This document shows positions 1-64,000 of a stretch of 64,000 nt of DNA, piece by piece. The stretch comes from Candidatus Fimenecus sp. (GTDB lineage Bacteria; Bacillota; Clostridia; Oscillospirales; Acutalibacteraceae), in NCBI GenBank assembly GCA_045543095.1, contig JAZQMC010000001.1, positions 623-64,622 on the forward strand. Direction: 5' to 3'. A program made the translations under genes and the position numbers. A model generated the notes under the pieces. It was not told the DNA's origin and did not search any database. It saw nothing but the letters and a program-made list of their open reading frames with translations. How positions within the stretch are numbered: the first letter of the stretch is position 1; each line of letters begins with the position of its first letter.

Positions 1-492
1 CATAACGTCGGTCATCCAAGCACAGAACGCAATAAAGAGGATGAGGAAAAGTCCGTGATTTTCATTGTAATTCTGTTCGGAAAAATGCTTGTGCACATCA
101 CGGAACCACATAAGTCTTGTAATTGCAAAGGGTACTCCCAACGAGCTGATTGCTACCGTTGCAATATGTGAAAACTTTGTTTTTTCATATTCAAACAACA
201 TAAAAATGCAAAGCGCAAGAATATAAAGGCAAACTAAATATTCAGCTTTGAAATTAAGCCCTACTCCTTGCAAAGCACCGCTATATTCATAATAAATCGG
301 AACAAGAGCAGATGCTACAAGACTTAAAACCATTACAGGCTTATTCTGTAATTTTACTGCGTGATTAAGCTCGTGAGTTGCAATAACACAAATTGCAGAC
401 AAGAAGAAAGCCAATAGCAAAGTGTTTCTTAAAATAATCATTGCTATGCCTATCCCAGTCCATAACAATCCAAAAACTATTCTTTTTCCCAT
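1..492 (-). CDS. cdsA: phosphatidate cytidylyltransferase, N-terminal 164 codons (gene runs off the window edge)
   Basis: Absent from the ORF track because there is no stop in the window. My translation from the ATG at 490-492 reads MGKRIVFGLLWTGIGIAMIILRNTLLL...LFLILFIAFCAWMTDVM, open to position 1. The profile is polytopic membrane. The start lies 1 nt after the uppS stop, and the order pyrH-frr-uppS-cdsA is conserved. Confidence 0.7.
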   Translation of the reverse strand, partial: MGKRIVFGLLWTGIGIAMIILRNTLLLAFFLSAICVIATHELNHAVKLQNKPVMVLSLVASALVPIYYEYSGALQGVGLNFKAEYLVCLYILALCIFMLFEYEKTKFSHIATVAISSLGVPFAITRLMWFRDVHKHFSEQNYNENHGLFLILFIAFCAWMTDVM

Positions 493-493
493 A

Positions 494-1228
494 TCAGACG
501 CCTCCGAATCTGCGATTTCTCTTTTCAAACTCTCGCAACGCCTCAATTAAATCTTTCTCTGTAAAATCAGGCCAGAGCACATCTGTAAAATACAATTCCG
601 CATAGGCTGACTGCCAAGTAAGGAAATTGGAGGTTCTGTACTCTCCGCTGGGTCTGATAATAAGGTCGGGGTCGGGAATATTCTTTGTATAAAGGTGAGC
701 ACTAATCATTTCTTCTGTGATTTCATCGGGTTTGATTTCACCGCTTGCCACCTTTTTAGCAACTTCCTGAACACCCTGTGTTATTTCGTGACGGCCGCCG
801 TAGTTAATAGCGATATTGAGAATAACCTTGTCTTTCTCACTACTCTGTGCTTCCGTATGCTCCATTAAAGCAAGGATATCCTCGGGAATCCCCTTGCGGT
901 CACCTATAAAACGAAGAGCAATTCCTTTTTCTTCGTTTTCTTCGTGACGTTCATCCGCTTCAATCAAATATTCACGGAAGAGTTGCATTATTGCATCAAC
1001 CTCTTCCTGAGGTCTTTTCCAGTTTTCAGTTGAAAAGGCATAGAAAGTCAGGCACTTAACCCCCACCTCTGCAGCAAATTCACCTATTCTGCGGAAGGTT
1101 TTAGCACCCTCAATATGACCTTTATATCTTGGCAGATTTCTCTGCTTTGCCCAACGACCGTTACCATCCATAATAATGCCGATATGTTGGGGTATTACTG
1201 AAAATTTTGGAATATTTTTATCAATCAT
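494..1228 (-). CDS. uppS: isoprenyl transferase / undecaprenyl-diphosphate synthase
   Basis: 244 aa with cis-prenyltransferase signatures HIGIIMDGNGRWA and RPSGEYRTSNFLTWQSAYAELYF. Confidence 0.95.
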   Translation of the reverse strand: MIDKNIPKFSVIPQHIGIIMDGNGRWAKQRNLPRYKGHIEGAKTFRRIGEFAAEVGVKCLTFYAFSTENWKRPQEEVDAIMQLFREYLIEADERHEENEEKGIALRFIGDRKGIPEDILALMEHTEAQSSEKDKVILNIAINYGGRHEITQGVQEVAKKVASGEIKPDEITEEMISAHLYTKNIPDPDLIIRPSGEYRTSNFLTWQSAYAELYFTDVLWPDFTEKDLIEALREFEKRNRRFGGV

Positions 1229-1276
1229 AGTCTTAAAATATGCAAATCGGGGCGGAATTATCCGCCCGCAATTTAC

Positions 1277-1831
1277 TTATATCTCCATAATTTCTTTTTC
1301 TTTTTTGTCGGCTACTGCATCAATTTCTTTGATAAATTCATCAGTAATCTTCTGAATTTTTGTTTCAGCGTTTTTCTGGTCATCCTCAGTAATTTCGCTG
1401 TTTTTCTTCATAGCCTTGATTTTGTCCATAGCATCGCGACGGATTGAACGGATAGCAACCTTTGATTCTTCAGCAGTTTTGCTTACATCTTTACAAAGTG
1501 CCTTTCTGCGTTCCTCTGTAAGTGGTGGGAAAGTAAGGCGGATAACTTTGCCGTCATTCATAGGAGTAATACCGATGTCAGAAGCCTGAATAGCCTTTGA
1601 AATAGGGTTGATTGTAGAAACGTCCCATGGCTGAATGATAAGAATTCTGCCTTCGCTTACTGAAACTGCAGCCATCTGCTGAATTGGTGTTGGAACACCG
1701 TAATAGTCAACAGAAATTTTATCGAGAATTGCAGGAGTTGCTCTGCCTGCACGCATACCTGCGAATTCCTTTTCAAGAGCCGCAACGGTCTTGTTCATTT
1801 TTTCTCTCATTGTATCAAAAACTGTATTCAT
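1277..1831 (-). CDS. frr: ribosome recycling factor
   Basis: 184 aa with a typical RRF sequence (LDKISVDYYG.PTP..Q.A......R.L.I.PWD). Lies between pyrH and uppS. Confidence 0.96.
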   Translation of the reverse strand: MNTVFDTMREKMNKTVAALEKEFAGMRAGRATPAILDKISVDYYGVPTPIQQMAAVSVSEGRILIIQPWDVSTINPISKAIQASDIGITPMNDGKVIRLTFPPLTEERRKALCKDVSKTAEESKVAIRSIRRDAMDKIKAMKKNSEITEDDQKNAETKIQKITDEFIKEIDAVADKKEKEIMEI

Positions 1832-1847
1832 AAATATATCTCCTTTG

Positions 1848-2564
1848 TTAATTCTTTTCAGAAACTACCACTGTGCCAACACTCTCACCCATAACTGCCT
1901 TAACCATATTCTGGGGTTGCTGAAGGTTGAAAACGAGAAGCGGAATATCGTTATCTCTGCAAAGTGATGCAGCAGTACTATCCATAACTGCAAGACCCTT
2001 GCTTAAAATATCCTGATGAGTAATAACATCATATTTAATAGCATCATCAAAACGGTTAGGGTCTTTATCATAAACGCCGTCAACATTAGTTGCCTTGAAG
2101 ATAATATCTGCATCAATTTCAGCAGCACGAAGAGCCGCCGCAGTATCAGTTGAGAAGAACGGGTTACCTGTTCCGCAACCGAAAATCACAACTCTGCCCT
2201 TTTCAAGATGACGCTTTGCACGATGGCTGATGTAAGGTTCGGCAATCTTATTCATTTCAATAGCGGTCTGAACTCTTACAATTACGCCCATCTGCTCAAG
2301 AGAATCGGCAAGAGCCAATGAATTCATAACTGTTGCAAGCATACCAATGTGGTCAGCACGAGTTCTGTCCATATCGCCACTACTGCGTCCACGCCAGAAA
2401 TTACCGCCGCCAACAACAATAGCAACCTCTGTGCCCAGCTCTGTCATTTCTTTAATTGCAGAACAAACGCTGTTGACAGTATCAAAATCAAAACCGTGCT
2501 TTTTATCGCCGGCAAGAACCTCACCGCTTACTTTCAAAAGCACTCTCTTATACTTAGGTTCCAT
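1848..2564 (-). CDS. pyrH: UMP kinase
   Basis: 238 aa. Amino-acid-kinase fold motifs [11 protein letters not shown] and [10 protein letters not shown]. Confidence 0.96.
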
Positions 2565-2694
2565 AAATAAACACCTCCGCGGAAAGTCGCATTTCTACGC
2601 TTACCATATTTAGTATATTTTACATTATAATAGCTCTTATGTAAAGAGTATTTTTTAATAAAAAGTAATTATATGCTCTTATGCAAAGTGCATA

Positions 2695-2723
2695 TTGACT
2701 TAAATCGACAAAAGTTATATAAT
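2695..2723 (+). promoter_or_regulatory. sigmaA-type promoter TTGACT-17-TATAAT
   Basis: TTGACT at 2695-2700, a 17-nt spacer, TATAAT at 2718-2723. Sits about 65 nt upstream of the kinase start. Confidence 0.55.
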
Positions 2724-2790
2724 GAGTGTGGTTATTTTCTCTATGCTGGCATAAAGTCAGCTTTATTTTTACAACAATGAGGTGTTTCTT

Positions 2791-3900
2791 TTGTCAAATC
2801 ATCCTTTTGACTTGCAAAAAATCTGTGATGTTTTTTCTATTGGCGGAACATTTACAGGATACGAAAAGATTAACAATGGTCATGTTAACAGCACTTTCAC
2901 TTTAATCTTTGAAGAAAACGGGGATGTTAAAAAATATGTTCTTCAAAAGGTAAATACTGAAGCGTTCAAAAATCCCGAAGGACTTATGAATAACATTGTC
3001 GCAGTTACAAGCCATATTCGTAAAAAGAATGAGGAATTGAATATTCCTTGGGCAGACCGTGGTACACTCACTTTTCTTCCCTGCAAAAACGGGAAATACT
3101 ATTTCATTGATGAAAAGAATGATTGTTGGAGAGTGTATAAATACATAGATGATGTTTACACCTGCAACTCAATTAGCGATGAACAGGTTTTCTGTAATGC
3201 GGGTATTGCTTTTGGTGCATTCCAGAATCTTCTTTCAGATTTTGACGGCTCAACGCTCTTTGAAACTATTGAAAAATTCCACAACACTGTTTCACGCTTT
3301 GAAAACCTTAAAAAAGCTATCGAGGAAAACCGTTCAGGCAGACTTGACAATGTTAAGGACGAAATTGAGTTTGCATTAAGTCACGAAGCAGAAACTCATA
3401 TTCTTGTTGATTTGATTGATGAGGGTAAACTCCCCTTGCGAGTTACTCATAACGACACAAAACTTAACAATATTCTTTTTGACAATGTTTCAAACAAGGG
3501 TATCTGCATTATTGACCTTGATACTGTTATGCCCGGTCTTTCACTTTACGACTTTGGTGACAGCATCCGTTTTGGTGCAAATACAGCAGCTGAAGACGAG
3601 AAAGATGTTTCTAAAGTTTCATTAAGCCTTGAACTTTATGAGGCTTATGTAAAAGGTTATTTAAGCAGTGCAAAAGATGCACTCACTGACCTTGAAAAAG
3701 AACTTTTGCCATTCGGTGCAAAAATGATGACCTATGAATGCGGAATTCGTTTCCTTACCGACTATCTTAATGGCGACATTTATTTCCATACCGAATATCC
3801 CGAACACAACCTTGTTCGTACACGTACACAGTTTGCACTTGTTACTGATATGGAAAAGAAAATGGACAAGATGCTTGAAATCACAAAGAAATATTGCTGA
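2791..3900 (+). CDS. APH-fold sugar kinase, N-acetylhexosamine 1-kinase (NahK)-like phosphotransferase
   Basis: Brenner/APH catalytic motif HNDTKLNNILFD and DLDTVMPG...YDFGDSIRF. I prefer the TTG start at 2791, which is 8 nt after GAGG. The track's GTG at 2782 overlaps the SD. Confidence 0.7.
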   Translation: MSNHPFDLQKICDVFSIGGTFTGYEKINNGHVNSTFTLIFEENGDVKKYVLQKVNTEAFKNPEGLMNNIVAVTSHIRKKNEELNIPWADRGTLTFLPCKNGKYYFIDEKNDCWRVYKYIDDVYTCNSISDEQVFCNAGIAFGAFQNLLSDFDGSTLFETIEKFHNTVSRFENLKKAIEENRSGRLDNVKDEIEFALSHEAETHILVDLIDEGKLPLRVTHNDTKLNNILFDNVSNKGICIIDLDTVMPGLSLYDFGDSIRFGANTAAEDEKDVSKVSLSLELYEAYVKGYLSSAKDALTDLEKELLPFGAKMMTYECGIRFLTDYLNGDIYFHTEYPEHNLVRTRTQFALVTDMEKKMDKMLEITKKYC

Positions 3901-3912
3901 TTATAAAGTGTA

Positions 3913-3952
3913 AAAGGACTTAACCCAAAGCGGTTAAGTCCTTTATTTTTTT
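3913..3952. terminator. bidirectional intrinsic terminator
   Basis: 13-bp stem AAAGGACTTAACC/GGTTAAGTCCTTT flanked by A and T runs, between convergent genes. Confidence 0.7.
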
Positions 3953-3953
3953 A

Positions 3954-5021
3954 CTATTCGGGAATATAAGTGTATGTTTTGAAGCCGTCTGAATAGCGTT
4001 GCTCACCGTCGGGCATAACCCACATAGCCTCAACATTATCCATTGATTTTATTAGTTCCAAGCCCTCTTCGTAATCCATAAGGAACAAAGCGGTGGACAT
4101 TGCATCGCCAAGTCCCGAATCATCGGTAAGAACCGAAACTGAACGGTATTTTGTGCCGGGCATTAAAGTTTGCGGGTCAATGATATGATGATAATTTTCG
4201 CCGTTAACCACATAAAAACGCTGATAAGTTCCACTTGTTACAAGGCTTTCACCCTGCAGATGCAAGAACTCAATATAGGGCTTTTCTTCATTTGCGGTAT
4301 CGGGATTTTCAATGCCCACATTCCAAGGCTTTTCGCCTGTATCCCCTATTGTGCGTACATTTCCGCCAAGATTCAGAAGATAACCTGTAATTCCCTTTTC
4401 TTCAAGGTATTCTGCAATTTTTTCTGCAGCATAGCCCTTGGCAACTGCACCAACATCGAGTGTCATTTCAGGGTCAGCAAGATAAACGGTGTTATTTTCG
4501 TCATCAATTATGAGATTATTTATATCTGTGTGCTGTGATGCCTCTTGTAATTTTTCCATTGGGGGTAATTGGGCATTTGACGGGTCATCAAGCCCCTCAT
4601 TACGATAAATGTGCCATATTTTAAGCACGCTACCCATTGCGATATTTACACTACCGTTGGTTTTTACATACATTTCCTTGGCAAAGGTAAGCATATCGAT
4701 TATTTTCTCGTCAACAGTTACTTCGGTGTGCTTGCCGTCAACAAGGTCATTGATTGTTACAAGGTTGTTAAGCCCATCATAACGATTATAAATAGTAAAA
4801 AGACGGTGGTACTCCAAAAGCAATGCTTTAATTTCTTCACAAACTGCTTTGAAATCTTCTTCGGTTTCTTCATAGCCGATTATTGTAGTGGCAGTGTCGA
4901 AATAATCGAAGTAATATTCACTGAATTTATTAAGTTTTGGTTTTTTATCGCAACCTGCAAGACTGAAAGTCTGTACAAGCAATAATGAAACTATTAAAAA
5001 CAAAGAAATTGCTTTTTTCAT
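3954..5021 (-). CDS. apbE: FAD:protein FMN transferase (ApbE family) lipoprotein
   Basis: 355 aa with lipobox LAGC and ApbE-like motifs (DVGAVAKGYA, NLGGNVR, SVVTSGTYQR-like). Confidence 0.88.
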   Translation of the reverse strand: MKKAISLFLIVSLLLVQTFSLAGCDKKPKLNKFSEYYFDYFDTATTIIGYEETEEDFKAVCEEIKALLLEYHRLFTIYNRYDGLNNLVTINDLVDGKHTEVTVDEKIIDMLTFAKEMYVKTNGSVNIAMGSVLKIWHIYRNEGLDDPSNAQLPPMEKLQEASQHTDINNLIIDDENNTVYLADPEMTLDVGAVAKGYAAEKIAEYLEEKGITGYLLNLGGNVRTIGDTGEKPWNVGIENPDTANEEKPYIEFLHLQGESLVTSGTYQRFYVVNGENYHHIIDPQTLMPGTKYRSVSVLTDDSGLGDAMSTALFLMDYEEGLELIKSMDNVEAMWVMPDGEQRYSDGFKTYTYIPE

Positions 5022-5113
5022 ATCAACACGTCCGTTACAAAGGGTCGTCGACCCCTACTATAATAAAAAGGGATGCTGTTTTCACAACATCCCCGAATTT
5101 TTAATTAACCGAA

Positions 5114-6163
5114 TTATGCTTTTGCAGCAGCTTCAGCAGCTTTTACCATATCACTTACTGCCATTGTGCAGCCTGCTGTCTGAAGGTCAGCTGAGCCGTA
5201 GCCGTTTTCTGCAACAAGAGCTACGATTTCAGCAGCTGTCTTGCCAACGAGAGCCTTGTCAAATTCAGCAGCCTGTGCATACCACTCAAGAACCTTGCCG
5301 TCGCCGTTGAGGTCCATACCGTAATTGAGAGCAGCAGCCATACCGTAAGCATCGCCCTGTTCAAGCTTTGACTTAACTTCTGCCTTTGTATCAACAGTAG
5401 CTTCGCCCTTAGCGTTGAATGTAATCTTACCCTGTGTGCAGTCTGTCTTAGAAACTACAACTTTACCGTCTGCATCTGTAACAGCAGCAACAATTGTTGT
5501 GTCAACCTGATTAAGACCATCTGCTTCTTCAGTAGCATCTTTATTATCGTGAGATGCTGATGTTACAAGAGCAACCTTGAGTTTGTTTTCAGCAGTAGCT
5601 GTTGATTCAGCAGCACTGTTAACTGCCTTTTCAAGAGCTGCAACGAAATCTGTTACGTGGATTGTGCAACCTGCTGTTGCAAGGTCACCTGTTGTGTAAC
5701 CGTCTTCTGTCATATAAGCCTTAACTTCTGCAAGTGTCTTGCCCTTTGCTGTGTTCATAAATGCGTCAGCCTGTTCGTTCCATTCAAGAACTTTACCGTC
5801 GCCGTTCTTATCCTGACTTGCACCGAACTCAGCCATGTGATAGTCTGTGCCCTTGTCATACTTTGTTCTGAAGTCTTCAACTGCAACAACCTTGCCCTCT
5901 GAAGTCCATGTGGGCTTAATCTGAGCAGTATCGAGGTCGATAGCAACGATTTTGCCGTCCTTGTCAAGAAGAACTGCAACTGCTGTTGTGTTGAATTCAC
6001 CTTCACCGTTTGTTTCGCCGTCAGCGTTCTTTGCAGCACCATAGTTTGCTACAACGCCAAGACCGAATTTAAGAGCTTCTGCTTCTTTTTTGCCGCAACC
6101 TGCAAGAGCAACAACTGCGAAGAGCATTACTACTGCAAGAGCTATGCTGAGAATCTTTTTCAT
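5114..6163 (-). CDS. lipoprotein with two tandem FMN_bind-like repeats (candidate ApbE substrate)
   Basis: Signal peptide plus lipobox LAGC (Cys23). Two repeats of about 165 aa each end in GDGKVLEW...GKT.AE...DL.TAGCT(I/M).V.D.V.A.E.A, which resembles the FMN_bind C-terminal segment. Confidence 0.7.
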   Translation of the reverse strand: MKKILSIALAVVMLFAVVALAGCGKKEAEALKFGLGVVANYGAAKNADGETNGEGEFNTTAVAVLLDKDGKIVAIDLDTAQIKPTWTSEGKVVAVEDFRTKYDKGTDYHMAEFGASQDKNGDGKVLEWNEQADAFMNTAKGKTLAEVKAYMTEDGYTTGDLATAGCTIHVTDFVAALEKAVNSAAESTATAENKLKVALVTSASHDNKDATEEADGLNQVDTTIVAAVTDADGKVVVSKTDCTQGKITFNAKGEATVDTKAEVKSKLEQGDAYGMAAALNYGMDLNGDGKVLEWYAQAAEFDKALVGKTAAEIVALVAENGYGSADLQTAGCTMAVSDMVKAAEAAAKA

Positions 6164-6241
6164 AGTGAATTTCTCCTTTTAATAATTCTTTTTCATAAAA
6201 TGGGGTTATATGCCCACAAATTTACAAATAAATTATTGCAT

Positions 6242-6280
6242 AAAAAAGCCCATTTGTCAACACAACGTTGATAAATAGGC
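6242..6280 (-). terminator. intrinsic terminator after the Gx-transporter gene
   Basis: 14-bp stem GCCTATTTATCAAC/GTTGACAAATGGGC followed by a T-run on the minus strand. Confidence 0.6.
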
Positions 6281-6304
6281 ATACAAAAAACTATTACATT
6301 TTTG

Positions 6305-6814
6305 TTACATTTTAACCTTGTCAAGACGTTTAAGAAGCAATGAACCCGCAATCCCTATAAACACACCTGCAATTGTGCCCGTGATTGCAAGAACAATCAT
6401 ATAATAGCCCAATTGAGTTGTATCAAACAGTGCGATTGCAACTAAAATCTGCCCCAAATTATGACTTATTCCGCCCACAATACTTACACCAACTGTTGAA
6501 AAGAGGTTGAGTTTTTTGCAGATTGTCATAAGAACAAGGCTTAAAGATGCACCCACAACGCTGTAAATGAGCATCATTCCGCTTCCGAAAAGCAAAAAAG
6601 AGGAAAAAAGAACTCTGATAAGAGAAACTATTGCCGCCTCTTTCACGCCTAACTTATAAAGCAGAATAATAATTATTATATTCGGAAGTCCCATCTTTAT
6701 GCCGGGCACAGCCGTCCAGATTGGCGGAAGCTGTGACTCAACATAGGACAAAACCAACGCTAAAGCAGTAAAAACACCCAAAAACGCAAGTTTTGTTACT
6801 TGATTCTTTTTCAT
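6305..6814 (-). CDS. Gx transporter family membrane protein (Hpre_diP_synt_I-like)
   Basis: 169 aa with about 5 TM segments. The family is recognised by sequence style and by its usual pairing with a NusG-II protein. Confidence 0.7.
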   Translation of the reverse strand: MKKNQVTKLAFLGVFTALALVLSYVESQLPPIWTAVPGIKMGLPNIIIIILLYKLGVKEAAIVSLIRVLFSSFLLFGSGMMLIYSVVGASLSLVLMTICKKLNLFSTVGVSIVGGISHNLGQILVAIALFDTTQLGYYMIVLAITGTIAGVFIGIAGSLLLKRLDKVKM

Positions 6815-6823
6815 AATAATCGC

Positions 6824-7240
6824 CTATACTACAACATCAATCTCGCTATCTGTATTCTCTGCCACAATTTCGATAACAACCTTATGTGGCAAACACACAA
6901 TAGTTTCGCCCACATACTGTGCGGCACGGGTTTCGGCACATATACCGTCGGGGCAATTAGCCTCTCTTATATAAGCCTTGCCGTCTTTTATTGTGAGAAC
7001 ATTAATATGCTCATTATTTTCACCTGTGGTGATTGTTACCTCTGTATTGACAGAAAGCGGATAAACTGCGGTCTGTTCACCGTTTATATTTACGGCTACC
7101 GATGAGCCTACCTCTTTGTTAAGCCCGAAAAACAAAAGTCCTGCCGCCGCTATAACCATTATAACGGCGACAAGGATAATATCATTACGGATTTTACGCT
7201 TTTTGTCAGAAGTAACATTCTTTACTTCTTTATTACTCAT
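6824..7240 (-). CDS. NusG domain II-containing membrane-anchored protein
   Basis: 138 aa with an N-terminal TM segment and the motif CPDGIC...G..IVCLPHKVVIEI. Its start overlaps the rnfB stop by 4 nt (ATGA). Confidence 0.75.
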   Translation of the reverse strand: MSNKEVKNVTSDKKRKIRNDIILVAVIMVIAAAGLLFFGLNKEVGSSVAVNINGEQTAVYPLSVNTEVTITTGENNEHINVLTIKDGKAYIREANCPDGICAETRAAQYVGETIVCLPHKVVIEIVAENTDSEIDVVV

Positions 7241-8043
7241 ATTTTTCCGTTGACCATATCAACAATCTTAAGACGACCTGTAGGACAAACTGCCGCACAC
7301 TCGCCACAGTCATTACACTTATCATAATCAATAACCGCAAGATTATCAACAACTTTGATTGCATCGTGCTGACAAGTTTTTTCACACTTTTTACAGCCAA
7401 TACAAGCATTCATACAATTTTTGCGTGCAACTGCTCCCTTTTCTTTGTTACTGCAAGCTACAGCAACTACAACATCCTCACCAACAAGAGAAATTACACC
7501 CTTTGGACAAGTTTTGACACATTTTCCGCAAGCAATACATTCTCTTGGGTCGATATGAGCAAGGTCATCAAAGACATAAATTGCACCAACAGGACATACA
7601 GCTGCACAGTCACCGCAACCGATACAGCCGTATTTGCACTGTGAAGGGCCGCCATAAAGCATTGACGCTGCTTCACAAGACTGAATTCCGTCATAAATCA
7701 CATTATAATTTACCGCAGAGCAGTCACCACTACAGTTAACATAGGCTACCTTAGGCTTGTCAACCTTAACCGTAACGCCGAGAATTTCTGAAAGCTGACC
7801 GGCAACATCGGGACCGCCGGGAATACAAAGATTTGCCTCTGCCTTGCCCTCTGCCACTGCCTCGGCATAAGCGTCACAACCTGCGTAACCGCAAGCACCA
7901 CAGTTAGCACCGGGAAGGCACTCACGAACTGCTTTTACTTTTTCATTTTCGGGAACTGCAAAGAAATGAGAAGCCAATGCAAGCATAATGCCTGCAATAA
8001 GACCAACCGCTGCCACTACAAGAAGAGCTGTTAAAATTTCCAT
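7237..8043 (-). CDS. rnfB: Rnf complex subunit B (Fe-S)
   Basis: 268 aa with an N-terminal TM segment and several CxxCxxCxxxCP ferredoxin motifs. Confidence 0.9.
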   Translation of the reverse strand: MEILTALLVVAAVGLIAGIMLALASHFFAVPENEKVKAVRECLPGANCGACGYAGCDAYAEAVAEGKAEANLCIPGGPDVAGQLSEILGVTVKVDKPKVAYVNCSGDCSAVNYNVIYDGIQSCEAASMLYGGPSQCKYGCIGCGDCAAVCPVGAIYVFDDLAHIDPRECIACGKCVKTCPKGVISLVGEDVVVAVACSNKEKGAVARKNCMNACIGCKKCEKTCQHDAIKVVDNLAVIDYDKCNDCGECAAVCPTGRLKIVDMVNGKI

Positions 8044-8058
8044 AATTCACACTCCTCC

Positions 8059-8673
8059 TTATGCAAGTAAGTTTTCAACGATTCCGGCAAAGCCGAAGAA
8101 TGCCATTGAAATAAACGATGCAGCTACAAGTGTTACAGGAAGTCCTTTGAAACTCTCAGGAACATCACTCTCTTCAATGCGTGAACGCATACCTGAGAAG
8201 AGCACCATTGCAAGAAGGAATCCAAGACCACAACCGAGTGAACTTACAATTGAGAAAAGGAACGCGTTAGGTTCTGTTACACCGTAGTCTGTAATATTGT
8301 TGATTGTTACGCCGAGAACTGCACAGTTTGTTGTGATAAGCGGAAGGTAAACACCAAGGCTCTTATGAAGTGCAGGGATATATTTCTTTAAGAAAATTTC
8401 AATAAACTGAACAAGTGCCGCAATAACAAGAATGAATACGATAGTCTGCATATAGCCCATATTAAGAGGCTCAAGAATGTAGGCTTGAATCGGCCATGTT
8501 ACTGCAGTTGCAACAAGCATAACAAAGATAACTGAAAGGCCCATACCAACTGACTGATTAACTTTCTTTGAAACGCCAAGGAATGGGCAGATACCTAAGA
8601 ATCTGCTTAAAACATAGTTGTCAACAAGTACAGAGGACATAATAATGATGATTAAGGTTTTTACCATTTCCAT
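8059..8673 (-). CDS. rnfA: Rnf complex subunit A
   Basis: 204 aa polytopic protein, RnfA/NqrE-like (LPLITTNCAVLG). Confidence 0.92.
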   Translation of the reverse strand: MEMVKTLIIIIMSSVLVDNYVLSRFLGICPFLGVSKKVNQSVGMGLSVIFVMLVATAVTWPIQAYILEPLNMGYMQTIVFILVIAALVQFIEIFLKKYIPALHKSLGVYLPLITTNCAVLGVTINNITDYGVTEPNAFLFSIVSSLGCGLGFLLAMVLFSGMRSRIEESDVPESFKGLPVTLVAASFISMAFFGFAGIVENLLA

Positions 8674-9372
8674 TTATTTGCCCTCCTTTTCTGTTGAACA
8701 TCCACCGTGACAGCTTGATGCTGACGGACATCCTGCACAAGAGAATTCTTTTTTCTTGATGAGCTTACCCTTTGTAATCTTATTAACTATGGCAATGAGA
8801 AGACCATAAACCATAAGACCGCCGGGAGCTTTTGCAAGAACGCTGATTGTTAAACCGTTTTCTACAAGGAACGGAATTTCGTTGCCTGCAAATGAACCTG
8901 CACCGATAACTTCACGGATTGTTGACATTGCGAGAAGTGCAATTGTGAAGCCGATACCCATTCCTATACCATCAAGTGCTGACTTGCCGATTGAGTTTTT
9001 ACCAGCAAACATTTCTGCACGACCTAAGATAATACAGTTAACAGTAATGAGTGCCAAGTAAACGCCCAAGGTTTCGTATAAATCAGGAATAAACGCTTGA
9101 ATAAGCATTTGAACTATTGTAACGAAGCCTGCAATAACAACTATGTAGCAAGGAATTCGTACTGTTTCGGGAATGAATTTGCGAAGTGCTGAAATAACAA
9201 TATTTGAGCAGATTAAAACTGCCATTGTTGCAAGGCCCATACCGAATGCCCCGTCAACCGTTGTTGTGGTTGCAAGTGTGGGGCAAGTACCGAGAATAAG
9301 AACAAAAACGGGATTTTCACGGAGAAGACCTTTTAAGAGAATTGACATATTGTTTTCTTTACTCATAATCAA
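8674..9372 (-). CDS. rnfE: Rnf complex subunit E
   Basis: 232 aa, RnfE/NqrD-like (LALITVNCIILGRAE). Cys-rich C-terminal tail. Confidence 0.92.
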   Translation of the reverse strand: MIMSKENNMSILLKGLLRENPVFVLILGTCPTLATTTTVDGAFGMGLATMAVLICSNIVISALRKFIPETVRIPCYIVVIAGFVTIVQMLIQAFIPDLYETLGVYLALITVNCIILGRAEMFAGKNSIGKSALDGIGMGIGFTIALLAMSTIREVIGAGSFAGNEIPFLVENGLTISVLAKAPGGLMVYGLLIAIVNKITKGKLIKKKEFSCAGCPSASSCHGGCSTEKEGK

Positions 9373-10550
9373 GCCACTCCTTCCATAATTTTAACTGCTT
9401 CAATCGCTTTACCAACACCGGTCTTATAACCATTTGTTGTGATTGTAGCACCGCTGATTGCGTCGATGTCTTTATAGTTTGTTTCGTCCTTACCGTTGAA
9501 CTGTGAATAGAAGTCTTTATTTGCACAAGCAGAACCGATGTTGTCAGTTTCGCTCTGTGCTGTTGTTACACAGTTGATTATTTTTGCATCTGCAGTAAGA
9601 GCAATCTTAATGTAGATATATTCGCCTGATGGATTATAGTAATGGTCACCGTTGATACCGAAACCTGCTGCGTGGATTTCAAGAACATAATTGCCACTCT
9701 TGGTCTTATATGCTTTATCAACGTGAGATGGCATATCAGCATATTTTGTAAGGTCGATTTCTTCCATTGAAGACTCCGCCATAATCTTTGCTGCAGACTC
9801 AACATTAGCCTTAACCTCGTCTGCAACCTCTGAAACTACTGTACCGTTAGCATCAACACCAACAAACACAGCTTCTTCACCGGAACCAACTACATAAACT
9901 GAACCTGCACCGTTATCTGCAGTATAAACTGCTGAAACTCCCTCAAGAACTTCACAGATAAATACTTCTGTGAACTTGTCGCCTGCAGGAAGTGCAGTTG
10001 CAAGATTGTCTGCAAGAATTTCTTCTTCTGTACGAATATCAACACTTGCACCACCGAGAATTGCAGCAGAATTGATAGCATCCTTAACTGCATCTCTGTA
10101 TGCACCTGTTGTCATTGTTGCACCTGAAACAGTTGCAAGTGCTTCAATAGTTTCGGCTGTTGCACCCTTTGTTGTTTCACCAAAGGTTTTTTCTACGCCG
10201 AGAGTTTCGTTACTTGAAAGGCAAACTGCACCTGTTACCGTACCGCTTGCGTCAACACCGCACATGATAATCATATCGGGGCCGTAACCTGTTGCGGTAA
10301 CCTTGAACACGCCACCGCCGTTTGAAGCTGAATATGCTTCAAGAACTGATGCGGGGAAAGTGTATTGGGTCATATCAACTGCAGTGAAGTCGCCACCCTC
10401 AGGCATTACTACGAGTAATGCTTCGTTAGCGGCTGCACCTGCATTTTTTTCAATAATGGGAGCTGTGACTGAGTTTGTTACCGCAAGAAGTGCCGCAACA
10501 ACCGCACAGATAACTGTAAGGGAAATGATGCTCTTTAAATGTTTTTTCAT
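9369..10550 (-). CDS. rnfG: Rnf complex subunit G, double-length form with two FMN_bind domains
   Basis: 393 aa with an N-terminal TM segment. Two flavinylation motifs: VSGATMTT (aa 141-148) and ISGATITT (aa 365-372). Confidence 0.85.
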   Translation of the reverse strand: MKKHLKSIISLTVICAVVAALLAVTNSVTAPIIEKNAGAAANEALLVVMPEGGDFTAVDMTQYTFPASVLEAYSASNGGGVFKVTATGYGPDMIIMCGVDASGTVTGAVCLSSNETLGVEKTFGETTKGATAETIEALATVSGATMTTGAYRDAVKDAINSAAILGGASVDIRTEEEILADNLATALPAGDKFTEVFICEVLEGVSAVYTADNGAGSVYVVGSGEEAVFVGVDANGTVVSEVADEVKANVESAAKIMAESSMEEIDLTKYADMPSHVDKAYKTKSGNYVLEIHAAGFGINGDHYYNPSGEYIYIKIALTADAKIINCVTTAQSETDNIGSACANKDFYSQFNGKDETNYKDIDAISGATITTNGYKTGVGKAIEAVKIMEGVA

Positions 10551-11473
10551 TTCTTTGCACCTCCGAACAGTTTACGGGTGCATTTGGCATCAATGAAGGG
10601 ATTTACAATATTCATAAGAAGAATTGCAAATGAAACGCCTTCAGGATATGCACCGAAGAAGCGGATAAGCACGGTAATAACACCTGCACCGATACCGAAG
10701 ATAATTTTACCCTTGGCATTTGAAGGTGATGTAACATAATCAGTTGCCATAAAGAATGCACCGATTAAAAGACCACCTGAAAGTGTCCAAGCAAGAGCCA
10801 TTTCAAAATTACCGCCCTCAAGCAAAAGAGTAAAGAGAAAGGCTGTACCGATGAATGCCACAGGAATATGCCAGCTGATTACTCTGCGAACAAGCAAGTA
10901 AATTCCGCCGATGATGAGTGCCAATGCACAAGTTTCACCGATAGCACCGCCGTTTTTACCGAGTAAAAGGTCAACAAGGTTTGGTAATACATCATTATCA
11001 AGGTCTGTAAGAGGTGTAGCACCCGAAACAGAATCCATACCTGCGGGGAAAACTGCCGATGTCATTGAACCGAAAGCCAGAAGCATAAACACACGTGCTG
11101 TGATTGCGGGGTTCACAATGTTTTTACCAAGTCCGCCAAATACACATTTTACAATAATAATAGCAAACGCAGAGCCGACTGCTGCCTGCCAAAGCGGAAT
11201 ATTTGCAGGAAGATTGAGAGCTAAAAGAAGACCTGTTACAACAGAGCTCAAATCACTTACTGTCTGTTCCTTTTTAACGATAATGTTGAAAAGGAGTTCA
11301 CACGCAACTGCTGAAATAACACAAGTTGCAACTACGAACAATGCGTTAATTCCAAAAAGCACAATACCTGCTATTGTTGCGGGAAGAAGAGCAATAATAA
11401 CATCAAGCATTATTCCCTGAGTGGTTTTCTTACCGTGAATATGAGGAGATACTGAAACATGAAGTTTTTCCAT
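10547..11473 (-). CDS. rnfD: Rnf complex subunit D
   Basis: 308 aa polytopic protein, NqrB/RnfD-like, with the SGATPL flavinylation motif. Confidence 0.93.
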   Translation of the reverse strand: MEKLHVSVSPHIHGKKTTQGIMLDVIIALLPATIAGIVLFGINALFVVATCVISAVACELLFNIIVKKEQTVSDLSSVVTGLLLALNLPANIPLWQAAVGSAFAIIIVKCVFGGLGKNIVNPAITARVFMLLAFGSMTSAVFPAGMDSVSGATPLTDLDNDVLPNLVDLLLGKNGGAIGETCALALIIGGIYLLVRRVISWHIPVAFIGTAFLFTLLLEGGNFEMALAWTLSGGLLIGAFFMATDYVTSPSNAKGKIIFGIGAGVITVLIRFFGAYPEGVSFAILLMNIVNPFIDAKCTRKLFGGAKK

Positions 11474-12780
11474 TATTTATTGCCCTCCTTTGCCTTATAT
11501 TCTTTAAGTGCACGCTTTGCAAGTTTATTTGTCTGAACAAGAGGACGATTTGCAGGACAACCGAATGAACAACATCCGCATTCCATACAAAAACCAAGGC
11601 CTGCTTTTTCAACCATTTCCATATCGCCTGTTTTATATCCCTTTACAACCGCAGGAACATTGATGCCGAACGGACAATTGTTGATACAAGCACCGCAACG
11701 GATACAAGCAGTGGTTTTAGGCATTTTTACTTCCTTTTTGTTGAAAGCGATAATCGCATTTGTCTGTTTAAGTACGGGAACCTGAAGATTAGGAACCGTA
11801 ACTCCCATCATAGGACCGCCATAAACAACTTTTTCAGGGTCACAATTAAAACCGCCGCAGAAGTCAAACACATCACTCAAAGCAGTTCCCACGGGAACAA
11901 TTACGTTCTTCGGTTCCTTTACTGCACCACCGTCAACAGTAATAATTCTCTCAACAAGTGGCATACCTGTTTTAAGATATGAACCGATAAACGCCATCGT
12001 TGATGAGTTGCACACAATACAACCTATGTCCACAGGGAGTTTGCCGGCTTCAATCTTTTTACCTGTTGTATGGTAAACAAGCACCTCTTCGCTGCCCTGA
12101 GGATATTTTGACGGAAGAATTGCAACCTTGACCTTACTGTTTTTTGACGCAATTTCGTTCATTTTTGCAATTGCCTCGGGTTTATTTTTTTCTATACCGA
12201 TGACAATTTTTGAAAAATTGAAATACTTATCAAGAGTTTCAACAGCAAGAGCAATATATTCTGCTTTTTCAATCATTGTAAGAGAGTCACTGGTTATGTA
12301 GGGTTCACATTCGGCACCGTTAATAACGAAAGTATCAACTTCCTTTTCAGTTGCAAGTTTTACATAGGTTGGAAAACCTGCACCGCCAAGACCCACTGCA
12401 CCACTTTTCTTAACTGCCTCAATTAAATCTTCCTTACTGTTGATTTCGGGAGGAGCGATAGATGAATCAGGAGTCATTGCACCGTCAGATTCAATTATAA
12501 TTGCAGGAACCTTGTTACCGTTTGATATAACAACATCCTCAATCTTTTTAATAGTTCCCGAAACACTTGAATGTACGGGAGAAGATATAAATCCATTTTG
12601 TTCAGCTATTAAAGTTCCCACATCTACATGGTCGCCAACTTTAACAACGGGAATGGCGGGCTTACCGATATGCATAACTGTGGGCAGAGTAACTGTTTTA
12701 ACATCAGTCATTCTGACAGCCGACATATTAGCCGTATTTTTTCTGTGTGGTACGTTAATACCGCGAATAGAAAAAGCCAT
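11473..12780 (-). CDS. rnfC: Rnf complex subunit C
   Basis: 435 aa with GLGGAGFPT (NADH/FMN site) and two C-terminal CxxCxxCxxxCP clusters. Confidence 0.94.
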   Translation of the reverse strand: MAFSIRGINVPHRKNTANMSAVRMTDVKTVTLPTVMHIGKPAIPVVKVGDHVDVGTLIAEQNGFISSPVHSSVSGTIKKIEDVVISNGNKVPAIIIESDGAMTPDSSIAPPEINSKEDLIEAVKKSGAVGLGGAGFPTYVKLATEKEVDTFVINGAECEPYITSDSLTMIEKAEYIALAVETLDKYFNFSKIVIGIEKNKPEAIAKMNEIASKNSKVKVAILPSKYPQGSEEVLVYHTTGKKIEAGKLPVDIGCIVCNSSTMAFIGSYLKTGMPLVERIITVDGGAVKEPKNVIVPVGTALSDVFDFCGGFNCDPEKVVYGGPMMGVTVPNLQVPVLKQTNAIIAFNKKEVKMPKTTACIRCGACINNCPFGINVPAVVKGYKTGDMEMVEKAGLGFCMECGCCSFGCPANRPLVQTNKLAKRALKEYKAKEGNK

Positions 12781-12859
12781 TGACTATTGACCTACCTTTC
12801 TAAAATCCGTATCATAAACGGAAACACACTTCCGCATAATACATAAAATATCAATTTAT

Positions 12860-12888
12860 ATTATATATCCAAGGCCGTAATATGTCAA
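12860..12888 (-). promoter_or_regulatory. consensus sigmaA promoter for the rnf operon (TTGACA-17-TATAAT)
   Basis: On the minus strand, TTGACA (12883-12888), a 17-nt spacer and TATAAT (12860-12865). Sits about 75 nt upstream of the rnfC ATG. Confidence 0.65.
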
Positions 12889-12965
12889 CGAAATAGGTGA
12901 ATTCTTTTATTGGGAAAACTGTCAAAATTTAGTCTTTCTTTTTGTTAAAATCGTTCTTTTCATTG

Positions 12966-12994
12966 TTGACTTTATAATATCAAAGGAGTATCAT
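12966..12994 (+). promoter_or_regulatory. sigmaA-type promoter for the mrp-like operon (TTGACT-17-TATCAT)
   Basis: TTGACT at 12966-12971, a 17-nt spacer, TATCAT at 12989-12994. SD GAGGTGG precedes the ATG at 13048. Confidence 0.5.
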
Positions 12995-13047
12995 AAACTC
13001 ACTAGTGTATATACAAATTATAAGAGAGTCCGAGGTGGTTCTTTTTT

Positions 13048-13521
13048 ATGATAATTTTACTTTTTCTTTTATGGATTTTGCTTAACGGCAGGTTTACCGC
13101 TGACGCAGGTATGCTTCAGATAGTAATTGTAGGAGTTATAGTGGCAGGTTTTGCCTATTGGTTTGCTCACAAGGCGTTAGGATATACTCTCAAAGCAGAA
13201 GTTCGCATGCTCAAAAAAACACCTATTCTTGCAGCTTATCTTGGTTTGCTTATTAAAGAAATCATTGTGGCAAATTTTCAAATGATTAAAATCGTAACCA
13301 GCAAAAAAGCAGAAATTCATCCGGTAATGATAAAAATAAGAATTCCTTTAAAAACACGCTTTGCAAGGGTGTTGCTCGCAAACTCAATCACCCTCACCCC
13401 CGGTACAATCACAGCAGAACTTGAAGGTGACCAGTTTACAATTCACTGTGTTGACACAGCCTTTGCAGAGGGTATGGAAAACAGTTCATTTGTAAAATTG
13501 CTTGAAAGGTTGGAAAAATAA
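13048..13521 (+). CDS. mrpE: Na+/H+ antiporter (Mrp/Mnh) subunit E
   Basis: 157 aa with the MnhE signature LANSITLTPGT. Confidence 0.85.
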   Translation: MIILLFLLWILLNGRFTADAGMLQIVIVGVIVAGFAYWFAHKALGYTLKAEVRMLKKTPILAAYLGLLIKEIIVANFQMIKIVTSKKAEIHPVMIKIRIPLKTRFARVLLANSITLTPGTITAELEGDQFTIHCVDTAFAEGMENSSFVKLLERLEK

Positions 13522-13522
13522 T

Positions 13523-13819
13523 ATGATTGAACAGGCTTATTCATATTTATATATTGCGGTTTGCATTTGTCTTGGAATTGCGATTATTATTACTCTTATC
13601 CGTTCAATTACCGCAAAAACCATTATCGGCAGATTTATTGGTATAAATATGCTCACAACAATTGTACTTATTGTAATCTGCGTTCTTACTCTTTTATTTA
13701 AAGAGGCCTATTTACCAGATATTGCACTTATCTATACACTTTTAAGCTGTATTGCAGTAATTCTTTTAAGTAAAATTTATGTTAACCTCTTCAAAAAGAA
13801 CAAAGGGGGTAAAAAGTAA
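13523..13819 (+). CDS. mrpF: Mrp/Mnh subunit F
   Basis: About 98 aa with 3 TM segments. I prefer the ATG at 13523, just after the mrpE stop. The track ORF starts at 13502. Confidence 0.75.
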   Translation: MIEQAYSYLYIAVCICLGIAIIITLIRSITAKTIIGRFIGINMLTTIVLIVICVLTLLFKEAYLPDIALIYTLLSCIAVILLSKIYVNLFKKNKGGKK

Positions 13820-14187
13820 TGCTTGAATGGATTCGTTTTGGCATTGTAGCCACACTTTTTGCTGCAGGTCTTATCGTTCTTTTTATCTCAATTTTCGGCA
13901 CATTCCGTTTTGACTATTCGCTTAATCGTATGCACTCATCAGCTATGTGCGATACACTTGTACTTATGCTTTTTATTGCGGCTTGCGTAATTGCTTCGGG
14001 TGTAAATGTAGTGTCCGGCAAATTCCTTTTGCTTTTACTTATTATGTGGTGCACTAGTCCGGTAGTGTCACATATATTTGTAAAAACCAAATATCTTACC
14101 GACGAAGCACTTTGTGAACACTGTGAAGTCCGTATTGATGACGCAGAACTTCACGAAAACGAGATTAAAAGGGAGGAAGAAAAATAA
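13819..14187 (+). CDS. mrpG: Mrp/Mnh subunit G
   Basis: 122 aa with 3 TM segments plus an acidic tail. The start overlaps the upstream stop. Confidence 0.75.
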   Translation: MLEWIRFGIVATLFAAGLIVLFISIFGTFRFDYSLNRMHSSAMCDTLVLMLFIAACVIASGVNVVSGKFLLLLLIMWCTSPVVSHIFVKTKYLTDEALCEHCEVRIDDAELHENEIKREEEK

Positions 14188-14498
14188 TGGAAGACATTAT
14201 CACCATATTTCGCGTTCTTCTTCTTATTTCGCTTATAATTTGTGCAATTGCCACTGCTCTTTCAAAAAGAGTTATGACCGCTGTTATCGTTTTTACATCT
14301 TACAGTATTGTTATGGCAGTTGTTTGGCTTTTGCTTCGCTCGCCCGACCTTGCTATTACCGAAGCAGCCGTCGGTGCAGGCGTTAACGGTGTGCTTTTCT
14401 TTTTAACACTTCGGAAACTTCATCTTATTGATAAAGATTTTAAAGATGACGAAACCGCAAAAAATACTGCGGAGGTGAATGAAAATGAAGAAATCTGA
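14187..14498 (+). CDS. DUF4040 / MbhD-like (MrpA C-terminal-domain-like) subunit
   Basis: 103 aa with the motif SPDLAITEAAVGAGV, typical of DUF4040/MnhB N-terminal modules. Confidence 0.7.
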   Translation: MEDIITIFRVLLLISLIICAIATALSKRVMTAVIVFTSYSIVMAVVWLLLRSPDLAITEAAVGAGVNGVLFFLTLRKLHLIDKDFKDDETAKNTAEVNENEEI

Positions 14499-15405
14499 TT
14501 TCACCAAAAACTTTAAGCAATGGTATAACGGGGAAATTAGTCTTGATGAAAAAATTTCGGAGCCAATCGAAAAAATTCCCGTTAAGCATATACCTGATGA
14601 ACCGCATCATATAAGAAAAACAATAAGAATATCCCCTAAACTTCAGAATGAAGAAATTAAAATCACAAAAACAGGATACCGTTTTTTCTCGATTATATTC
14701 TGTATTGTAATATGTGCGGTGCTTATAGGTACTGTTAACTTTTTACCCGGATTTGCCGACGAAAACGCTCCTACCGCCAACGAGGTTTATGAGCATTATG
14801 TGGGTGAAGGCAGGGACGAAACCGGTGCAGTAAACACCGTTGCGGGTATGATACTTGATTATCGTGCATTTGATACTCTTGGTGAATCATTTGTTCTTTT
14901 TACCGCTACCTGTGCGGTGCTTCTGCTTCTTGAAAAGGCAAAAAATGCCCCCATAAAGAAAAGAGAAACATTTACATTTTCAAACGACCCGATTGTATGC
15001 CTTGTTGTGAAAATCCTTGTACCTATTATCATCGTTTTTGGTATTTACGTACTCTTTAACGGTCATCTTTCCCCAGGTGGTGGATTCTCTGGAGGTGCAA
15101 TTCTCGGTACGGGCTTCATTCTTTTCGCAATGGCCTTTGGTGAAGATGTTGCCACAAGAATTATCTCTGCCAAAGCAGTTAAAGTGATAACAATCTGTTC
15201 ACTTTCTTTCTATTGTCTTTCAAAAAGTTATTCTTTCTTTACAGGTAACGAATTCAATGGAGTTCACTCAATTATAGGTCCCGGTACACCCGGCGATTTC
15301 CTCTCGGGCGGGCTTATTCTGCCTTTAAACCTTGCCGTTGGATTTGTTGTTTGTTGTACAATGTACAGCTTTTATATGATTTTCAAAAGGGGGCGTCTTG
15401 ATTGA
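14479..15405 (+). CDS. mrpB: Mrp/Mnh subunit B with an N-terminal extension of about 90 aa
   Basis: MnhB motif GAVNTVAGMILDYRAFDTLGESFVLFTA. Overlaps the previous gene by 20 nt. Confidence 0.8.
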   Translation: MKMKKSDFTKNFKQWYNGEISLDEKISEPIEKIPVKHIPDEPHHIRKTIRISPKLQNEEIKITKTGYRFFSIIFCIVICAVLIGTVNFLPGFADENAPTANEVYEHYVGEGRDETGAVNTVAGMILDYRAFDTLGESFVLFTATCAVLLLLEKAKNAPIKKRETFTFSNDPIVCLVVKILVPIIIVFGIYVLFNGHLSPGGGFSGGAILGTGFILFAMAFGEDVATRIISAKAVKVITICSLSFYCLSKSYSFFTGNEFNGVHSIIGPGTPGDFLSGGLILPLNLAVGFVVCCTMYSFYMIFKRGRLD

Positions 15406-15779
15406 ACTTTCTGATTAACTATGAAGAAGTTACCTCGATGATTCTCTTTGCAATCGGTTTTACAATGCTTGTTTTTTCAAAGAACATAATGAAGAAAATT
15501 CTCGGTCTTAACATTATGGACACGGGCGTATATCTTTTCCTTGCCTCAATGGGTTATATTGAAAACAAACTCACCCCCATTGTTCCCTCTACGGGCGATG
15601 TAAATGCACTTGACTATATTAACCCTATACCTGCAGGTCTTGTTCTTACAGGTATTGTTGTATCGGTAAGTTTTTCAGCCCTTATGCTTGCTTTAACCGT
15701 GCGTCTTTACAAAAAATACCGCACCTTAAATCTTGACGAGATTTATGAAAAATGCAGTAAGGAGGATGAAGACGAATAA
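15402..15779 (+). CDS. mrpC: Mrp/Mnh subunit C (NuoK-like)
   Basis: 125 aa with 3 TM segments. 4-nt overlap with mrpB. Confidence 0.8.
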   Translation: MNFLINYEEVTSMILFAIGFTMLVFSKNIMKKILGLNIMDTGVYLFLASMGYIENKLTPIVPSTGDVNALDYINPIPAGLVLTGIVVSVSFSALMLALTVRLYKKYRTLNLDEIYEKCSKEDEDE

Positions 15780-17287
15780 TGGATTTTATTAAGAATTTTC
15801 CTTTTATAACTATCGTTTTATCCTTGTTCTGCTCAGTTATCTGTTATGCTTTCAAAGATAAAAAAGCACGTTTTGTTTCATATTTTTTGTTAAGCTTATC
15901 AGGAGTCTTATCATTTAGCGTGCTTCTGTACAACCTTTTCTCTGAAACGGGTTATTTTGCTTACAGAATGGGCCATTATGATGCTCCCATCGGTAACGAA
16001 ATTTCAGCAGGACTTTTAGAGCCTTTCTTCGCCCTTCTTTTTGAAATTGTTATGCTTCTTGCAATCACAGGAGGTTACAACAGAATACAAAAAGACGTTG
16101 CAGAAGATAAGCAGAGATTTTTCTATATTATGGTTAATCTCACCCACGCGGCTCTTATGTCACTTTGCTATACAAATGATATTTACACTGCCTATGTATT
16201 CATTGAGATTTGTACAATCGCTTCATGTGCACTTCTTATGTCAAGCAAAAAAGACCGTTCACTTGTTGCGGCAACCCGCTATACAATTTTCAGTTTAATC
16301 GGTTCAAGTTTTGTCCTTATAGGTATAGTGCTTGTTTATTCTGTAACAGGACATCTTTTGTTCCCACAAATTTTTGAAGCAATTCAAACTCTTTGGGCAA
16401 CCGGACAATACACTAATCCGCTTACAATCGCTTTAGGGCTTGTGATTTCAGGTCTTGCAATTAAAAGCGGTATGTTCCCGTTCCATTGGTGGATGCCCGA
16501 CACCTACGGCACCGCAACCCCCTCAGCATCCGGTATTCTTTCAGGTGTCGTTTCAAAGGGATACATTTTCTTGCTACTTAAAATGATTTACCGTGTTATC
16601 GGTACAGAAGTATATATGGAATCAGGAATTCACAACATCCTTCTTGTGTTCGGCGTATGCGGTATGATTGTAGGTTCAGTTTCTGCAATTAGGACTTCAA
16701 ATATAAACTTTATGATTGCCTATTCTTCTGCTGCCCAAATTGGTTACATCTATATGGGACTTGGTCTTGGCACAAAAGAAGCATTGTTGGCGTCTTTATT
16801 CCAGATTGTTGCCCACGCTCTTACAAAGCCAATGCTTTTCCTTGCGGCAGGCGGACTTTCAGACACTGTGGGTGGAAAAAAAGATTTCGACTCGCTTCGT
16901 TCTTCTGCCCACTATAACAAGTCTGCGGGTATTGCTTTTGCGGCGGGTGCACTTTCAATGGTAGGTATTCCGATATTTGCGGGCTTTGTTCCTAAAATGC
17001 TTTTCTCTATTTCCGCTTTCGGTCACGGAACAAAAACTTATATTGTACTTATCGCTCTTGCACTCAGTACAATTTTGAATGTTGTTTATTTCTTACGAAC
17101 ACTTGTAAACATTTATAGCCCTGCAATAGTAACACTTGAACGCAAAAAAATCACTTTCGGTGCAGTTAAGGGATTTTCAATCGTTGTGCTTATTATGGCA
17201 ACTATCAATTTGCTTGTAGGTCTTGACTCACAACCGATTATCTCGCTCTTTGAAAAGGGTATCGAGATATTTATGAATATTCGTTAA
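15779..17287 (+). CDS. mrpD: antiporter-like subunit (MrpD/NuoN family), paralogue 1
   Basis: 502 aa proton-conducting membrane transporter fold (FPFHWWMPDTY...P). Confidence 0.85.
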   Translation: MDFIKNFPFITIVLSLFCSVICYAFKDKKARFVSYFLLSLSGVLSFSVLLYNLFSETGYFAYRMGHYDAPIGNEISAGLLEPFFALLFEIVMLLAITGGYNRIQKDVAEDKQRFFYIMVNLTHAALMSLCYTNDIYTAYVFIEICTIASCALLMSSKKDRSLVAATRYTIFSLIGSSFVLIGIVLVYSVTGHLLFPQIFEAIQTLWATGQYTNPLTIALGLVISGLAIKSGMFPFHWWMPDTYGTATPSASGILSGVVSKGYIFLLLKMIYRVIGTEVYMESGIHNILLVFGVCGMIVGSVSAIRTSNINFMIAYSSAAQIGYIYMGLGLGTKEALLASLFQIVAHALTKPMLFLAAGGLSDTVGGKKDFDSLRSSAHYNKSAGIAFAAGALSMVGIPIFAGFVPKMLFSISAFGHGTKTYIVLIALALSTILNVVYFLRTLVNIYSPAIVTLERKKITFGAVKGFSIVVLIMATINLLVGLDSQPIISLFEKGIEIFMNIR

Positions 17288-17303
17288 GGGAGGGAGTTTA
17301 ATT

Positions 17304-18752
17304 ATGTTTAATATGCTTTTCACAATTATTTTCCCTGTCCTTTGCGGACTTTCAATGCCCTTACTTAAAAAAATAAGCAATCGCAAAATCAAAATGGCTC
17401 TTGTGGTGAGTCTTCAGGCAATCACAACTGTTTTTGGTATTTTAACTGTCACAAAAGAAAATGTGACAACAAAGCCTTTTGTTTTCGCCGACAATCTTAC
17501 CCTCGGATTCACAGCCGATTTGTTTGCAAAATATTTTTGTGTAATCATTACAGTTGCATGGTTGCTTGTAACAATTTACGGCACAATTTATATGAAACAC
17601 GAAAAAAGCGAAGAGAGATTTTTCCTTTTCTCGTTTTTAACTGAAGGTGCTATGCTCGGTGCGGCATTCTCAAACAGTCTTGTTTCAATGTATGTATTCT
17701 ATGAGCTTGTTACTATCTGTTCAATGCCTTTAGTTCTTCATTCGCTTTCAAAAGAATCTGTTTCAGCGGCTAAAAAATATCTTTATTATTCAGTTGCAGG
17801 TGCATTCTTAGCACTTTTTGGAATTTTTATAATCGGTGCAAATTCCGACTCACTCAATTTTATTGCAGGAGGATTTATTGCTGAGGCTTCTCCTCTTATG
17901 CTCACTGCAGTATTTGTAATGTGTCTTGGCTTTGGTGCAAAAGCAGGTCTTTTCCCGCTTCACGGTTGGTTGCCCACAGCACACCCCGTTGCCCCCGCCC
18001 CCGCAAGTGCATTACTTTCTGCAATAATAGCAAAAGCGGGCGTTATTGCAATTATTCGTACATTATTCTTTGCGGTAGGTGCTGATAAACTTGCGGGAAC
18101 ATGGGTACAGACCGCACTTTTAAGCCTTGCATTACTCACAGTTCTTATGGGGTCAATGATGGCTTTTCGCGAAAAAATACTTAAAAAGCGTTTGGCATTT
18201 TCTACTGTCAGTCAGATTTCTTATGTATTCTGTGGCCTTTTTCTCTTCACTGAAGAAGCTGTTGACGGTGCATTATGGCAGATTATTGCCCACGCGGTTG
18301 TAAAAGTAGGATTATTCCTTTGTGCAGGTGCAGTAATCTTCCTTTACGGAAAAACAAAGGTAGATGAGCTTAACGGCATTGGTAAAAAAATGCCTGTAAC
18401 CTTTGTGTGCTTCACAATTCTTTCACTTTCTTTAATTGGTATTCCCCCGACAGCAGGATTTTACAGTAAATGGGAACTTGCAATTGCATCACTTGATAAC
18501 AGTGTAATCGGTGCTTTCTCATATATTATCCCCATAGTGCTTCTCGCTTCTGCACTTTTAACTGCGGGATACCTTCTTGAAATAACAATCAAGGCATTCT
18601 TCAAAACCGAAGACGGTGATACAAAAACCGTTGCTGAGTCGAAAATTATGTCTTCAGTTCTTATTGTGCTTTCTGCAATCGCTTTGCTTGGCGGTGTTTT
18701 CTCTACACAATCAGGTGAAATCATTTCAGAAATTGCAAAGTCCATTTTTTAA
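17304..18752 (+). CDS. mrpD: antiporter-like subunit (MrpD/NuoM family), paralogue 2
   Basis: 482 aa with the motif GLFPLHGWLPTAHPVAPAPASALLS. Confidence 0.85.
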   Translation: MFNMLFTIIFPVLCGLSMPLLKKISNRKIKMALVVSLQAITTVFGILTVTKENVTTKPFVFADNLTLGFTADLFAKYFCVIITVAWLLVTIYGTIYMKHEKSEERFFLFSFLTEGAMLGAAFSNSLVSMYVFYELVTICSMPLVLHSLSKESVSAAKKYLYYSVAGAFLALFGIFIIGANSDSLNFIAGGFIAEASPLMLTAVFVMCLGFGAKAGLFPLHGWLPTAHPVAPAPASALLSAIIAKAGVIAIIRTLFFAVGADKLAGTWVQTALLSLALLTVLMGSMMAFREKILKKRLAFSTVSQISYVFCGLFLFTEEAVDGALWQIIAHAVVKVGLFLCAGAVIFLYGKTKVDELNGIGKKMPVTFVCFTILSLSLIGIPPTAGFYSKWELAIASLDNSVIGAFSYIIPIVLLASALLTAGYLLEITIKAFFKTEDGDTKTVAESKIMSSVLIVLSAIALLGGVFSTQSGEIISEIAKSIF

Positions 18753-18766
18753 CGAGGTAGTCAGAT

Positions 18767-20221
18767 ATGAATGAATTGTTTTTAATTATTCCTGTTTTTC
18801 TGCCGATTATTTTGGGTGCGGTACTGTTTTTCATTCCTTTCAAAAATCAGAAGCATCGTAACGCTTATGTTATGGCTGCATTATTACTTTCATCTGTTTC
18901 TGTATGGGTTTCAGTATTCACCGTTCCTGACAAGGCTTTTACAATTTTACAGTTTACCGATGACCTTTCGTTCTCATTAAGACTTGACGGTGCGGGAAAA
19001 ATCTTCTCTTGTCTTTCAGCAACACTTTGGCCCATCACCGCAGTTTATGCTTTTGACTATATGAAGCACGAAAAACATCTTCAGATGTTTTATTGTTTCT
19101 TTGTTATGGCATTCGGCACAACAATGGGCGTTGCAATGGCAGAAAATATACTTACAATGTATCTCTTCTATGAAATGCTTACATTGTCAACAATTCCGCT
19201 TGTTGCTCACGGAATGACCAAAAAGCACAACAGAGCAGCAAGAAAATATATGATATATTCAATCGGCGGTGCGGCTTTCGCCTTTGCGGGCGTGGCTTTT
19301 CTCATCGTCAACAATGCTGATACATTCCGTCTTGGCGGAAACATTATTACTGTTGATAACGAAGCATTGGCACAGATTATTTATCTGTTCGCATTTATGG
19401 GCTTTGGTGTTAAATCGGCAATTTTTCCACTTCACAGTTGGTTGCCTACTGCTTCAGTTGCCCCCACACCTGTTACCGCACTTCTTCACGCAGTTGCAGT
19501 TGTTAAAGCAGGTGCATTTGCACTTATTCGTCTTACTTATTATGCCTATGGTACAGAATTTTTATATGGCAGTTGGGTTCAATACACCGTAATGGCATTC
19601 TCAATTTTCACAATACTTTACGGTTCAGTAAGTGCTCTTCGTCAGAAGCAATTTAAACGCAGACTTGCTTATTCAACGGTTTCAAATCTTTCATATATTG
19701 GCTTTGCAACAACACTTATGACACCCGCAGGTCTTGTAGCAGGATTCTGCCACTTGATTTTCCATTCGGTAATCAAAATCGGTGCTTTCTTTGCAGCAGG
19801 TTCAGTGCTTCACAACAGTGAGCGTGAATTTGTTCCTCAACTTGAGGGAATCGGCAAAAAAATGCCTTGGACATTCACATTTTTCACTGTTTCTGCATTG
19901 GCACTTACGGGTATTCCCCCATTCTGCGGATTTTTCAGTAAATGGTATATTTCAACCGCCGCAATTGAAACTGCGGGAGTGCTTCAGATTATTGGTGTTG
20001 TAGTATTGCTCATTTCTGCATTACTTACCGCGATTTATATGTTCTCACCAATTATCAGGGCTTTCTTCCCACGTGAAAATTCAGAAATCAGCCTTGACGG
20101 TGCAAAAGAGGCAAAACCTGCAATGCTTATTCCAATGGGAATTTGTGCAGTGCTTTGCATTGTAATGGGTATTTTTGTTAAAGTACCTGTTGAAATTATC
20201 GGGGAGGTGCTTGGATTATGA
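18767..20221 (+). CDS. mrpD: antiporter-like subunit (MrpD/NuoM family), paralogue 3
   Basis: 484 aa with the motif FPLHSWLPTASVAPTPVTALLH. Confidence 0.85.
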   Translation: MNELFLIIPVFLPIILGAVLFFIPFKNQKHRNAYVMAALLLSSVSVWVSVFTVPDKAFTILQFTDDLSFSLRLDGAGKIFSCLSATLWPITAVYAFDYMKHEKHLQMFYCFFVMAFGTTMGVAMAENILTMYLFYEMLTLSTIPLVAHGMTKKHNRAARKYMIYSIGGAAFAFAGVAFLIVNNADTFRLGGNIITVDNEALAQIIYLFAFMGFGVKSAIFPLHSWLPTASVAPTPVTALLHAVAVVKAGAFALIRLTYYAYGTEFLYGSWVQYTVMAFSIFTILYGSVSALRQKQFKRRLAYSTVSNLSYIGFATTLMTPAGLVAGFCHLIFHSVIKIGAFFAAGSVLHNSEREFVPQLEGIGKKMPWTFTFFTVSALALTGIPPFCGFFSKWYISTAAIETAGVLQIIGVVVLLISALLTAIYMFSPIIRAFFPRENSEISLDGAKEAKPAMLIPMGICAVLCIVMGIFVKVPVEIIGEVLGL

Positions 20222-22197
20222 GTATTTTAGTTGCTCTTTGCGTATTTTTCCCCGTTGTTGCTGCAATATTGGCTTATCCAATGCACAAGAAAAGCGAAAA
20301 GGGTTGCAACGCATTTGTTATACTTTCAACGCTTACAGTTCTTGTGTCTGCGGGAATTATGGCTTTTACAAGTGGTGAAAGCACAGTTTCAATTCTCTCA
20401 ATGAATTTTCAGACAAGCGGCTTTCAATATGTTTATGCAATAATCACTGCGTTTATGTGGTTTTGTGCAGCTCTTATCTCACCACAATATTTTAAAGGTC
20501 ATCATAATATCGGCAGATATTACCTATTCTTCCTTATAACTCTTGGGGCTATAATGGGAGTTTTCTTATCAGCAGATTTGATTACAACTTTTATCTTCTT
20601 TGAGATTATGTCATTGGCCTCTTATGTTTGGGTTGTTCATGAACAGGATAAGGACGCTATGAGTGCGGGCAAAACTTATCTTACCATCGCTGTATTGGGT
20701 GGTATGGTTCTGCTTATGGGACTTTTCCTGCTTTACAGTATCACAGGCACTCTTGTAATTTCAGAGCTTTATGACGCAGTGATTAGTGCAGGTAGCAGTA
20801 CAAAACTTTATGTTGCAGTATTCTGTATGCTTTTCGGCTTTGGTGCAAAAGCGGGTCTTTTCCCCTTGCATATCTGGTTACCGAAGGCTCACCCCGTAGC
20901 ACCCGCCCCCGCAAGTGCATTACTTTCAGGTGTGCTTACAAAAACAGGTATTTTCGGAATGCTCATTATCACCGCAAATATTATGCGTGGTGATAATATT
21001 TGGGGATACACACTTCTCATTCTCGGCACAATTACAATGGTGCTTGGTGCGGTTATTGCGGTGTTCTCAACAAACATCAAAAGAACTCTCGCCTGCTCAT
21101 CACTTTCGCAGATTGGTTTTATCACCGTGGGCGTTTCAATGATTTGCCTTTTAGGTGAAGAAAACGCACTTGCCGCCAACGGAACAGTTCTTTATATGCT
21201 TAATCACTCAATGGTGAAACTTGCATTATTCCTTTGTGCCGGTGCAATTTATGCGGGTGCACATACACTTGATATAAATAAACTTAAAGGTTACGGCAGA
21301 AATAAACCCGAAATTTTAATTCCGTTCCTTTTCGGTGCCTGCAGTCTTGCGGGTATTCCCGGATTTGCAGGTTATCTTTCAAAAACTCTCGTTCACGAGG
21401 CAATTGTGGAATATGCTCACCACGGCGGAGCATTCATCACCACTATTGAATGGCTTTTCCTTTTTTCAGGCGGACTTACTGTCGCATATATGTTAAAACT
21501 TTTTATCACAATTTTTGTGCAAAAGCCAACAGAAGATACCGTAAAGGCTCACGGCAAAACATCATTTATGAGTGCTTTGTCGCTTGCACTTTCATCAGTT
21601 ATGCTACTCATTGTGGGTGTATTGCCTCACGCACTTGCAGAAAAGATTTCAGGTCTTATGCTCCCATTTGTTGACGGCCACAAAAGTCACCACGAGGTTC
21701 ACTATTTTGCTTTTGCAAATCTTAAGGGTGTGCTTATTTCTCTTACAATCGGTATTGTTGTTTATCTTGTAGTAATCTGCAAAGCACTTATGAAGAATGA
21801 TAATGGAAAGAAAATTCATTACAACCCCCTTGCTGACAAATTTTCTATTGAAAACAATATTTATATTCCTCTTCTTAAGGGTATTGGTTTTGTTTTCACG
21901 GTTATTCTTCGTGCTTGCAGTGATATTACTGATATTATTCTTTTTATTCTTGACAAAACAGTATTTAAAATGGCAAAAGAACCCACAGAGCCACATGAGA
22001 GAAAATACTTTTACGCTCTCGGTTCTCTTTATGGCAAACTTTTCCGAAAAGGCAAAGAGGTTCAGGCGGAACGTTTTGTAAGGGCTTCTGAAACAATTGA
22101 CCTAACAACAACCAACCTTTCAAAAAACTTCTCATTTGCTCTGTTTATGACCTGTCTTGGAATAAGCATAATTCTCCTGTTCCTTATTTTAAAATAA
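20218..22197 (+). CDS. mrpA: NuoL/MrpA-like antiporter subunit with a C-terminal lateral-helix-type extension
   Basis: 659 aa with the motif GLFPLHIWLPKAHPVAPAPASALLSG. A long amphipathic C-terminal segment ends in a final TM segment. Confidence 0.8.
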   Translation: MSILVALCVFFPVVAAILAYPMHKKSEKGCNAFVILSTLTVLVSAGIMAFTSGESTVSILSMNFQTSGFQYVYAIITAFMWFCAALISPQYFKGHHNIGRYYLFFLITLGAIMGVFLSADLITTFIFFEIMSLASYVWVVHEQDKDAMSAGKTYLTIAVLGGMVLLMGLFLLYSITGTLVISELYDAVISAGSSTKLYVAVFCMLFGFGAKAGLFPLHIWLPKAHPVAPAPASALLSGVLTKTGIFGMLIITANIMRGDNIWGYTLLILGTITMVLGAVIAVFSTNIKRTLACSSLSQIGFITVGVSMICLLGEENALAANGTVLYMLNHSMVKLALFLCAGAIYAGAHTLDINKLKGYGRNKPEILIPFLFGACSLAGIPGFAGYLSKTLVHEAIVEYAHHGGAFITTIEWLFLFSGGLTVAYMLKLFITIFVQKPTEDTVKAHGKTSFMSALSLALSSVMLLIVGVLPHALAEKISGLMLPFVDGHKSHHEVHYFAFANLKGVLISLTIGIVVYLVVICKALMKNDNGKKIHYNPLADKFSIENNIYIPLLKGIGFVFTVILRACSDITDIILFILDKTVFKMAKEPTEPHERKYFYALGSLYGKLFRKGKEVQAERFVRASETIDLTTTNLSKNFSFALFMTCLGISIILLFLILK

Positions 22198-22242
22198 GAA
22201 TAAAAAGCTTTTAAAATCCATATTCTATACGGGGTGATAAAT

Positions 22243-22716
22243 ATGGATAAAAGCAAACTGAAAACTTATGGTCTTGCAATTCTGTTGACTGAAGCGGTCG
22301 GCGGAATTGCAGGACTTTTTACATCTATGGGTATGGATGAATATATGCGGGCAGAAAAACCGCCACTTACTCCGCCCGCCATTGTGTTCCCGATTGTGTG
22401 GACAATTCTCTATGCACTTATGGGCATAAGCGTTGCAAGGATATGGCTTTCGCCCGCAACAAAAGAGAGAAATCATGGGCTTATAATTTATGCGGTGCAG
22501 TTATTCTTTAATTTCTTTTGGAGTATTATATTCTTCAATTTGCAGGCTTACGGGTTCGCATTTTTATGGCTTATAGCATTATGGGCACTCATACTCGCAA
22601 TGATTATTATTTTTAACAAAACCGACCGACTTGCAGCCCTCTTGCAAATCCCATATTTAATATGGGTAACCTTTGCGGGGTATCTTAATTTAATGGTGTG
22701 GTTATTAAACAGATAG
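22243..22716 (+). CDS. tspO: TspO/MBR family tryptophan-rich sensory protein
   Basis: About 157 aa with 5 TM segments, Trp-rich (PPAIVFPIVWTILYALMG). I prefer the ATG at 22243 after GGGGTGA. Confidence 0.85.
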   Translation: MDKSKLKTYGLAILLTEAVGGIAGLFTSMGMDEYMRAEKPPLTPPAIVFPIVWTILYALMGISVARIWLSPATKERNHGLIIYAVQLFFNFFWSIIFFNLQAYGFAFLWLIALWALILAMIIIFNKTDRLAALLQIPYLIWVTFAGYLNLMVWLLNR

Positions 22717-22721
22717 ATATA

Positions 22722-22756
22722 AAAAACGGTGAGAATAATCTCACCGTTTCTTATTT
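22722..22756. terminator. bidirectional intrinsic terminator
   Basis: Stem AAACGGTGAGA/TCTCACCGTTT with flanking A and T runs, between convergent tspO and the aminopeptidase gene. Confidence 0.7.
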
Positions 22757-22766
22757 TAACAATTAT

Positions 22767-24158
22767 TTATTTCTGCTCGAAGAATACTTTGAATGCTTTG
22801 TAAGCCATATAAACGTCAAGCTTTGAAACAACTTCAAGTGGTGCGTGCATTGAAAGTACGGGCACACCAAGGTCGATTGTGTCAATGTCAAGGTTTGCAA
22901 CATACATAGCAACTGTTCCGCCGCCACCTGCGTCAACCTTACCGAGCTCGCCAATCTGCCATACAACATCGTTAGCATTTAACATTCTGCGGATTTTACC
23001 CATATATTCTGCAGAAGCGTCAGAAGTGCCACCCTTACCGCGTGCACCTGTATATTTTGTAATAACAACACCGTTGTTAACGAATGAGCAGTTCTTTCTC
23101 TCGCTTACTTCGGGGAAATTGGGGTCGAACGCCGCATTAACGTCAGCAGAAAGACATTCTGAAGCCGACATAACTCTCCAAGGCTCAACATTTTCCATAA
23201 CCGCAAGGTCAGAGATGAAGTATTTCATATATGATGAGTGAAGACCTGTGTTACCGTCGGAGCCTGTCTCCTCCTTGTCGGCAAGAACAGTAAGACAAGT
23301 GAATTCGGGGTCAACAACATCGAAAATAGCGTGTGCAGCAGGGTATGCACAAACCTTGTCGTCGTGACCGTAAGCACCGATAAGGCTTCTGTCAAGACCG
23401 ATGTCGCGTGCCTTGAATGCGGGTACAAGTTCAAGCTCTGCACTTAAGAAATCGCCCTCAACAATGCCGTATTTCTCGTTGAGAATTTTCATAATGTTAA
23501 GTTTAACTTTGTCTGCACCCTCATCCTTTGAGAATGGACGGCTACCGATAAGAATGTTAAGCTGTTCGCCCTTAATACCATCATTTAATGTCTGTTTCAT
23601 CTGGTCGCCTGCAAGGTGAGGAAGAAGGTCGGTAATTACAAATTGCGGGTCATTGTCGTCTTCGCCAATGCAAACCTTAACTGTTTCGCCGTCTGCCTTA
23701 ACAATTACACCGTGAAGTGCAAGCGGAATAGCAGTCCATTGATACTTTTTAATTCCGCCGTAGTAATGTGTCTTTAAGAATGCAAGAGAGCTGTCTTCAT
23801 AAAGTGGGTTGGGTTTTAAGTCAAGGCGGGGTGAGTCGATATGGGCAGCAGAGATTTTAACACCCTCACTGATGCTCTTTTTACCGAATACGCAAAGAAT
23901 AATTGCTTTTCCGCGGTTGTTGTAATAAACCTTATCACCTGCGTTGTATTTCTTTGTGCGGTCAAACTCTGTGTAGCCTTTTGCCTCTGCCTCTTTTACA
24001 AAGAATTCAACAGTTTCGCGTTCAATTTTAGCCTCATCAAGGTATTTTTTATAGCCTTCGCAGAAATCGTCAGCAGCCTTTACCACTGCATCGTCAACAA
24101 TTTCCATAGCGTGCTTTGGCTCATAAAAAAGTTCCTTTTTCATATCATTTAATTCCAT
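22767..24158 (-). CDS. M18 family aminopeptidase
   Basis: 463 aa with motifs AAHIDSPRLDLKP and YGHDDKVCAY, and a typical length. Confidence 0.85.
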   Translation of the reverse strand: MELNDMKKELFYEPKHAMEIVDDAVVKAADDFCEGYKKYLDEAKIERETVEFFVKEAEAKGYTEFDRTKKYNAGDKVYYNNRGKAIILCVFGKKSISEGVKISAAHIDSPRLDLKPNPLYEDSSLAFLKTHYYGGIKKYQWTAIPLALHGVIVKADGETVKVCIGEDDNDPQFVITDLLPHLAGDQMKQTLNDGIKGEQLNILIGSRPFSKDEGADKVKLNIMKILNEKYGIVEGDFLSAELELVPAFKARDIGLDRSLIGAYGHDDKVCAYPAAHAIFDVVDPEFTCLTVLADKEETGSDGNTGLHSSYMKYFISDLAVMENVEPWRVMSASECLSADVNAAFDPNFPEVSERKNCSFVNNGVVITKYTGARGKGGTSDASAEYMGKIRRMLNANDVVWQIGELGKVDAGGGGTVAMYVANLDIDTIDLGVPVLSMHAPLEVVSKLDVYMAYKAFKVFFEQK

Positions 24159-24180
24159 TTATATAACTCCTTTCGGTTAT

Positions 24181-24771
24181 TTACTTTTCTATTTGTGCCA
24201 CAATGGGCAAAATTTCTTTGTTCAAATCATAAGGCGGATAATTCCAGAGAATAAAATCTGCACGGCTTGTGAAAAAGTTTTCATCCTTTTGTGCATTTAT
24301 TCTCTCCATTGCCTTTGCGAGAGTAAGATTATCACGGTTGACAATTCTTTCAAGCCGAATTTCCATAGGAGCGATAACTGCTACCGTGAAATCGCAAAGT
24401 TTGTCTTCGCCACTTTCAAAAAGAGCAATCGCGTCAATAATTACCGCTTTGTAATTCTCTTTTTCTTTTTCGGCAATGATTTCTTTAATTTTTTCTGTCA
24501 CCGCAGGGTGAGTGATTTCATTTAAAGCATTTGTGCTTTCATTGTCTGCAAATGCCCTATGGGCAAGCAACGGTCGGATAATTTCGCCGTGCTCATCTAT
24601 TATATCCTCACCGAAATGATTTTTCAATTGATTTTTAACATTTTCACTGTTATTTATTACATCACGGGCAACCTTGTCTGCATCAATATGATAGCAACCA
24701 TAGGGAATAAGCCTTTGAGCCACCGTGCCTTTACCCGCACCCGTAAGTCCCGTAATACCGATAATTTTCAT
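24181..24771 (-). CDS. coaE: dephospho-CoA kinase
   Basis: 196 aa with P-loop GITGLTGAGKGTV. Confidence 0.9.
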   Translation of the reverse strand: MKIIGITGLTGAGKGTVAQRLIPYGCYHIDADKVARDVINNSENVKNQLKNHFGEDIIDEHGEIIRPLLAHRAFADNESTNALNEITHPAVTEKIKEIIAEKEKENYKAVIIDAIALFESGEDKLCDFTVAVIAPMEIRLERIVNRDNLTLAKAMERINAQKDENFFTSRADFILWNYPPYDLNKEILPIVAQIEK

Positions 24772-25790
24772 TATATCACCTTTATTTTAAATCCGCAGGC
24801 TCTGATTAAACGATTATACACCGCCAAACCCATTCCCTTTGTTTCGGGACAACGAGCATATACTTTTTTTGCACCCATTTCGTCGAGTTCGCGTAAGGCA
24901 TCGAATAATCTTGCACTCTGGCTGTATCCGTCATTTTCTTTGCCGTATTCAACGCTTGGGCAACTGATTTTTTCTCCTTCGCCGTCAAAGACCAATGCTG
25001 TAACATTATTTTCACCATCGCAAAGGAATTTAAAATCTTCAAAATTACTTTTTATGAGTGTTATGTCTGCTTTCGGTGCGTAATGCTTGTATTTCATACC
25101 CGGTGAAGATGCAATAGCACCTTCTTCCAATTTATTTAAAACAGCATCATCAACTACGATTTCACCTATGAGGGCAGTCATTTCTTCAAGTGTCACACCG
25201 CCCGGGCGGAGAAGTCTTGGCGGTTCTTCCGCAAAGGTGATTACTGTTGATTCCACACCGATTTCACAACTCCCGCCGTCAATAATCAGCGGAATTCTGC
25301 CGTTCATATCGTCGAAAACATATTTCGCATTTGTGGGGCTTGGACTACCCGAAAGATTTGCAGACGGAGCGGCAAGCGGACAACCGCACGCTTCAATTAT
25401 TGCTCTCGCATAATCACTTTTTGGCATACGAATAGCAACTGTGTCAAGATTCCCCGAAACAACATTTGACACCTTGTGACTCTTTTTCATAATCATTGTA
25501 AGAGGGGCAGGCCAGAAATTTTCAGCCATAATCTTGACTTTTTCGGGGATTTCAGCTACCAATGGTGCTAAATCCTCAAATTTTGCGATATGTACAATAA
25601 GTGGGTTGTCACTCGGTCTGCCTTTTGCCACAAAGATTTTCTTAACTGCATCTTCGTCGAGTGCATTTGCAGCAAGTCCATAAACGGTTTCGGTGGGAAT
25701 TCCCACAACCTCACCGTCATTTATGAGCCTTTTTGCTTCCGATAACGCTCTTTCATATTCAGTTGTAATGTTAATTACTACTGTATTCAT
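24771..25790 (-). CDS. tsaC: L-threonylcarbamoyladenylate synthase (Sua5/YwlC long form)
   Basis: 339 aa with PTETVYGLAANA, SANLSG and a Sua5 C-terminal domain. Confidence 0.9.
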   Translation of the reverse strand: MNTVVINITTEYERALSEAKRLINDGEVVGIPTETVYGLAANALDEDAVKKIFVAKGRPSDNPLIVHIAKFEDLAPLVAEIPEKVKIMAENFWPAPLTMIMKKSHKVSNVVSGNLDTVAIRMPKSDYARAIIEACGCPLAAPSANLSGSPSPTNAKYVFDDMNGRIPLIIDGGSCEIGVESTVITFAEEPPRLLRPGGVTLEEMTALIGEIVVDDAVLNKLEEGAIASSPGMKYKHYAPKADITLIKSNFEDFKFLCDGENNVTALVFDGEGEKISCPSVEYGKENDGYSQSARLFDALRELDEMGAKKVYARCPETKGMGLAVYNRLIRACGFKIKVI

Positions 25791-26622
25791 TTTCTATATA
25801 TTCCTTTGCTACTCTGCAATCATACAGTTCAAAATTACCATTGGCTACTTGAAGCAATATGTTTGCATATTGAATTGCTTTTTCTTTGTCTTCACGTCTT
25901 TTATAGTGGTTAAAAATTGCAAAATATCGTGAAAACACTGCACTTTTACCAATGCGTTCAGCTAATTTCATATCATTTAAAACAACGGTTTCAAAATTTG
26001 GGTCATCAGTAAAAAATGAGTTAACAAAATAAGATTGGTTATCAATTAAATTGATAAGATTTAATTTTGCTAAACCTTTAGCAGAATCTTTGAATTCATA
26101 GGCTTTCTTTATATTGATTTTGTATTCTTCAAAATTTTCTTCATAAAGATTGAGAACTGCTTTGTTATAGAAAAAAGTTGCAGATATAAGCGGACTTGTT
26201 TCTGTGCCAAAATGTTTGAGAAACAATTCGTTTTCTTCTTTTGCTTGCTGAAAATGCCCTAAGTTTATTAAAAAGGCAATTCTATTAGCACAAAGTTGTT
26301 GAATTTCCTTTTTGAACATTGGATTTAATGTGTTTAAAAGGTAGTCTGTTCTTCTGAGTGCTTCACCATTTTGCAATTCTTCCTGTGGTTGAACCGACAA
26401 AACAATTTTTGAATTCACTACTAATTTAGGGAAAAACAAAAATATAATGGTGGCAAGAACAAGAGTTACAAAAAGAGTAATTGTTTCAGAATAAATAGAG
26501 TTTAAAGAAACAATGAGTACAAGGAATGCAAGTAAAAGATAGATTGTGGAAGAAGCAAATTTAAATGCAGTTGGCTTAGTTATTGCAAACATTTCAAGTT
26601 TATTTATTTTAAAAGCTTTCAT
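25771..26622 (-). CDS. hypothetical membrane protein (2 TM segments plus a helical-repeat cytoplasmic domain)
   Basis: 283-aa ORF with a 20-nt overlap with tsaC. I recognise no family. Confidence 0.5.
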   Translation of the reverse strand: MKAFKINKLEMFAITKPTAFKFASSTIYLLLAFLVLIVSLNSIYSETITLFVTLVLATIIFLFFPKLVVNSKIVLSVQPQEELQNGEALRRTDYLLNTLNPMFKKEIQQLCANRIAFLINLGHFQQAKEENELFLKHFGTETSPLISATFFYNKAVLNLYEENFEEYKINIKKAYEFKDSAKGLAKLNLINLIDNQSYFVNSFFTDDPNFETVVLNDMKLAERIGKSAVFSRYFAIFNHYKRREDKEKAIQYANILLQVANGNFELYDCRVAKEYIENEYSSN

Positions 26623-26646
26623 AAAACCATCCTTTCAAACGCTTCA

Positions 26647-27717
26647 TCATTCATTTGCCTTTAATTTTTCTGCAGTATCGGCGGTAATGAGTGCGTCAAT
26701 AATTTCGTCGATGTCACCATTCATAATCTGCTCAATTTTATAAAGTGTAAGACCAATTCTGTGGTCACTTACTCGTCCTTGAGGGAAATTGTATGTTCTT
26801 ATGCGTTCACTTCTGTCACCTGTACCAACCTGACTCTTTCTTTGACCTGCAATTTCAGCATCGTGCTTTGCTTGTTCAATCTCTAAAAGTCGTGAACGAA
26901 GAACTTTGAGTGCTTTATCCTTGTTCTTATGCTGACTGCGTTCGTCCTGACACTCAACAACCATACCTGTGGGCAAGTGAGTAACACGGATTGCAGATGA
27001 TGTCTTATTAACCTTTTGTCCGCCTGCACCACTTGAACGGAAAACGTCAATTTGTAATTCAGCAGGGTTAAGTTCAAAGTCAACATCCTCTGCCTCGGGA
27101 AGAACGGCAACAGTTACGGTAGATGTTTGTATTCTGCCTTGACTTTCAGTTTCGGGAACACGCTGAACTCTGTGAACACCGCTTTCAAACTTAAAGCGTG
27201 AATATGCACCGTCACCGTCAACGCTGAAAATAACTTCCTTGTATCCACCTAATTCCGTTGGATTTTCTGAAAGAATTTCCATTTTCCAACCGCGTGCTTC
27301 CGCATACATTGTGTACATTCTGAAAAGTGAGTTTGCAAAAAGTGCAGCCTCTTCACCACCGGCACCACCACGGATTTCAATGATAACGTTTTTATCATCA
27401 TTAGGGTCACGGGGAAGAAGAAGAATTTTAAGCTCTTCCCAACAAACATCAAGCTGTTCTTTTGCAGTTTCAAATTCCTCCTGCACCATTTCTTTGAAGT
27501 CCTTATCCATTCCGCCCTCGTCAAGCAACATTTTAGACTCCTCAAAGGTATCTTTGTAGCCTTTGTATTCACGGAATTTTTCAACAACAGGGGTTAACTG
27601 CTTTAACTCTTTCATAAGTTTTGTGTATAACTGCTGGTCACTAACTGTTGTAGGGTCGCAAAGCTGTTCATTTACTGTTTCAAATCTTGCTTCAATTCCT
27701 AATAATTTATCAAACAT
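26647..27717 (-). CDS. prfA: peptide chain release factor 1
   Basis: 356 aa with the GGQ motif ([16 protein letters not shown]) and an RF1-type [13 protein letters not shown] region. Confidence 0.95.
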
Positions 27718-27907
27718 TTACCTGTTCCCCATCTCTAAAAACTTTCTTGATATTTTTTTCTATCTTAACCCTTGGCACCATTACCTCTCGGTCACATTTT
27801 ACGCAACGCACACGAAAATCCATTCCTGCACGAAGTACAAGGAATTGCTTACCGCCACAAGGGTGTTCTTTTTTCATTTCAAGAATATCATTAACTCTTA
27901 TATCCAT
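27710..27907 (-). CDS. DUF951 family small protein
   Basis: [30 protein letters not shown] prefer the ATG at 27907, 6 nt after GGTGA. The track ORF extends to 27934. Confidence 0.7.
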
Positions 27908-28011
27908 AATTTTCACCATTATATATGATACCATAAATGTCCAAAAAATAAAATACTTTTTTGCACTCTTTTCGCATATTCTTTATTATCAATTTTAAAA
28001 TAAAGGTGATA

Positions 28012-28935
28012 ATGATGACAAAATATTACCCCGAGGGTGTTTTATTTGAAACAAGACAGAACAAAAAGCATATTGAATCCCCCGCAATGCTGCGAGAGAG
28101 TTTTTTTGAAAACAGAATTTTAGAGGCAAGAGCTACTTTATGTGACCGCGACCATAATCTTCACGTGGATTTGGGCAGTGTGCACGGAATAATTCCCCGC
28201 GAAGAATGTGCAATCGGCATTGCAGACGGCAGTGTGCGTGATATTGCAATAATTTCAAGAGTGAACAAGCCCGTAGCCTTTAAGATTATAGATTTTATGG
28301 ACGATTCGGGTATCCGCACTGCAATTTTAAGTCGTCGCCTTGTGCAAGAGGATTTTATGGCAAATTACATAAACAATCTTAAAGCGGGTGATGTGATAGA
28401 TGCCCGCGTTACCCACAACGAGAGCTTTGGCTCGTTCTGTGACATCGGTTGCGGTATTTCAGCACTATTACCAATCGACAGTATTTCAGTTTCACGAATA
28501 CCCCACCCCGATGTGCGTTTTTCGGTTAATAAAATGATTAAAGCAGTTGTTAAAAGCATTGACGAAGCGGGCAGAGTTACACTTTCTCATAAAGAACTTT
28601 TGGGAACTTGGGAAGAAAATGCACAGAATTTCAAGGCGGGGCAAACGGTTGGCGGAATTGTACGTTCAATAGAAAAATACGGCGTTTTCATAGAACTTGC
28701 CCCCAATCTTGCGGGATTAGCCGAATACACCGCTGATGTGCAAGAGGGTGAGTGTGCAAGTGTTTATATCAAAAGCATAAATCCGGAAAAAATGAAAATA
28801 AAACTTGCCATTGTTGACAGCTTTCACGCCGATTATCCTCCGCAGAATACAAAGTATTTCTTTAAGGGTGAACATATTGACCGATGGCAGTATTCGCCGG
28901 ACATTTCAGAAAAGCTCATTGAAACCGTATTTTAA
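28012..28935 (+). CDS. S1 RNA-binding domain protein
   Basis: Repeated S1 modules (GDVIDARVTHNESFGSFCDIG, GQTVGGIVRSIEKYGVFIEL). ATG at 28012 after AAGGTGA. Confidence 0.75.
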   Translation: MMTKYYPEGVLFETRQNKKHIESPAMLRESFFENRILEARATLCDRDHNLHVDLGSVHGIIPREECAIGIADGSVRDIAIISRVNKPVAFKIIDFMDDSGIRTAILSRRLVQEDFMANYINNLKAGDVIDARVTHNESFGSFCDIGCGISALLPIDSISVSRIPHPDVRFSVNKMIKAVVKSIDEAGRVTLSHKELLGTWEENAQNFKAGQTVGGIVRSIEKYGVFIELAPNLAGLAEYTADVQEGECASVYIKSINPEKMKIKLAIVDSFHADYPPQNTKYFFKGEHIDRWQYSPDISEKLIETVF

Positions 28936-29002
28936 TAAAATGTTGCAAAGTCAAATTCCTTATGATACAATGAAAATATCTAATTAGTTGGAGGATGTTT
29001 TT

Positions 29003-30742
29003 ATGAAAAAGGGATTTTTAAAAACATTATTAAGTGTAGTTCTTTCACTTTCATTGATGTTCGCAATGCTTGTTCCCTCTTTGGCGGTTGACGGTTGCGA
29101 TTGTGGAAATGCACCCGTTGTTCAGGTACGTGGTATAGGTGAAACACTTTACGATGAAAACGGCAACGAGATTTTTTCCGCTGAAAATATTGTAAAGGGT
29201 ATTTTACCTGAAATTCCGAAGCTTGCAGATTTCTTGATTTCACAAAATACTGATGCCTTTGTTTCTGCAGTTTCAAATGCAGTAAAATCAATTTTTGGCC
29301 CTGTTTTATATGACAACAATATGAATCGCGACAGAGTTGTTACCGTTAACGGCTCAAACAAGCCCATTGAACAGTATATGGATTTAGCAAATCCCGTGGG
29401 TAGTGAGCAAACACTTGCAGGTATGCTTTATGAAGAATTGGGCGAAAACCACTCATATCTTTTTATTTATGATTGGACCGCAAATCCATTTGACATTGCA
29501 GAAGACCTTAACGAATTCATTCAAAATGTAAAAGAACAGTCAGGTCACGACAAGGTGTCTCTCTGTGCTGAAAGTATGGGCGGTTCAATGACTAACACAT
29601 ACCTTGCTCTTTACGGCTACGACGATGTAGAAACTGTTGTGATGTCAAACTCTGCCTTCAACGGTCTTGAAATGCTTGGTCAGTTATTTACAGGTAATCC
29701 TGATATTGATGGTGATGCACTTGCTCGCCTTATTTCACAGAGTATCCGCGGTAATGCAGAATATGAGTCACTTCTTGCATATCTTCCGATTTTTGAGCAG
29801 TTAGCCCGTATGGCAAATGATATTTTTGCAATGGCTGGCGACAGAATGTATGAAGAAATTCTTATTCCTGTTTTTGGTTGTATTCCGTCTTTCTGGTCTT
29901 TAATTCCCGAATACAGTTACCTTGATGCAATGGATTATATGCTCGGTAACGCAGGTGATAATCTTAAAAACTTCGTATCATCATATTATGATGTTGTTTT
30001 AAGCGGAACAGATGCAAGAGTTACTGAAATGGTTGAAAGTGAAGATGTAAACTATTTCAACGTTTCAAATTACAACAGATATATCGCACCCGTAACTCCC
30101 TCTGCAAAGTGGAATAGTGACGGCGTAATAGAAACCTACAACACAAGTGGATTTGCAACTTGTGCAGATATGGGAACAACTCTCGGTGACGATTATGTTC
30201 AGGCAGTCGATAACGGCAAGAATATGATTTCGCCCGACAATGTAATCGACGCTTCAACTTGTCAGACACCAATGCAGACTTGGTTTGTTAAGAATTTAGG
30301 TCATATTTCATACAGAACAGATGACGGCACAGGCGAATTTTATATCTGGCTTTTAACTGCCGACGAGCAGTACACAGTTGAAAGTAATGAAAAATACCCG
30401 CAGTTTATGTATTATGACACTGAAACTCCAATGCTCACAACATTTGCAAAGGACGAAGTGCCCGAAAATAATGAAGGCAATGAGGGTAACGAGGGTACAG
30501 TAACACCACCCGAAAATAATGAGGGTGAAGAAAATAACGGTGGCGGCGAAAACAACGACAACGAAAATAATAACAATAACAATACAAACAACGAAGAAAA
30601 TAATAACACCGAAAATGTGGGCGATGCAGAAATCCCCGACACAAATATTTCAGTATTTGTAATTCCGTTTGTGTTTGTTGCAGTTATTGCATTGGCAATT
30701 TCAATGGTTGTAATTTTCAAACGAAAAAGAATTGAAGAATAA
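29003..30742 (+). CDS. secreted alpha/beta-hydrolase (lipase/esterase-like) with a low-complexity stalk and a C-terminal membrane/sorting-like anchor
   Basis: Signal peptide. Nucleophile elbow AESMG (AxSxG, as in Bacillus-type lipases). N/E/G-rich linker, then a hydrophobic segment plus a KRKR tail. ATG at 29003 after GGAGGA. Confidence 0.65.
   Translation: MKKGFLKTLLSVVLSLSLMFAMLVPSLAVDGCDCGNAPVVQVRGIGETLYDENGNEIFSAENIVKGILPEIPKLADFLISQNTDAFVSAVSNAVKSIFGPVLYDNNMNRDRVVTVNGSNKPIEQYMDLANPVGSEQTLAGMLYEELGENHSYLFIYDWTANPFDIAEDLNEFIQNVKEQSGHDKVSLCAESMGGSMTNTYLALYGYDDVETVVMSNSAFNGLEMLGQLFTGNPDIDGDALARLISQSIRGNAEYESLLAYLPIFEQLARMANDIFAMAGDRMYEEILIPVFGCIPSFWSLIPEYSYLDAMDYMLGNAGDNLKNFVSSYYDVVLSGTDARVTEMVESEDVNYFNVSNYNRYIAPVTPSAKWNSDGVIETYNTSGFATCADMGTTLGDDYVQAVDNGKNMISPDNVIDASTCQTPMQTWFVKNLGHISYRTDDGTGEFYIWLLTADEQYTVESNEKYPQFMYYDTETPMLTTFAKDEVPENNEGNEGNEGTVTPPENNEGEENNGGGENNDNENNNNNNTNNEENNNTENVGDAEIPDTNISVFVIPFVFVAVIALAISMVVIFKRKRIEE
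30461..30617 (+). repeat. coding low-complexity AAT/GAA/GGT repeat tract (NNEGNEGNEG...NNNNNTNNEENNN)
   Basis: Imperfect 9-nt units AATGA(A/G)GG(C/T) and AAT/AAC runs, seen directly in the sequence. Confidence 0.8.
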
Positions 30743-30757
30743 AACCTGAATAAAATA

Positions 30758-30790
30758 GTAGGGCGGGGTCTTGACCCCGCCGATTTTTAT
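30758..30790 (+). terminator. intrinsic terminator carrying the dispersed GTAGGGCGGGGTCTTGACCCCGCC element
   Basis: GC-rich hairpin followed by GATTTTTATT. An identical 24-mer occurs inverted at 49235-49258. Confidence 0.75.
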
Positions 30791-30868
30791 TATAATTTTT
30801 CCAAAACATCTTGAAAATAAGTCCAAATATAAATATAATTATAATAGGTAAATTTTGGAGGTTTTTCT

Positions 30869-32365
30869 ATGAATATTTATGAAGCAATCAAATCTCTTGT
30901 GGCTTACGCAATAAGAGAAAACTTAATCGAAAAAGAAGATGAAATTTGGGCAGTGAACAGAATTCTTGAAATTCTGGCTATGGATAGTATTCCCGCTGAT
31001 GTAAAAACAAACGAAAATGCAGAGCTTCAGGAAATGCTTAAAGTAATTCTTGATTATGCGGTTAAAAAAGGTCTTTGCGAAGATTCTGTTGTTTATAAAG
31101 ATTTGTTCGACACAAAGGTAATGGGCGTGCTCACACCCCGTCCGTCAGAGGTAATCAAAAAATTCCACGCAGAATATGAAAAATCACCTAAAGATGCAAC
31201 TGATTATTACTACAATCTTGCACTCAAGAGTGACTATATCCGTGAATACAGAATTAAGAATGATGTTAAATGGATTACTCACACAGAATACGGTGACATT
31301 GACATCACAATTAACCTTGCCAAGCCCGAAAAAGACCCCAAGGCTATCGCTGCGGCAACAAAAATGGAACAGAGTTCATATCCTACCTGTATGCTTTGCA
31401 AAGAAAATGAGGGTTATGCAGGCAGAGTTAATCACCCCGCTCGTCAGAGCCACCGCATAATTCCAATTTGCCTTGACGGTGTTGACGCTTTTATGCAGTA
31501 TTCACCCTATGTTTATTACAACGAGCATTGTATCGTGTTTGACGATGCACATACTCCAATGAAAATTTCTGAACAGAAATTCAGAAGACTTTTTGACTTC
31601 GTAAAAAAATTCCCCCACTATTTCCTCGGTTCAAACTCTGATTTGCCAATTGCGGGCGGTTCAATTCTCACTCATGAACACTTCCAAGGCGGTAACTACA
31701 CATTCGCAATGGCAAAGGCAGATTTTGATGAAGAAGTTACATTTAAGGGATACGAAGATGTTAAAGCGGGTATCGTAAAATGGCCTATGAGCGTTATTCG
31801 TCTTCAGGGTCAGGATACTGACAGAATTTGTACTCTTGCAGGCAAAATTCTCGCTACTTGGCGTGATTACACCGATGAAGAGGCATTCATTTATGCTCTC
31901 ACCGACGGTGAAATTCACAACACAATCACACCAATCGCACGCTACACAGACGGTCATTATGAACTTGACCTTGTTCTTCGAAATAACATTACTACTGAAG
32001 AATACCCCGACGGATATTATCACCCACATCCCGAGCATCACCATATCAAGAAAGAAAACATCGGTCTTATTGAGGTTATGGGTCTTGCGGTTCTTCCGGC
32101 TCGTCTTAAAACAGAAATGGCAATTCTTCGTGATGCAATTCTTGAAAACAAAGACATTAAAGCAGATGAACGAATTGCAAAGCACTATGACTGGACAGAG
32201 ATGATTAAGGCAAAATACGGCGATATAAATGCTGATAACTGCGACGAAATTCTTCGCGATGAAATCGGACTTGTATTTACTGCAATTCTCGGTCAATGCG
32301 GTGTGTTTGACAGAACAGAAGAAGGCAAAAATCAGTTCAAGAAATTTATCAACAGCGTAAAATAA
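30869..32365 (+). CDS. galT: UDP-glucose--hexose-1-phosphate uridylyltransferase (type 2 GalT)
   Basis: 498 aa, the Firmicute long GalT form by length and sequence style (C.LC..N.GY.GR.NHPARQ.HR). Confidence 0.85.
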   Translation: MNIYEAIKSLVAYAIRENLIEKEDEIWAVNRILEILAMDSIPADVKTNENAELQEMLKVILDYAVKKGLCEDSVVYKDLFDTKVMGVLTPRPSEVIKKFHAEYEKSPKDATDYYYNLALKSDYIREYRIKNDVKWITHTEYGDIDITINLAKPEKDPKAIAAATKMEQSSYPTCMLCKENEGYAGRVNHPARQSHRIIPICLDGVDAFMQYSPYVYYNEHCIVFDDAHTPMKISEQKFRRLFDFVKKFPHYFLGSNSDLPIAGGSILTHEHFQGGNYTFAMAKADFDEEVTFKGYEDVKAGIVKWPMSVIRLQGQDTDRICTLAGKILATWRDYTDEEAFIYALTDGEIHNTITPIARYTDGHYELDLVLRNNITTEEYPDGYYHPHPEHHHIKKENIGLIEVMGLAVLPARLKTEMAILRDAILENKDIKADERIAKHYDWTEMIKAKYGDINADNCDEILRDEIGLVFTAILGQCGVFDRTEEGKNQFKKFINSVK

Positions 32366-32384
32366 AAATTAATATAAAAACTCA

Positions 32385-32420
32385 AGTGCCCTGTCTGTTT
32401 TAAGACAAGGCACTTTTTTA
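32385..32420 (+). terminator. intrinsic terminator after galT
   Basis: 12-bp stem AGTGCCCTGTCT/AGACAAGGCACT (1 mismatch) plus TTTTTT. Confidence 0.65.
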
Positions 32421-33785
32421 ATCTTGTTTCTTCTTTTTTCTTTTTTCGTAAATAATGAAATATACTATGGTCTGTGCTACAAAGGTTATTCCCCAAGAGA
32501 TTGTGTACGACAGATAAAGATATTCGAGAGTGTGATATTCGGGAATCTGAAAAATTGTATAAATCCAACCAATTCTTATTCCACATACACCCAACACAGA
32601 AATTATCATAGGTGCTAAGGATATTCCCATTCCGCGAAGTCCACCGCCCGAAACATCCATCATACCCAACAAGCAATATGAAAGAGCAAGACATTTAAGC
32701 CTTAACAAACCGCATTCTATGGCTTCAGCAGAATCGGGCAGATAGATTTTAAGAAGATGCTCACCCGAAAGATAAACACCTGTTGATACTATAACACCTA
32801 TCACAAAAACGCAACCAAGACTTACAAGGAACACATTTTTTGCACGGCGGTAATTTCTTGCACCGATATTCTGTCCCGTAAAATTAAGTGTTGTTTGATG
32901 GAATGCATTAAGTGCCACAAACATAAAGCCTTCAATATTCAAAGCCGCCGCATTACCCGACATAACAATCTCGCCGAATGAATTGATTGAGGATTGTATT
33001 ATAACATTCGAGATTGAAAAGAGCGAGCTTTGAATACCCGCAGGTAAGCCGATTCTGATTATCTGCAACAATTCATCTTTATAAAACTTAAGTTTTGAAA
33101 GTTGAAGTCTGCAGGCATCTTCACGCTTTACAAGAGCAATTACCACAAGCACCGCCGAAACACCCTGCGAGATAGTTGTCGCAAGTGCTACACCCGCCAC
33201 ATTAAGATGAAAAGCCGTGACAAATATAACATTGAGTACCACATTGATTACACCCGCAATGGTTAAAAATATCAACGGAGATTTTGTGTCACCTGTGGCT
33301 CGCAGAATGGACGCACAAAAATTATATACAAGCATAAAAATTATGCCTGCGAAATAGATTTTCATATAAAGTGCTGAAAGCGGCAATACATTTTCAGGTG
33401 TGCTCATCCATTTAAGAAATGTTTCTGAAAAAGTTACACCGATTATTGTGAGCAAAACACCGCCCACAAGTGCCGTCGGGATAGCCGTATGCACCGCACG
33501 GTGAGCCTTTTTGCCGTCGCTGGCACCTAAAGCCTGTGCTACCGCAACACCCGTACCCACAGAAAGTCCCATAAAAAGATTTACAATAAGGTTTGTTATT
33601 GACCCTGTTGCACCCACCGCAGCAACGGATATACTTCCACAGAACTGACCTACAATAACTAAATCTGCCGCATTAAAAAGCAACTGCAGAAGTCCGGTAA
33701 AAATAATGGGAATCGTATATGAAATTATATTGCGGAACAAGGGTCCGTTTGTCATATCAATATTTCTTTTTCTTGCAAGTGCCAA
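32418..33785 (-). CDS. MATE family efflux transporter
   Basis: 455 aa with 12 TM segments and a typical MATE N-terminus (MTNGPLFRNIISYTIPIIFTGLLQLLFNAADL). Confidence 0.88.
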   Translation of the reverse strand: MALARKRNIDMTNGPLFRNIISYTIPIIFTGLLQLLFNAADLVIVGQFCGSISVAAVGATGSITNLIVNLFMGLSVGTGVAVAQALGASDGKKAHRAVHTAIPTALVGGVLLTIIGVTFSETFLKWMSTPENVLPLSALYMKIYFAGIIFMLVYNFCASILRATGDTKSPLIFLTIAGVINVVLNVIFVTAFHLNVAGVALATTISQGVSAVLVVIALVKREDACRLQLSKLKFYKDELLQIIRIGLPAGIQSSLFSISNVIIQSSINSFGEIVMSGNAAALNIEGFMFVALNAFHQTTLNFTGQNIGARNYRRAKNVFLVSLGCVFVIGVIVSTGVYLSGEHLLKIYLPDSAEAIECGLLRLKCLALSYCLLGMMDVSGGGLRGMGISLAPMIISVLGVCGIRIGWIYTIFQIPEYHTLEYLYLSYTISWGITFVAQTIVYFIIYEKRKKKKQD

Positions 33786-33860
33786 AATAAAAACTCCAAT
33801 AACAAAAGGTTGATTTTTGCTTACTTATTATACAACTGACATTCTGTATTTTCAATATTC

Positions 33861-33900
33861 AAAAACCAAAAAAGTACGGAAAACATTATCCGTACTTTTT
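33861..33900 (-). terminator. intrinsic terminator after the AAA ATPase gene
   Basis: Stem AAAAGTACGG/CCGTACTTTT followed by TTTTTTGGTTTTT on the minus strand. Confidence 0.65.
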
Positions 33901-33921
33901 AGAATGTTTATATTTTATGTG

Positions 33922-35151
33922 TTAAAGACTTTCGTTTTTAGAAATAAATTCAATAATATTTTTGTGTATTACACCGTCACGCTTTTGTAAGAGCGTATCA
34001 ATGGTAAACAAATATTTGGGATAGTTATCACGTATCATTGTAAACGGCTTATATTCGCGTTCCTCTGTATCTTCGCTCATAATTGTCATAGCGACCTGAA
34101 CATAACGATATTCATCGTTAATTCGTGTGATGAAATCACATTCCAACTTACCAATTCTTCCTACGCTGATTTTATAATTCTTTGCAGAAAGATATGTGTA
34201 AACAATGTTTTCAAGCACCGGACCGTAATTGATTCTTGCATCTACATTACGGGAGAAGTAGATACCGAGGTCGGCAAGATAATATTTTTGTTCGCCCCGA
34301 AGTGATTTTTTGGACTTAACATCAAAGCGTGGGCATCTATAAATGATTTTAGCATTTTCAAGTATTTTAAGATAATTATTAAGTGTTTCTATTCGGATAT
34401 TGGTATGTTCACAATTTTTAAAATATTCCGCAATACTTGAAAGACTGACCGTAGCACCGAAGTTATTGATTATATAAGTCATAACCTTATCAAATACCGC
34501 ACGATTGCGGATTTTTTTATGCTTTACTACATCCTTTTCAAGTATCTGCTTTATAACATCAGCGATATAGGTGTCCTTGTCAGCGACTTCATCAAATTCA
34601 AGCGTTTTCGGAAAACCGCCGAAACGGAGATATTCGTTAAATTCTACCGTTTTGTCAGTCTTAATTTCCTTACCAAGAAACGCTTTCATTTCCAAATACT
34701 CACGGAAGTTAAGGGTAAACATTTCAACTTCGATATATCGACCTGTGAGTTTGGTGGAAAGCTCACCGCTTAACAGATAAGAGTTTGAGCCTGTGATAAA
34801 GATAGAGAAGTTTCCGTCCTCTCTAAAACCGTTGACAACTTCTTCAAAGCCGACTACATTTTGAACTTCATCAATAAACAGATATTTGAAATCATCATCT
34901 GTGATTTGTTTCTCAATGGCTTCTTCTAAAGCATCGGGAGTTTTAATCTTTCTGTAACCGCGCTTATCAAGATTAAGATAAATTATATCTTTTTCATTTA
35001 CTCCCGATTTTTTTAAATCCTCCATAACGGAAAGCAGAAAGAATGATTTACCGCATCGACGGATACCCGTAACAACCTTGATTAGGTCGCTGTGGTAAAA
35101 TCCTCGAATTTTGTCAATGTAATACTGTCTTGTGTAAACTTTTCTATTCAT
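33922..35151 (-). CDS. AAA family ATPase with a DUF4143-type C-terminal domain
   Basis: Walker A GIRRCGKS and Walker B LFIDEVQ. I prefer the ATG at 35151, 8 nt after AAAGGAG. The track ORF extends to 35211. Confidence 0.75.
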   Translation of the reverse strand: MNRKVYTRQYYIDKIRGFYHSDLIKVVTGIRRCGKSFFLLSVMEDLKKSGVNEKDIIYLNLDKRGYRKIKTPDALEEAIEKQITDDDFKYLFIDEVQNVVGFEEVVNGFREDGNFSIFITGSNSYLLSGELSTKLTGRYIEVEMFTLNFREYLEMKAFLGKEIKTDKTVEFNEYLRFGGFPKTLEFDEVADKDTYIADVIKQILEKDVVKHKKIRNRAVFDKVMTYIINNFGATVSLSSIAEYFKNCEHTNIRIETLNNYLKILENAKIIYRCPRFDVKSKKSLRGEQKYYLADLGIYFSRNVDARINYGPVLENIVYTYLSAKNYKISVGRIGKLECDFITRINDEYRYVQVAMTIMSEDTEEREYKPFTMIRDNYPKYLFTIDTLLQKRDGVIHKNIIEFISKNESL

Positions 35152-35181
35152 CGTCAGCACTCCTTTCTTATAGACAGCGAC

Positions 35182-35211
35182 ATTATAGCATATTTTTTTA
35201 GTTAATGTCAA
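35182..35211 (-). promoter_or_regulatory. sigmaA promoter TTGACA-18-TGcTATAAT for the AAA ATPase gene
   Basis: On the minus strand, TTGACA (35206-35211) and an extended -10 TGCTATAAT (35182-35190). Confidence 0.55.
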
Positions 35212-35334
35212 GTTAAGGGGGTGTAATTTGATATTTTTTGTATTTTGACCTCGTTAAACGGCATTTATTCATTTAATATACAAATATATCAATATAAAAC
35301 TTACAAAACATCACTCCGAATTATCATATAAGCC

Positions 35335-35363
35335 TTGACACAACTATGCATTAAGAATAAAAT
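35335..35363 (+). promoter_or_regulatory. sigmaA-type promoter TTGACA-17-TAAAAT upstream of comEC
   Basis: TTGACA at 35335-35340, a 17-nt spacer, TAAAAT at 35358-35363. Confidence 0.5.
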
Positions 35364-35396
35364 ATGATTATAGCATTCTTAAAGGAGTTGTGAGTA

Positions 35397-37451
35397 ATGA
35401 AAAGACCTTTCGCGGTAATCGGCTTTTCAATGCTTTTCTCAACTCTTATTTTTTATAATATCGCTTTTAAACTCTCTGTTGCTCTGACCCTCGGGGCAAC
35501 AGTTATTTTTTGTGTTTTTTTATGTTTTAAAAAATTAAGAAAAAACAAATTTATTCTTTTTTCACTGGCTTCGGTTATTGCATTTTCCGTATCATTTATT
35601 ACCGCCCAATACGGATATGTAACCGCTGAAAGCAATATGGGTGAAACAGTTGAAATTCACGGAGTTGTGTGCCAGACCCCCACTCATTCAGATTATGCAC
35701 ACACTTATATTATCAAACTTCAAAATGAGAATTATAAGATAAGATATGTGAGCGAAGATAATCGCTTTTTTGACGAGGGAACAATCGTCTGCGGAACAGT
35801 CGAGAAGAATACAAGCCCTTATGCTGAACCTGATTTTCTTGACTCTGCACTCGCTTCGAAAGTTTATTTCACCTTTTTTGAAACTGAGGATTATAGTCTT
35901 GAAGCCACAGGCGAAATAAATACATTTTATTCTGCACTTGGTAAAATCAAAAACACCTTTACCGATATTACTTATGCTTATATTCCAAGCGAAAATGCAG
36001 GAATCGCCAACGCAATGACAATCGGTGACCGTTCGGGAATAAGCAACGAAACAACTGAACAATTCAGTTATGCAGGCTCTTCGCACCTTCTTGTTGTGTC
36101 GGGTCTGCATTTAAGTATTTGGGCGTTGGGAATAATCAGGCTTTCCCGAAAAAACACTCTACTCAAAAAATACTCGATTATCATTTCACTTACAGTTCTG
36201 CTTTTTTATGCATCTCTTACAGGATTTTCAGTTTCGGTTATCCGTGCGGGTGTAATGGTTGGTGCGGTAATAATCGCAAAGGCTTTTCATCGTGACGCAG
36301 ACAGCCTGAACTCAATTGGCTTGGGCATCACGGGAATAATGCTTACTAATCCTTTTTCGGCATATTCCGTATCCCTTTGGTTCACTGTTTTTTCCACTGT
36401 GGGAATTTTAGTAATTCAAAATCCCCTTGAAAAATGGATTTATTCAACCGCCGTCGGTAAAAAATTATCCTCTTTTTCATTTTGCAGATTTTTAATCACA
36501 TCTTCAAGTGTATCATTGAGTGCAACAATCTGCACCCTGCCGATTTTTATTGTTAAATTTGAATTTTTACCTTGGGCTTCAATTCTTTCTAACATTCTTA
36601 TGGTTGATGCGGCAATGATTGTTATGGTCACAACTGTTGCGGGTGCAGTTTTTCATTGTATTCATATCACACCCATTGCACAGTTATTATATTGGATTTC
36701 GGGAACACTGGGCGGATTTCTTCGGCTTTGTGCCGAAAAAATTGGTCTTGCCGAGTGGTCGGGTTTATCAATGGCAAATAATAATTATAAAACTTTTCTT
36801 TTTATCGCAATCGTATCTTTTATAATTGCATATTTTATGCGAAAAAGAATTCCGCACATTGTTAGGACCACCGCAACGGCTCTTACCTGTATTTTTGTTT
36901 TTCTTGCACTTTCAACCACAATTCACGATTACAACACCCCCACCGTAGAAATCAGCAATATTGACTCACAGATTATCATTCATATAAATTATAAAGGCGA
37001 AAGTATAATTATGGGTTGTGGCGACAAAACCACGAAATATCAAATAAAATATCTTCTGAATTCTCACGGTCAGAAATCCCCCGAGCTTCTGGTTGTTACA
37101 GATATAAACGATTCTGTCTTTGCACAAATCTGCGATTGCCGGAAGACCTTTTATTTTTCTAATGTGGCTTTTTGTGGCGAAAAACTCGAGATGTTCCCAA
37201 ATGCAGAAGAAAATATTACATCAATTTCAATGGGCAATGATTTTATAATCAACCTTTCTCAATACGAAAATCAGATTGAATTCTCTTATAATGGTAAAAA
37301 TATAGTATATATTTGCAACGAAACAGAAGAAAATCCCTTTAAAAACCATGACCGATATGATATAATAATTTCATATAGTGATTTAATAGGGCTTAACACC
37401 GATGATTATATAAAAATCGGTTCAGGCGAAACAGTAATCGCAGAATTCTGA
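35397..37451 (+). CDS. comEC: ComEC/Rec2 DNA internalisation channel protein
   Basis: 684 aa with the competence-domain motif GSSHLLVVSGLHLS and many TM segments. comEC-holA synteny. Confidence 0.88.
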   Translation: MKRPFAVIGFSMLFSTLIFYNIAFKLSVALTLGATVIFCVFLCFKKLRKNKFILFSLASVIAFSVSFITAQYGYVTAESNMGETVEIHGVVCQTPTHSDYAHTYIIKLQNENYKIRYVSEDNRFFDEGTIVCGTVEKNTSPYAEPDFLDSALASKVYFTFFETEDYSLEATGEINTFYSALGKIKNTFTDITYAYIPSENAGIANAMTIGDRSGISNETTEQFSYAGSSHLLVVSGLHLSIWALGIIRLSRKNTLLKKYSIIISLTVLLFYASLTGFSVSVIRAGVMVGAVIIAKAFHRDADSLNSIGLGITGIMLTNPFSAYSVSLWFTVFSTVGILVIQNPLEKWIYSTAVGKKLSSFSFCRFLITSSSVSLSATICTLPIFIVKFEFLPWASILSNILMVDAAMIVMVTTVAGAVFHCIHITPIAQLLYWISGTLGGFLRLCAEKIGLAEWSGLSMANNNYKTFLFIAIVSFIIAYFMRKRIPHIVRTTATALTCIFVFLALSTTIHDYNTPTVEISNIDSQIIIHINYKGESIIMGCGDKTTKYQIKYLLNSHGQKSPELLVVTDINDSVFAQICDCRKTFYFSNVAFCGEKLEMFPNAEENITSISMGNDFIINLSQYENQIEFSYNGKNIVYICNETEENPFKNHDRYDIIISYSDLIGLNTDDYIKIGSGETVIAEF

Positions 37452-37466
37452 ACGGGAGAAGAAAAT

Positions 37467-38507
37467 ATGGCTTTGCTCAAAGAGTATGACATCAAAAAAC
37501 AACTCAAAGAGAATAATATGTCAAACTGCTATTTGTTTTATGGCAGTGAAGATTATCTTAAGCAGTTTTATGTAAATAAAATATGTGATAAATTCATTAC
37601 TCCCGGTAGTGAAACCTTTGCTCTGCGAAAATATGACGGCAAAGAAAACTCTCTTGACGAAGTGCTTGAGGGTGCAGAATCAATGCCCTTTATGAGCGAA
37701 TATTGTGTGGTTGTTGCTCGCGATTTCAATCTTGACACTTTCGGTAATGACCAGAAAGAACACCTGCTCTCTTATTTGCAAAATCCCGTTGACACATCAA
37801 TAGTGATTTTCTGGATGGACAGTATTGAAGTTCAACCAAAAAATGCAAAATGGAAATGGGTTGTTGATAATTTTACAAAATTCGCCTCTGCTGTTGAGTT
37901 TGAAAAGCCCCAGGGCAGAGAGCTACGCAAAATTATATGTGCTTATGCTCGCAAAAACGGTTGTCTTATGGACGAAAATGTTGCGTCTTACCTGATTGAA
38001 CTTTCAGGTGACAGCCTTAATGTGCTCTTTAACGAGATACAGAAAGTCTGCAACTTTGCAGGTCAGGGCAACGAAATTACCCGCGAGCACATTGACAGTA
38101 CTGCCGTACGCTCACTTGAGGCAAAGGTTTTTGATTTATCCCGTCTTATACTCTCGCATAATACTCAAGGGGCACTTGAATTATTACACACTCTTATGAT
38201 GCAAAAAGCAGAACCCATTGATATTTTCGGTGTGATTTTAATGTCTTTTGTGGATATTTACCGTGTAAAACAGGCAGTTTCAGCAGGTGAAAGCATTACT
38301 TATCCCGCAAAATTCTTTGATTACCGAAACAAAGAATTCAGACTTAAAAACGCTGCAAGATTTGCCTCAAAATTTTCAAACGACCAACTCCGCGAATGTT
38401 TTGATTGCTTTTCTGAAGCAGACCGTATGCTTAAAAGCACTGCACAAAGCGGTGAGCTGATTTTAGAGAAACTTATTGTGCGTGTTTCTCTTATTATTGC
38501 AAGGTGA
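37467..38507 (+). CDS. holA: DNA polymerase III delta subunit
   Basis: 346 aa, in the position after comEC, with HolA-like sequence (YLFYGSEDYL). Confidence 0.85.
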   Translation: MALLKEYDIKKQLKENNMSNCYLFYGSEDYLKQFYVNKICDKFITPGSETFALRKYDGKENSLDEVLEGAESMPFMSEYCVVVARDFNLDTFGNDQKEHLLSYLQNPVDTSIVIFWMDSIEVQPKNAKWKWVVDNFTKFASAVEFEKPQGRELRKIICAYARKNGCLMDENVASYLIELSGDSLNVLFNEIQKVCNFAGQGNEITREHIDSTAVRSLEAKVFDLSRLILSHNTQGALELLHTLMMQKAEPIDIFGVILMSFVDIYRVKQAVSAGESITYPAKFFDYRNKEFRLKNAARFASKFSNDQLRECFDCFSEADRMLKSTAQSGELILEKLIVRVSLIIAR

Positions 38508-38511
38508 CAAA

Positions 38512-39108
38512 ATGATTAAAATAAACGAAGCGGTAATAGTTGAAGGAAAATACGATAAAATAAAGCTGTCGGCAATACTTGATACAGTAATCATTGAAAC
38601 CGACGGCTTTGCTATATTTAAAGATAAAGAAAAACAGCAGCTTATTCGTTTTTTAGCGGAAAAACGAGGAATAATAATTATGACCGACTCCGACTCGGCA
38701 GGCTTTAAAATCCGTAATTTTATAAACGGTATAACAAAAAGCGAAAATATTAAAAATGTTTACATTCCCGATATTTACGGCAAAGAAAAACGTAAAACAG
38801 AAGCCTCGAAAGAGGGCAAATTGGGTGTTGAGGGGATGAAAACCGAAATTATTATGTCCGCACTCACAAAGGCCGGAGTTCTGTGCTGCGAAAACAATAA
38901 AACTGAAAATCGCGAAATTACCCGAACAGATTTTTTTGAAGATGGAGTTAGTGGTCGCGATAATAGTAGTGAAATTCGTAAATCGTTGGCAAAAGAACTT
39001 GATTTGCCCGAAAGAATTTCCGCATCTTCGCTACTTAAAATCATCAACACATATTTAACTTATGACGAATACAAAAACGCAGTAAATCGCGTAAAATCTT
39101 CAAAATAA
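38512..39108 (+). CDS. Toprim domain protein (RNase M5-like / DUF4093)
   Basis: VIVEGKYDKIKL and IIIMTDSDSAGFKIRNFI Toprim motifs. ATG at 38512 after AAGGTGA. Confidence 0.65.
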   Translation: MIKINEAVIVEGKYDKIKLSAILDTVIIETDGFAIFKDKEKQQLIRFLAEKRGIIIMTDSDSAGFKIRNFINGITKSENIKNVYIPDIYGKEKRKTEASKEGKLGVEGMKTEIIMSALTKAGVLCCENNKTENREITRTDFFEDGVSGRDNSSEIRKSLAKELDLPERISASSLLKIINTYLTYDEYKNAVNRVKSSK

Positions 39109-39224
39109 ATATGTACAGAATGTAAAATTTAACAAACGCTATTCCTTTTTTCACGGTTTTATGATATAATTTTTTAGTTACTATTAAGGTGTGCCTATGC
39201 AAACCCGACACAGAGGTATTAAAT

Positions 39225-41000
39225 ATGACAAGAGAAAAAATTTTCCCTATTAATGAACCTTTTTACGAAATTCCACACATTACAACCTTTAAAGAGATGA
39301 TAGATAACAGTGAAAAGCTGTATTCATCATGTCCCGCATACCGTCTTCGCAATAAAGATGGTGTGTACTATGAAGTAACATACAAAAAATTTCGTCACGA
39401 TGTTTATTATTTGGGCAACAGTCTTATTAACGACGGCTATTCCCGTGCACATATTGCGGTTGTGGGTGCAAGCTCATATAAATGGGAAGTAACATATTTA
39501 GGTGTTGCTTGCAGTAACAATGTTATTGTCCCCATTGACAAAGAGCTTATGATTGACAATATGATGGATATTCTCAAAGACTCTGATGCAATTATGCTTT
39601 TCGGCGACAAGAAATTCATCTCAGCCATCTACAAGAGAAAAGAAGAACTCCCCGAGGGCTTCAAATTCTGCTGTTTTGACAATGTTGATATTGACGGTGT
39701 TCTCAAATATGACGATTATCTTCAAATAGGCAGAAACATTTATCACGATGGCAATAAAAACCTTTACGGTGTAACCGTTGATAAGGACGCTACCTCTGCA
39801 ATTCTTTTCACATCGGGCACAACAGGTGTTTCAAAAGGCGTGTGCTTAAGCCAGTATAACATCTGCTTTGATGTTACAAGCGTTTTAGGTGTTGTTAGGG
39901 TTAACCCTACCGATAGTTGTCTTTCTGTTCTTCCCATTCATCACACCTATGAATGTACAGTCGGATTTTTAGCATTCATCGCATCGGGTGCTTGTATTTC
40001 TTTCTGCCGCGGACTTCGTTATATTGTTCAGGATATGGCAGAGGTTAAGCCTACAATTTTCGTTGCAGTTCCTTTGATGATTGAGAAATTCCACGCGAGA
40101 ATTATGAAAAAAATCAAGGCTAAGAACGCGGGCAAAGTTATTTTTAAGGTAGGTAAATACGCTTCGCGTGCCGGTCGTCTTGTTGGTACAAACAAAGTTG
40201 GCAGAAGCCTTTTCAACGAGGTTATTCAGACCTTCGGTGGCAGACTTCGTTTGATTGTTACCGGTGCTTCAGCTATTGACCCCCGTGTTGTTGAAGATTT
40301 TATCACAATGGGTATTGATATTTACATCGGTTACGGTCTTACAGAAACTTCACCGCTTCTTTCCTGCGGTAACGATAAGCTTATGCTCACAAACTCTGTG
40401 GGCACACCAATTCCGGGTGTTGAAATGAAAATTCATAACCCTGACGATTTGGGTGTTGGCGAGATTTGGGCAAGAGGACCAATGGTTATGAAGGGATATT
40501 ACAAAAATCCTGAAGCAACTGCTCAGGTGCTCACTCCTGACGGCTGGTTTAAAACCGGTGACCTTGGCGTTGTTGATGAAAACAACTGTTACAGAATCAC
40601 GGGTCGTTGCAAAAATGTTATTGTTACTAAAAACGGCAAAAACATCTTCCCCGAAGAAGTTGAACTTTATCTCAACAATAATCCATTTATCGAAGAAAGT
40701 ATGGTTTATGGTGAAGAAAGCGGAAATGATGAAACTACTGTTTCTGCACAGATTTATCCTAACTATGAGATGATTAAGGAAAACCTTAAGCGTCAAGAAT
40801 TGACTCAAGAAGAAATACGAAACTTTATTGCAGACGCAATTAAAGAAGTAAACCAGAAACTTCCCAACTATAAAAAGATTATGAAGTTTGATGTACGTGA
40901 AAACGAGTTCATCAAAACAACCACAAAGAAAATCAAGCGTCAGGCAAATATTGACGAGCAAAAAGCGATTAACGAAGAAAATAAAGAAACAAAGGAATAA
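39225..41000 (+). CDS. AMP-dependent long-chain acyl-CoA synthetase/ligase
   Basis: AMP-binding motif ILFTSGTTGVSKGV, GYGLTETS and WFKTGDLG. I prefer the ATG at 39225 over the track start at 39189. Confidence 0.85.
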   Translation: MTREKIFPINEPFYEIPHITTFKEMIDNSEKLYSSCPAYRLRNKDGVYYEVTYKKFRHDVYYLGNSLINDGYSRAHIAVVGASSYKWEVTYLGVACSNNVIVPIDKELMIDNMMDILKDSDAIMLFGDKKFISAIYKRKEELPEGFKFCCFDNVDIDGVLKYDDYLQIGRNIYHDGNKNLYGVTVDKDATSAILFTSGTTGVSKGVCLSQYNICFDVTSVLGVVRVNPTDSCLSVLPIHHTYECTVGFLAFIASGACISFCRGLRYIVQDMAEVKPTIFVAVPLMIEKFHARIMKKIKAKNAGKVIFKVGKYASRAGRLVGTNKVGRSLFNEVIQTFGGRLRLIVTGASAIDPRVVEDFITMGIDIYIGYGLTETSPLLSCGNDKLMLTNSVGTPIPGVEMKIHNPDDLGVGEIWARGPMVMKGYYKNPEATAQVLTPDGWFKTGDLGVVDENNCYRITGRCKNVIVTKNGKNIFPEEVELYLNNNPFIEESMVYGEESGNDETTVSAQIYPNYEMIKENLKRQELTQEEIRNFIADAIKEVNQKLPNYKKIMKFDVRENEFIKTTTKKIKRQANIDEQKAINEENKETKE

Positions 41001-41005
41001 GCAAA

Positions 41006-41596
41006 ATGATTTTAGGTTATGATAATACCGAAAATTTTTCAAACGGTCTTAAAGTAATGGCTTTAATGGGGTCACCCCGTAAAAGCGGATACACCGCAAA
41101 GCTTTTAGGAACATTGCTTCGCGAATTTCCAAAGGGTACAGACATTGAGATTGTGAATCTTTATGAGCTTAGCCCCGTACCCTGCAATGCTTGTGGTTAC
41201 TGCAAAGCAGTTAATGGTTGTTCAAAAAAAGACCTTGAAGAATTCTTTAAGAAATTTGAAACGGCAGATGTGATTATATTCGCAACTCCAATATATTTTA
41301 TGGGTGTTCCCGCACCGCTGAAAGCACTCATTGACCGTTTTCAGCGTTATTATGAGGCTCGTTTCCGCAGAAATGTGAAGCACCCCATTGAAAAACGCAG
41401 AAAAGCCGCTTTGATTGTTACCAGTGGCAGTGACGGTGAAATCGGCTATGAGGTAGTTAAGCATCAGCTTCTTCAGGCATTCAGCGTACTTAATATAGAA
41501 TTGGGCGGTGCAATGCTCGCCCGCAATACCGATAAATGCGGTGTTGACAAAATGGACATAGAAAAAGCAAAATCACTTTATAGGAGCGTGAGATAA
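41006..41596 (+). CDS. flavodoxin-fold NAD(P)H-dependent FMN reductase / iron-sulfur flavoprotein (Isf)-like
   Basis: GSPRKSGYT flavodoxin-like loop plus the compact Cys motif CNACGYCKAVNGC. An internal start at 41057 is possible. Confidence 0.7.
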   Translation: MILGYDNTENFSNGLKVMALMGSPRKSGYTAKLLGTLLREFPKGTDIEIVNLYELSPVPCNACGYCKAVNGCSKKDLEEFFKKFETADVIIFATPIYFMGVPAPLKALIDRFQRYYEARFRRNVKHPIEKRRKAALIVTSGSDGEIGYEVVKHQLLQAFSVLNIELGGAMLARNTDKCGVDKMDIEKAKSLYRSVR

Positions 41597-41908
41597 ATGT
41601 CAGTTACAAAAGTTACTCTTGAAAACTTTGCACAGGAAGTGCTTAAAAGCGAAAAACCGGTACTTGTTGATTTTTATGCGGATTGGTGCGGACCTTGTCA
41701 GATGATGGCACGCGAAATTGAAGAATTCGCAGAAGAAACAACAAAAGTCAATGTTTGCAAAATTAATGTTGACGAATCAACAGACCTTGCGGTAACCTTT
41801 GGCGTTATGAGTATCCCAACAGTTCTTCTTTTTGAAAACGGTCAGGAAACAAAACGTTTTGTTGGTGCTAAAGAAAAAGACCAGATTGCAGAATTCTGCG
41901 GTGAATAA
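41597..41908 (+). CDS. trxA: thioredoxin
   Basis: 103 aa with active site WCGPC. Confidence 0.95.
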   Translation: MSVTKVTLENFAQEVLKSEKPVLVDFYADWCGPCQMMAREIEEFAEETTKVNVCKINVDESTDLAVTFGVMSIPTVLLFENGQETKRFVGAKEKDQIAEFCGE

Positions 41909-41922
41909 AGCACAAATAAGTA

Positions 41923-41950
41923 AAGGGGACTTTTACAGTCCCCTTTTTTC
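41923..41950 (+). terminator. intrinsic terminator after trxA
   Basis: Stem AGGGGAC/GTCCCCT followed by TTTTTT. Confidence 0.75.
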
Positions 41951-42114
41951 TATGTTTTTTGACAAAAAATAAAGTGTCTTTCAGACACCCAACATATTTA
42001 TAATATCAAAGATTTTAAGAAATGTCAATAGATTTTCAAAACTTTAATGAGCAAAATACACAAAATCTGCGAAATAAATAATAAAAAAGTGTTAACTTTG
42101 TACAATTTTACATA

Positions 42115-42143
42115 TTGCAATCTGTGTTTTTTCGTGTTATATT
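42115..42143 (+). promoter_or_regulatory. orphan near-consensus promoter TTGCAA-17-TGtTATATT
   Basis: -35 at 42115-42120 and an extended -10 at 42135-42143. 7-bp inverted repeat TCTGTGT/ACACAGA (42121-42127 and 42148-42154) brackets the -10. No protein gene lies downstream. Confidence 0.5.
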
Positions 42144-42149
42144 ATAGAC

Positions 42150-42562
42150 ACAGAAAGGAACTGGTGATACCAATGTACAGGTAAAAAACCAAAGGCTCAA
42201 AAAATAAAGCTTAGTTTAAAAGATTAAAACAGTGTGGCAAGCAGCACAGACGAAAGGTAAGTTTTTAAAAGAAAAACAAATTTATAATAGATTAAATGCT
42301 TGCAAACTAAAGTTTATTTTTTAAAAAGAGCCGACCTTACAAAAAGCCTTCAAAAATAAAGTTTCGAAACATGAAAGGGTCTCGCTTTTCGAGAATTATG
42401 ATGACTGTAAAAGTGTTGAACGGAATGAAAAAAGAGTGAAGGCAATTTTAAGAAAGAGAGGTAAATAAAAAGATGTTAGATATCAAGAGTGAACAGAAGT
42501 AACCCCCCGGTCCGTGAAAGGCGTGTAAAGAAACGTCGACCTTGGGGGTTACTTCTTTTTTT
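42150..42562 (+). ncRNA. candidate A-rich non-coding transcript of about 410 nt (unknown family)
   Basis: Bounded by the promoter above and a 13-bp GC-stem terminator. Contains only 3-22-codon ORFs. Carries internal direct and inverted A-rich boxes. Confidence 0.3.
42495..42562 (+). terminator. strong intrinsic terminator (extended stem-loop)
   Basis: AGAAGTAACCCCC (42495-42507) pairs with GGGGGTTACTTCT (42544-42556), with an inner GGTC/GACC, followed by T6. Confidence 0.7.
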
Positions 42563-42618
42563 ATGCGTTTTTTTAATTTGTGATTATTAGTTCGTCCTTA
42601 TGGGACGATTTTTTATTT

Positions 42619-43938
42619 TCAGTTGAATTTAGGCAAGTAATCACCGTGAGCAACAATCAAATCATCAACCATTTTCTTGATTGTATCAATATCAAGCTCA
42701 CTGCCTGTGTGTGGGTCAAGCATTGCAGCTTGGTAGATATGCTCTTTCTTACCTGTTACTGCTGCCTCGATTGTTAAGAGCTGAACATTGATGTTTGTCA
42801 TGTTCATTGCGGCACACTGCACGGGTAATGCACCCACGTGGCAGGGATGAACACCATAGCCGTTTACAAGGCAAGGCACTTCAACACAAGCATTTTCGGG
42901 CAAATTTGTAATAAGATGACCTGTATTTAATACATTACCGCCAATTTGATAAGGATTACCTGTTACCATTGCTTCCATAATTCTTGATGCATATTCTTCT
43001 GAACGCTGGTGCTCTTTAACACCTTTTTGGAGCATTTCAGCATATTCCTTTTTCCATCCCTCAATTTGATTTACGCAACGGCGTGGATATTCGTCAAGCG
43101 GAATGTTGTATTTTTCAATGAGTTCGGGATATTTACTCTTTATGTAGAACATATTATACTCAGCATTATGCTCACTTGATTCTGTGCAGTAATAACCAAA
43201 ATTCTTAATATAGTCCATTCTCACTTTATCATCTGCGTCGGGTTTAGCCATATATTCGTCAACTCTCGACTTTATTTCGGGGTACAAGTCAACACCGTTT
43301 TTGTCTTTGATTTCAAGAAGCCACGCCATGTGGTTGATACCTGCAATAAGCTCTTTTCTGCCGTCAAGCTTATCTTCCATATTAAGTTTTTTGAGCAACC
43401 ATTTTGAACAACCCTGAACACTATGGCAAAGACCAACAGTTTTAATCGGTGTATATCTCTGCATATAACCCGTAAGCATTGCCATTGGGTTAACATAGTT
43501 TAAGAAAAGTGCATCGGGACAAACCTCTGCCATATCATCAGCAAAATCTTTCATAACGGGAATTGTGCGAAGTGTACGCATAATTCCACCAATACCAAGA
43601 GTATCGCCGATTGTCTGTCTTAATCCGTATTTTTTGGGCACTTCAAAGTCGATAATTGTACAAGGGTCATAAAGACCAACCTGAATGGCATTTACTACAA
43701 AATTTGCACCGCGAAGTGCATCTTTTCTATTTTCAACGCCAACATAGCACTCAATTTTGCCATAGCCACCTTTTGCAGTTCTCATTGCCTCAAGAATTGT
43801 ACGGCTTTCTTCAAGTCTTTCTCCATCAATATCATAAAGTGCAAAGACGCTGTCACGAAGTGCCTCTGTACACATACAGTCGCCAATAACATTTCTTGCA
43901 AAAACAGTACTACCTGCTCCCATAAAAGTAATTTTCAT
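42619..43938 (-). CDS. melA: GH4 family alpha-galactosidase/alpha-glucosidase (MelA-like)
   Basis: 439 aa. N-terminal Rossmann MKITFMGAGSTVFARNVIGD closely resembles MelA. Also contains CHSVQG. Confidence 0.82.
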   Translation of the reverse strand: MKITFMGAGSTVFARNVIGDCMCTEALRDSVFALYDIDGERLEESRTILEAMRTAKGGYGKIECYVGVENRKDALRGANFVVNAIQVGLYDPCTIIDFEVPKKYGLRQTIGDTLGIGGIMRTLRTIPVMKDFADDMAEVCPDALFLNYVNPMAMLTGYMQRYTPIKTVGLCHSVQGCSKWLLKKLNMEDKLDGRKELIAGINHMAWLLEIKDKNGVDLYPEIKSRVDEYMAKPDADDKVRMDYIKNFGYYCTESSEHNAEYNMFYIKSKYPELIEKYNIPLDEYPRRCVNQIEGWKKEYAEMLQKGVKEHQRSEEYASRIMEAMVTGNPYQIGGNVLNTGHLITNLPENACVEVPCLVNGYGVHPCHVGALPVQCAAMNMTNINVQLLTIEAAVTGKKEHIYQAAMLDPHTGSELDIDTIKKMVDDLIVAHGDYLPKFN

Positions 43939-44075
43939 AATACTTTCCCTTTCTTAAAAAAACACTATAAAATAATTATACAATGTCTGTTTACCACTTT
44001 CAACCTTTTTTGTATTGAATTACATAGTGTAATATGCTAAAATTTTTAAAGGAACAAATTTGTGGAGGATTTATA

Positions 44076-45017
44076 ATGCATTTACTTAAGATTGACAAAA
44101 ATCATTATCAAGGTCAAGCCGACCCATATATTTTAAAATCAAACGGCAGATATTATATCTATGTTACGGGTCACGATGCAGTTTATGCCTATCATTCAGA
44201 TAATCTTTTTGAGGGTTGGGAATATTACGGTGTTGTTATGACGGTGCCGAATCACGATTCATTCTGGGCACCGAGTGTAATTGAACTTGACGGTAAATTC
44301 TATATGTATAACTCAATTGAGATTTACAACGATACACCCGACAAGGGCGGTCACAGAGGGGCTATGCACGTGTCTGTTGCTGACAATCCTCTCGGCCCTT
44401 TCACAGACACAAAACAGATTTTGCATCCATTTTCAATAGATTCTCACATTATTCAGAACGAGGCGGGTCTTTTCCTTTTCTATTCACAGAACAGATTTGA
44501 AGGCGAGCGAATAGGTACTTGTATTTATGTTGACAAAATGCTTGACCCGTTCACCCCCGCGGGCGAACCTGTATTGGTTGTTGAACCCACACTTGACGAA
44601 GATATTTATCGCCGTGACCGTTACAAAAAAGGTCAGCATTGGCACACAATCGAGGGTGCTTTCTACTTCAAAGAGGGCGATTGGCATTATCTTATGTACT
44701 CGGGCAACTGCTTTGAACAGCCCACATATTACATAGGCTATGCAAGAGCAAAAACCGATGAAACTGATTTGACAAAAATCAAATTTCAAAAATACCCCGA
44801 CGATAACACATACCACCCCGTGCTCCAGGCAAACGAATTTGAGGAGGGCACAGGCCACCACTCAATGATTAAGGAAGACGGTCAGTGGTATGCAATTTAT
44901 CACGCTCGTGATTATGGCGACAAGCTCAACGCCTTTGACGCGAGAAACGCAAGAATCTGTAAAATTCACGTTGAAGACGGCATAATCACCGCAGAGCGTT
45001 ACGAAGACCATATATAA
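44076..45017 (+). CDS. GH43 family glycoside hydrolase
   Basis: ADPYILKSNGRYYIY and FWAPSVIELDGKFYMY beta-propeller motifs. ATG at 44076 after GGAGGA. Confidence 0.8.
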   Translation: MHLLKIDKNHYQGQADPYILKSNGRYYIYVTGHDAVYAYHSDNLFEGWEYYGVVMTVPNHDSFWAPSVIELDGKFYMYNSIEIYNDTPDKGGHRGAMHVSVADNPLGPFTDTKQILHPFSIDSHIIQNEAGLFLFYSQNRFEGERIGTCIYVDKMLDPFTPAGEPVLVVEPTLDEDIYRRDRYKKGQHWHTIEGAFYFKEGDWHYLMYSGNCFEQPTYYIGYARAKTDETDLTKIKFQKYPDDNTYHPVLQANEFEEGTGHHSMIKEDGQWYAIYHARDYGDKLNAFDARNARICKIHVEDGIITAERYEDHI

Positions 45018-45023
45018 AGATTA

Positions 45024-45058
45024 AAGGACTGTATCAATTGATACAGTCCTTATTTTTA
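45024..45058. terminator. bidirectional terminator
   Basis: Perfect palindrome AAGGACTGTATCA-AT-TGATACAGTCCTT plus a T-run, between convergent genes. Confidence 0.7.
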
Positions 45059-46207
45059 TTTCATCAATTCTTCTGCAAGGACTTCAAGTTGTGCCATACT
45101 TTCGTCATTGAGTGCCGAAAGTATTCTCACAGTTGACTCAGTATAGGTTATATTTTTACTCTTTTCAAGCATTTTTGTCATAACCTTTGTTGCAACAGGT
45201 GCCCAAGAGCCGTTTTCGATAAATCCGATTGTGCGGTTTTTAAATCCACGCTCTGTAAGGTGATTTATAAATTCACGCATAAATGGGAAAACATCTGAAT
45301 TATAGGTGGTTGTTGCAAGCACGATTTTGCCGTATCTGAATGCATCTTCAACTGCCTCTGCCATATCGCATCGAGCAAGGTCATTCACAACAACTTTAGG
45401 ACACCCTTTTTCTTTAAGTAATTCAGCAAGTTTTTCAACTGCTTTTTTAGTGTTGCCGTAAACGGATGTATAAGCTATTACTACACCGTCACTTTCAACA
45501 CCATAGCTTGACCAAATATCATAAAGATTAAGATAATAACCAAGGTTTTCATTAAGCACGGGGCCGTGTAACGGGCAAATAATTTCAATATCGAGTGCAG
45601 ATGCTTTTTTTAGAAGTGCTTGTGTCTGTGCACCGTATTTACCCACAATGCCGATATAATAGCGTCTTGCCTCGCAAGCCCAGTCTTCTTCTACATCAAG
45701 AGCACCGAATTTGCCGAAACCGTCAGCCGAGAAAAGAACTTTATCAGCACTGTCATAAGTAACGATAACCTCCGGCCAATGCACCATCGGTGCGGTATAG
45801 AAAGTCAATTCGTGTTTACCGAGAGAAAGAGTGTCCCCCTCGCCCACTACAATTCGGTTATCTGCAAAATCTGTGCCGAAAAACTGTTTCATCATTTTAA
45901 ATGCCGCCGCAGATGAAACAATTTTTGCCTTTGGGTAAGCACTCACAAAACTTATAATATTTGCCGAGTGGTCTGGCTCCATGTGTTGCACAACAAGATA
46001 ATCAGGTTCTCTGTCACCGAGAGTATTTTTAATATTCGTGAGCCATCCGTCTTTAAAATTCACGTCAACAGAATCCATAATTGCAATTTTTTCATCAATA
46101 ATTGCATAAGAATTATATGCCATACCGTTTGGCACATCATACTGACCCTCAAACAAATCAATTTTATGGTCATTTACGCCAATATATTTAATATCATTTG
46201 TAATCAT
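45056..46207 (-). CDS. FprA-family flavodiiron protein (MBL-like plus flavodoxin domains)
   Basis: HMEPDH di-iron motif and a C-terminal flavodoxin domain. I prefer the ATG at 46207 (MITNDIKYIG) after AAAGGA. The track's longer N-terminus overlaps the upstream gene. Confidence 0.85.
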   Translation of the reverse strand: MITNDIKYIGVNDHKIDLFEGQYDVPNGMAYNSYAIIDEKIAIMDSVDVNFKDGWLTNIKNTLGDREPDYLVVQHMEPDHSANIISFVSAYPKAKIVSSAAAFKMMKQFFGTDFADNRIVVGEGDTLSLGKHELTFYTAPMVHWPEVIVTYDSADKVLFSADGFGKFGALDVEEDWACEARRYYIGIVGKYGAQTQALLKKASALDIEIICPLHGPVLNENLGYYLNLYDIWSSYGVESDGVVIAYTSVYGNTKKAVEKLAELLKEKGCPKVVVNDLARCDMAEAVEDAFRYGKIVLATTTYNSDVFPFMREFINHLTERGFKNRTIGFIENGSWAPVATKVMTKMLEKSKNITYTESTVRILSALNDESMAQLEVLAEELMK

Positions 46208-46223
46208 AAGAAATCCTTTCGCT

Positions 46224-47657
46224 TTAAATATCAAGAGTTGCAAGACCGCCCTCGCTTGTTTCACGATAAGCCGCGTGAATATCAAGACCGGTTTTTCTCA
46301 TAGTTTCAATAACATTATCAAGAGAAATTTTTCGGGTTTCGCTTAAGAAACTTGCAAGGTTTACCGCATTGATTGCTCGCATTGCGGCAACTGCGTTTCG
46401 CTCAATACAAGGGATTTGTACAAGCCCACAGATTGGGTCACAGGTAAGACCTAAATGGTGCTCAATTGCAATTTCAGCCGCGTATTCAATCTTACCTCTT
46501 TTAAGTCCGAAAAGTTCACCGAGAGCCGCTGAAGCCATTGCACAAGCAGTTCCCACCTCTGCCTGACAACCACATTCCGCACCTGAAATTGATGCATTTG
46601 TTTTAATAAGGTTACCGATAAGTCCGCCTGTTGCAAGTGCCTGTAAAATCTGACGGTCAGTAAATCCGTGTTTTAACTGCATATAGTAAAGCACTGCGGG
46701 AAGTACGCCCGATGCACCACAGGTGGGTGCAGTTACAATTCTACCGCCCGATGCATTCTGTTCGCTCACCGCGAAAGCATAGGAACAAACCTCACGGTTT
46801 TCGCGTGTTTCGGCACTCTCGCCGATATGCTCCATATTATAAAGATATTTAGCTTTTTTCTGCACTTCAAGTCCGCCGGGGAGCACACCCTCGTCCTCAA
46901 TACCGCGTTCAACAGCTTCTTTCATAGTTTTCCAAACTTTTGCGAGATATTCCCAGATATATTCACCCTCAACCTCATCGACATATTGCCAAAGACGATA
47001 TTTTTTCTCTTTGCAATAAGCCTTTATATCCTTGAATGTGCTCAAATTATAGACGATAGGTTCAGTGGCAGATTCACTACCCTCAAACTCAATTCTGCCG
47101 CCGCCAACACTGAATACACGGATAAAATCGGTCTGCTCACCGTTTTTAAAAGAATACAGTTCCATTGTGTTGGGATGGTCAATATCGGTTTTAAGATAAT
47201 CAAACTCCACTTTACAGGGTATTGGTGCTAAAGTGCTTTCAATAACCGTGTCTGTGCAGTGTCCCTTGCCTGTTTTTGCAAGTGAGCCGTAAAGAATTAC
47301 CTTGAATTCATCAGCATCGGGGTTTTTCTCTTTAAAAAGAATGCAAGCCTTTTCCGGTCCCATTGTATGTGAGCTTGACGGTCCTCTGCCGATTCGGTAA
47401 AGCTGATTGAGTGACTCCATACCGTTCATTTTTGCTTTTTCTTTTTTTGGTGTTTCCGCCTCAAAGAAAACATCCATTGACACCCCAAAAAGCTTTGCCA
47501 TTTTGTAAAAATCTTCGGCAGTGGGCACAGCTTCGCCGTTTTCCCATTGGGTAACGACATATTCGTCAGTATTCACTCTTTCGCCCAAAGACTTCTGCGA
47601 CATTCCCATTTTTTCGCGAAGTTCTGTTATTCTTTTTGAATAAATATCCTTTATCAT
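46224..47657 (-). CDS. XRE-type HTH domain fused to single-chain iron-sulfur L-serine ammonia-lyase
   Basis: The N-terminal region of about 70 aa, ITELREKMGMSQKSLGERVNTDEYVVTQWENGEAVPT, is HTH_3-like. YRIGRGPSSSHTMGP (SdaA beta-type N-terminus) and the alpha-domain Cys motifs (APTCGASG, CGCQAEVG, TCDP) follow. ATG at 47657. Confidence 0.75.
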   Translation of the reverse strand: MIKDIYSKRITELREKMGMSQKSLGERVNTDEYVVTQWENGEAVPTAEDFYKMAKLFGVSMDVFFEAETPKKEKAKMNGMESLNQLYRIGRGPSSSHTMGPEKACILFKEKNPDADEFKVILYGSLAKTGKGHCTDTVIESTLAPIPCKVEFDYLKTDIDHPNTMELYSFKNGEQTDFIRVFSVGGGRIEFEGSESATEPIVYNLSTFKDIKAYCKEKKYRLWQYVDEVEGEYIWEYLAKVWKTMKEAVERGIEDEGVLPGGLEVQKKAKYLYNMEHIGESAETRENREVCSYAFAVSEQNASGGRIVTAPTCGASGVLPAVLYYMQLKHGFTDRQILQALATGGLIGNLIKTNASISGAECGCQAEVGTACAMASAALGELFGLKRGKIEYAAEIAIEHHLGLTCDPICGLVQIPCIERNAVAAMRAINAVNLASFLSETRKISLDNVIETMRKTGLDIHAAYRETSEGGLATLDI

Positions 47658-47682
47658 AAAATGCACCCCACTGCAATTTTAT

Positions 47683-49164
47683 TTATATTGCCAATCCGTT
47701 AAGAATCAAATCAAGATAAACCGCATCAAAGCCGTCAACCGCACCATCTTCGTTAAGGTCACTACGATTAAACATAAAATTGTTTTTCACCTTTTCGTTT
47801 CCGGAACAAATCAGGCAAAGTAACTTATAATCATTTTCATCAACCGTACCGTCACCATTTACATCGCCCTTTAATGTTGATGGTGGTATTTTTTTCAGGA
47901 ACAAATCAAGAATAATTGTATCAAAGCCATCTATCGTGCTGTCTTCATTCATATCGCCTACAATATTGATTGCATAACTTACATTTTTCTGCAAGGAGGA
48001 AACGGAACACAGAATTTCAAGGTCATTTTCATCAATAGTACCGTTAAAATTCACATCACCCTTTATTGCCGTATCAAGTGCGACAAAGGTAATGCTATTT
48101 TCTTTTGCATAAGTTTCGGCATAAGTGTTAGAATAACCGAAAAGGATTACATTTTCGGTAGATGTAAAGGCATTTTCTGCTATATTCACAACAGATGCGG
48201 GAATTATCGCATTTTTATCATTCAATGCTCCGCCGATAATCTGTGTTGTGCCATCTTTAATAATTTTTTCAGCATTATTTATGTCTGTTCCCACAACGCG
48301 AGTACCCATATAAAGCACGCCGTTTTCCCAGTTTTCGCTATTATTATAATAACCCGTATTGTAAATCGCATTTGCATTAAAAACTGCAGTTTCTGAAATA
48401 TTGAGTTTTTTAAGTGATGTACAATCCTTGAATGCATTGTCACCTATGTAATCAGCCAAATTCAGATTTCTTACACTTTCAAGGCTTTCGCAACCCTCAA
48501 AAGCATTATTACCGATTGTAACTATTGATGCAGGCAAACCTACATCTTTCGCCTTTGTATTGCCTTTAAATGCACCGTCAGCAATAACTAATGTTCCGTA
48601 ATTTATACTGTAAATTCCTTCGAGCTCAATTTCTATAAGATTTTTACCGAGATAGAGATATTGAAGCACCGGTGCACCAATGTCCTCCCAATCAATTGAG
48701 CCACCGCTTGTACCACCACCGATACCAACTCCCCCTGACGATGGAGTATCGCTCGTGGTTTTCTTTAATTTCCAATTAGATTTATTGTTGTAATAAGCCG
48801 TATTGTAAATCGCCTTTTCACCGATATGAATTATAGTGTCAGGCAAATTAATTGTCGCAAGTGCTGTGCAATCTTCAAAAGCAGATGCACCGATATCATA
48901 AACACCCTCTTTAACTGTTACCGAAGTTATTTCTGTGTTTCCTTTAAAAGCACCCTCCCCTATTGCCACCACGGGAAGTCCGTTCAATGTTTTGGGAACA
49001 GTTACATTTGTTACGCCCGTGCCGATATATTTAGTTATAACAATCTGGTCATTCACAATTTCACAAGAAAATTTACCGTAATTAACGGCGAAAGACGGCA
49101 TTGCAGACGCAAAAATACACATAATAATTGCAATTGACACAATCACTGAAATTGCTTTTTTCAT
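47683..49164 (-). CDS. secreted leucine-rich-repeat (BspA-like) protein with two C-terminal dockerin modules
   Basis: Signal peptide and repeated IG..AF..C..L LRR_5-like units. Four Ca-loop segments: GDVNFNGTIDEND, GDMNEDSTIDGFD, GDVNGDGTVDEND and SDLNEDGAVDGFD. Confidence 0.8.
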   Translation of the reverse strand: MKKAISVIVSIAIIMCIFASAMPSFAVNYGKFSCEIVNDQIVITKYIGTGVTNVTVPKTLNGLPVVAIGEGAFKGNTEITSVTVKEGVYDIGASAFEDCTALATINLPDTIIHIGEKAIYNTAYYNNKSNWKLKKTTSDTPSSGGVGIGGGTSGGSIDWEDIGAPVLQYLYLGKNLIEIELEGIYSINYGTLVIADGAFKGNTKAKDVGLPASIVTIGNNAFEGCESLESVRNLNLADYIGDNAFKDCTSLKKLNISETAVFNANAIYNTGYYNNSENWENGVLYMGTRVVGTDINNAEKIIKDGTTQIIGGALNDKNAIIPASVVNIAENAFTSTENVILFGYSNTYAETYAKENSITFVALDTAIKGDVNFNGTIDENDLEILCSVSSLQKNVSYAINIVGDMNEDSTIDGFDTIILDLFLKKIPPSTLKGDVNGDGTVDENDYKLLCLICSGNEKVKNNFMFNRSDLNEDGAVDGFDAVYLDLILNGLAI

Positions 49165-49226
49165 TTCTGCACCGTCCTTTCGAGCATATATAATTATTGT
49201 ATCATTAAATATAGATTATTGCAACA

Positions 49227-49258
49227 CAAAAAACGGCGGGGTCAAGACCCCGCCCTAC
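49227..49258 (-). terminator. intrinsic terminator after eda carrying the GTAGGGCGGGGTCTTGACCCCGCC element
   Basis: The minus strand reads GTAGGGCGGGGTCTTGACCCCGCCGTTTTTT. Confidence 0.7.
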
Positions 49259-49374
49259 CATAATTTATATAGATATTGAAATAGATTTATTTTTTCGTAA
49301 GACAATGTGGCAGAGGCGAAGTTGTATCAGGTATACCACGAGCCGAAAGCCACGAAGTATTGCGGAAAAAGAAA

Positions 49375-50031
49375 CTATTTATTTGCAAGTTCTGCACGAG
49401 CAAGTTTGATATTTTCTACAAAACGCTTACCTGTTTCGGTAATCTTCTTGTAGTCGCCTGTCTTTGCACCTGCTGTAAGTGATGAGCCTGCACCAACTGC
49501 AACAGCACCTGCTTTAATCCATTCGCCAACGTTGTCAGCATCAACGCCACCTGTTGGCATCATTTTAGCATAAGGGATTGGACCCTTGATGTCTTTGATA
49601 ATCTTTGGTCCGAAAAGGTCTGCAGGGAAAACTTTAAGAATATCTGCTCCGTTTTCCATAGCGAGTAAGCCCTCGCGAACGGTCATAATACCGGGCATCA
49701 TCGGTACTCTGTAACGATTACAAAGTTTAAGTGTTTCAAGGTCAAGAGCAGGGCTAACGATGTACTCTGCACCTGAAAGCATAGCAATTCTTGCTGTTGC
49801 TGCATCAAGAACTGTACCTGCACCGAGAATAATCTCTTCAGGCGTATATCTCTTTGCAAGTTCTTCAATAACCTTGTCAGCGTGAGGAACTGTGAATGTA
49901 AGCTCAATAGCAGCAACGCCACCTTCGATACAAGCATCAGTAATTCTGATAGCCTGGTCAACTGTTTCTGCACGAACAACTGCCACGATACCGCAGTCTT
50001 GAATTCGGGTAATGATTTTTTCTTTATCCAT
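49375..50031 (-). CDS. eda: KDPG / 4-hydroxy-2-oxoglutarate aldolase
   Basis: 218 aa with AIELTF, GAGTVLD and KVFPA motifs. Lies in the kdgK/uxuA neighbourhood. Confidence 0.9.
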   Translation of the reverse strand: MDKEKIITRIQDCGIVAVVRAETVDQAIRITDACIEGGVAAIELTFTVPHADKVIEELAKRYTPEEIILGAGTVLDAATARIAMLSGAEYIVSPALDLETLKLCNRYRVPMMPGIMTVREGLLAMENGADILKVFPADLFGPKIIKDIKGPIPYAKMMPTGGVDADNVGEWIKAGAVAVGAGSSLTAGAKTGDYKKITETGKRFVENIKLARAELANK

Positions 50032-50067
50032 AATTACATCTCCAAATAATTATAATCAAAATAAATT

Positions 50068-50117
50068 CCCTCCCTCATTGAGGGAGGTGTCAAACGCTAT
50101 GCGTTTGACGGAGGGAG
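50068..50117. repeat. REP-like double-hairpin unit (left flank of the DUF559 gene)
   Basis: CCTCCCTC-att-GAGGGAGG (50069-50087), then GTCAAACGC-tat-GCGTTTGAC (50089-50109), then GAGGGAG. Overlaps the last 7 codons of the DUF559 ORF. Confidence 0.8.
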
Positions 50118-50483
50118 TTCGTTTTTATCAATCCGAGATTTTACCTCTTTATCAATTAAAGAACACACCTCATAGAAATTCTCATCGATTTCAAAATTAG
50201 TAAACCTTAAAATCTTGAGATTGTTTTTTTCTAAAAACACTGTTCGTTTTGTGTCATAATCCATTTGCTTTTCAACGAAATGACCTCCGCCATCAAGTTC
50301 AATAACCAAAGCTGCTTTATGACAATAAAAATCAACTATAAAATTATCAATTACTTTTTGACGTTGAAAACGAACCGAATAATCTTTTAAAAAGTAAAAC
50401 CAAAGTTTTCTTTCCCAAGGAGTTGCATTTTTTCTAAGTTCTTTAGCGTAGGGAATTAATTTATTGTTATATGGTAATGACAT
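50097..50483 (-). CDS. DUF559 (Vsr-like / PD-(D/E)xK-type) endonuclease-domain protein
   Basis: 128 aa with LRKNATPWERKLWFYFLK...FQRQKVIDNFIVDFYCHKAALVIELDGGGH...KILRFTNFEI, typical of DUF559. Confidence 0.85.
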   Translation of the reverse strand: MSLPYNNKLIPYAKELRKNATPWERKLWFYFLKDYSVRFQRQKVIDNFIVDFYCHKAALVIELDGGGHFVEKQMDYDTKRTVFLEKNNLKILRFTNFEIDENFYEVCSLIDKEVKSRIDKNELPPSNA

Positions 50484-50487
50484 ATTA

Positions 50488-50579
50488 CTCCCCCAGTCAA
50501 CTTCGTTGACAGCCCCCTCAAAGATGGGGCGAAAACTCCCTCAGTCACCTTGCGGTGACAGCTCCCTCAAGGAGGGAGC
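50488..50579. repeat. two tandem REP-like double-hairpin units (right flank of the DUF559 gene)
   Basis: Unit A: CTCCCCC-A-GTCAAC-ttc-GTTGAC-A-GCCCC..GGGGC. Unit B: CTCCCTC-A-GTCACC-ttgc-GGTGAC-A-GCTCCCTC-aag-GAGGGAGC. Confidence 0.8.
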
Positions 50580-50590
50580 TGATTTCAAAA

Positions 50591-51688
50591 CTATCTCTGT
50601 ACTCTTGCACCCGCACCGCTAACAATAGCATTAACTTCTTTAAGTGAAGCCATTGATGTATCACCTGGTGTTGTCATTGCAAGTGCACCGTGAGCAACGC
50701 CGTAGTTAACTGCGGTCTGTGCGTCTTCTGTTGTCATAAGGCCGTAAATAAGACCTGATGCGAATGAGTCGCCGCCACCAACACGGTCAAGGATTTCAAG
50801 ACCAGGGAGTTCAAGTCCCTTATGAACCTTGCCGTCTGCATAACAGATTGCAGACCAATCGTTAACTGTTGCAGTTTTAACTGTACGAAGAGTTGTTGCG
50901 ATAACTTTAAAGTTAGGATAAACCTTAACAACATCTTCAAGCATCTTATAGTAGCCCTCAATATTGAGTTCCTTAAGATTTTCATCGTTTCCTTCGATTT
51001 CAAAGCCAAGACATGCTGTGAAATCTTCTTCGTTACCAATCATAACGTCGATATATTTTGCAATTTCCTTATTAACTTCCTGTGCTTTTGCCTTACCGCC
51101 GATATCATTCCAGAGTGACGGACGGTAGTTAAGGTCATAAGATACGATTGTGCCGTATTTCTTTGCAGTTTTAACTGCTTCAATTGCTACTTCTGCAGTT
51201 GACTCTGAAAGTGCGGCGAAAATACCACCTGTATGAAGCCAACGAACACCGAGAGTACCGAAAATGTAATCCCAGTCAATGTCCCCTGCTTTAAGCTGGG
51301 AAATTGCAGTATTGCCACGGTCAGAAACACCGACTGCACCACGGATACCGTATCCGCGTTCTGTAAAGTTAAGACCGTTTCTTACAGTTCTGCCGATACC
51401 GTCATATTTAACCCATTTGATAAGAGAAGTATCAACGCCACCCTGCATAATAAAGTCCTCTAAAAGACGACCAACCTCGTTGTCAGCAAAAGCAGTAACA
51501 ACTGCAGTTTTCATACCGAAGCAACGACGAAGTCCACGAGCAACGTTATATTCACCGCCACCTTCCCAAGCACGGAATGAACGAGCAGTTTTAATTCTGC
51601 CCTCGCCTGGGTCAAGACGAAGCATAATTTCACCAAGTGAAATCATATCAAACATACAATCTTCTTTTTTTCTGAGATTTAAGTTCAT
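50591..51688 (-). CDS. kdgK: 2-dehydro-3-deoxygluconokinase (PfkB family sugar kinase)
   Basis: 365 aa with the PfkB C-terminal motif DRVGGGDSFASG. ATG at 51688, 8 nt after GGAGG. Confidence 0.82.
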   Translation of the reverse strand: MNLNLRKKEDCMFDMISLGEIMLRLDPGEGRIKTARSFRAWEGGGEYNVARGLRRCFGMKTAVVTAFADNEVGRLLEDFIMQGGVDTSLIKWVKYDGIGRTVRNGLNFTERGYGIRGAVGVSDRGNTAISQLKAGDIDWDYIFGTLGVRWLHTGGIFAALSESTAEVAIEAVKTAKKYGTIVSYDLNYRPSLWNDIGGKAKAQEVNKEIAKYIDVMIGNEEDFTACLGFEIEGNDENLKELNIEGYYKMLEDVVKVYPNFKVIATTLRTVKTATVNDWSAICYADGKVHKGLELPGLEILDRVGGGDSFASGLIYGLMTTEDAQTAVNYGVAHGALAMTTPGDTSMASLKEVNAIVSGAGARVQR

Positions 51689-51731
51689 ATATATACCTCC
51701 AAATTGCTATAACGGAAAAAATAGCCACTGA

Positions 51732-52580
51732 TTAAACACCTGAATAAGCTGAAAAACCACCGTCAACGCAAATGCTTGTACCTGTGATAAAGCTTGAGTA
51801 TGCTTCGTCGCAAAGGAAAAGAAGTGCACCTGTAAGCTCTTCTGACTCACCAAATCTCTTCATAGGTGTTGCGTTGAGAATTTTATTTGTACGGGCTGTT
51901 GGTGTGCCGTCTTCATTCCAGAGGAGAGCTTTATTCTGGTTTGTTGAGAAGAATCCGGGAGCAATAGCATTTACACGAATACCAACGTCTGCAAAGTGAA
52001 CTGCCATAAACTCTGTGAAGTTCTTAACTGCGGCTTTTGCTGCTGAATATGCCGGAATTTTTGTAAGAGGACGATAAGCATTCATTGATGTAATATTGAT
52101 AATGCAGGTGTTCTCTTTTTCAGCCATATCGCGTGCAAAAACCTGTGTAGGAATAAGTGTGCCAAGGAAATTGAGATTGAATACAAATGAAATTCCGTTT
52201 GCATCAAGGTCAAAGAATGTCTTGATGTTTTCGTCCTTTTCAATAAGGTCAATCTTTTCAAGAGTTTCTTTTGTTGTTGTGCCCTTGGGGTTATTACCGC
52301 CTGCACCGTTAAGAAGAATATCGCAAGTTCCGAGTTTCTCATTGATTATATTGCGAGCATTCTCCATACTCTCTTTTTCAAGAACATTACAACCAACCGC
52401 AATAGCCACACCGCCGTCAGCAACGATTTCGTCAGCAACTTTCTGTGCCGCTGCTTCATTTAAGTCAAGGATTGCAACCTTAACACCCTGCTTTGCAAGT
52501 GATTTTGCGAAATCTGCACAAAGAACTCCGCCACCACCTGTAACTACTGCTACTCTGCCTTTTAAATTCTCGTGTACCAT
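51732..52580 (-). CDS. SDR family oxidoreductase, likely D-mannonate/fructuronate oxidoreductase type
   Basis: 282 aa with TGGGGVLC (TGxxxGxG) and YSAAK catalytic motifs. Adjacent to uxuA and kdgK. Confidence 0.75.
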   Translation of the reverse strand: MVHENLKGRVAVVTGGGGVLCADFAKSLAKQGVKVAILDLNEAAAQKVADEIVADGGVAIAVGCNVLEKESMENARNIINEKLGTCDILLNGAGGNNPKGTTTKETLEKIDLIEKDENIKTFFDLDANGISFVFNLNFLGTLIPTQVFARDMAEKENTCIINITSMNAYRPLTKIPAYSAAKAAVKNFTEFMAVHFADVGIRVNAIAPGFFSTNQNKALLWNEDGTPTARTNKILNATPMKRFGESEELTGALLFLCDEAYSSFITGTSICVDGGFSAYSGV

Positions 52581-52741
52581 AGTATAATTCCATAGCCTTT
52601 CCAGCTACATATTATTTAATAAACATCACATTTAATCCTTGTTGTAGCTGGACAAGGCGTGATGGAATTTTAGTCCATCTCAAAATTTGGATTTATACAA
52701 ATTTTGAGGGACATATAATCTACAAATAGCGTGTTTACACG

Positions 52742-53788
52742 CTATTTGTTTCCTTTCTCAACTGCTTCAAATAAGCCGTTTATGTATGTAGCACCAAGTG
52801 CTCTGTCAAAAAGTCCGTAACCGGGTTTTCCTGTTTCGCCCCAAATCATTCTGCCGTGGTCAGGACGAACATAACCATCAAAGCCTGTATCTACAAGTGC
52901 TTTAACAACCTCATACATATCAAGACTACCGCAATCTGAAAGATGTCCGCTTTCTTCAAAGCTTCCGTCCTCCATAATCAAAATGTTTCTGATATGCATA
53001 AATGCAATTCGGTTCATTGCACTATATTTTCTAATCATTTTTACTACGTCATTTGATTTTGCACAACCTAAGGAGCCTGTGCAAAGGCAAAGACTGTTTG
53101 CTTCACTATCCACAAGTTTTAACATTCTGTCAATGTTTTCTTCGCAAGTGATAATTCTCGGAATACCAAAAATCGGATATGGCGGGTCATCAGGATGAAT
53201 TGCCATTTTAACGCCACATTCTTCGGCAACAGGAATAACTTTTTTAAGGAATTTTTCAAGATTTTTCCAAAGTCCCTCTTCGCCGAGTTCACCATAAGCT
53301 GAAATTAACTCTCTGACTTCTTCCTGTGTGTAGCTTGAATCCCAACCGGGAAGATGAATATCATCTTTGAGTGGGTCAAGACCTTTCATCTGTTCCCAAT
53401 ACATAACAAGACTTGTTGAGCCATCCTCTGCCTCTTTATCAAGCTGTGTACGAGTCCAGTCAAAAACCGGCATAAAGTTATATGTTACGCATTTAACGCC
53501 ATATTTTGCACAACGGCGGATATTTTCACAATAAACCTCTAAAAGCTCGTCAACATTATCTCTGCCAAGCTTAATGTTTTCGTGCACGGGAATTGATTCG
53601 ACAACGTCAAAAACAAGACCGTTTTCCTCGCATTGTTTTACCATTTTCTCGATTGACTCTTCCGGCCAAACCTCACCCGGTTTTACATCATAAACGGCAC
53701 TAACAATGCTTTTCATATTTGGAATCTGACGAATGTATTGCAACGAAATGGGGTCACTTTCGCCATACCAACGGAATGACATTTTCAT
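52742..53788 (-). CDS. uxuA: mannonate dehydratase
   Basis: 348 aa. The N-terminus MKMSFRWYGESDP is typical of UxuA. Confidence 0.9.
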   Translation of the reverse strand: MKMSFRWYGESDPISLQYIRQIPNMKSIVSAVYDVKPGEVWPEESIEKMVKQCEENGLVFDVVESIPVHENIKLGRDNVDELLEVYCENIRRCAKYGVKCVTYNFMPVFDWTRTQLDKEAEDGSTSLVMYWEQMKGLDPLKDDIHLPGWDSSYTQEEVRELISAYGELGEEGLWKNLEKFLKKVIPVAEECGVKMAIHPDDPPYPIFGIPRIITCEENIDRMLKLVDSEANSLCLCTGSLGCAKSNDVVKMIRKYSAMNRIAFMHIRNILIMEDGSFEESGHLSDCGSLDMYEVVKALVDTGFDGYVRPDHGRMIWGETGKPGYGLFDRALGATYINGLFEAVEKGNK

Positions 53789-53879
53789 ATTTTTTTACCT
53801 CCCTATTTTTTCTGTATATTATTTTATCATTGAAAAATTTTCGATTCAATGTAATTTTTATTGTTGTTTTGGGATAATT

Positions 53880-54602
53880 TTAATTCTCGTCTTTAAAATT
53901 TGCATCATCTTCCCAATACGCAACATCAAAGGGGTCTTTATCCGGGTCATAGACATCCCATAATTCGTGCTCAAACTGTTCAGGCTGTCTGGGACATTCT
54001 GCAACAGCCTCCACTTTCATTCCCCTTGACCAGATTGACGGGTCAATACGGATTGTATATCCGCAACAAGAGGGCGTTAACCACTCGTGCATTGGTGCTT
54101 CGGGAAGTGCATAAGTCTGCATAAGTGACATAATAACACCGCCGTGGGTAATAACTGCAGTATTTTTAACCCCTGCTTTGATTACGCCGTCAACAATCTT
54201 TTCAAAGCAATCACAAATTCTGTAATTAAAACGCACCTGACTGTCGCCAAAGGGTGCAGCCTTATTGGGATTTGTACCCGCTAGCCATTCTGCGAAATCT
54301 TCGTCATCCTGCAATTCTTCTGCAGTTTTGCCCTCGAATTCGCCGAAATCGTATTCTCTTAAATCATCAAGGATAATCGGATTTTTGTCGGGATAAATCG
54401 CTTGTGAGGTTTCAATACATCTCTTTAACGGACTGCAAAAAACCGCATCAACCTCGGGGTATTCGCCATAGTTTTCCATTATATCATGAAGCTGTGCCAT
54501 ACCCTCTTCGCAAACAGATTCATCGGTATGACCTATATATCTGCCCTCAAGGTTTCCCTTTGTAACTGCATGGCGGATTAAGTGAATTTGGTAAGTTTTC
54601 AT
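53880..54602 (-). CDS. histidine phosphatase (phosphoglycerate mutase) family protein
   Basis: IHLIRHAVTKGN (RHx motif) and ITHGGV. I prefer the ATG at 54602, 7 nt after AGGAG. Confidence 0.8.
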   Translation of the reverse strand: MKTYQIHLIRHAVTKGNLEGRYIGHTDESVCEEGMAQLHDIMENYGEYPEVDAVFCSPLKRCIETSQAIYPDKNPIILDDLREYDFGEFEGKTAEELQDDEDFAEWLAGTNPNKAAPFGDSQVRFNYRICDCFEKIVDGVIKAGVKNTAVITHGGVIMSLMQTYALPEAPMHEWLTPSCCGYTIRIDPSIWSRGMKVEAVAECPRQPEQFEHELWDVYDPDKDPFDVAYWEDDANFKDEN

Positions 54603-54696
54603 ATTGTAACTCCTGAAAATTTGTGAATTCACACAATATACAAATTGTTGAATTCAGTATATAATTTTAATACATTCTGTATAAAAAGGTGATTTT

Positions 54697-55320
54697 ATGA
54701 GTACTCCTATTTCTGCAAGACTTGTGTCCTTAAGAAAAGAGAAGAATTTAAGCCAGAAAGAAGTCGCAACGGCACTTGGGGTTTCACAAGGGCTTTTATC
54801 CCACTATGAAAAAGGAATCCGCGAATGCGGGCTTGATTTTTTATGCCGTGCTGCAACCTTTTACGATGTGAGCTCGGACTATCTTTTAGGCCTTTCTGAC
54901 ACTAAAATGATGTCGGATGCTCTTTTTGTAGAAGACGAAATCCCACAGGACAGCGAAATGAGAATGAGTACGATTTTCCGTTCATCAGTTTATCTTCTTG
55001 ACCGTTTGGGAACCTTCGGCAGAAGCAGTGCTGCCAAAATAAGAGCAATTTATGTTCTCACAATTTATAAAATTTATCTTTCTGCACTTTCTCAAGGTGC
55101 TTTGCCCAACCACGAGTTAGCAAAAAAAGATTTATCGCCATATCTTTCATCAACAACCATTGACAGTATTATCAACAGTTTAAACTTTGAGGGCGATGCA
55201 AAGCCCAAACGAAGTGAGCATCTGCCAAAGGCAATGGATACAATTATAAGAGAAGCAACTAAAATTATTGACAAAGAAGTTGCAAGAATAAACCGAATTG
55301 TCAACCGCCAATCAAAGTAA
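54697..55320 (+). CDS. XRE family HTH transcriptional regulator
   Basis: LRKEKNLSQKEVATALGVSQGLLSHYEKGIRE is HTH_3-like. The C-terminal domain is unknown. Confidence 0.8.
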   Translation: MSTPISARLVSLRKEKNLSQKEVATALGVSQGLLSHYEKGIRECGLDFLCRAATFYDVSSDYLLGLSDTKMMSDALFVEDEIPQDSEMRMSTIFRSSVYLLDRLGTFGRSSAAKIRAIYVLTIYKIYLSALSQGALPNHELAKKDLSPYLSSTTIDSIINSLNFEGDAKPKRSEHLPKAMDTIIREATKIIDKEVARINRIVNRQSK

Positions 55321-56136
55321 TTCTTTATAAATTACGCTTTTCTTAAAGCCTGTTTCGGCGGCAACTGTTTTTGACGCTTCGTTTACGCTGACACCTTTAT
55401 TTACAAGTTCTTTTGCTAAACCTACAGCCTCTTCTAATGTGAGGGGCTGTTTTTCTTTTATCTTTTCTGCTCCCGCTAATATGAGCACATATTCACCGCG
55501 GGGATTTTCTGTTTCATAATATTCGATTGCTTTTTTAAGGCTTGTCCTAAATACAGTTTCGTGAATTTTTGTAAGTTCACGCACTAAGGCGATTTCACGG
55601 TCACCGAAATATGCATACATATCATTGAGCGTAGCTTTTAATTTGTGAGGTGCTTCGTAAAAAATCATTGTTCGGGTTTCGTTTTTAAGCTCTTCAAGAT
55701 GTTCTTTACGGCTTGGCTTGTTTGTGCTTAAAAAGCCCTCAAAAGTAAATCTACCGCTTTCCATTCCGCTGACCGCAAGGGCAGTTGCAAAGGCGGTTGG
55801 TCCGGGCACAGATTCAACCGGAATCCCGTTTTCGTGGCAAAGATAGACCAAATCTTGTCCCGGGTCAGAAATACAGGGCATACCCGCATCAGTTACGATT
55901 GCGCAGGTTTCGCCCTCAAGAATTCTTTTAACAATTATTTCGCCTTTTTCTCGGCGGTTATGCTCAAAATAACTGATTAAAGGCTTTTTTATATCAAAGT
56001 AATTAAGTAGTTTTGAAGTAACGCGAGTATCCTCGGCGGCGATAAAATCAACGCTTGATAAAGTATCTTTCGCTCTCGGAGAAAAATCGGACAAATTGCC
56101 GATGGGTGTGCCCACAACATAAAGTTTACCGCTCAT
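55312..56136 (-). CDS. rsmI: 16S rRNA (cytidine1402-2'-O)-methyltransferase
   Basis: 274 aa with LYVVGTPIGNLSD and AAEDTR motifs. Confidence 0.92.
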   Translation of the reverse strand: MSGKLYVVGTPIGNLSDFSPRAKDTLSSVDFIAAEDTRVTSKLLNYFDIKKPLISYFEHNRREKGEIIVKRILEGETCAIVTDAGMPCISDPGQDLVYLCHENGIPVESVPGPTAFATALAVSGMESGRFTFEGFLSTNKPSRKEHLEELKNETRTMIFYEAPHKLKATLNDMYAYFGDREIALVRELTKIHETVFRTSLKKAIEYYETENPRGEYVLILAGAEKIKEKQPLTLEEAVGLAKELVNKGVSVNEASKTVAAETGFKKSVIYKELL

Positions 56137-56147
56137 TGTTTTTCTCC

Positions 56148-56891
56148 TTACTTTCTGTATTTTTCTGTTATAGCGAGCATTTCGTCGCTTAATGTTCCGT
56201 CTTGATTATATGCCACTAAGCTTGCCTCGACCTTTAAACCGTTTTTTGCTCCCCGTTTACCCTCAATGAGCACAAGCCACGGCTGAGTGTCACCTTTTTT
56301 AGATACAAAGCGAAGTTTTTTCGGCTCAATTCCGTTATTTCGCATTGCCACCATAGCATCAAAAACTCTTTCAGGGCGGTGGCAAATGCAGAATTTACCG
56401 CCGAAACGCAGAAGTCTTGAAGCACTTTTTGCAATATCCTCAATATTGCAGGCGATTTCGTGACGGGCAAGAGTTGCACCCTCATCATCGTTCTTAATTC
56501 CGCCACCTGCGATTTTATAAGGCGGATTCATTGTTACCAAATCATAAGTACCTGCCTCAAAATCACCTATATTTTTCAAATCTATATTATGAACTTTAAT
56601 TTTATCTGTATTGTTTAGTGCCAATGAACGATTTATCTGCTCGCAAGCATTCGCCTGAATTTCAACCGCATCAATGCTCTTACATTTGCCGTCGCGAAGC
56701 CATAAAAACGGGATTATTCCGCAACCTGAACCAAAATCACAGGCAATATCATATTTTTTAGGGCTTGCAAATGAGGCTAAAAGCATAGCGTCAGTACCGA
56801 AAGTGTGTTGCTTTGAAACTACAAGACCTACACCCTCACCCAAATCCTCAATATGCTCGCCGTCAAAAAGCACGATATTATCAATCAACAT
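56148..56891 (-). CDS. tRNA (adenine-N6)-methyltransferase, YfiC/TrmN6-like
   Basis: DFGSGCG SAM motif and the NPPY catalytic motif (MNPPYK). I prefer the ATG at 56891 after GAGGA. Confidence 0.78.
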   Translation of the reverse strand: MLIDNIVLFDGEHIEDLGEGVGLVVSKQHTFGTDAMLLASFASPKKYDIACDFGSGCGIIPFLWLRDGKCKSIDAVEIQANACEQINRSLALNNTDKIKVHNIDLKNIGDFEAGTYDLVTMNPPYKIAGGGIKNDDEGATLARHEIACNIEDIAKSASRLLRFGGKFCICHRPERVFDAMVAMRNNGIEPKKLRFVSKKGDTQPWLVLIEGKRGAKNGLKVEASLVAYNQDGTLSDEMLAITEKYRK

Positions 56892-57615
56892 AAATATCCT
56901 CAACATCCTCCATACTTCTTACGGTTGTAATCATAAGAGCAAGGGCATCGTCATTTTTAGGGAATACAAGCGCCTTGATAACCGAAGTATCTTTACGACG
57001 CTTGAATTTTACATCTTTAGCCTCGGTGTAGACAACCTCCATTGAGTGAATTGTTCCACCGCATTGTTTAATCGTTTTTGTAATTAAAGGAATCTGTGTT
57101 CCCACATCTTTGATTTCAATAAAGAGAAGCTTACCCGCAGAACCACGCACAATAAATCTTTTAAGAGAATTAAGTGTAAGATAAATTACAAGGGTTGCCA
57201 CAAGTCCGCCCACAATAAAACCCGAACCAACCGCAATACCTATGCACGAAACCGCCCAAAGAGAAGCAGCCGTTGTAAGTCCTTTAACAGAAAACCCTTC
57301 ACGGAGAATTGTGCCCGCACCCAAGAAACCGATACCGCTTAAAACCTGTGCACTCATTCTTGTAACATCGGTCGTGAGCCCTTGTTCCTTTGCAATATAA
57401 ACTGATGTGAGCATTACAAGTGCCGAGCCAACGGACACAAGAATATGAGTTCTGAAGCCTGCGGGACGGTGTGAATGCTCACGCTCAAAGCCGATAATAC
57501 CGCTTAAAAGTGCCGCGAGCCCGATTTTTACGATTGCGTCAACAGTATAACGCACTTCATCAAATGCCCAACACCATTCGGCCGCATTCTTCAACCATTC
57601 CCAAAATTCTGCCAA
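56881..57615 (-). CDS. mgtC: MgtC/SapB family protein
   Basis: 244 aa with GLAALLSGIIGFEREHSHRPAGFRTHILV and an ACT-like C-terminus. Confidence 0.88.
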   Translation of the reverse strand: MAEFWEWLKNAAEWCWAFDEVRYTVDAIVKIGLAALLSGIIGFEREHSHRPAGFRTHILVSVGSALVMLTSVYIAKEQGLTTDVTRMSAQVLSGIGFLGAGTILREGFSVKGLTTAASLWAVSCIGIAVGSGFIVGGLVATLVIYLTLNSLKRFIVRGSAGKLLFIEIKDVGTQIPLITKTIKQCGGTIHSMEVVYTEAKDVKFKRRKDTSVIKALVFPKNDDALALMITTVRSMEDVEDIYVD

Positions 57616-57635
57616 CAGAACTCAACTCCTAAAAA

Positions 57636-60413
57636 CTATATTTTTCTTAACAATGGTAACACCGACAAAACAACCGCCCAAACTGCCTGATACATAATAA
57701 TCTGCCAAACGCCAATCTGTGCAAGTCCTGAAAGGAATGCGAGCAACACAACACCCGCAACACCTAAAAATGCCGCAACAAATTGAATAACACGTGAAAG
57801 ATTTACAAAATTATTTATTTCAAACGAAGCGTGAAGTGACATAAGCATAGTTTTAATGCCACCGCGGTGAATAATCTTCGCATCAGCACGCTCTGCCTCG
57901 TTATTTTTAACCTTTGTGAACATCTCGCCTGCAACAGGGTTAATTATTTTAACCACATTTGAGGGAAGGCCGAACTCCTGCTCTAAAAACTGCTCTGTAA
58001 TATTAGCGTCTGATGTTCTGAAGAAGATTGTAAGACCGTCTTTTTCAAGTTCACGCATATATCTTGCGGTTTCTTCACTTGCTTTATACACAACAACGAA
58101 CATAGCAGAAATTTTACCCTCAATAGCAAGGTAAATTACATTTCTGCCGTTATTCTTGAATTTTTCTTCAAGTTCTTTGTCGGGCACTTCAACATTGTGG
58201 TGAACAAGCAATTCACGATTACCCACCAATACACGATGATTATGAATCCAACAAGAGCAACCTAATTTTTCTTCATAAGAAAGTGACTCAACAGGGAACA
58301 AAAGCTGACGCTTGCCATCAATTACACCCTCAAAGATTTCTGCCATTACTCCGCCTGATGCAATAACAACCGATGCGGTATAGAGAATAGCCTCGTCAAT
58401 TCGCATTTTGTGGTAAATTTTTATACCCTCAATATTGCAACCGCCCTGCTCAAAAGCATCGCAAGCATCAATTACAACACCGTTTGAGTTAACTGCATCT
58501 TCAACCGCACTGTAGCCGTTGATTACTGCACCCTCAACATTCAACTTTTTATTCACTGCACGAAGATTTACTGCCGCTGAAAGCCCCGCTGCCATGGGAA
58601 GTCCCATAAGCACCGTACCCGCAAAGGTACTTATACCCGCAAAGGCGTTCTTTGAAACAAAGCCGTAAATCAAGCCCGCAAGAAAAGCCACAGCTGTTAC
58701 CGCAGGAACTGCAATATTAAGAAGTGGCCCTGTAACCTCAGCAGAGCGTGAAAGTTCAACAAAGCGTGCAGGAAAACCGATTCTTGCCGAATATTTAATA
58801 TCGGGGTCGCCTAACATAAGACCGCGTGCAATTTCATTTGCCGTGTCCTCGTGACCGATATTTTCAACGCTGTGGGGGTCATCATTTTCTGCAATAACCT
58901 CAAAATTCTCGGCGTCGGTTTTACAACGAACAAGTTCACTTATCGCCTTGAAAATCATCGGAATTACCGAAGCACCCGCTATGAGATGTGCTGTTGACTC
59001 AACATTATCAGTAAATCCGAAGCCTGCAAGACATTGAATAACACCCGCAACTGCCGAAACAGTAATAACGGTATCTACATCTGCGGTTTTATTTTTTATT
59101 CCTGATATTGCATTCTTGAAGCTTGAAATGTTTGTAACACAAGCACAGAGCAAAAGCATTAACTGAACCGCAACATAAACGAATTCATTATTTCCGTAAA
59201 TTTCAAAATTACCGTTTTCAGCACCCGCAACAGCTGATAAAACGCACATTACGAAGGCGATGAATGAAAGAACAACAAGCCTTACAACAACACCCTTTTT
59301 CTCAACCTCAAAAACCTTGCGAACCGCTTTTTTATCTTTAGGGCCAAAGTATTCGCGGGCAACATTCACCTTTCGTCTTTCAAAACGACGTTTGCGACGA
59401 ACCGGCTCTGTTTCTTCGGCAATTTCTTCAGGTTCATCAATTTCTTGCTTGAAAATAAGCCCACCCTTTACAAACTCATCAACAACGCCCTTACGAGTTT
59501 CGCGAAGCTGTGCCTCTGCTTCTTCTTCAGACTGTTGCATTACGGGTTCGTCATCAACAAAGCCCTCAAACATAATCTGATTGTCCTCTTCTCTTGAAGA
59601 AGATATTTCTTCTTTTTCGAGCATATCTTCTGCGGGAACAATTGTGGGCAACGGCTCAAAGCCGTCAGTATTTGAGGAATGAACTCTTTTCACCACAACA
59701 CCGGGGGTTTCAATGGTTTTCGGTGGCAAAGAAGATAACAACGCACGATGCTCCTGTGTTTTTTCAAGATTCTGCACAGGCTTATTCATAAAGTGCTTTC
59801 TGTATTTTTCTTCACCGATTGCAGAGCTTGACAAAGCCTGACCGTCACCCGTAGTTGTTCGAGTAACCTTATTTCCTAAATTATGAGAGATATTTGGATT
59901 ATATGCACCTCTAATGTCAACCTCGTTGAACATTCTTGTTTTTTCAATAGAAATCTGGCTGTCAACAGTCTTGATTTCAGGTTTTTTCTCTTCTGCGGGC
60001 ATTTCTTCGGGGATTTCTTCTGCCTCTACGCTTATGAGTGCACCGCCATCGGTAAGGCCAATCTGACCGTCATCTGTTACAGACACAGCCACTTTTGTTT
60101 CTTCAACCTTATCTTTGTGAAGCTCGGGAATATTGATTTCAAACTTTTTCTCTTTCTTCTGCGGTGCAGGATTAACAGCGGGAATTACCACCGTTTTTTC
60201 CTCTGCTTTTTGCTCTTTTACCGGCTCTGCCTTGACAGATTTTACCTTGGTTTCAACCTTTACAGGCTCTTCCTTTTTGGGCTCTGTACCCATAATATCA
60301 GCAAGCAGAGCGTCAATGCGGGCAGAAGAATATTCTTCTACACTATCATCACCGTTATATTTTTTTGTGCTTTCAAGAATATCGTCAATTAACGATTCAG
60401 GTATTTTTGCCAT
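57636..60413 (-). CDS. P-type-ATPase-like membrane protein with degenerate catalytic motifs and a long acidic/lysine-rich N-terminal region
   Basis: 925 aa. The C-terminal half aligns by eye with P1B ATPases (ADVDTVITVSAVAGV; RVLVGNRELL). DKTGT is replaced by DACDA and TGDN by TSDAN. I found no CPC, TGE or GDGxND motif. Confidence 0.65.
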   Translation of the reverse strand: MAKIPESLIDDILESTKKYNGDDSVEEYSSARIDALLADIMGTEPKKEEPVKVETKVKSVKAEPVKEQKAEEKTVVIPAVNPAPQKKEKKFEINIPELHKDKVEETKVAVSVTDDGQIGLTDGGALISVEAEEIPEEMPAEEKKPEIKTVDSQISIEKTRMFNEVDIRGAYNPNISHNLGNKVTRTTTGDGQALSSSAIGEEKYRKHFMNKPVQNLEKTQEHRALLSSLPPKTIETPGVVVKRVHSSNTDGFEPLPTIVPAEDMLEKEEISSSREEDNQIMFEGFVDDEPVMQQSEEEAEAQLRETRKGVVDEFVKGGLIFKQEIDEPEEIAEETEPVRRKRRFERRKVNVAREYFGPKDKKAVRKVFEVEKKGVVVRLVVLSFIAFVMCVLSAVAGAENGNFEIYGNNEFVYVAVQLMLLLCACVTNISSFKNAISGIKNKTADVDTVITVSAVAGVIQCLAGFGFTDNVESTAHLIAGASVIPMIFKAISELVRCKTDAENFEVIAENDDPHSVENIGHEDTANEIARGLMLGDPDIKYSARIGFPARFVELSRSAEVTGPLLNIAVPAVTAVAFLAGLIYGFVSKNAFAGISTFAGTVLMGLPMAAGLSAAVNLRAVNKKLNVEGAVINGYSAVEDAVNSNGVVIDACDAFEQGGCNIEGIKIYHKMRIDEAILYTASVVIASGGVMAEIFEGVIDGKRQLLFPVESLSYEEKLGCSCWIHNHRVLVGNRELLVHHNVEVPDKELEEKFKNNGRNVIYLAIEGKISAMFVVVYKASEETARYMRELEKDGLTIFFRTSDANITEQFLEQEFGLPSNVVKIINPVAGEMFTKVKNNEAERADAKIIHRGGIKTMLMSLHASFEINNFVNLSRVIQFVAAFLGVAGVVLLAFLSGLAQIGVWQIIMYQAVWAVVLSVLPLLRKI

Positions 60414-60450
60414 AATAAAATTCCCCCGAATTATTTATTATAGTTATAAA

Positions 60451-61224
60451 TTATTTTCTTCTGTAAGCGAATTCGTACATTAAAATGCCTCCGGCAACAG
60501 ATGCATTTAACGAATTGATTTGACCTTTCATTTTGAGCGAGATTATAAAATCGCACTTTTCACGGACAATACGGCTCATACCGTCGCCCTCTGAACCGAT
60601 TACAAGCACCGCAGCACCGTCAAGGTTAACACCGCGGACATCCTCACCGCCCATATCGGCACCATAAACCCACATTCCCTTTTCTTTAAGGTCGTCAAGA
60701 GTTGACGCGAGATTTGAAACGCGTGCAACCTTCATATATTCAAGTGCACCCGCACTTGTTTTACCAACTGTGTAATTAAGTGATGCACTTCTTCTTTTCG
60801 GAATGATTATTCCGTGAACACCCGCCGCCTCGGCAGTACGGATTATTGCACCCAGATTATGCGGGTCTTCAATACCGTCACAAACTACAATGAACGGTGC
60901 TTCGCCTCTTTCTTCAGCAACTGCCAAAATTTCATCAACAGTTGCATAATCGTGAGCCGCACAGATTGCCGCAACGCCTTGGTGATTGGCTTGCCCGCAC
61001 ATAAAGTCTAACTTTTTGCGGTCAACTTCTTTAATTACCACACCTTGTTCACGGCATTCGCCGATAATCTTTCCCACAGAACCGCCTTTTTCACCGCGGA
61101 CAACATACAAGGTGTCAATCTCACGACCCGATTTTATCAGTTCGGTTACTGCATTTCTGCCGATAATTAAATCTTTCTGTCTTTCTTCGTTATATTTATC
61201 GAATTTCTCTGTTTTCTTTTCCAT
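60451..61224 (-). CDS. rlmB: 23S rRNA (guanosine-2'-O)-methyltransferase, SpoU/TrmH family
   Basis: SpoU motifs DPHNLGAIIRTAEA, VLVIGSEGDGMS and SLNASVAGGILMYE. I prefer the ATG at 61224 (MEKKTEKF). The track extension to 61392 is non-coding-like. Confidence 0.85.
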   Translation of the reverse strand: MEKKTEKFDKYNEERQKDLIIGRNAVTELIKSGREIDTLYVVRGEKGGSVGKIIGECREQGVVIKEVDRKKLDFMCGQANHQGVAAICAAHDYATVDEILAVAEERGEAPFIVVCDGIEDPHNLGAIIRTAEAAGVHGIIIPKRRSASLNYTVGKTSAGALEYMKVARVSNLASTLDDLKEKGMWVYGADMGGEDVRGVNLDGAAVLVIGSEGDGMSRIVREKCDFIISLKMKGQINSLNASVAGGILMYEFAYRRK

Positions 61225-61279
61225 ATTCATACTCCATACAGGCATAATTACACATATTATTTTTAATATCTTATTATAA

Positions 61280-61325
61280 CAAAAAACACAAGATATTACA
61301 ATATAAAAATTACAATATCTTGTGT
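61280..61325 (-). terminator. hairpin plus T-run immediately upstream of the rlmB promoter region
   Basis: 12-bp stem ACACAAGATATT/AATATCTTGTGT followed by TTTTTT on the minus strand. Confidence 0.5.
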
Positions 61326-61460
61326 ATTTTATGATTTTCTTATATATTTTATATTCAATCTGTAGGGGTAGGGAGGTCAATGTTCCACGCAATGTTTAAA
61401 GTTGATGTTTTCTTATGAGATTCTTCGCTTCGCTCAGAATGACACGAAGCGTTATTGTTG

Positions 61461-61494
61461 CAAAAGATAACGGCGGGAGCAACCCCCGCCCTAC
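61461..61494 (-). terminator. intrinsic terminator (variant of the GTAGGGCGGGG element)
   Basis: The minus strand reads GTAGGGCGGGGGTTGCTCCCGCCGTTATCTTTT, directly after the stop at 61499. Confidence 0.6.
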
Positions 61495-61498
61495 CGTT

Positions 61499-61984
61499 TT
61501 ATTTTGTTTCTACTCGTTTCATCTTTGCGAATTTTTCGCCCCAAGCGTTTGCCCAGGATTCGCAATAGAGTTTATAGTATGAAACATTATTCTTTTCTCG
61601 GTATTTTGCAAAAACATTGCACCATATCGCTGACGGAATTGCAATTACAGGGTAATAAAGAGGTCCAAGAAGTAAGCATTGCCAAGTATGACCGTACTCA
61701 TGAATTCTTGTATTATATGTCCATTCTTTATTGGGGTGGTCGGCTCGCATAAATATAAAAAGTCCCAATGAGAGTCCGCCCTGATTCCAAGGTACATAAA
61801 CAATATTCGCATAGCCGAATTTTTGGTATTTATAGCCCTTGATTTTTGTGCAAATCAAGAATGCAATACCGCCCACTATATTTACTGAAAGTCCCCAAGT
61901 CCATTGAATTACATAGAAGAAAGCATCAAACAATTTACTTCTTTTAACTGTTGGTGCTGTCTGATTTATATCAATTTTACTCAT
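61499..61984 (-). CDS. small membrane protein with an HExxH motif (putative Zn-metallopeptidase-like)
   Basis: 161 aa with 3-4 TM segments and the motif RIHEYGHTWQ. Confidence 0.55.
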   Translation of the reverse strand: MSKIDINQTAPTVKRSKLFDAFFYVIQWTWGLSVNIVGGIAFLICTKIKGYKYQKFGYANIVYVPWNQGGLSLGLFIFMRADHPNKEWTYNTRIHEYGHTWQCLLLGPLYYPVIAIPSAIWCNVFAKYREKNNVSYYKLYCESWANAWGEKFAKMKRVETK

Positions 61985-61994
61985 AACAACTCTC

Positions 61995-63647
61995 CTATTC
62001 TACACTTGCCATAAGCTGTTTTTTCATTTCTTCAGCTTCTATGAGAATAATGTATTCACCGTTTTCATTCTTATCGAGTGTGTGACCTTGTGTTTCGTCA
62101 TTGTCGCGACCCAACCAAGTGTTTTCAAGTTTTTGACCTGCAAGAGTTTCACAACGCTCTTTTTCTTCAGGTGTAAGTGTTACACTGCCGTATTTATGCT
62201 TTGTAGCAATGGCGGCACGAATCATTGTGTGGTCGTCCTTGGTCATTTTGAAGTTTCTCAAAAGAATGTATGAAATAAGTGCACAAATCATTGGAATTAT
62301 GGCAACACAAAGACGGATACCAAAAATCGCCGCATCGGACTGCTCTACAAATTCAGTAGCCTCACTCTTGGTATCAAGTCCGAAACCACCTAAAATAAGT
62401 GTAACGATAAATGTGTTTATACCACCAGTAACCTGTTTCACCATTGTGTTGCAAGTTGAAACAACACCCTCACGTCTGCGACCTGTAATCAACTCGTCAA
62501 CGTCAGTAAGGTCGGGGAAAACATTATTACAAACAAAACCAATACCGCTCATACCGAAGGGATAGAAAGTCACGCCCAAAAGCATAAGAATAAGCATGTA
62601 TGTTGATTTTGGTGTGCCCGGTTGACTTGCTTGCACAATCAAACCTATTGCAAGACCTAAAATCATAAAAGGTGTTACGATTGTACCGCACTTTTTCTTG
62701 CCGTGTTTCATTGTAAGTGCGTAATTAAGCGGGAATGCGGCAGTTTCAAAAATGCCCGCAAAGGTATTGAACAAGAAATAGTTTTTATATTGATTTGCGA
62801 GGAATGTTACATAATAAATATATGTTGTTGAATAAAAGCTTCTTGCAGTTTCCCAAAAAAAGCTTATTCCGAAATACTGACGGAAAGAACGGCTTTTGAA
62901 TACATCAACATATTCTTTGATTGCCGCCTTTAAATCAAGAGGCTCTTTTTTCATATCTAAAGAGCTTGGTTCTTTTACAAACTTAAATGTGCCATAAATC
63001 GCTACGCTATACATACACGCAAGAATTATGCCTGTAACAAAGAATGGTGCTTTTGCATCTCTGTTGAGTCCGTCTGAAAAGCCGAAAACAGAAAGCATAA
63101 TCAACAAAATAACGTATGACGGCACCATACCCACAGAGTTGAAAATATAACTTACAGATGTATATTGTGTTCGTTTATTGTATTCGGGTGCTAATTCGGG
63201 AAGCATTGCGGTGTGTGGCACGGCAATAACTGTGTATGCGGTTTTGTAAAGAACATAGGCAAACACAAAATATGCAACTGTGGCATAAGGATGATTCTCG
63301 CCGTCAAGACCAAAAGAGTTCCATAACATTATGTATGAAACAAACACTATCGGAATACCCCACTTGAGATATGCACGGTGTCTGCCGTATTTTGAACGTG
63401 TGCGGTCAGTAATAATACCCATAATCGGGTCATTGATACCGTCCCACACAACCGCAACCATAGTAATAAATCCGGCAAATTCAATGTCAAGCCCTACGAC
63501 GCGGGTAAGGAAAATGCTGAAATACATACTGATTATGTATCCGCCACCGCCAAGAAAAATATTGGTAAAACAATATTGAATCATTGGCAAGACCGTGTCT
63601 TTAAATGAACCTTCAACACCTATTGCCTTTTTGAATTTTTCTCCCAT
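61995..63647 (-). CDS. GPH family (glycoside-pentoside-hexuronide):cation symporter, MFS
   Basis: 550 aa with the motif WDGINDPIMGIITDRTRSKYGRHR, typical of MelB/GPH. Hydrophilic C-terminal tail of about 90 aa. Confidence 0.85.
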   Translation of the reverse strand: MGEKFKKAIGVEGSFKDTVLPMIQYCFTNIFLGGGGYIISMYFSIFLTRVVGLDIEFAGFITMVAVVWDGINDPIMGIITDRTRSKYGRHRAYLKWGIPIVFVSYIMLWNSFGLDGENHPYATVAYFVFAYVLYKTAYTVIAVPHTAMLPELAPEYNKRTQYTSVSYIFNSVGMVPSYVILLIMLSVFGFSDGLNRDAKAPFFVTGIILACMYSVAIYGTFKFVKEPSSLDMKKEPLDLKAAIKEYVDVFKSRSFRQYFGISFFWETARSFYSTTYIYYVTFLANQYKNYFLFNTFAGIFETAAFPLNYALTMKHGKKKCGTIVTPFMILGLAIGLIVQASQPGTPKSTYMLILMLLGVTFYPFGMSGIGFVCNNVFPDLTDVDELITGRRREGVVSTCNTMVKQVTGGINTFIVTLILGGFGLDTKSEATEFVEQSDAAIFGIRLCVAIIPMICALISYILLRNFKMTKDDHTMIRAAIATKHKYGSVTLTPEEKERCETLAGQKLENTWLGRDNDETQGHTLDKNENGEYIILIEAEEMKKQLMASVE

Positions 63648-63783
63648 ATAATCACCTACTTGTCAAATTTTCAATCTGACATCGATATAAATTATTAAAA
63701 GAATTTTCGATATACCGATTCTCAACATATCGACTAATGCACTAAACGGTAAACAGAGTTTCTCTGCTTACCGTTTGTATTTT

Positions 63784-64000
63784 TTATATTTCGCCTACGA
63801 AAATTTCAACAGCATTTTCGCAAGTACTAACTTCAACAAAATCGTGAAATCCACCATTTTCACCGTCAAGAGTCCAGTTGACTTGATTCTCAAAAGAAAA
63901 TTTGAAATTCTTTCCTCTTTTTACAACAAGATAATCATTATCAATAACATCACGTGTTACAAACATTGCTTTTAAGATGGATACGAGTTGCATAGGGTTT
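63784..64000 (-). CDS. diacylglycerol/lipid kinase family protein, C-terminal fragment (5' end beyond the window)
   Basis: The C-terminal sequence ...FENQVNWTLDGENGG...VEIFVGEI resembles the DAGK/YegS C-terminus. The frame is open to the window edge. Confidence 0.5.
   Translation of the reverse strand, partial: NPMQLVSILKAMFVTRDVIDNDYLVVKRGKNFKFSFENQVNWTLDGENGGFHDFVEVSTCENAVEIFVGEI

What the first reader, a model, noticed from the sequence alone, without database searches (positions are those of the whole stretch)
50068..50579. DUF559 nuclease-fold gene bracketed by inverted double-hairpin REP-like units, inserted inside the kdgK-eda pair
**Seen in the sequence:** the 128-aa DUF559 (Vsr-like fold) ORF splits kdgK and eda, two genes that normally sit adjacent in one pathway. 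It is flanked by GC-rich units that are foreign to the AT-rich surroundings.

**Right flank (50488-50579):** two tandem units of about 45 nt with the following architecture.
- CTCCC(C)C-A-[GTCAAC ttc GTTGAC]-A-[GCCCC..GGGGC]
- CTCCCTC-A-[GTCACC ttgc GGTGAC]-A-[GCTCCCTC aag GAGGGAGC]

**Left flank (50068-50117):** one unit in the opposite orientation.
- [CCTCCCTC att GAGGGAGG]-T-[GTCAAACGC tat GCGTTTGAC]-G-GAGGGAG
- Its reverse complement has the same order as the right-hand units.

**Other observations:**
- The gene therefore sits between terminal inverted copies of a composite palindromic element.
- The element supplies the gene's SD (GGGGGAG, 4 nt before the ATG) and its last seven codons (LPPSNA plus stop).
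- Each unit contains two CTCCCTC and one GAGGGAG, which allows alternative pairings.
- On the eda side, the left hairpin is followed by a T-rich run and then TTGATTATAAT, so eda may have been given its own promoter.

**Analogy (established):** REP-associated transposases (RAYTs) are typically flanked by inverted REP sequences (REPINs).

**Inference:** DUF559 proteins may be the nuclease partner of this REP-like family. That would be a compact, previously uncharacterised selfish or domesticated element. I see no target-site duplication.
Basis: partly seen in the sequence, partly recalled or inferred. Interest (0 to 1): 0.7.

Follow-up and report, generated by a model that had tools for sequence, protein, structure and literature searches.

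The report
Nuclease gene bracketed by triplex-forming repeats
A small nuclease gene of unknown function (DUF559) sits between two sugar-pathway genes as a discrete inserted module. Its ends are GC-rich repeats whose sequence pattern predicts a DNA triple helix, and the same gene-repeat pairing recurs from gut Clostridia to E. coli, which gives an orphan nuclease family and an orphan repeat family a testable partner.

Summary
**Observation: confirmed.** A 128-aa DUF559 ORF (50097-50483, minus strand) lies between kdgK and eda. Two GC-rich units lie upstream and one inverted unit lies downstream.

**It is an insertion.**
- Relatives have empty kdgK-eda junctions of 12 nt.
- One close relative carries a 62-nt spacer with no DUF559.
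- The insertion is old (synonymous sites are near saturation) and the protein is under purifying selection (dN/dS about 0.05-0.12).

**The pairing is general.**
- Among 80 DUF559 loci, 53 have a forward unit upstream and 54 an inverted unit at the 3' end.
- Units are 50 times denser next to the gene than elsewhere in those loci.
- Elements in different contexts are similar only from outer unit edge to outer unit edge.
- Conversely, about 95% of unit clusters lie nowhere near a DUF559 gene. The units are a dispersed, REP-like repeat family.

**New point.** The unit's purine tail is the mirror image of the purine arm of hairpin A, not a direct copy. This is the signature of an intrastrand purine-motif triplex. 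The units are therefore a hairpin-in-loop variant of the known BoxC/PIT/TMECO triplex repeats. DUF559 genes of E. coli (ycjD), Klebsiella, Neisseria, Deinococcus, Azospirillum and Synechocystis also sit beside such motifs.

**Untested.** That DUF559 binds or cuts the units is inference.

The parts
50536..50579 (-). Distal upstream unit (type T1): hairpin A 50561-50579, hairpin B 50544-50559, purine tail GAGGGAG 50536-50542
   Evidence: Sequence; fold. It aligns with 33 units from other loci: 98.5% of cells paired and 24 double-change cells against 3.7 in shuffles. Hit by the strict triplex finder.
50488..50530 (-). Proximal upstream unit: hairpin A GCCCCATC-ttt-GAGGGGGC 50512-50530 (one A.G mismatch), hairpin B GTCAAC-gaa-GTTGAC 50496-50510, tail GGGGGAG 50488-50494. 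The tail serves as the Shine-Dalgarno sequence, 4 nt before the ATG.
   Evidence: Sequence. The tail GGGGGAG is the mirror of the arm GAGGGGG, the commonest informative variant class (39 loci).
50097..50483 (-). DUF559 gene, 128 aa, Vsr-like PD-(D/E)xK nuclease fold. The last six codons and the stop lie inside the downstream unit.
   Evidence: Pfam PF04480, E = 8e-27. AlphaFold2 model pLDDT 87; Foldseek best matches 3HRL (TM 0.83) and the I-Bth0305I catalytic domain (TM 0.82), with Vsr at probability 0.92. dN/dS 0.05-0.12. GC 0.30.
50069..50117 (+). Downstream unit (type T2), inverted relative to the upstream ones: hairpin A 50069-50087, hairpin B 50089-50109, tail GGAGGGAG 50110-50117. On the gene strand, hairpin A followed by GAATTTATTT reads as terminator-like.
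   Evidence: Sequence; fold z = -5.0 to -5.7; terminator-like hit. The 8-mer arm GAGGGAGG and tail GGAGGGAG are mirror images. Hit by the strict triplex finder.
50032..50068 (-). AT-rich spacer between the element and eda. It holds a -10-like TATAAT and the eda Shine-Dalgarno GGAG.
   Evidence: Filled alleles (window, L002-L004) all carry a -10-like hexamer here; the 12-nt empty alleles do not. No sigma-70 consensus hit. The empty allele L350 shares the eda-proximal part.
50580..50590 (-). 11-nt spacer between the kdgK stop codon and the element
   Evidence: Junction comparison of filled and empty alleles.
50591..51688 (-). kdgK (PfkB kinase), upstream neighbour; context only
   Evidence: Pfam. 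It is directly followed by eda in the empty alleles L081, L083 and L085-L090.
49375..50031 (-). eda (KDPG aldolase), downstream neighbour; context only
   Evidence: Pfam; relatives.

Best explanation
The locus is an old insertion of a discrete genetic module: one or two repeat units, a DUF559 nuclease gene, and an inverted unit. It sits in the 12-nt spacer of the kdgK-eda operon.

**The unit.** Each unit has three parts.
- Hairpin A: a pyrimidine arm paired with a purine arm.
- Hairpin B: a variable stem, GTCnnn-GNA-nnnGAC.
- A purine tail that mirrors the purine arm of hairpin A.

On single-stranded DNA the tail can lie in the groove of hairpin A as the third strand of a purine-motif triple helix, with hairpin B as the connector. 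The units are thus a hairpin-in-loop variant of the intrastrand triplex repeats known as BoxC/PIT/TMECO. They occur dispersed, mostly without the gene.

**Proposed mechanism.** DUF559 is a structure-specific nuclease that recognises and nicks the folded unit. It would play for these repeats the role that RAYT plays for REP/REPIN: an enzyme flanked by its own substrates, single copy, mostly vertically inherited. As a side function, the 5' unit gives the gene its ribosome-binding site and the hairpins insulate its mRNA inside a host operon.

**Shown:** the insertion, the module boundaries, the gene-repeat association, structural covariation of both hairpins and of the mirror tail, and purifying selection.

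**Inferred:** triplex folding of these particular units, and any binding or cleavage by DUF559.
For: **Insertion**
- Empty kdgK-eda junctions of 12 nt in L081, L083 and L085-L087 were read. In L088-L090 the gene tables place kdgK and eda 12 nt apart.
- L350 encodes an Eda identical to the window's but has a 62-nt spacer, no gene and no units. Its kdgK end resembles the empty lineage.

**Age and selection**
- The same site is filled in L001-L004.
- dS is 0.85-1.14, against 0.4-1.0 for the neighbouring genes; dN/dS is 0.05-0.12.

**Association, from genes to units**
- 206 units in 80 DUF559 loci, 0 in shuffled sequence.
- 3.8 units per kb within 300 nt of the gene, against 0.075 per kb elsewhere.
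- 53/80 loci have a forward unit upstream, 54/80 an inverted unit at the 3' end, 40/80 both.
- With the strict triplex finder, 71/80 loci have a motif within 400 nt.

**Association, from units to genes**
- A metagenome sample of 0.80 Mb held 136 unit clusters and 4 DUF559 genes. All 4 genes abut units.
- 1.02 Mb of viral contigs held 285 units and 0 DUF559 genes.

**Module ends**
- Related elements in different contexts align only from outer unit edge to outer unit edge, within 0-6 nt.

**Structure**
- Hairpin B: 308 perfect stems with 86 different arm sequences, against 20 stems in shuffles; loops are mainly GNA triloops.
- Formal pair count: 98.5% paired, and 0 of 500 shuffles reach the covariation score.
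- Mirror tail: 55 exact mirror matches against 13.6 expected by permutation, and 3 direct matches against 7.9 expected; six variant classes. For non-symmetric arms, 80 mirror motifs against 5 direct near the gene.

**Precedent**
- TMECO forms an intrastrand triplex in vitro, with Tm 70-82 C (PMC4666352).

**Generality**
- E. coli TMECO no. 9 lies 168 nt downstream of ycjD.
- Motifs lie next to DUF559 genes in Klebsiella, Neisseria, Synechocystis, Deinococcus and Azospirillum: 2.0 per kb near the gene against 0.08 per kb in 50 kb of the same replicons.
- Viral L363 and L365 show the same pairing.

**Fold**
- Vsr-like. The second-best structural match is the catalytic domain of a true homing endonuclease.
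Against: - No biochemical data exist. Nothing shows that DUF559 touches the units.
- This window holds no unit other than the three beside the gene. In this genome there is no visible repeat population for the enzyme to act on.
- Each exact DUF559 protein looked up sits in one fixed context across samples: gyrB-gyrA for P0100, PfkB-DUF218 for P0042. Recent mobility is not seen.
- The orientation of the units relative to the gene differs between lineages. Tails point inward in Clostridia and outward in Deinococcus and Synechocystis. In E. coli only one downstream motif is present.
- Outside Clostridia the mirror-versus-direct contrast is weak: 8 against 4.
- More distant DUF559 relatives (33-49% identity) and the PCC 7002 plasmid gene lack units.
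- No target-site duplication or defined target was found.
- Co-inheritance of linked DNA would by itself keep gene and units together once joined.
Confidence: 0.45

Rival explanations
1. Expression cassette only. The units work at the RNA level for whatever gene they flank. The 5' hairpins protect the message and expose the purine tail as ribosome-binding site; the 3' hairpins stabilise or terminate it. The nuclease has an unrelated job (defence, repair), and the units spread by some other enzyme.
For: - The tail lies 4-30 nt before the start codon in 53/80 loci, and the 3' unit overlaps the stop codon.
- DUF559 runs in the same direction as its upstream neighbour in 41/55 loci.
- The left unit scores as terminator-like in the window.
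- Some DUF559 genes lie inside restriction-modification or BREX-like loci (L016, L020, L039).
Against: - The mirror-tail covariation is not explained by RNA hairpins. Purine-motif triplexes are reported not to form in RNA (PMC4666352).
- GNA triloops closed by C-G are the hyperstable DNA mini-hairpin motif (own knowledge).
- Units occur in both orientations and far from genes.
- No other gene family was found bracketed by units in 1.8 Mb of unit-rich DNA.
- The T-run after the hairpin is not conserved in L002-L004.
Confidence: 0.15
2. Homing into repeats. DUF559 is a free-standing, homing-type endonuclease gene. Gene-less inverted doublets of units are its empty alleles: it cuts them, and repair copies the gene in. 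The units themselves are spread by another mechanism.
For: - The closest characterised structural relative is the homing endonuclease I-Bth0305I.
- Gene-less forward-reverse doublets with tails inward exist, with spacers of 20-60 nt (median 35). They are mostly T1+T2 pairs, like the pairs that flank genes.
- There is no target-site duplication.
- Insertions lie between conserved genes (kdgK-eda, argJ-argB, gyrB-gyrA).
- L350 looks like a recombinational replacement of the filled allele.
Against: - The empty kdgK-eda sites hold no units at all. At this site gene and units came or went together.
- Homology between elements includes the units.
- No case was found of a doublet-only allele and a gene-containing allele at the same site.
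Confidence: 0.15
3. Host-serving structure nuclease. Triplex repeats stall replication and destabilise genomes. DUF559 removes or processes such structures and is retained by selection where they exist. Its position between units is a relic of joint transfer.
For: - Long vertical residence with dN/dS about 0.1.
- TMECO sites are linked to genomic instability (PMC4666352).
- In E. coli, the strains of phylogroups that carry ycjD (A, B1, C) have 13-30 TMECOs. B2 strains without it have 1-2.
Against: - This window has no units other than those at the gene, so there is little to protect against here.
- The precise, conserved inverted layout, and the end of homology at the unit edges, are better explained by an element with defined termini.
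- The E. coli correlation is confounded by phylogeny.
Confidence: 0.15
4. Chance or artefact. GC-rich repeats simply accumulate in intergenic junk next to a small foreign gene, or the arrangement is an assembly artefact.
For: Most sequences used are metagenome-assembled. Some bins are wrong: the 'Oxalobacter' contig L007 carries spoIVA.
Against: - The same layout occurs in isolates (Schwartzia, Sporobacter, Negativibacillus, E. coli K-12, Deinococcus).
- Enrichment is 25- to 50-fold, with zero hits in shuffled sequence.
- There is covariation.
Confidence: 0.02

Closest known systems
Intrastrand triplex repeats BoxC / PIT elements / TMECO (Hoyne et al. 2000; Holder et al. 2015, PMC4666352)
   Same: - Same layout: pyrimidine arm, loop, purine arm, connector, second purine block that mirrors the first.
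- G/C-rich, intergenic and dispersed.
- Two subtypes that pair as inverted doublets: A+B there, T1+T2 here.
- No known function or partner enzyme.
- One of the 23 E. coli K-12 copies lies 168 nt from the DUF559 gene ycjD.
   Different: - Arms of 7-8 nt here instead of 9.
- The second 'loop' is a 15-25 nt hairpin (GTCnnn-GNA-nnnGAC) instead of 3 nt, so the published search (loops of 1-6 nt) would miss these units.
- Found in Clostridia rather than Proteobacteria.
- Triplex formation is shown for TMECO only, not for these units.
- The paper does not mention ycjD, DUF559 or any endonuclease.
REP/REPIN with RAYT transposases
   Same: - A single-copy nuclease gene flanked by inverted copies of a short structured repeat.
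- The repeat is otherwise dispersed as singlets and inverted doublets.
- Mostly vertical inheritance; no target-site duplication.
   Different: - The protein has a PD-(D/E)xK Vsr-like fold, not an HUH/Y1 transposase fold.
- The units lack the GTAG/CGTC tag.
- The units carry a triplex signature in addition to hairpins.
- The window does contain separate GTAG-tagged REP-like hairpins.
E. coli YcjD and N. gonorrhoeae NGO0050 (PDB 3HRL), small stand-alone DUF559 proteins
   Same: - Same family and fold: PF04480; 3HRL profile E = 3e-17 and TM 0.83; the NCBIfam YcjD model matches below its cut-off.
- Both genes have a triplex-type motif within 170 nt.
- ycjD is likewise an accessory gene sitting co-directionally between two genes, sapF and fabI. 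Phylogroups A, B1 and C carry it there; the strains that lack it carry eefRABCD at that site instead.
   Different: - About 32% identity to NGO0050 over the structural alignment.
- Layout differs: E. coli has one downstream motif and a different upstream hairpin.
- Function is unknown for all of them.
Homing endonuclease I-Bth0305I (EDxHD family, PDB 3R3P) and Vsr
   Same: Shared Vsr-like catalytic fold: Foldseek probability 1.0 for 3R3P and 0.92 for Vsr 1CW0.
   Different: - There is no separate DNA-binding domain, no intron or intein host, and no adjacent cytosine methyltransferase.
- Motif spacing differs: E62-x-D64-x3-H68.
Miniature inverted-repeat elements and small IS (for example Correia elements, IS200/IS605)
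   Same: - Terminal inverted repeats that fold into hairpins.
- Gene-less derivatives.
- As in IS200/IS605, no target-site duplication and hairpin ends that suggest single-strand chemistry.
   Different: - No DDE or HUH transposase.
- No duplication such as the TA of Correia elements.
- The ends carry a triplex signature.

Membership tests
DUF559 (Pfam PF04480) | Significant match to the family profile over its whole length | tested here: met
   E = 8e-27, 93.7 bits against a cut-off of 20.6; profile positions 5-108 of 109.
DUF559 (Pfam PF04480) | Vsr-like PD-(D/E)xK fold with conserved acidic and histidine residues | tested here: met
   Model pLDDT 87; 3HRL TM 0.83. Invariant E62, D64, H68, D77, R80 in 37 homologues.
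Vsr very-short-patch repair endonuclease | Match to the Vsr family profile | tested here: not met
   Pfam reports only PF04480. Vsr 1CW0 is a distant structural match only, E = 0.2.
Vsr very-short-patch repair endonuclease | Genetic linkage to a cytosine-5 methyltransferase | tested here: not met
   The neighbours are kdgK and eda.
REP/RAYT (REPIN) system | Enzyme is an HUH/Y1 (IS200/IS605-like) transposase | tested here: not met
   The protein is a PD-(D/E)xK-fold DUF559.
REP/RAYT (REPIN) system | Gene flanked by inverted copies of the repeat | tested here: met
   True in the window and in 40/80 loci on both sides.
REP/RAYT (REPIN) system | Repeat dispersed in many gene-less copies, as singlets and inverted doublets, in the same genome | tested here: inconclusive
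   Abundant in related metagenomic and viral DNA. None in the other 63 kb of this window. Whole genomes could not be scanned.
REP/RAYT (REPIN) system | GTAG or CGTC tag at the repeat end | tested here: not met
   The outer flank of the units is wwG followed by C or G. GTAG-tagged hairpins exist separately in the window.
Intrastrand triplex repeats (BoxC/PIT/TMECO) | Pyrimidine arm, complementary purine arm, and a third block that mirrors the purine arm (G.GC and A/T.AT triads) | tested here: met
   All three window units fit. The mirror rule holds across variant classes: 55 against 13.6 expected, and 80 against 5.
Intrastrand triplex repeats (BoxC/PIT/TMECO) | Short loops (1-6 nt) between the three blocks; TMECO consensus CCCTCNCCC-N3-6-GGGNGAGGG-N3-GGGNGAGGG | tested here: not met
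   The second connector is a 15-25 nt hairpin and the arms are 7-8 nt. Hence a variant, not a member of TMECO proper.
Intrastrand triplex repeats (BoxC/PIT/TMECO) | Triplex formation shown physically (CD, NMR, footprint) | not testable with these tools
   Done for TMECO only (PMC4666352).
Homing endonuclease, EDxHD family | Residence in an intron or intein, or free-standing beside its cleavage site, with a separate DNA-recognition domain | tested here: not met
   The protein is a single 128-aa domain in an intergenic position. Only the catalytic fold is shared.
Insertion sequence / MITE | Terminal inverted repeats plus a target-site duplication | tested here: inconclusive
   The inverted termini are met. 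A duplication of 4 nt or more occurs in 7/33 elements against 3.0 expected, so there is no clear duplication.

The most novel reading that the evidence does not exclude
The YcjD-type DUF559 proteins are the missing trans-acting enzymes of bacterial intrastrand triplex repeats (BoxC/PIT/TMECO and the hairpin-loop variant found here). They would be nucleases whose substrate is an intramolecular DNA triple helix, forming with their repeats a REP/RAYT-like partnership built on a PD-(D/E)xK fold. This partnership would be present from Clostridia to E. coli, Neisseria, Deinococcus and cyanobacteria.
Probability: 0.35. Interest if true: 0.9.

Novelty: new variant of a known kind. Interest (0 to 1): 0.8.

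Why it matters
Two orphans may explain each other.

- **The repeats.** BoxC/PIT/TMECO triplex repeats have been known in E. coli since the 1990s. They form triplexes in vitro and mark unstable loci, yet they have no known origin, function or partner protein.
- **The protein family.** DUF559 is a very large family that includes E. coli YcjD and has a solved structure, but no known substrate.

A consistent physical pairing of the two, with defined module ends and structural covariation, gives a concrete hypothesis. It can be tested at once in E. coli K-12 with purified YcjD, TMECO oligonucleotides and a ycjD deletion.

If the hypothesis holds, it adds a second, mechanistically different REP/RAYT-like system. 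It would also be the first nuclease directed at a natural triple helix. And it would account for the many GC-rich 'LPQS...TAPS...GA' pseudo-peptides that contaminate gene calls in gut Clostridia.

If it fails, the units remain a well-defined new structural variant of triplex repeats.

Tried and rejected
- **Rfam.** Nothing near any gathering score in 49900-50750.
- **Exact look-up of the window DUF559 protein.** Not on record.
- **Recent transposition.** Exact proteins seen on many contigs (P0100, P0042) always sit in one context, so no recent transposition is seen.
- **Cross-phylum transfer inferred from MAG labels.** Rejected. The 'Oxalobacter' contig L007 carries spoIVA, so bin labels are unreliable.
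Rejected, because variant tails are mirror copies, not direct copies.
- **Target-site duplication.** Not significant.
- **Another gene family bracketed by the units.** None was found next to units in 1.8 Mb. The recurrent neighbours are ordinary phage genes.
- **Sigma-70 promoter for eda.** No hit at the proposed site.
- **E. coli presence/absence as a clean empty site.** Not usable. In strains without ycjD the site holds the eefRABCD island instead.
- **Literature.** Searches for DUF559, ycjD, REPIN/RAYT plus Firmicutes, and triplex plus endonuclease found no report of the pairing.
Full report
**1.

All genes in the region are on the minus strand: uxuA, a short-chain dehydrogenase, kdgK (50591-51688), a 128-aa ORF (50097-50483) and eda (49375-50031). 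Pfam assigns the ORF to DUF559 (E = 8e-27) and confirms the neighbours.

Two units precede the ORF (50536-50579 and 50488-50530). One inverted unit overlaps its end (50069-50117).
- The last purine block, GGGGGAG, ends 4 nt before the ATG.
- The downstream unit encodes LPPSNA and the stop codon.

The motifs are unique in the 64 kb and far above chance.
- Three perfect copies of TGACNGRGGGAG, all here, against 0.5 expected.
- CCCTC-N3-9-GAGGG occurs only here.
- A strict triplex-motif finder gives zero hits in shuffled windows and hits only these flanks in the real one.
- The units are 58-60% GC, the ORF 30% and the window about 40%.

**2. The protein.**

An AlphaFold2 model built from 37 homologues is confident (pLDDT 87). 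Its best structural matches are:
- the uncharacterised N. gonorrhoeae protein NGO0050 (3HRL, TM 0.83);
- the catalytic domain of the homing endonuclease I-Bth0305I (3R3P, TM 0.82);
- the Vsr-like domains of AbaSI and PvuRts1I;
- Vsr itself, more distantly.

By sequence, only 3HRL is found among solved structures. The E. coli YcjD model of NCBIfam matches below its cut-off. E62, D64, H68, D77 and R80 are invariant. The protein is therefore a small stand-alone Vsr-fold nuclease with no known substrate.

**3. It is an insertion, old and maintained.**

*Empty sites.* Relatives whose Eda is 86-89% identical have kdgK followed by eda after 12 nt. The junction was read in L081, L083 and L085-L087; in L088-L090 the gene tables give the same 12-nt gap.

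*Filled sites.* Four other species-level genomes (L001-L004) carry DUF559 with units at the same junction.
- Between the window and L001/L002, dS of DUF559 is 0.85-1.14. The neighbouring genes give 0.4-1.0.
- dS is saturated towards L003 and L004.
- dN/dS is 0.05-0.12.
- The module has therefore been inherited with the operon for a long time, and the protein is under purifying selection.

*The site is still polymorphic.* Contig L350 encodes an Eda identical to the window's; its eda DNA is 92-94% identical to the window and L002.
- It has only a 62-nt spacer holding a GTAG-type REP hairpin. There is no DUF559 and no units.
- Its kdgK end resembles the empty lineage, so it is a mosaic allele.

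**4. From genes to repeats.**

A scan of one genome per species returned 563 relatives; the best 80 loci were kept. A loose pattern for the unit finds 206 units in them and none in shuffled copies.
- Density is 3.8 per kb within 300 nt of the gene and 0.075 per kb elsewhere in the loci.
- 53 loci have a forward unit at most 80 nt upstream, 54 have an inverted unit at the 3' end, and 40 have both.

The loci fall into at least 16 shared genomic contexts plus many unique ones. Examples are kdgK-eda, argJ-argB, gyrB-gyrA and sites inside restriction-modification loci. Proteins 80-92% identical occur in different contexts.

When such related elements are aligned, similarity runs from the outer edge of the upstream unit to the outer edge of the downstream unit, and it stops within 0-6 nt of those edges. 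L056 against L062 is one example; the others are L053/L079, L028/L017, L011/L017 and L073/L075. The units are therefore the termini of a discrete module. No target-site duplication is evident.

**5. From repeats to genes.**

- *Viral contigs:* 1.02 Mb, 285 units, no DUF559 gene.
- *Metagenome contigs:* 0.80 Mb, 136 unit clusters, four DUF559 genes. All four genes directly abut units, and they account for 6 of the 136 clusters.

Units also occur as inverted doublets and alternating arrays. No other gene family recurs between or beside them.

**6. What the unit is.**

*Hairpin B* keeps a perfect stem while its sequence changes freely.
- 308 stems of at least 5 bp with 86 different arms, against 20 stems in shuffles.
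- It has a conserved GTC...GAC base and mostly GNA triloops.

*Formal pair count* on 34 aligned units:
- 98.5% of cells are paired.
- 24 double-change cells, against 3.7 in shuffles.
- No shuffle of 500 reaches the covariation score.

*The tail* was the unexpected result. GAGGGAG reads the same in both directions, so only variant units are informative.
- In those variants the tail is the mirror image of the purine arm of hairpin A, not a copy of it.
- Examples: GAGGGGG with GGGGGAG, GAGGAAG with GAAGGAG, GGGGGAA with AAGGGGG, GGGAGAG with GAGAGGG, GGAGGGA with AGGGAGG. In type T2 units the 8-mer GAGGGAGG goes with GGAGGGAG.
- Exact mirror matches number 55, against 13.6 +/- 2.9 when tails are permuted. 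Direct matches number 3, against 7.9 expected.
- Near Clostridial DUF559 genes, non-symmetric arms give 80 mirror motifs and 5 direct ones.

A mirror copy on the same strand is the geometry of an intramolecular purine-motif triple helix: the third strand runs antiparallel to the purine strand and forms G.GC and A.AT triads. Hairpin B serves as the connector.

The window shows the rule twice. The proximal unit has arm GAGGGGG and tail GGGGGAG; the downstream unit has GAGGGAGG and GGAGGGAG.

**7. Link to known repeats.**

Holder et al. 2015 (PMC4666352) describe intrastrand triplex repeats in bacteria.
- The E. coli motif is TMECO, earlier called BoxC or PIT: CCCTCNCCC-N3-6-GGGNGAGGG-N3-GGGNGAGGG.
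- It forms a triplex in vitro (Tm 70-82 C).
- It has 23 copies in MG1655 and occurs as A+B inverted doublets.
- It marks unstable loci and has no known function.

The paper never mentions ycjD, DUF559 or an endonuclease. It also states that purine-motif triplexes do not form in RNA, which favours a DNA-level role for the mirror tail.

The units here also pair preferentially as two subtypes. T2 upstream with T1 downstream flanks the gene in 21 of 41 cases, and 31 of 52 tail-inward doublets are T1+T2.

**8. The pairing extends beyond Clostridia.**

*E. coli K-12.*
- The DUF559 gene ycjD lies co-directionally between sapF and fabI.
- TMECO no. 9 of the published table (1,351,239-1,351,204) lies 168 nt downstream on the same strand.
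- A degenerate motif overlaps the stop codon.
- With 23 motifs in 4.6 Mb, the chance of one falling that close is below 1% (my estimate).

*Other phyla.* I chose six further DUF559 loci for taxonomic spread before looking at their flanks. I checked them against 50 kb of the same replicon for the five loci in which a motif was found.
- Five of the six have strict motifs within 400 nt.
- In Klebsiella it is the only motif in 50 kb, a TMECO type A 69 nt from the gene.
- Deinococcus has one 16 nt upstream and one 3 nt downstream.
- Synechocystis has one on each side.
- Azospirillum has a doublet 36 nt upstream.
- N. gonorrhoeae has one 157 nt from the gene.
- Density is 2.0 per kb near the genes and 0.08 per kb elsewhere.

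*Viral contigs.* L363 has TMECO-like simple-loop motifs in inverted orientation on both sides. L365 has hairpin-loop ones.

*Caveats.*
- Orientation relative to the gene differs between lineages.
- The mirror-versus-direct contrast is weak outside Clostridia (8 against 4).
- More distant DUF559 relatives lack motifs.

*E. coli strain counts.* Published TMECO counts are 13-30 in the E. coli strains I assign to phylogroups A, B1 and C. According to PMC12817139 these are the phylogroups that carry ycjD. Counts are 1-2 in B2 strains and 6-15 in D, E and F strains; most strains of those groups carry eefRABCD at that site instead. The phylogroup assignments are from my own knowledge. The pattern is suggestive but confounded by phylogeny.

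**9. Mechanism.**

*Shown:* the module, its ends, its insertion, its age, selection on the protein, and selection on three structural features of the unit.

*Inferred:*
- The units fold on single-stranded DNA into hairpin A plus a third strand, with hairpin B as connector.
- DUF559 recognises and nicks that fold.
- This underlies the spread or maintenance of the units.
- The tail doubles as ribosome-binding site, and the hairpins insulate the message inside the host operon.

I put this at 0.45. Three rivals share most of the remainder: an RNA-level expression cassette, homing of the gene into doublets, and a host-serving anti-triplex nuclease.

Points against my reading:
- There is no biochemistry.
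- This window has no other units.
- Each exact protein looked up has a fixed context across samples.

**10. Novelty.**

Triplex repeats and the REP/RAYT logic are both known. Two things were not found in the searched literature:
- the hairpin-in-loop form of the repeat;
- the pairing of triplex repeats with DUF559 nucleases.

I file it as a new variant of a known kind. It has a sizeable chance of being more, namely an enzyme family for natural DNA triplexes.

**11.

*Own promoter for eda.* All four filled alleles whose eda-proximal spacer could be read carry a -10-like hexamer (TATAAT, TATAGT or TATATT) a few nt upstream of the eda Shine-Dalgarno sequence. The 12-nt empty alleles have no room for one. 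The consensus scan finds no promoter there. It does score the last hairpin plus GAATTTATTT as terminator-like, but that T-run is not conserved in the relatives. The claim cannot be decided here.

Noticed in passing
L084 1844-2500 (compare L083 2489-2500): In a genome whose Eda protein is identical to that of the empty-site contig L083, the same kdgK-eda junction holds a different insert. It is a 216-aa gene with an N-terminal membrane segment and a DUF2726 domain, a related nuclease family with an IELDDNSH motif. A 13-bp direct repeat, GGAGGAAAACAAT, flanks it; this is the duplicated eda ribosome-binding region. There are no hairpin units. The junction seems to be a hotspot for small nuclease genes.
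   Followed up: partly
L347 2030-2850 (E. coli K-12, NC_000913.3 1351029-1351849): ycjD (DUF559) has the published triplex repeat TMECO no. 9 lying 168 nt downstream on its own strand and a degenerate copy over its stop codon. Its GTG start lies in the 3' arm of a perfect 16-bp inverted repeat. A partial duplicate of its 3' end follows the gene. Of 5,426 complete E. coli genomes, 3,346 hold at least 80% of the sapF-ycjD-fabI stretch. In one genome without it (O157:H7) a TetR regulator and an RND efflux gene lie upstream of fabI, and the literature places eefRABCD at this site in strains that lack ycjD. Published TMECO counts are high in strains of the phylogroups reported to carry ycjD and very low in B2 strains.
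   Followed up: partly
window 30758-30781 (+), 49235-49258 (-), 61471-61494 (-); also L350 139-162: A second, unrelated repeat family: GTAG-tagged REP-like hairpins (GTAGGGCGGGGTCTTGACCCCGCC; two copies are identical). One sits downstream of eda and is followed by a T-run on its own strand. A hairpin of the same kind fills the empty kdgK-eda site of L350. No RAYT gene was looked for.
   Followed up: no
L016, L020, L039 (around 3001-3360): Some DUF559 modules sit inside defence loci. One lies between what look like type I hsdS and hsdR genes (L016). Two lie directly upstream of a PglX/BREX-like methyltransferase (L020, L039). These assignments come from reading the translations, not from profile searches.
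   Followed up: no
L007 (labelled Oxalobacter), L039 (labelled Planctomycetia): The taxonomic labels of these metagenome bins are doubtful. The 'Oxalobacter' contig encodes the sporulation protein SpoIVA right after the DUF559 gene, so it is a Firmicute contig. The L039 label is doubted only by analogy and was not checked. Apparent cross-phylum spread among the 80 loci should not be trusted.
   Followed up: partly
L107-L226 (viral contigs), e.g. L126 1456-1616 and 2200-2360, L130 1307-1467: Single units are frequent inside prophage or phage contigs of high-GC Clostridia, often within long open reading frames where they would add peptides such as LPQS..TAPS..GA. Whether they are in-frame insertions in real genes was not examined.
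   Followed up: no
L374 31836-34073 (N. gonorrhoeae NZ_CP119142.1, about 56.8-59.1 kb): Nine triplex-finder hits at a regular spacing of about 278-281 nt, some 7 kb from the DUF559 gene. This is probably a tandem repeat with GA-rich low-complexity blocks. It inflates the 'far' count of the control.
   Followed up: no
L372/L377 (Deinococcus), L371/L376 (Synechocystis) versus L001-L080: The polarity of the flanking motifs is reversed between lineages. In Clostridia the purine tails point towards the gene. In Deinococcus and Synechocystis they point away, and the purine arm of the hairpin lies next to the start codon. No explanation.
   Followed up: no
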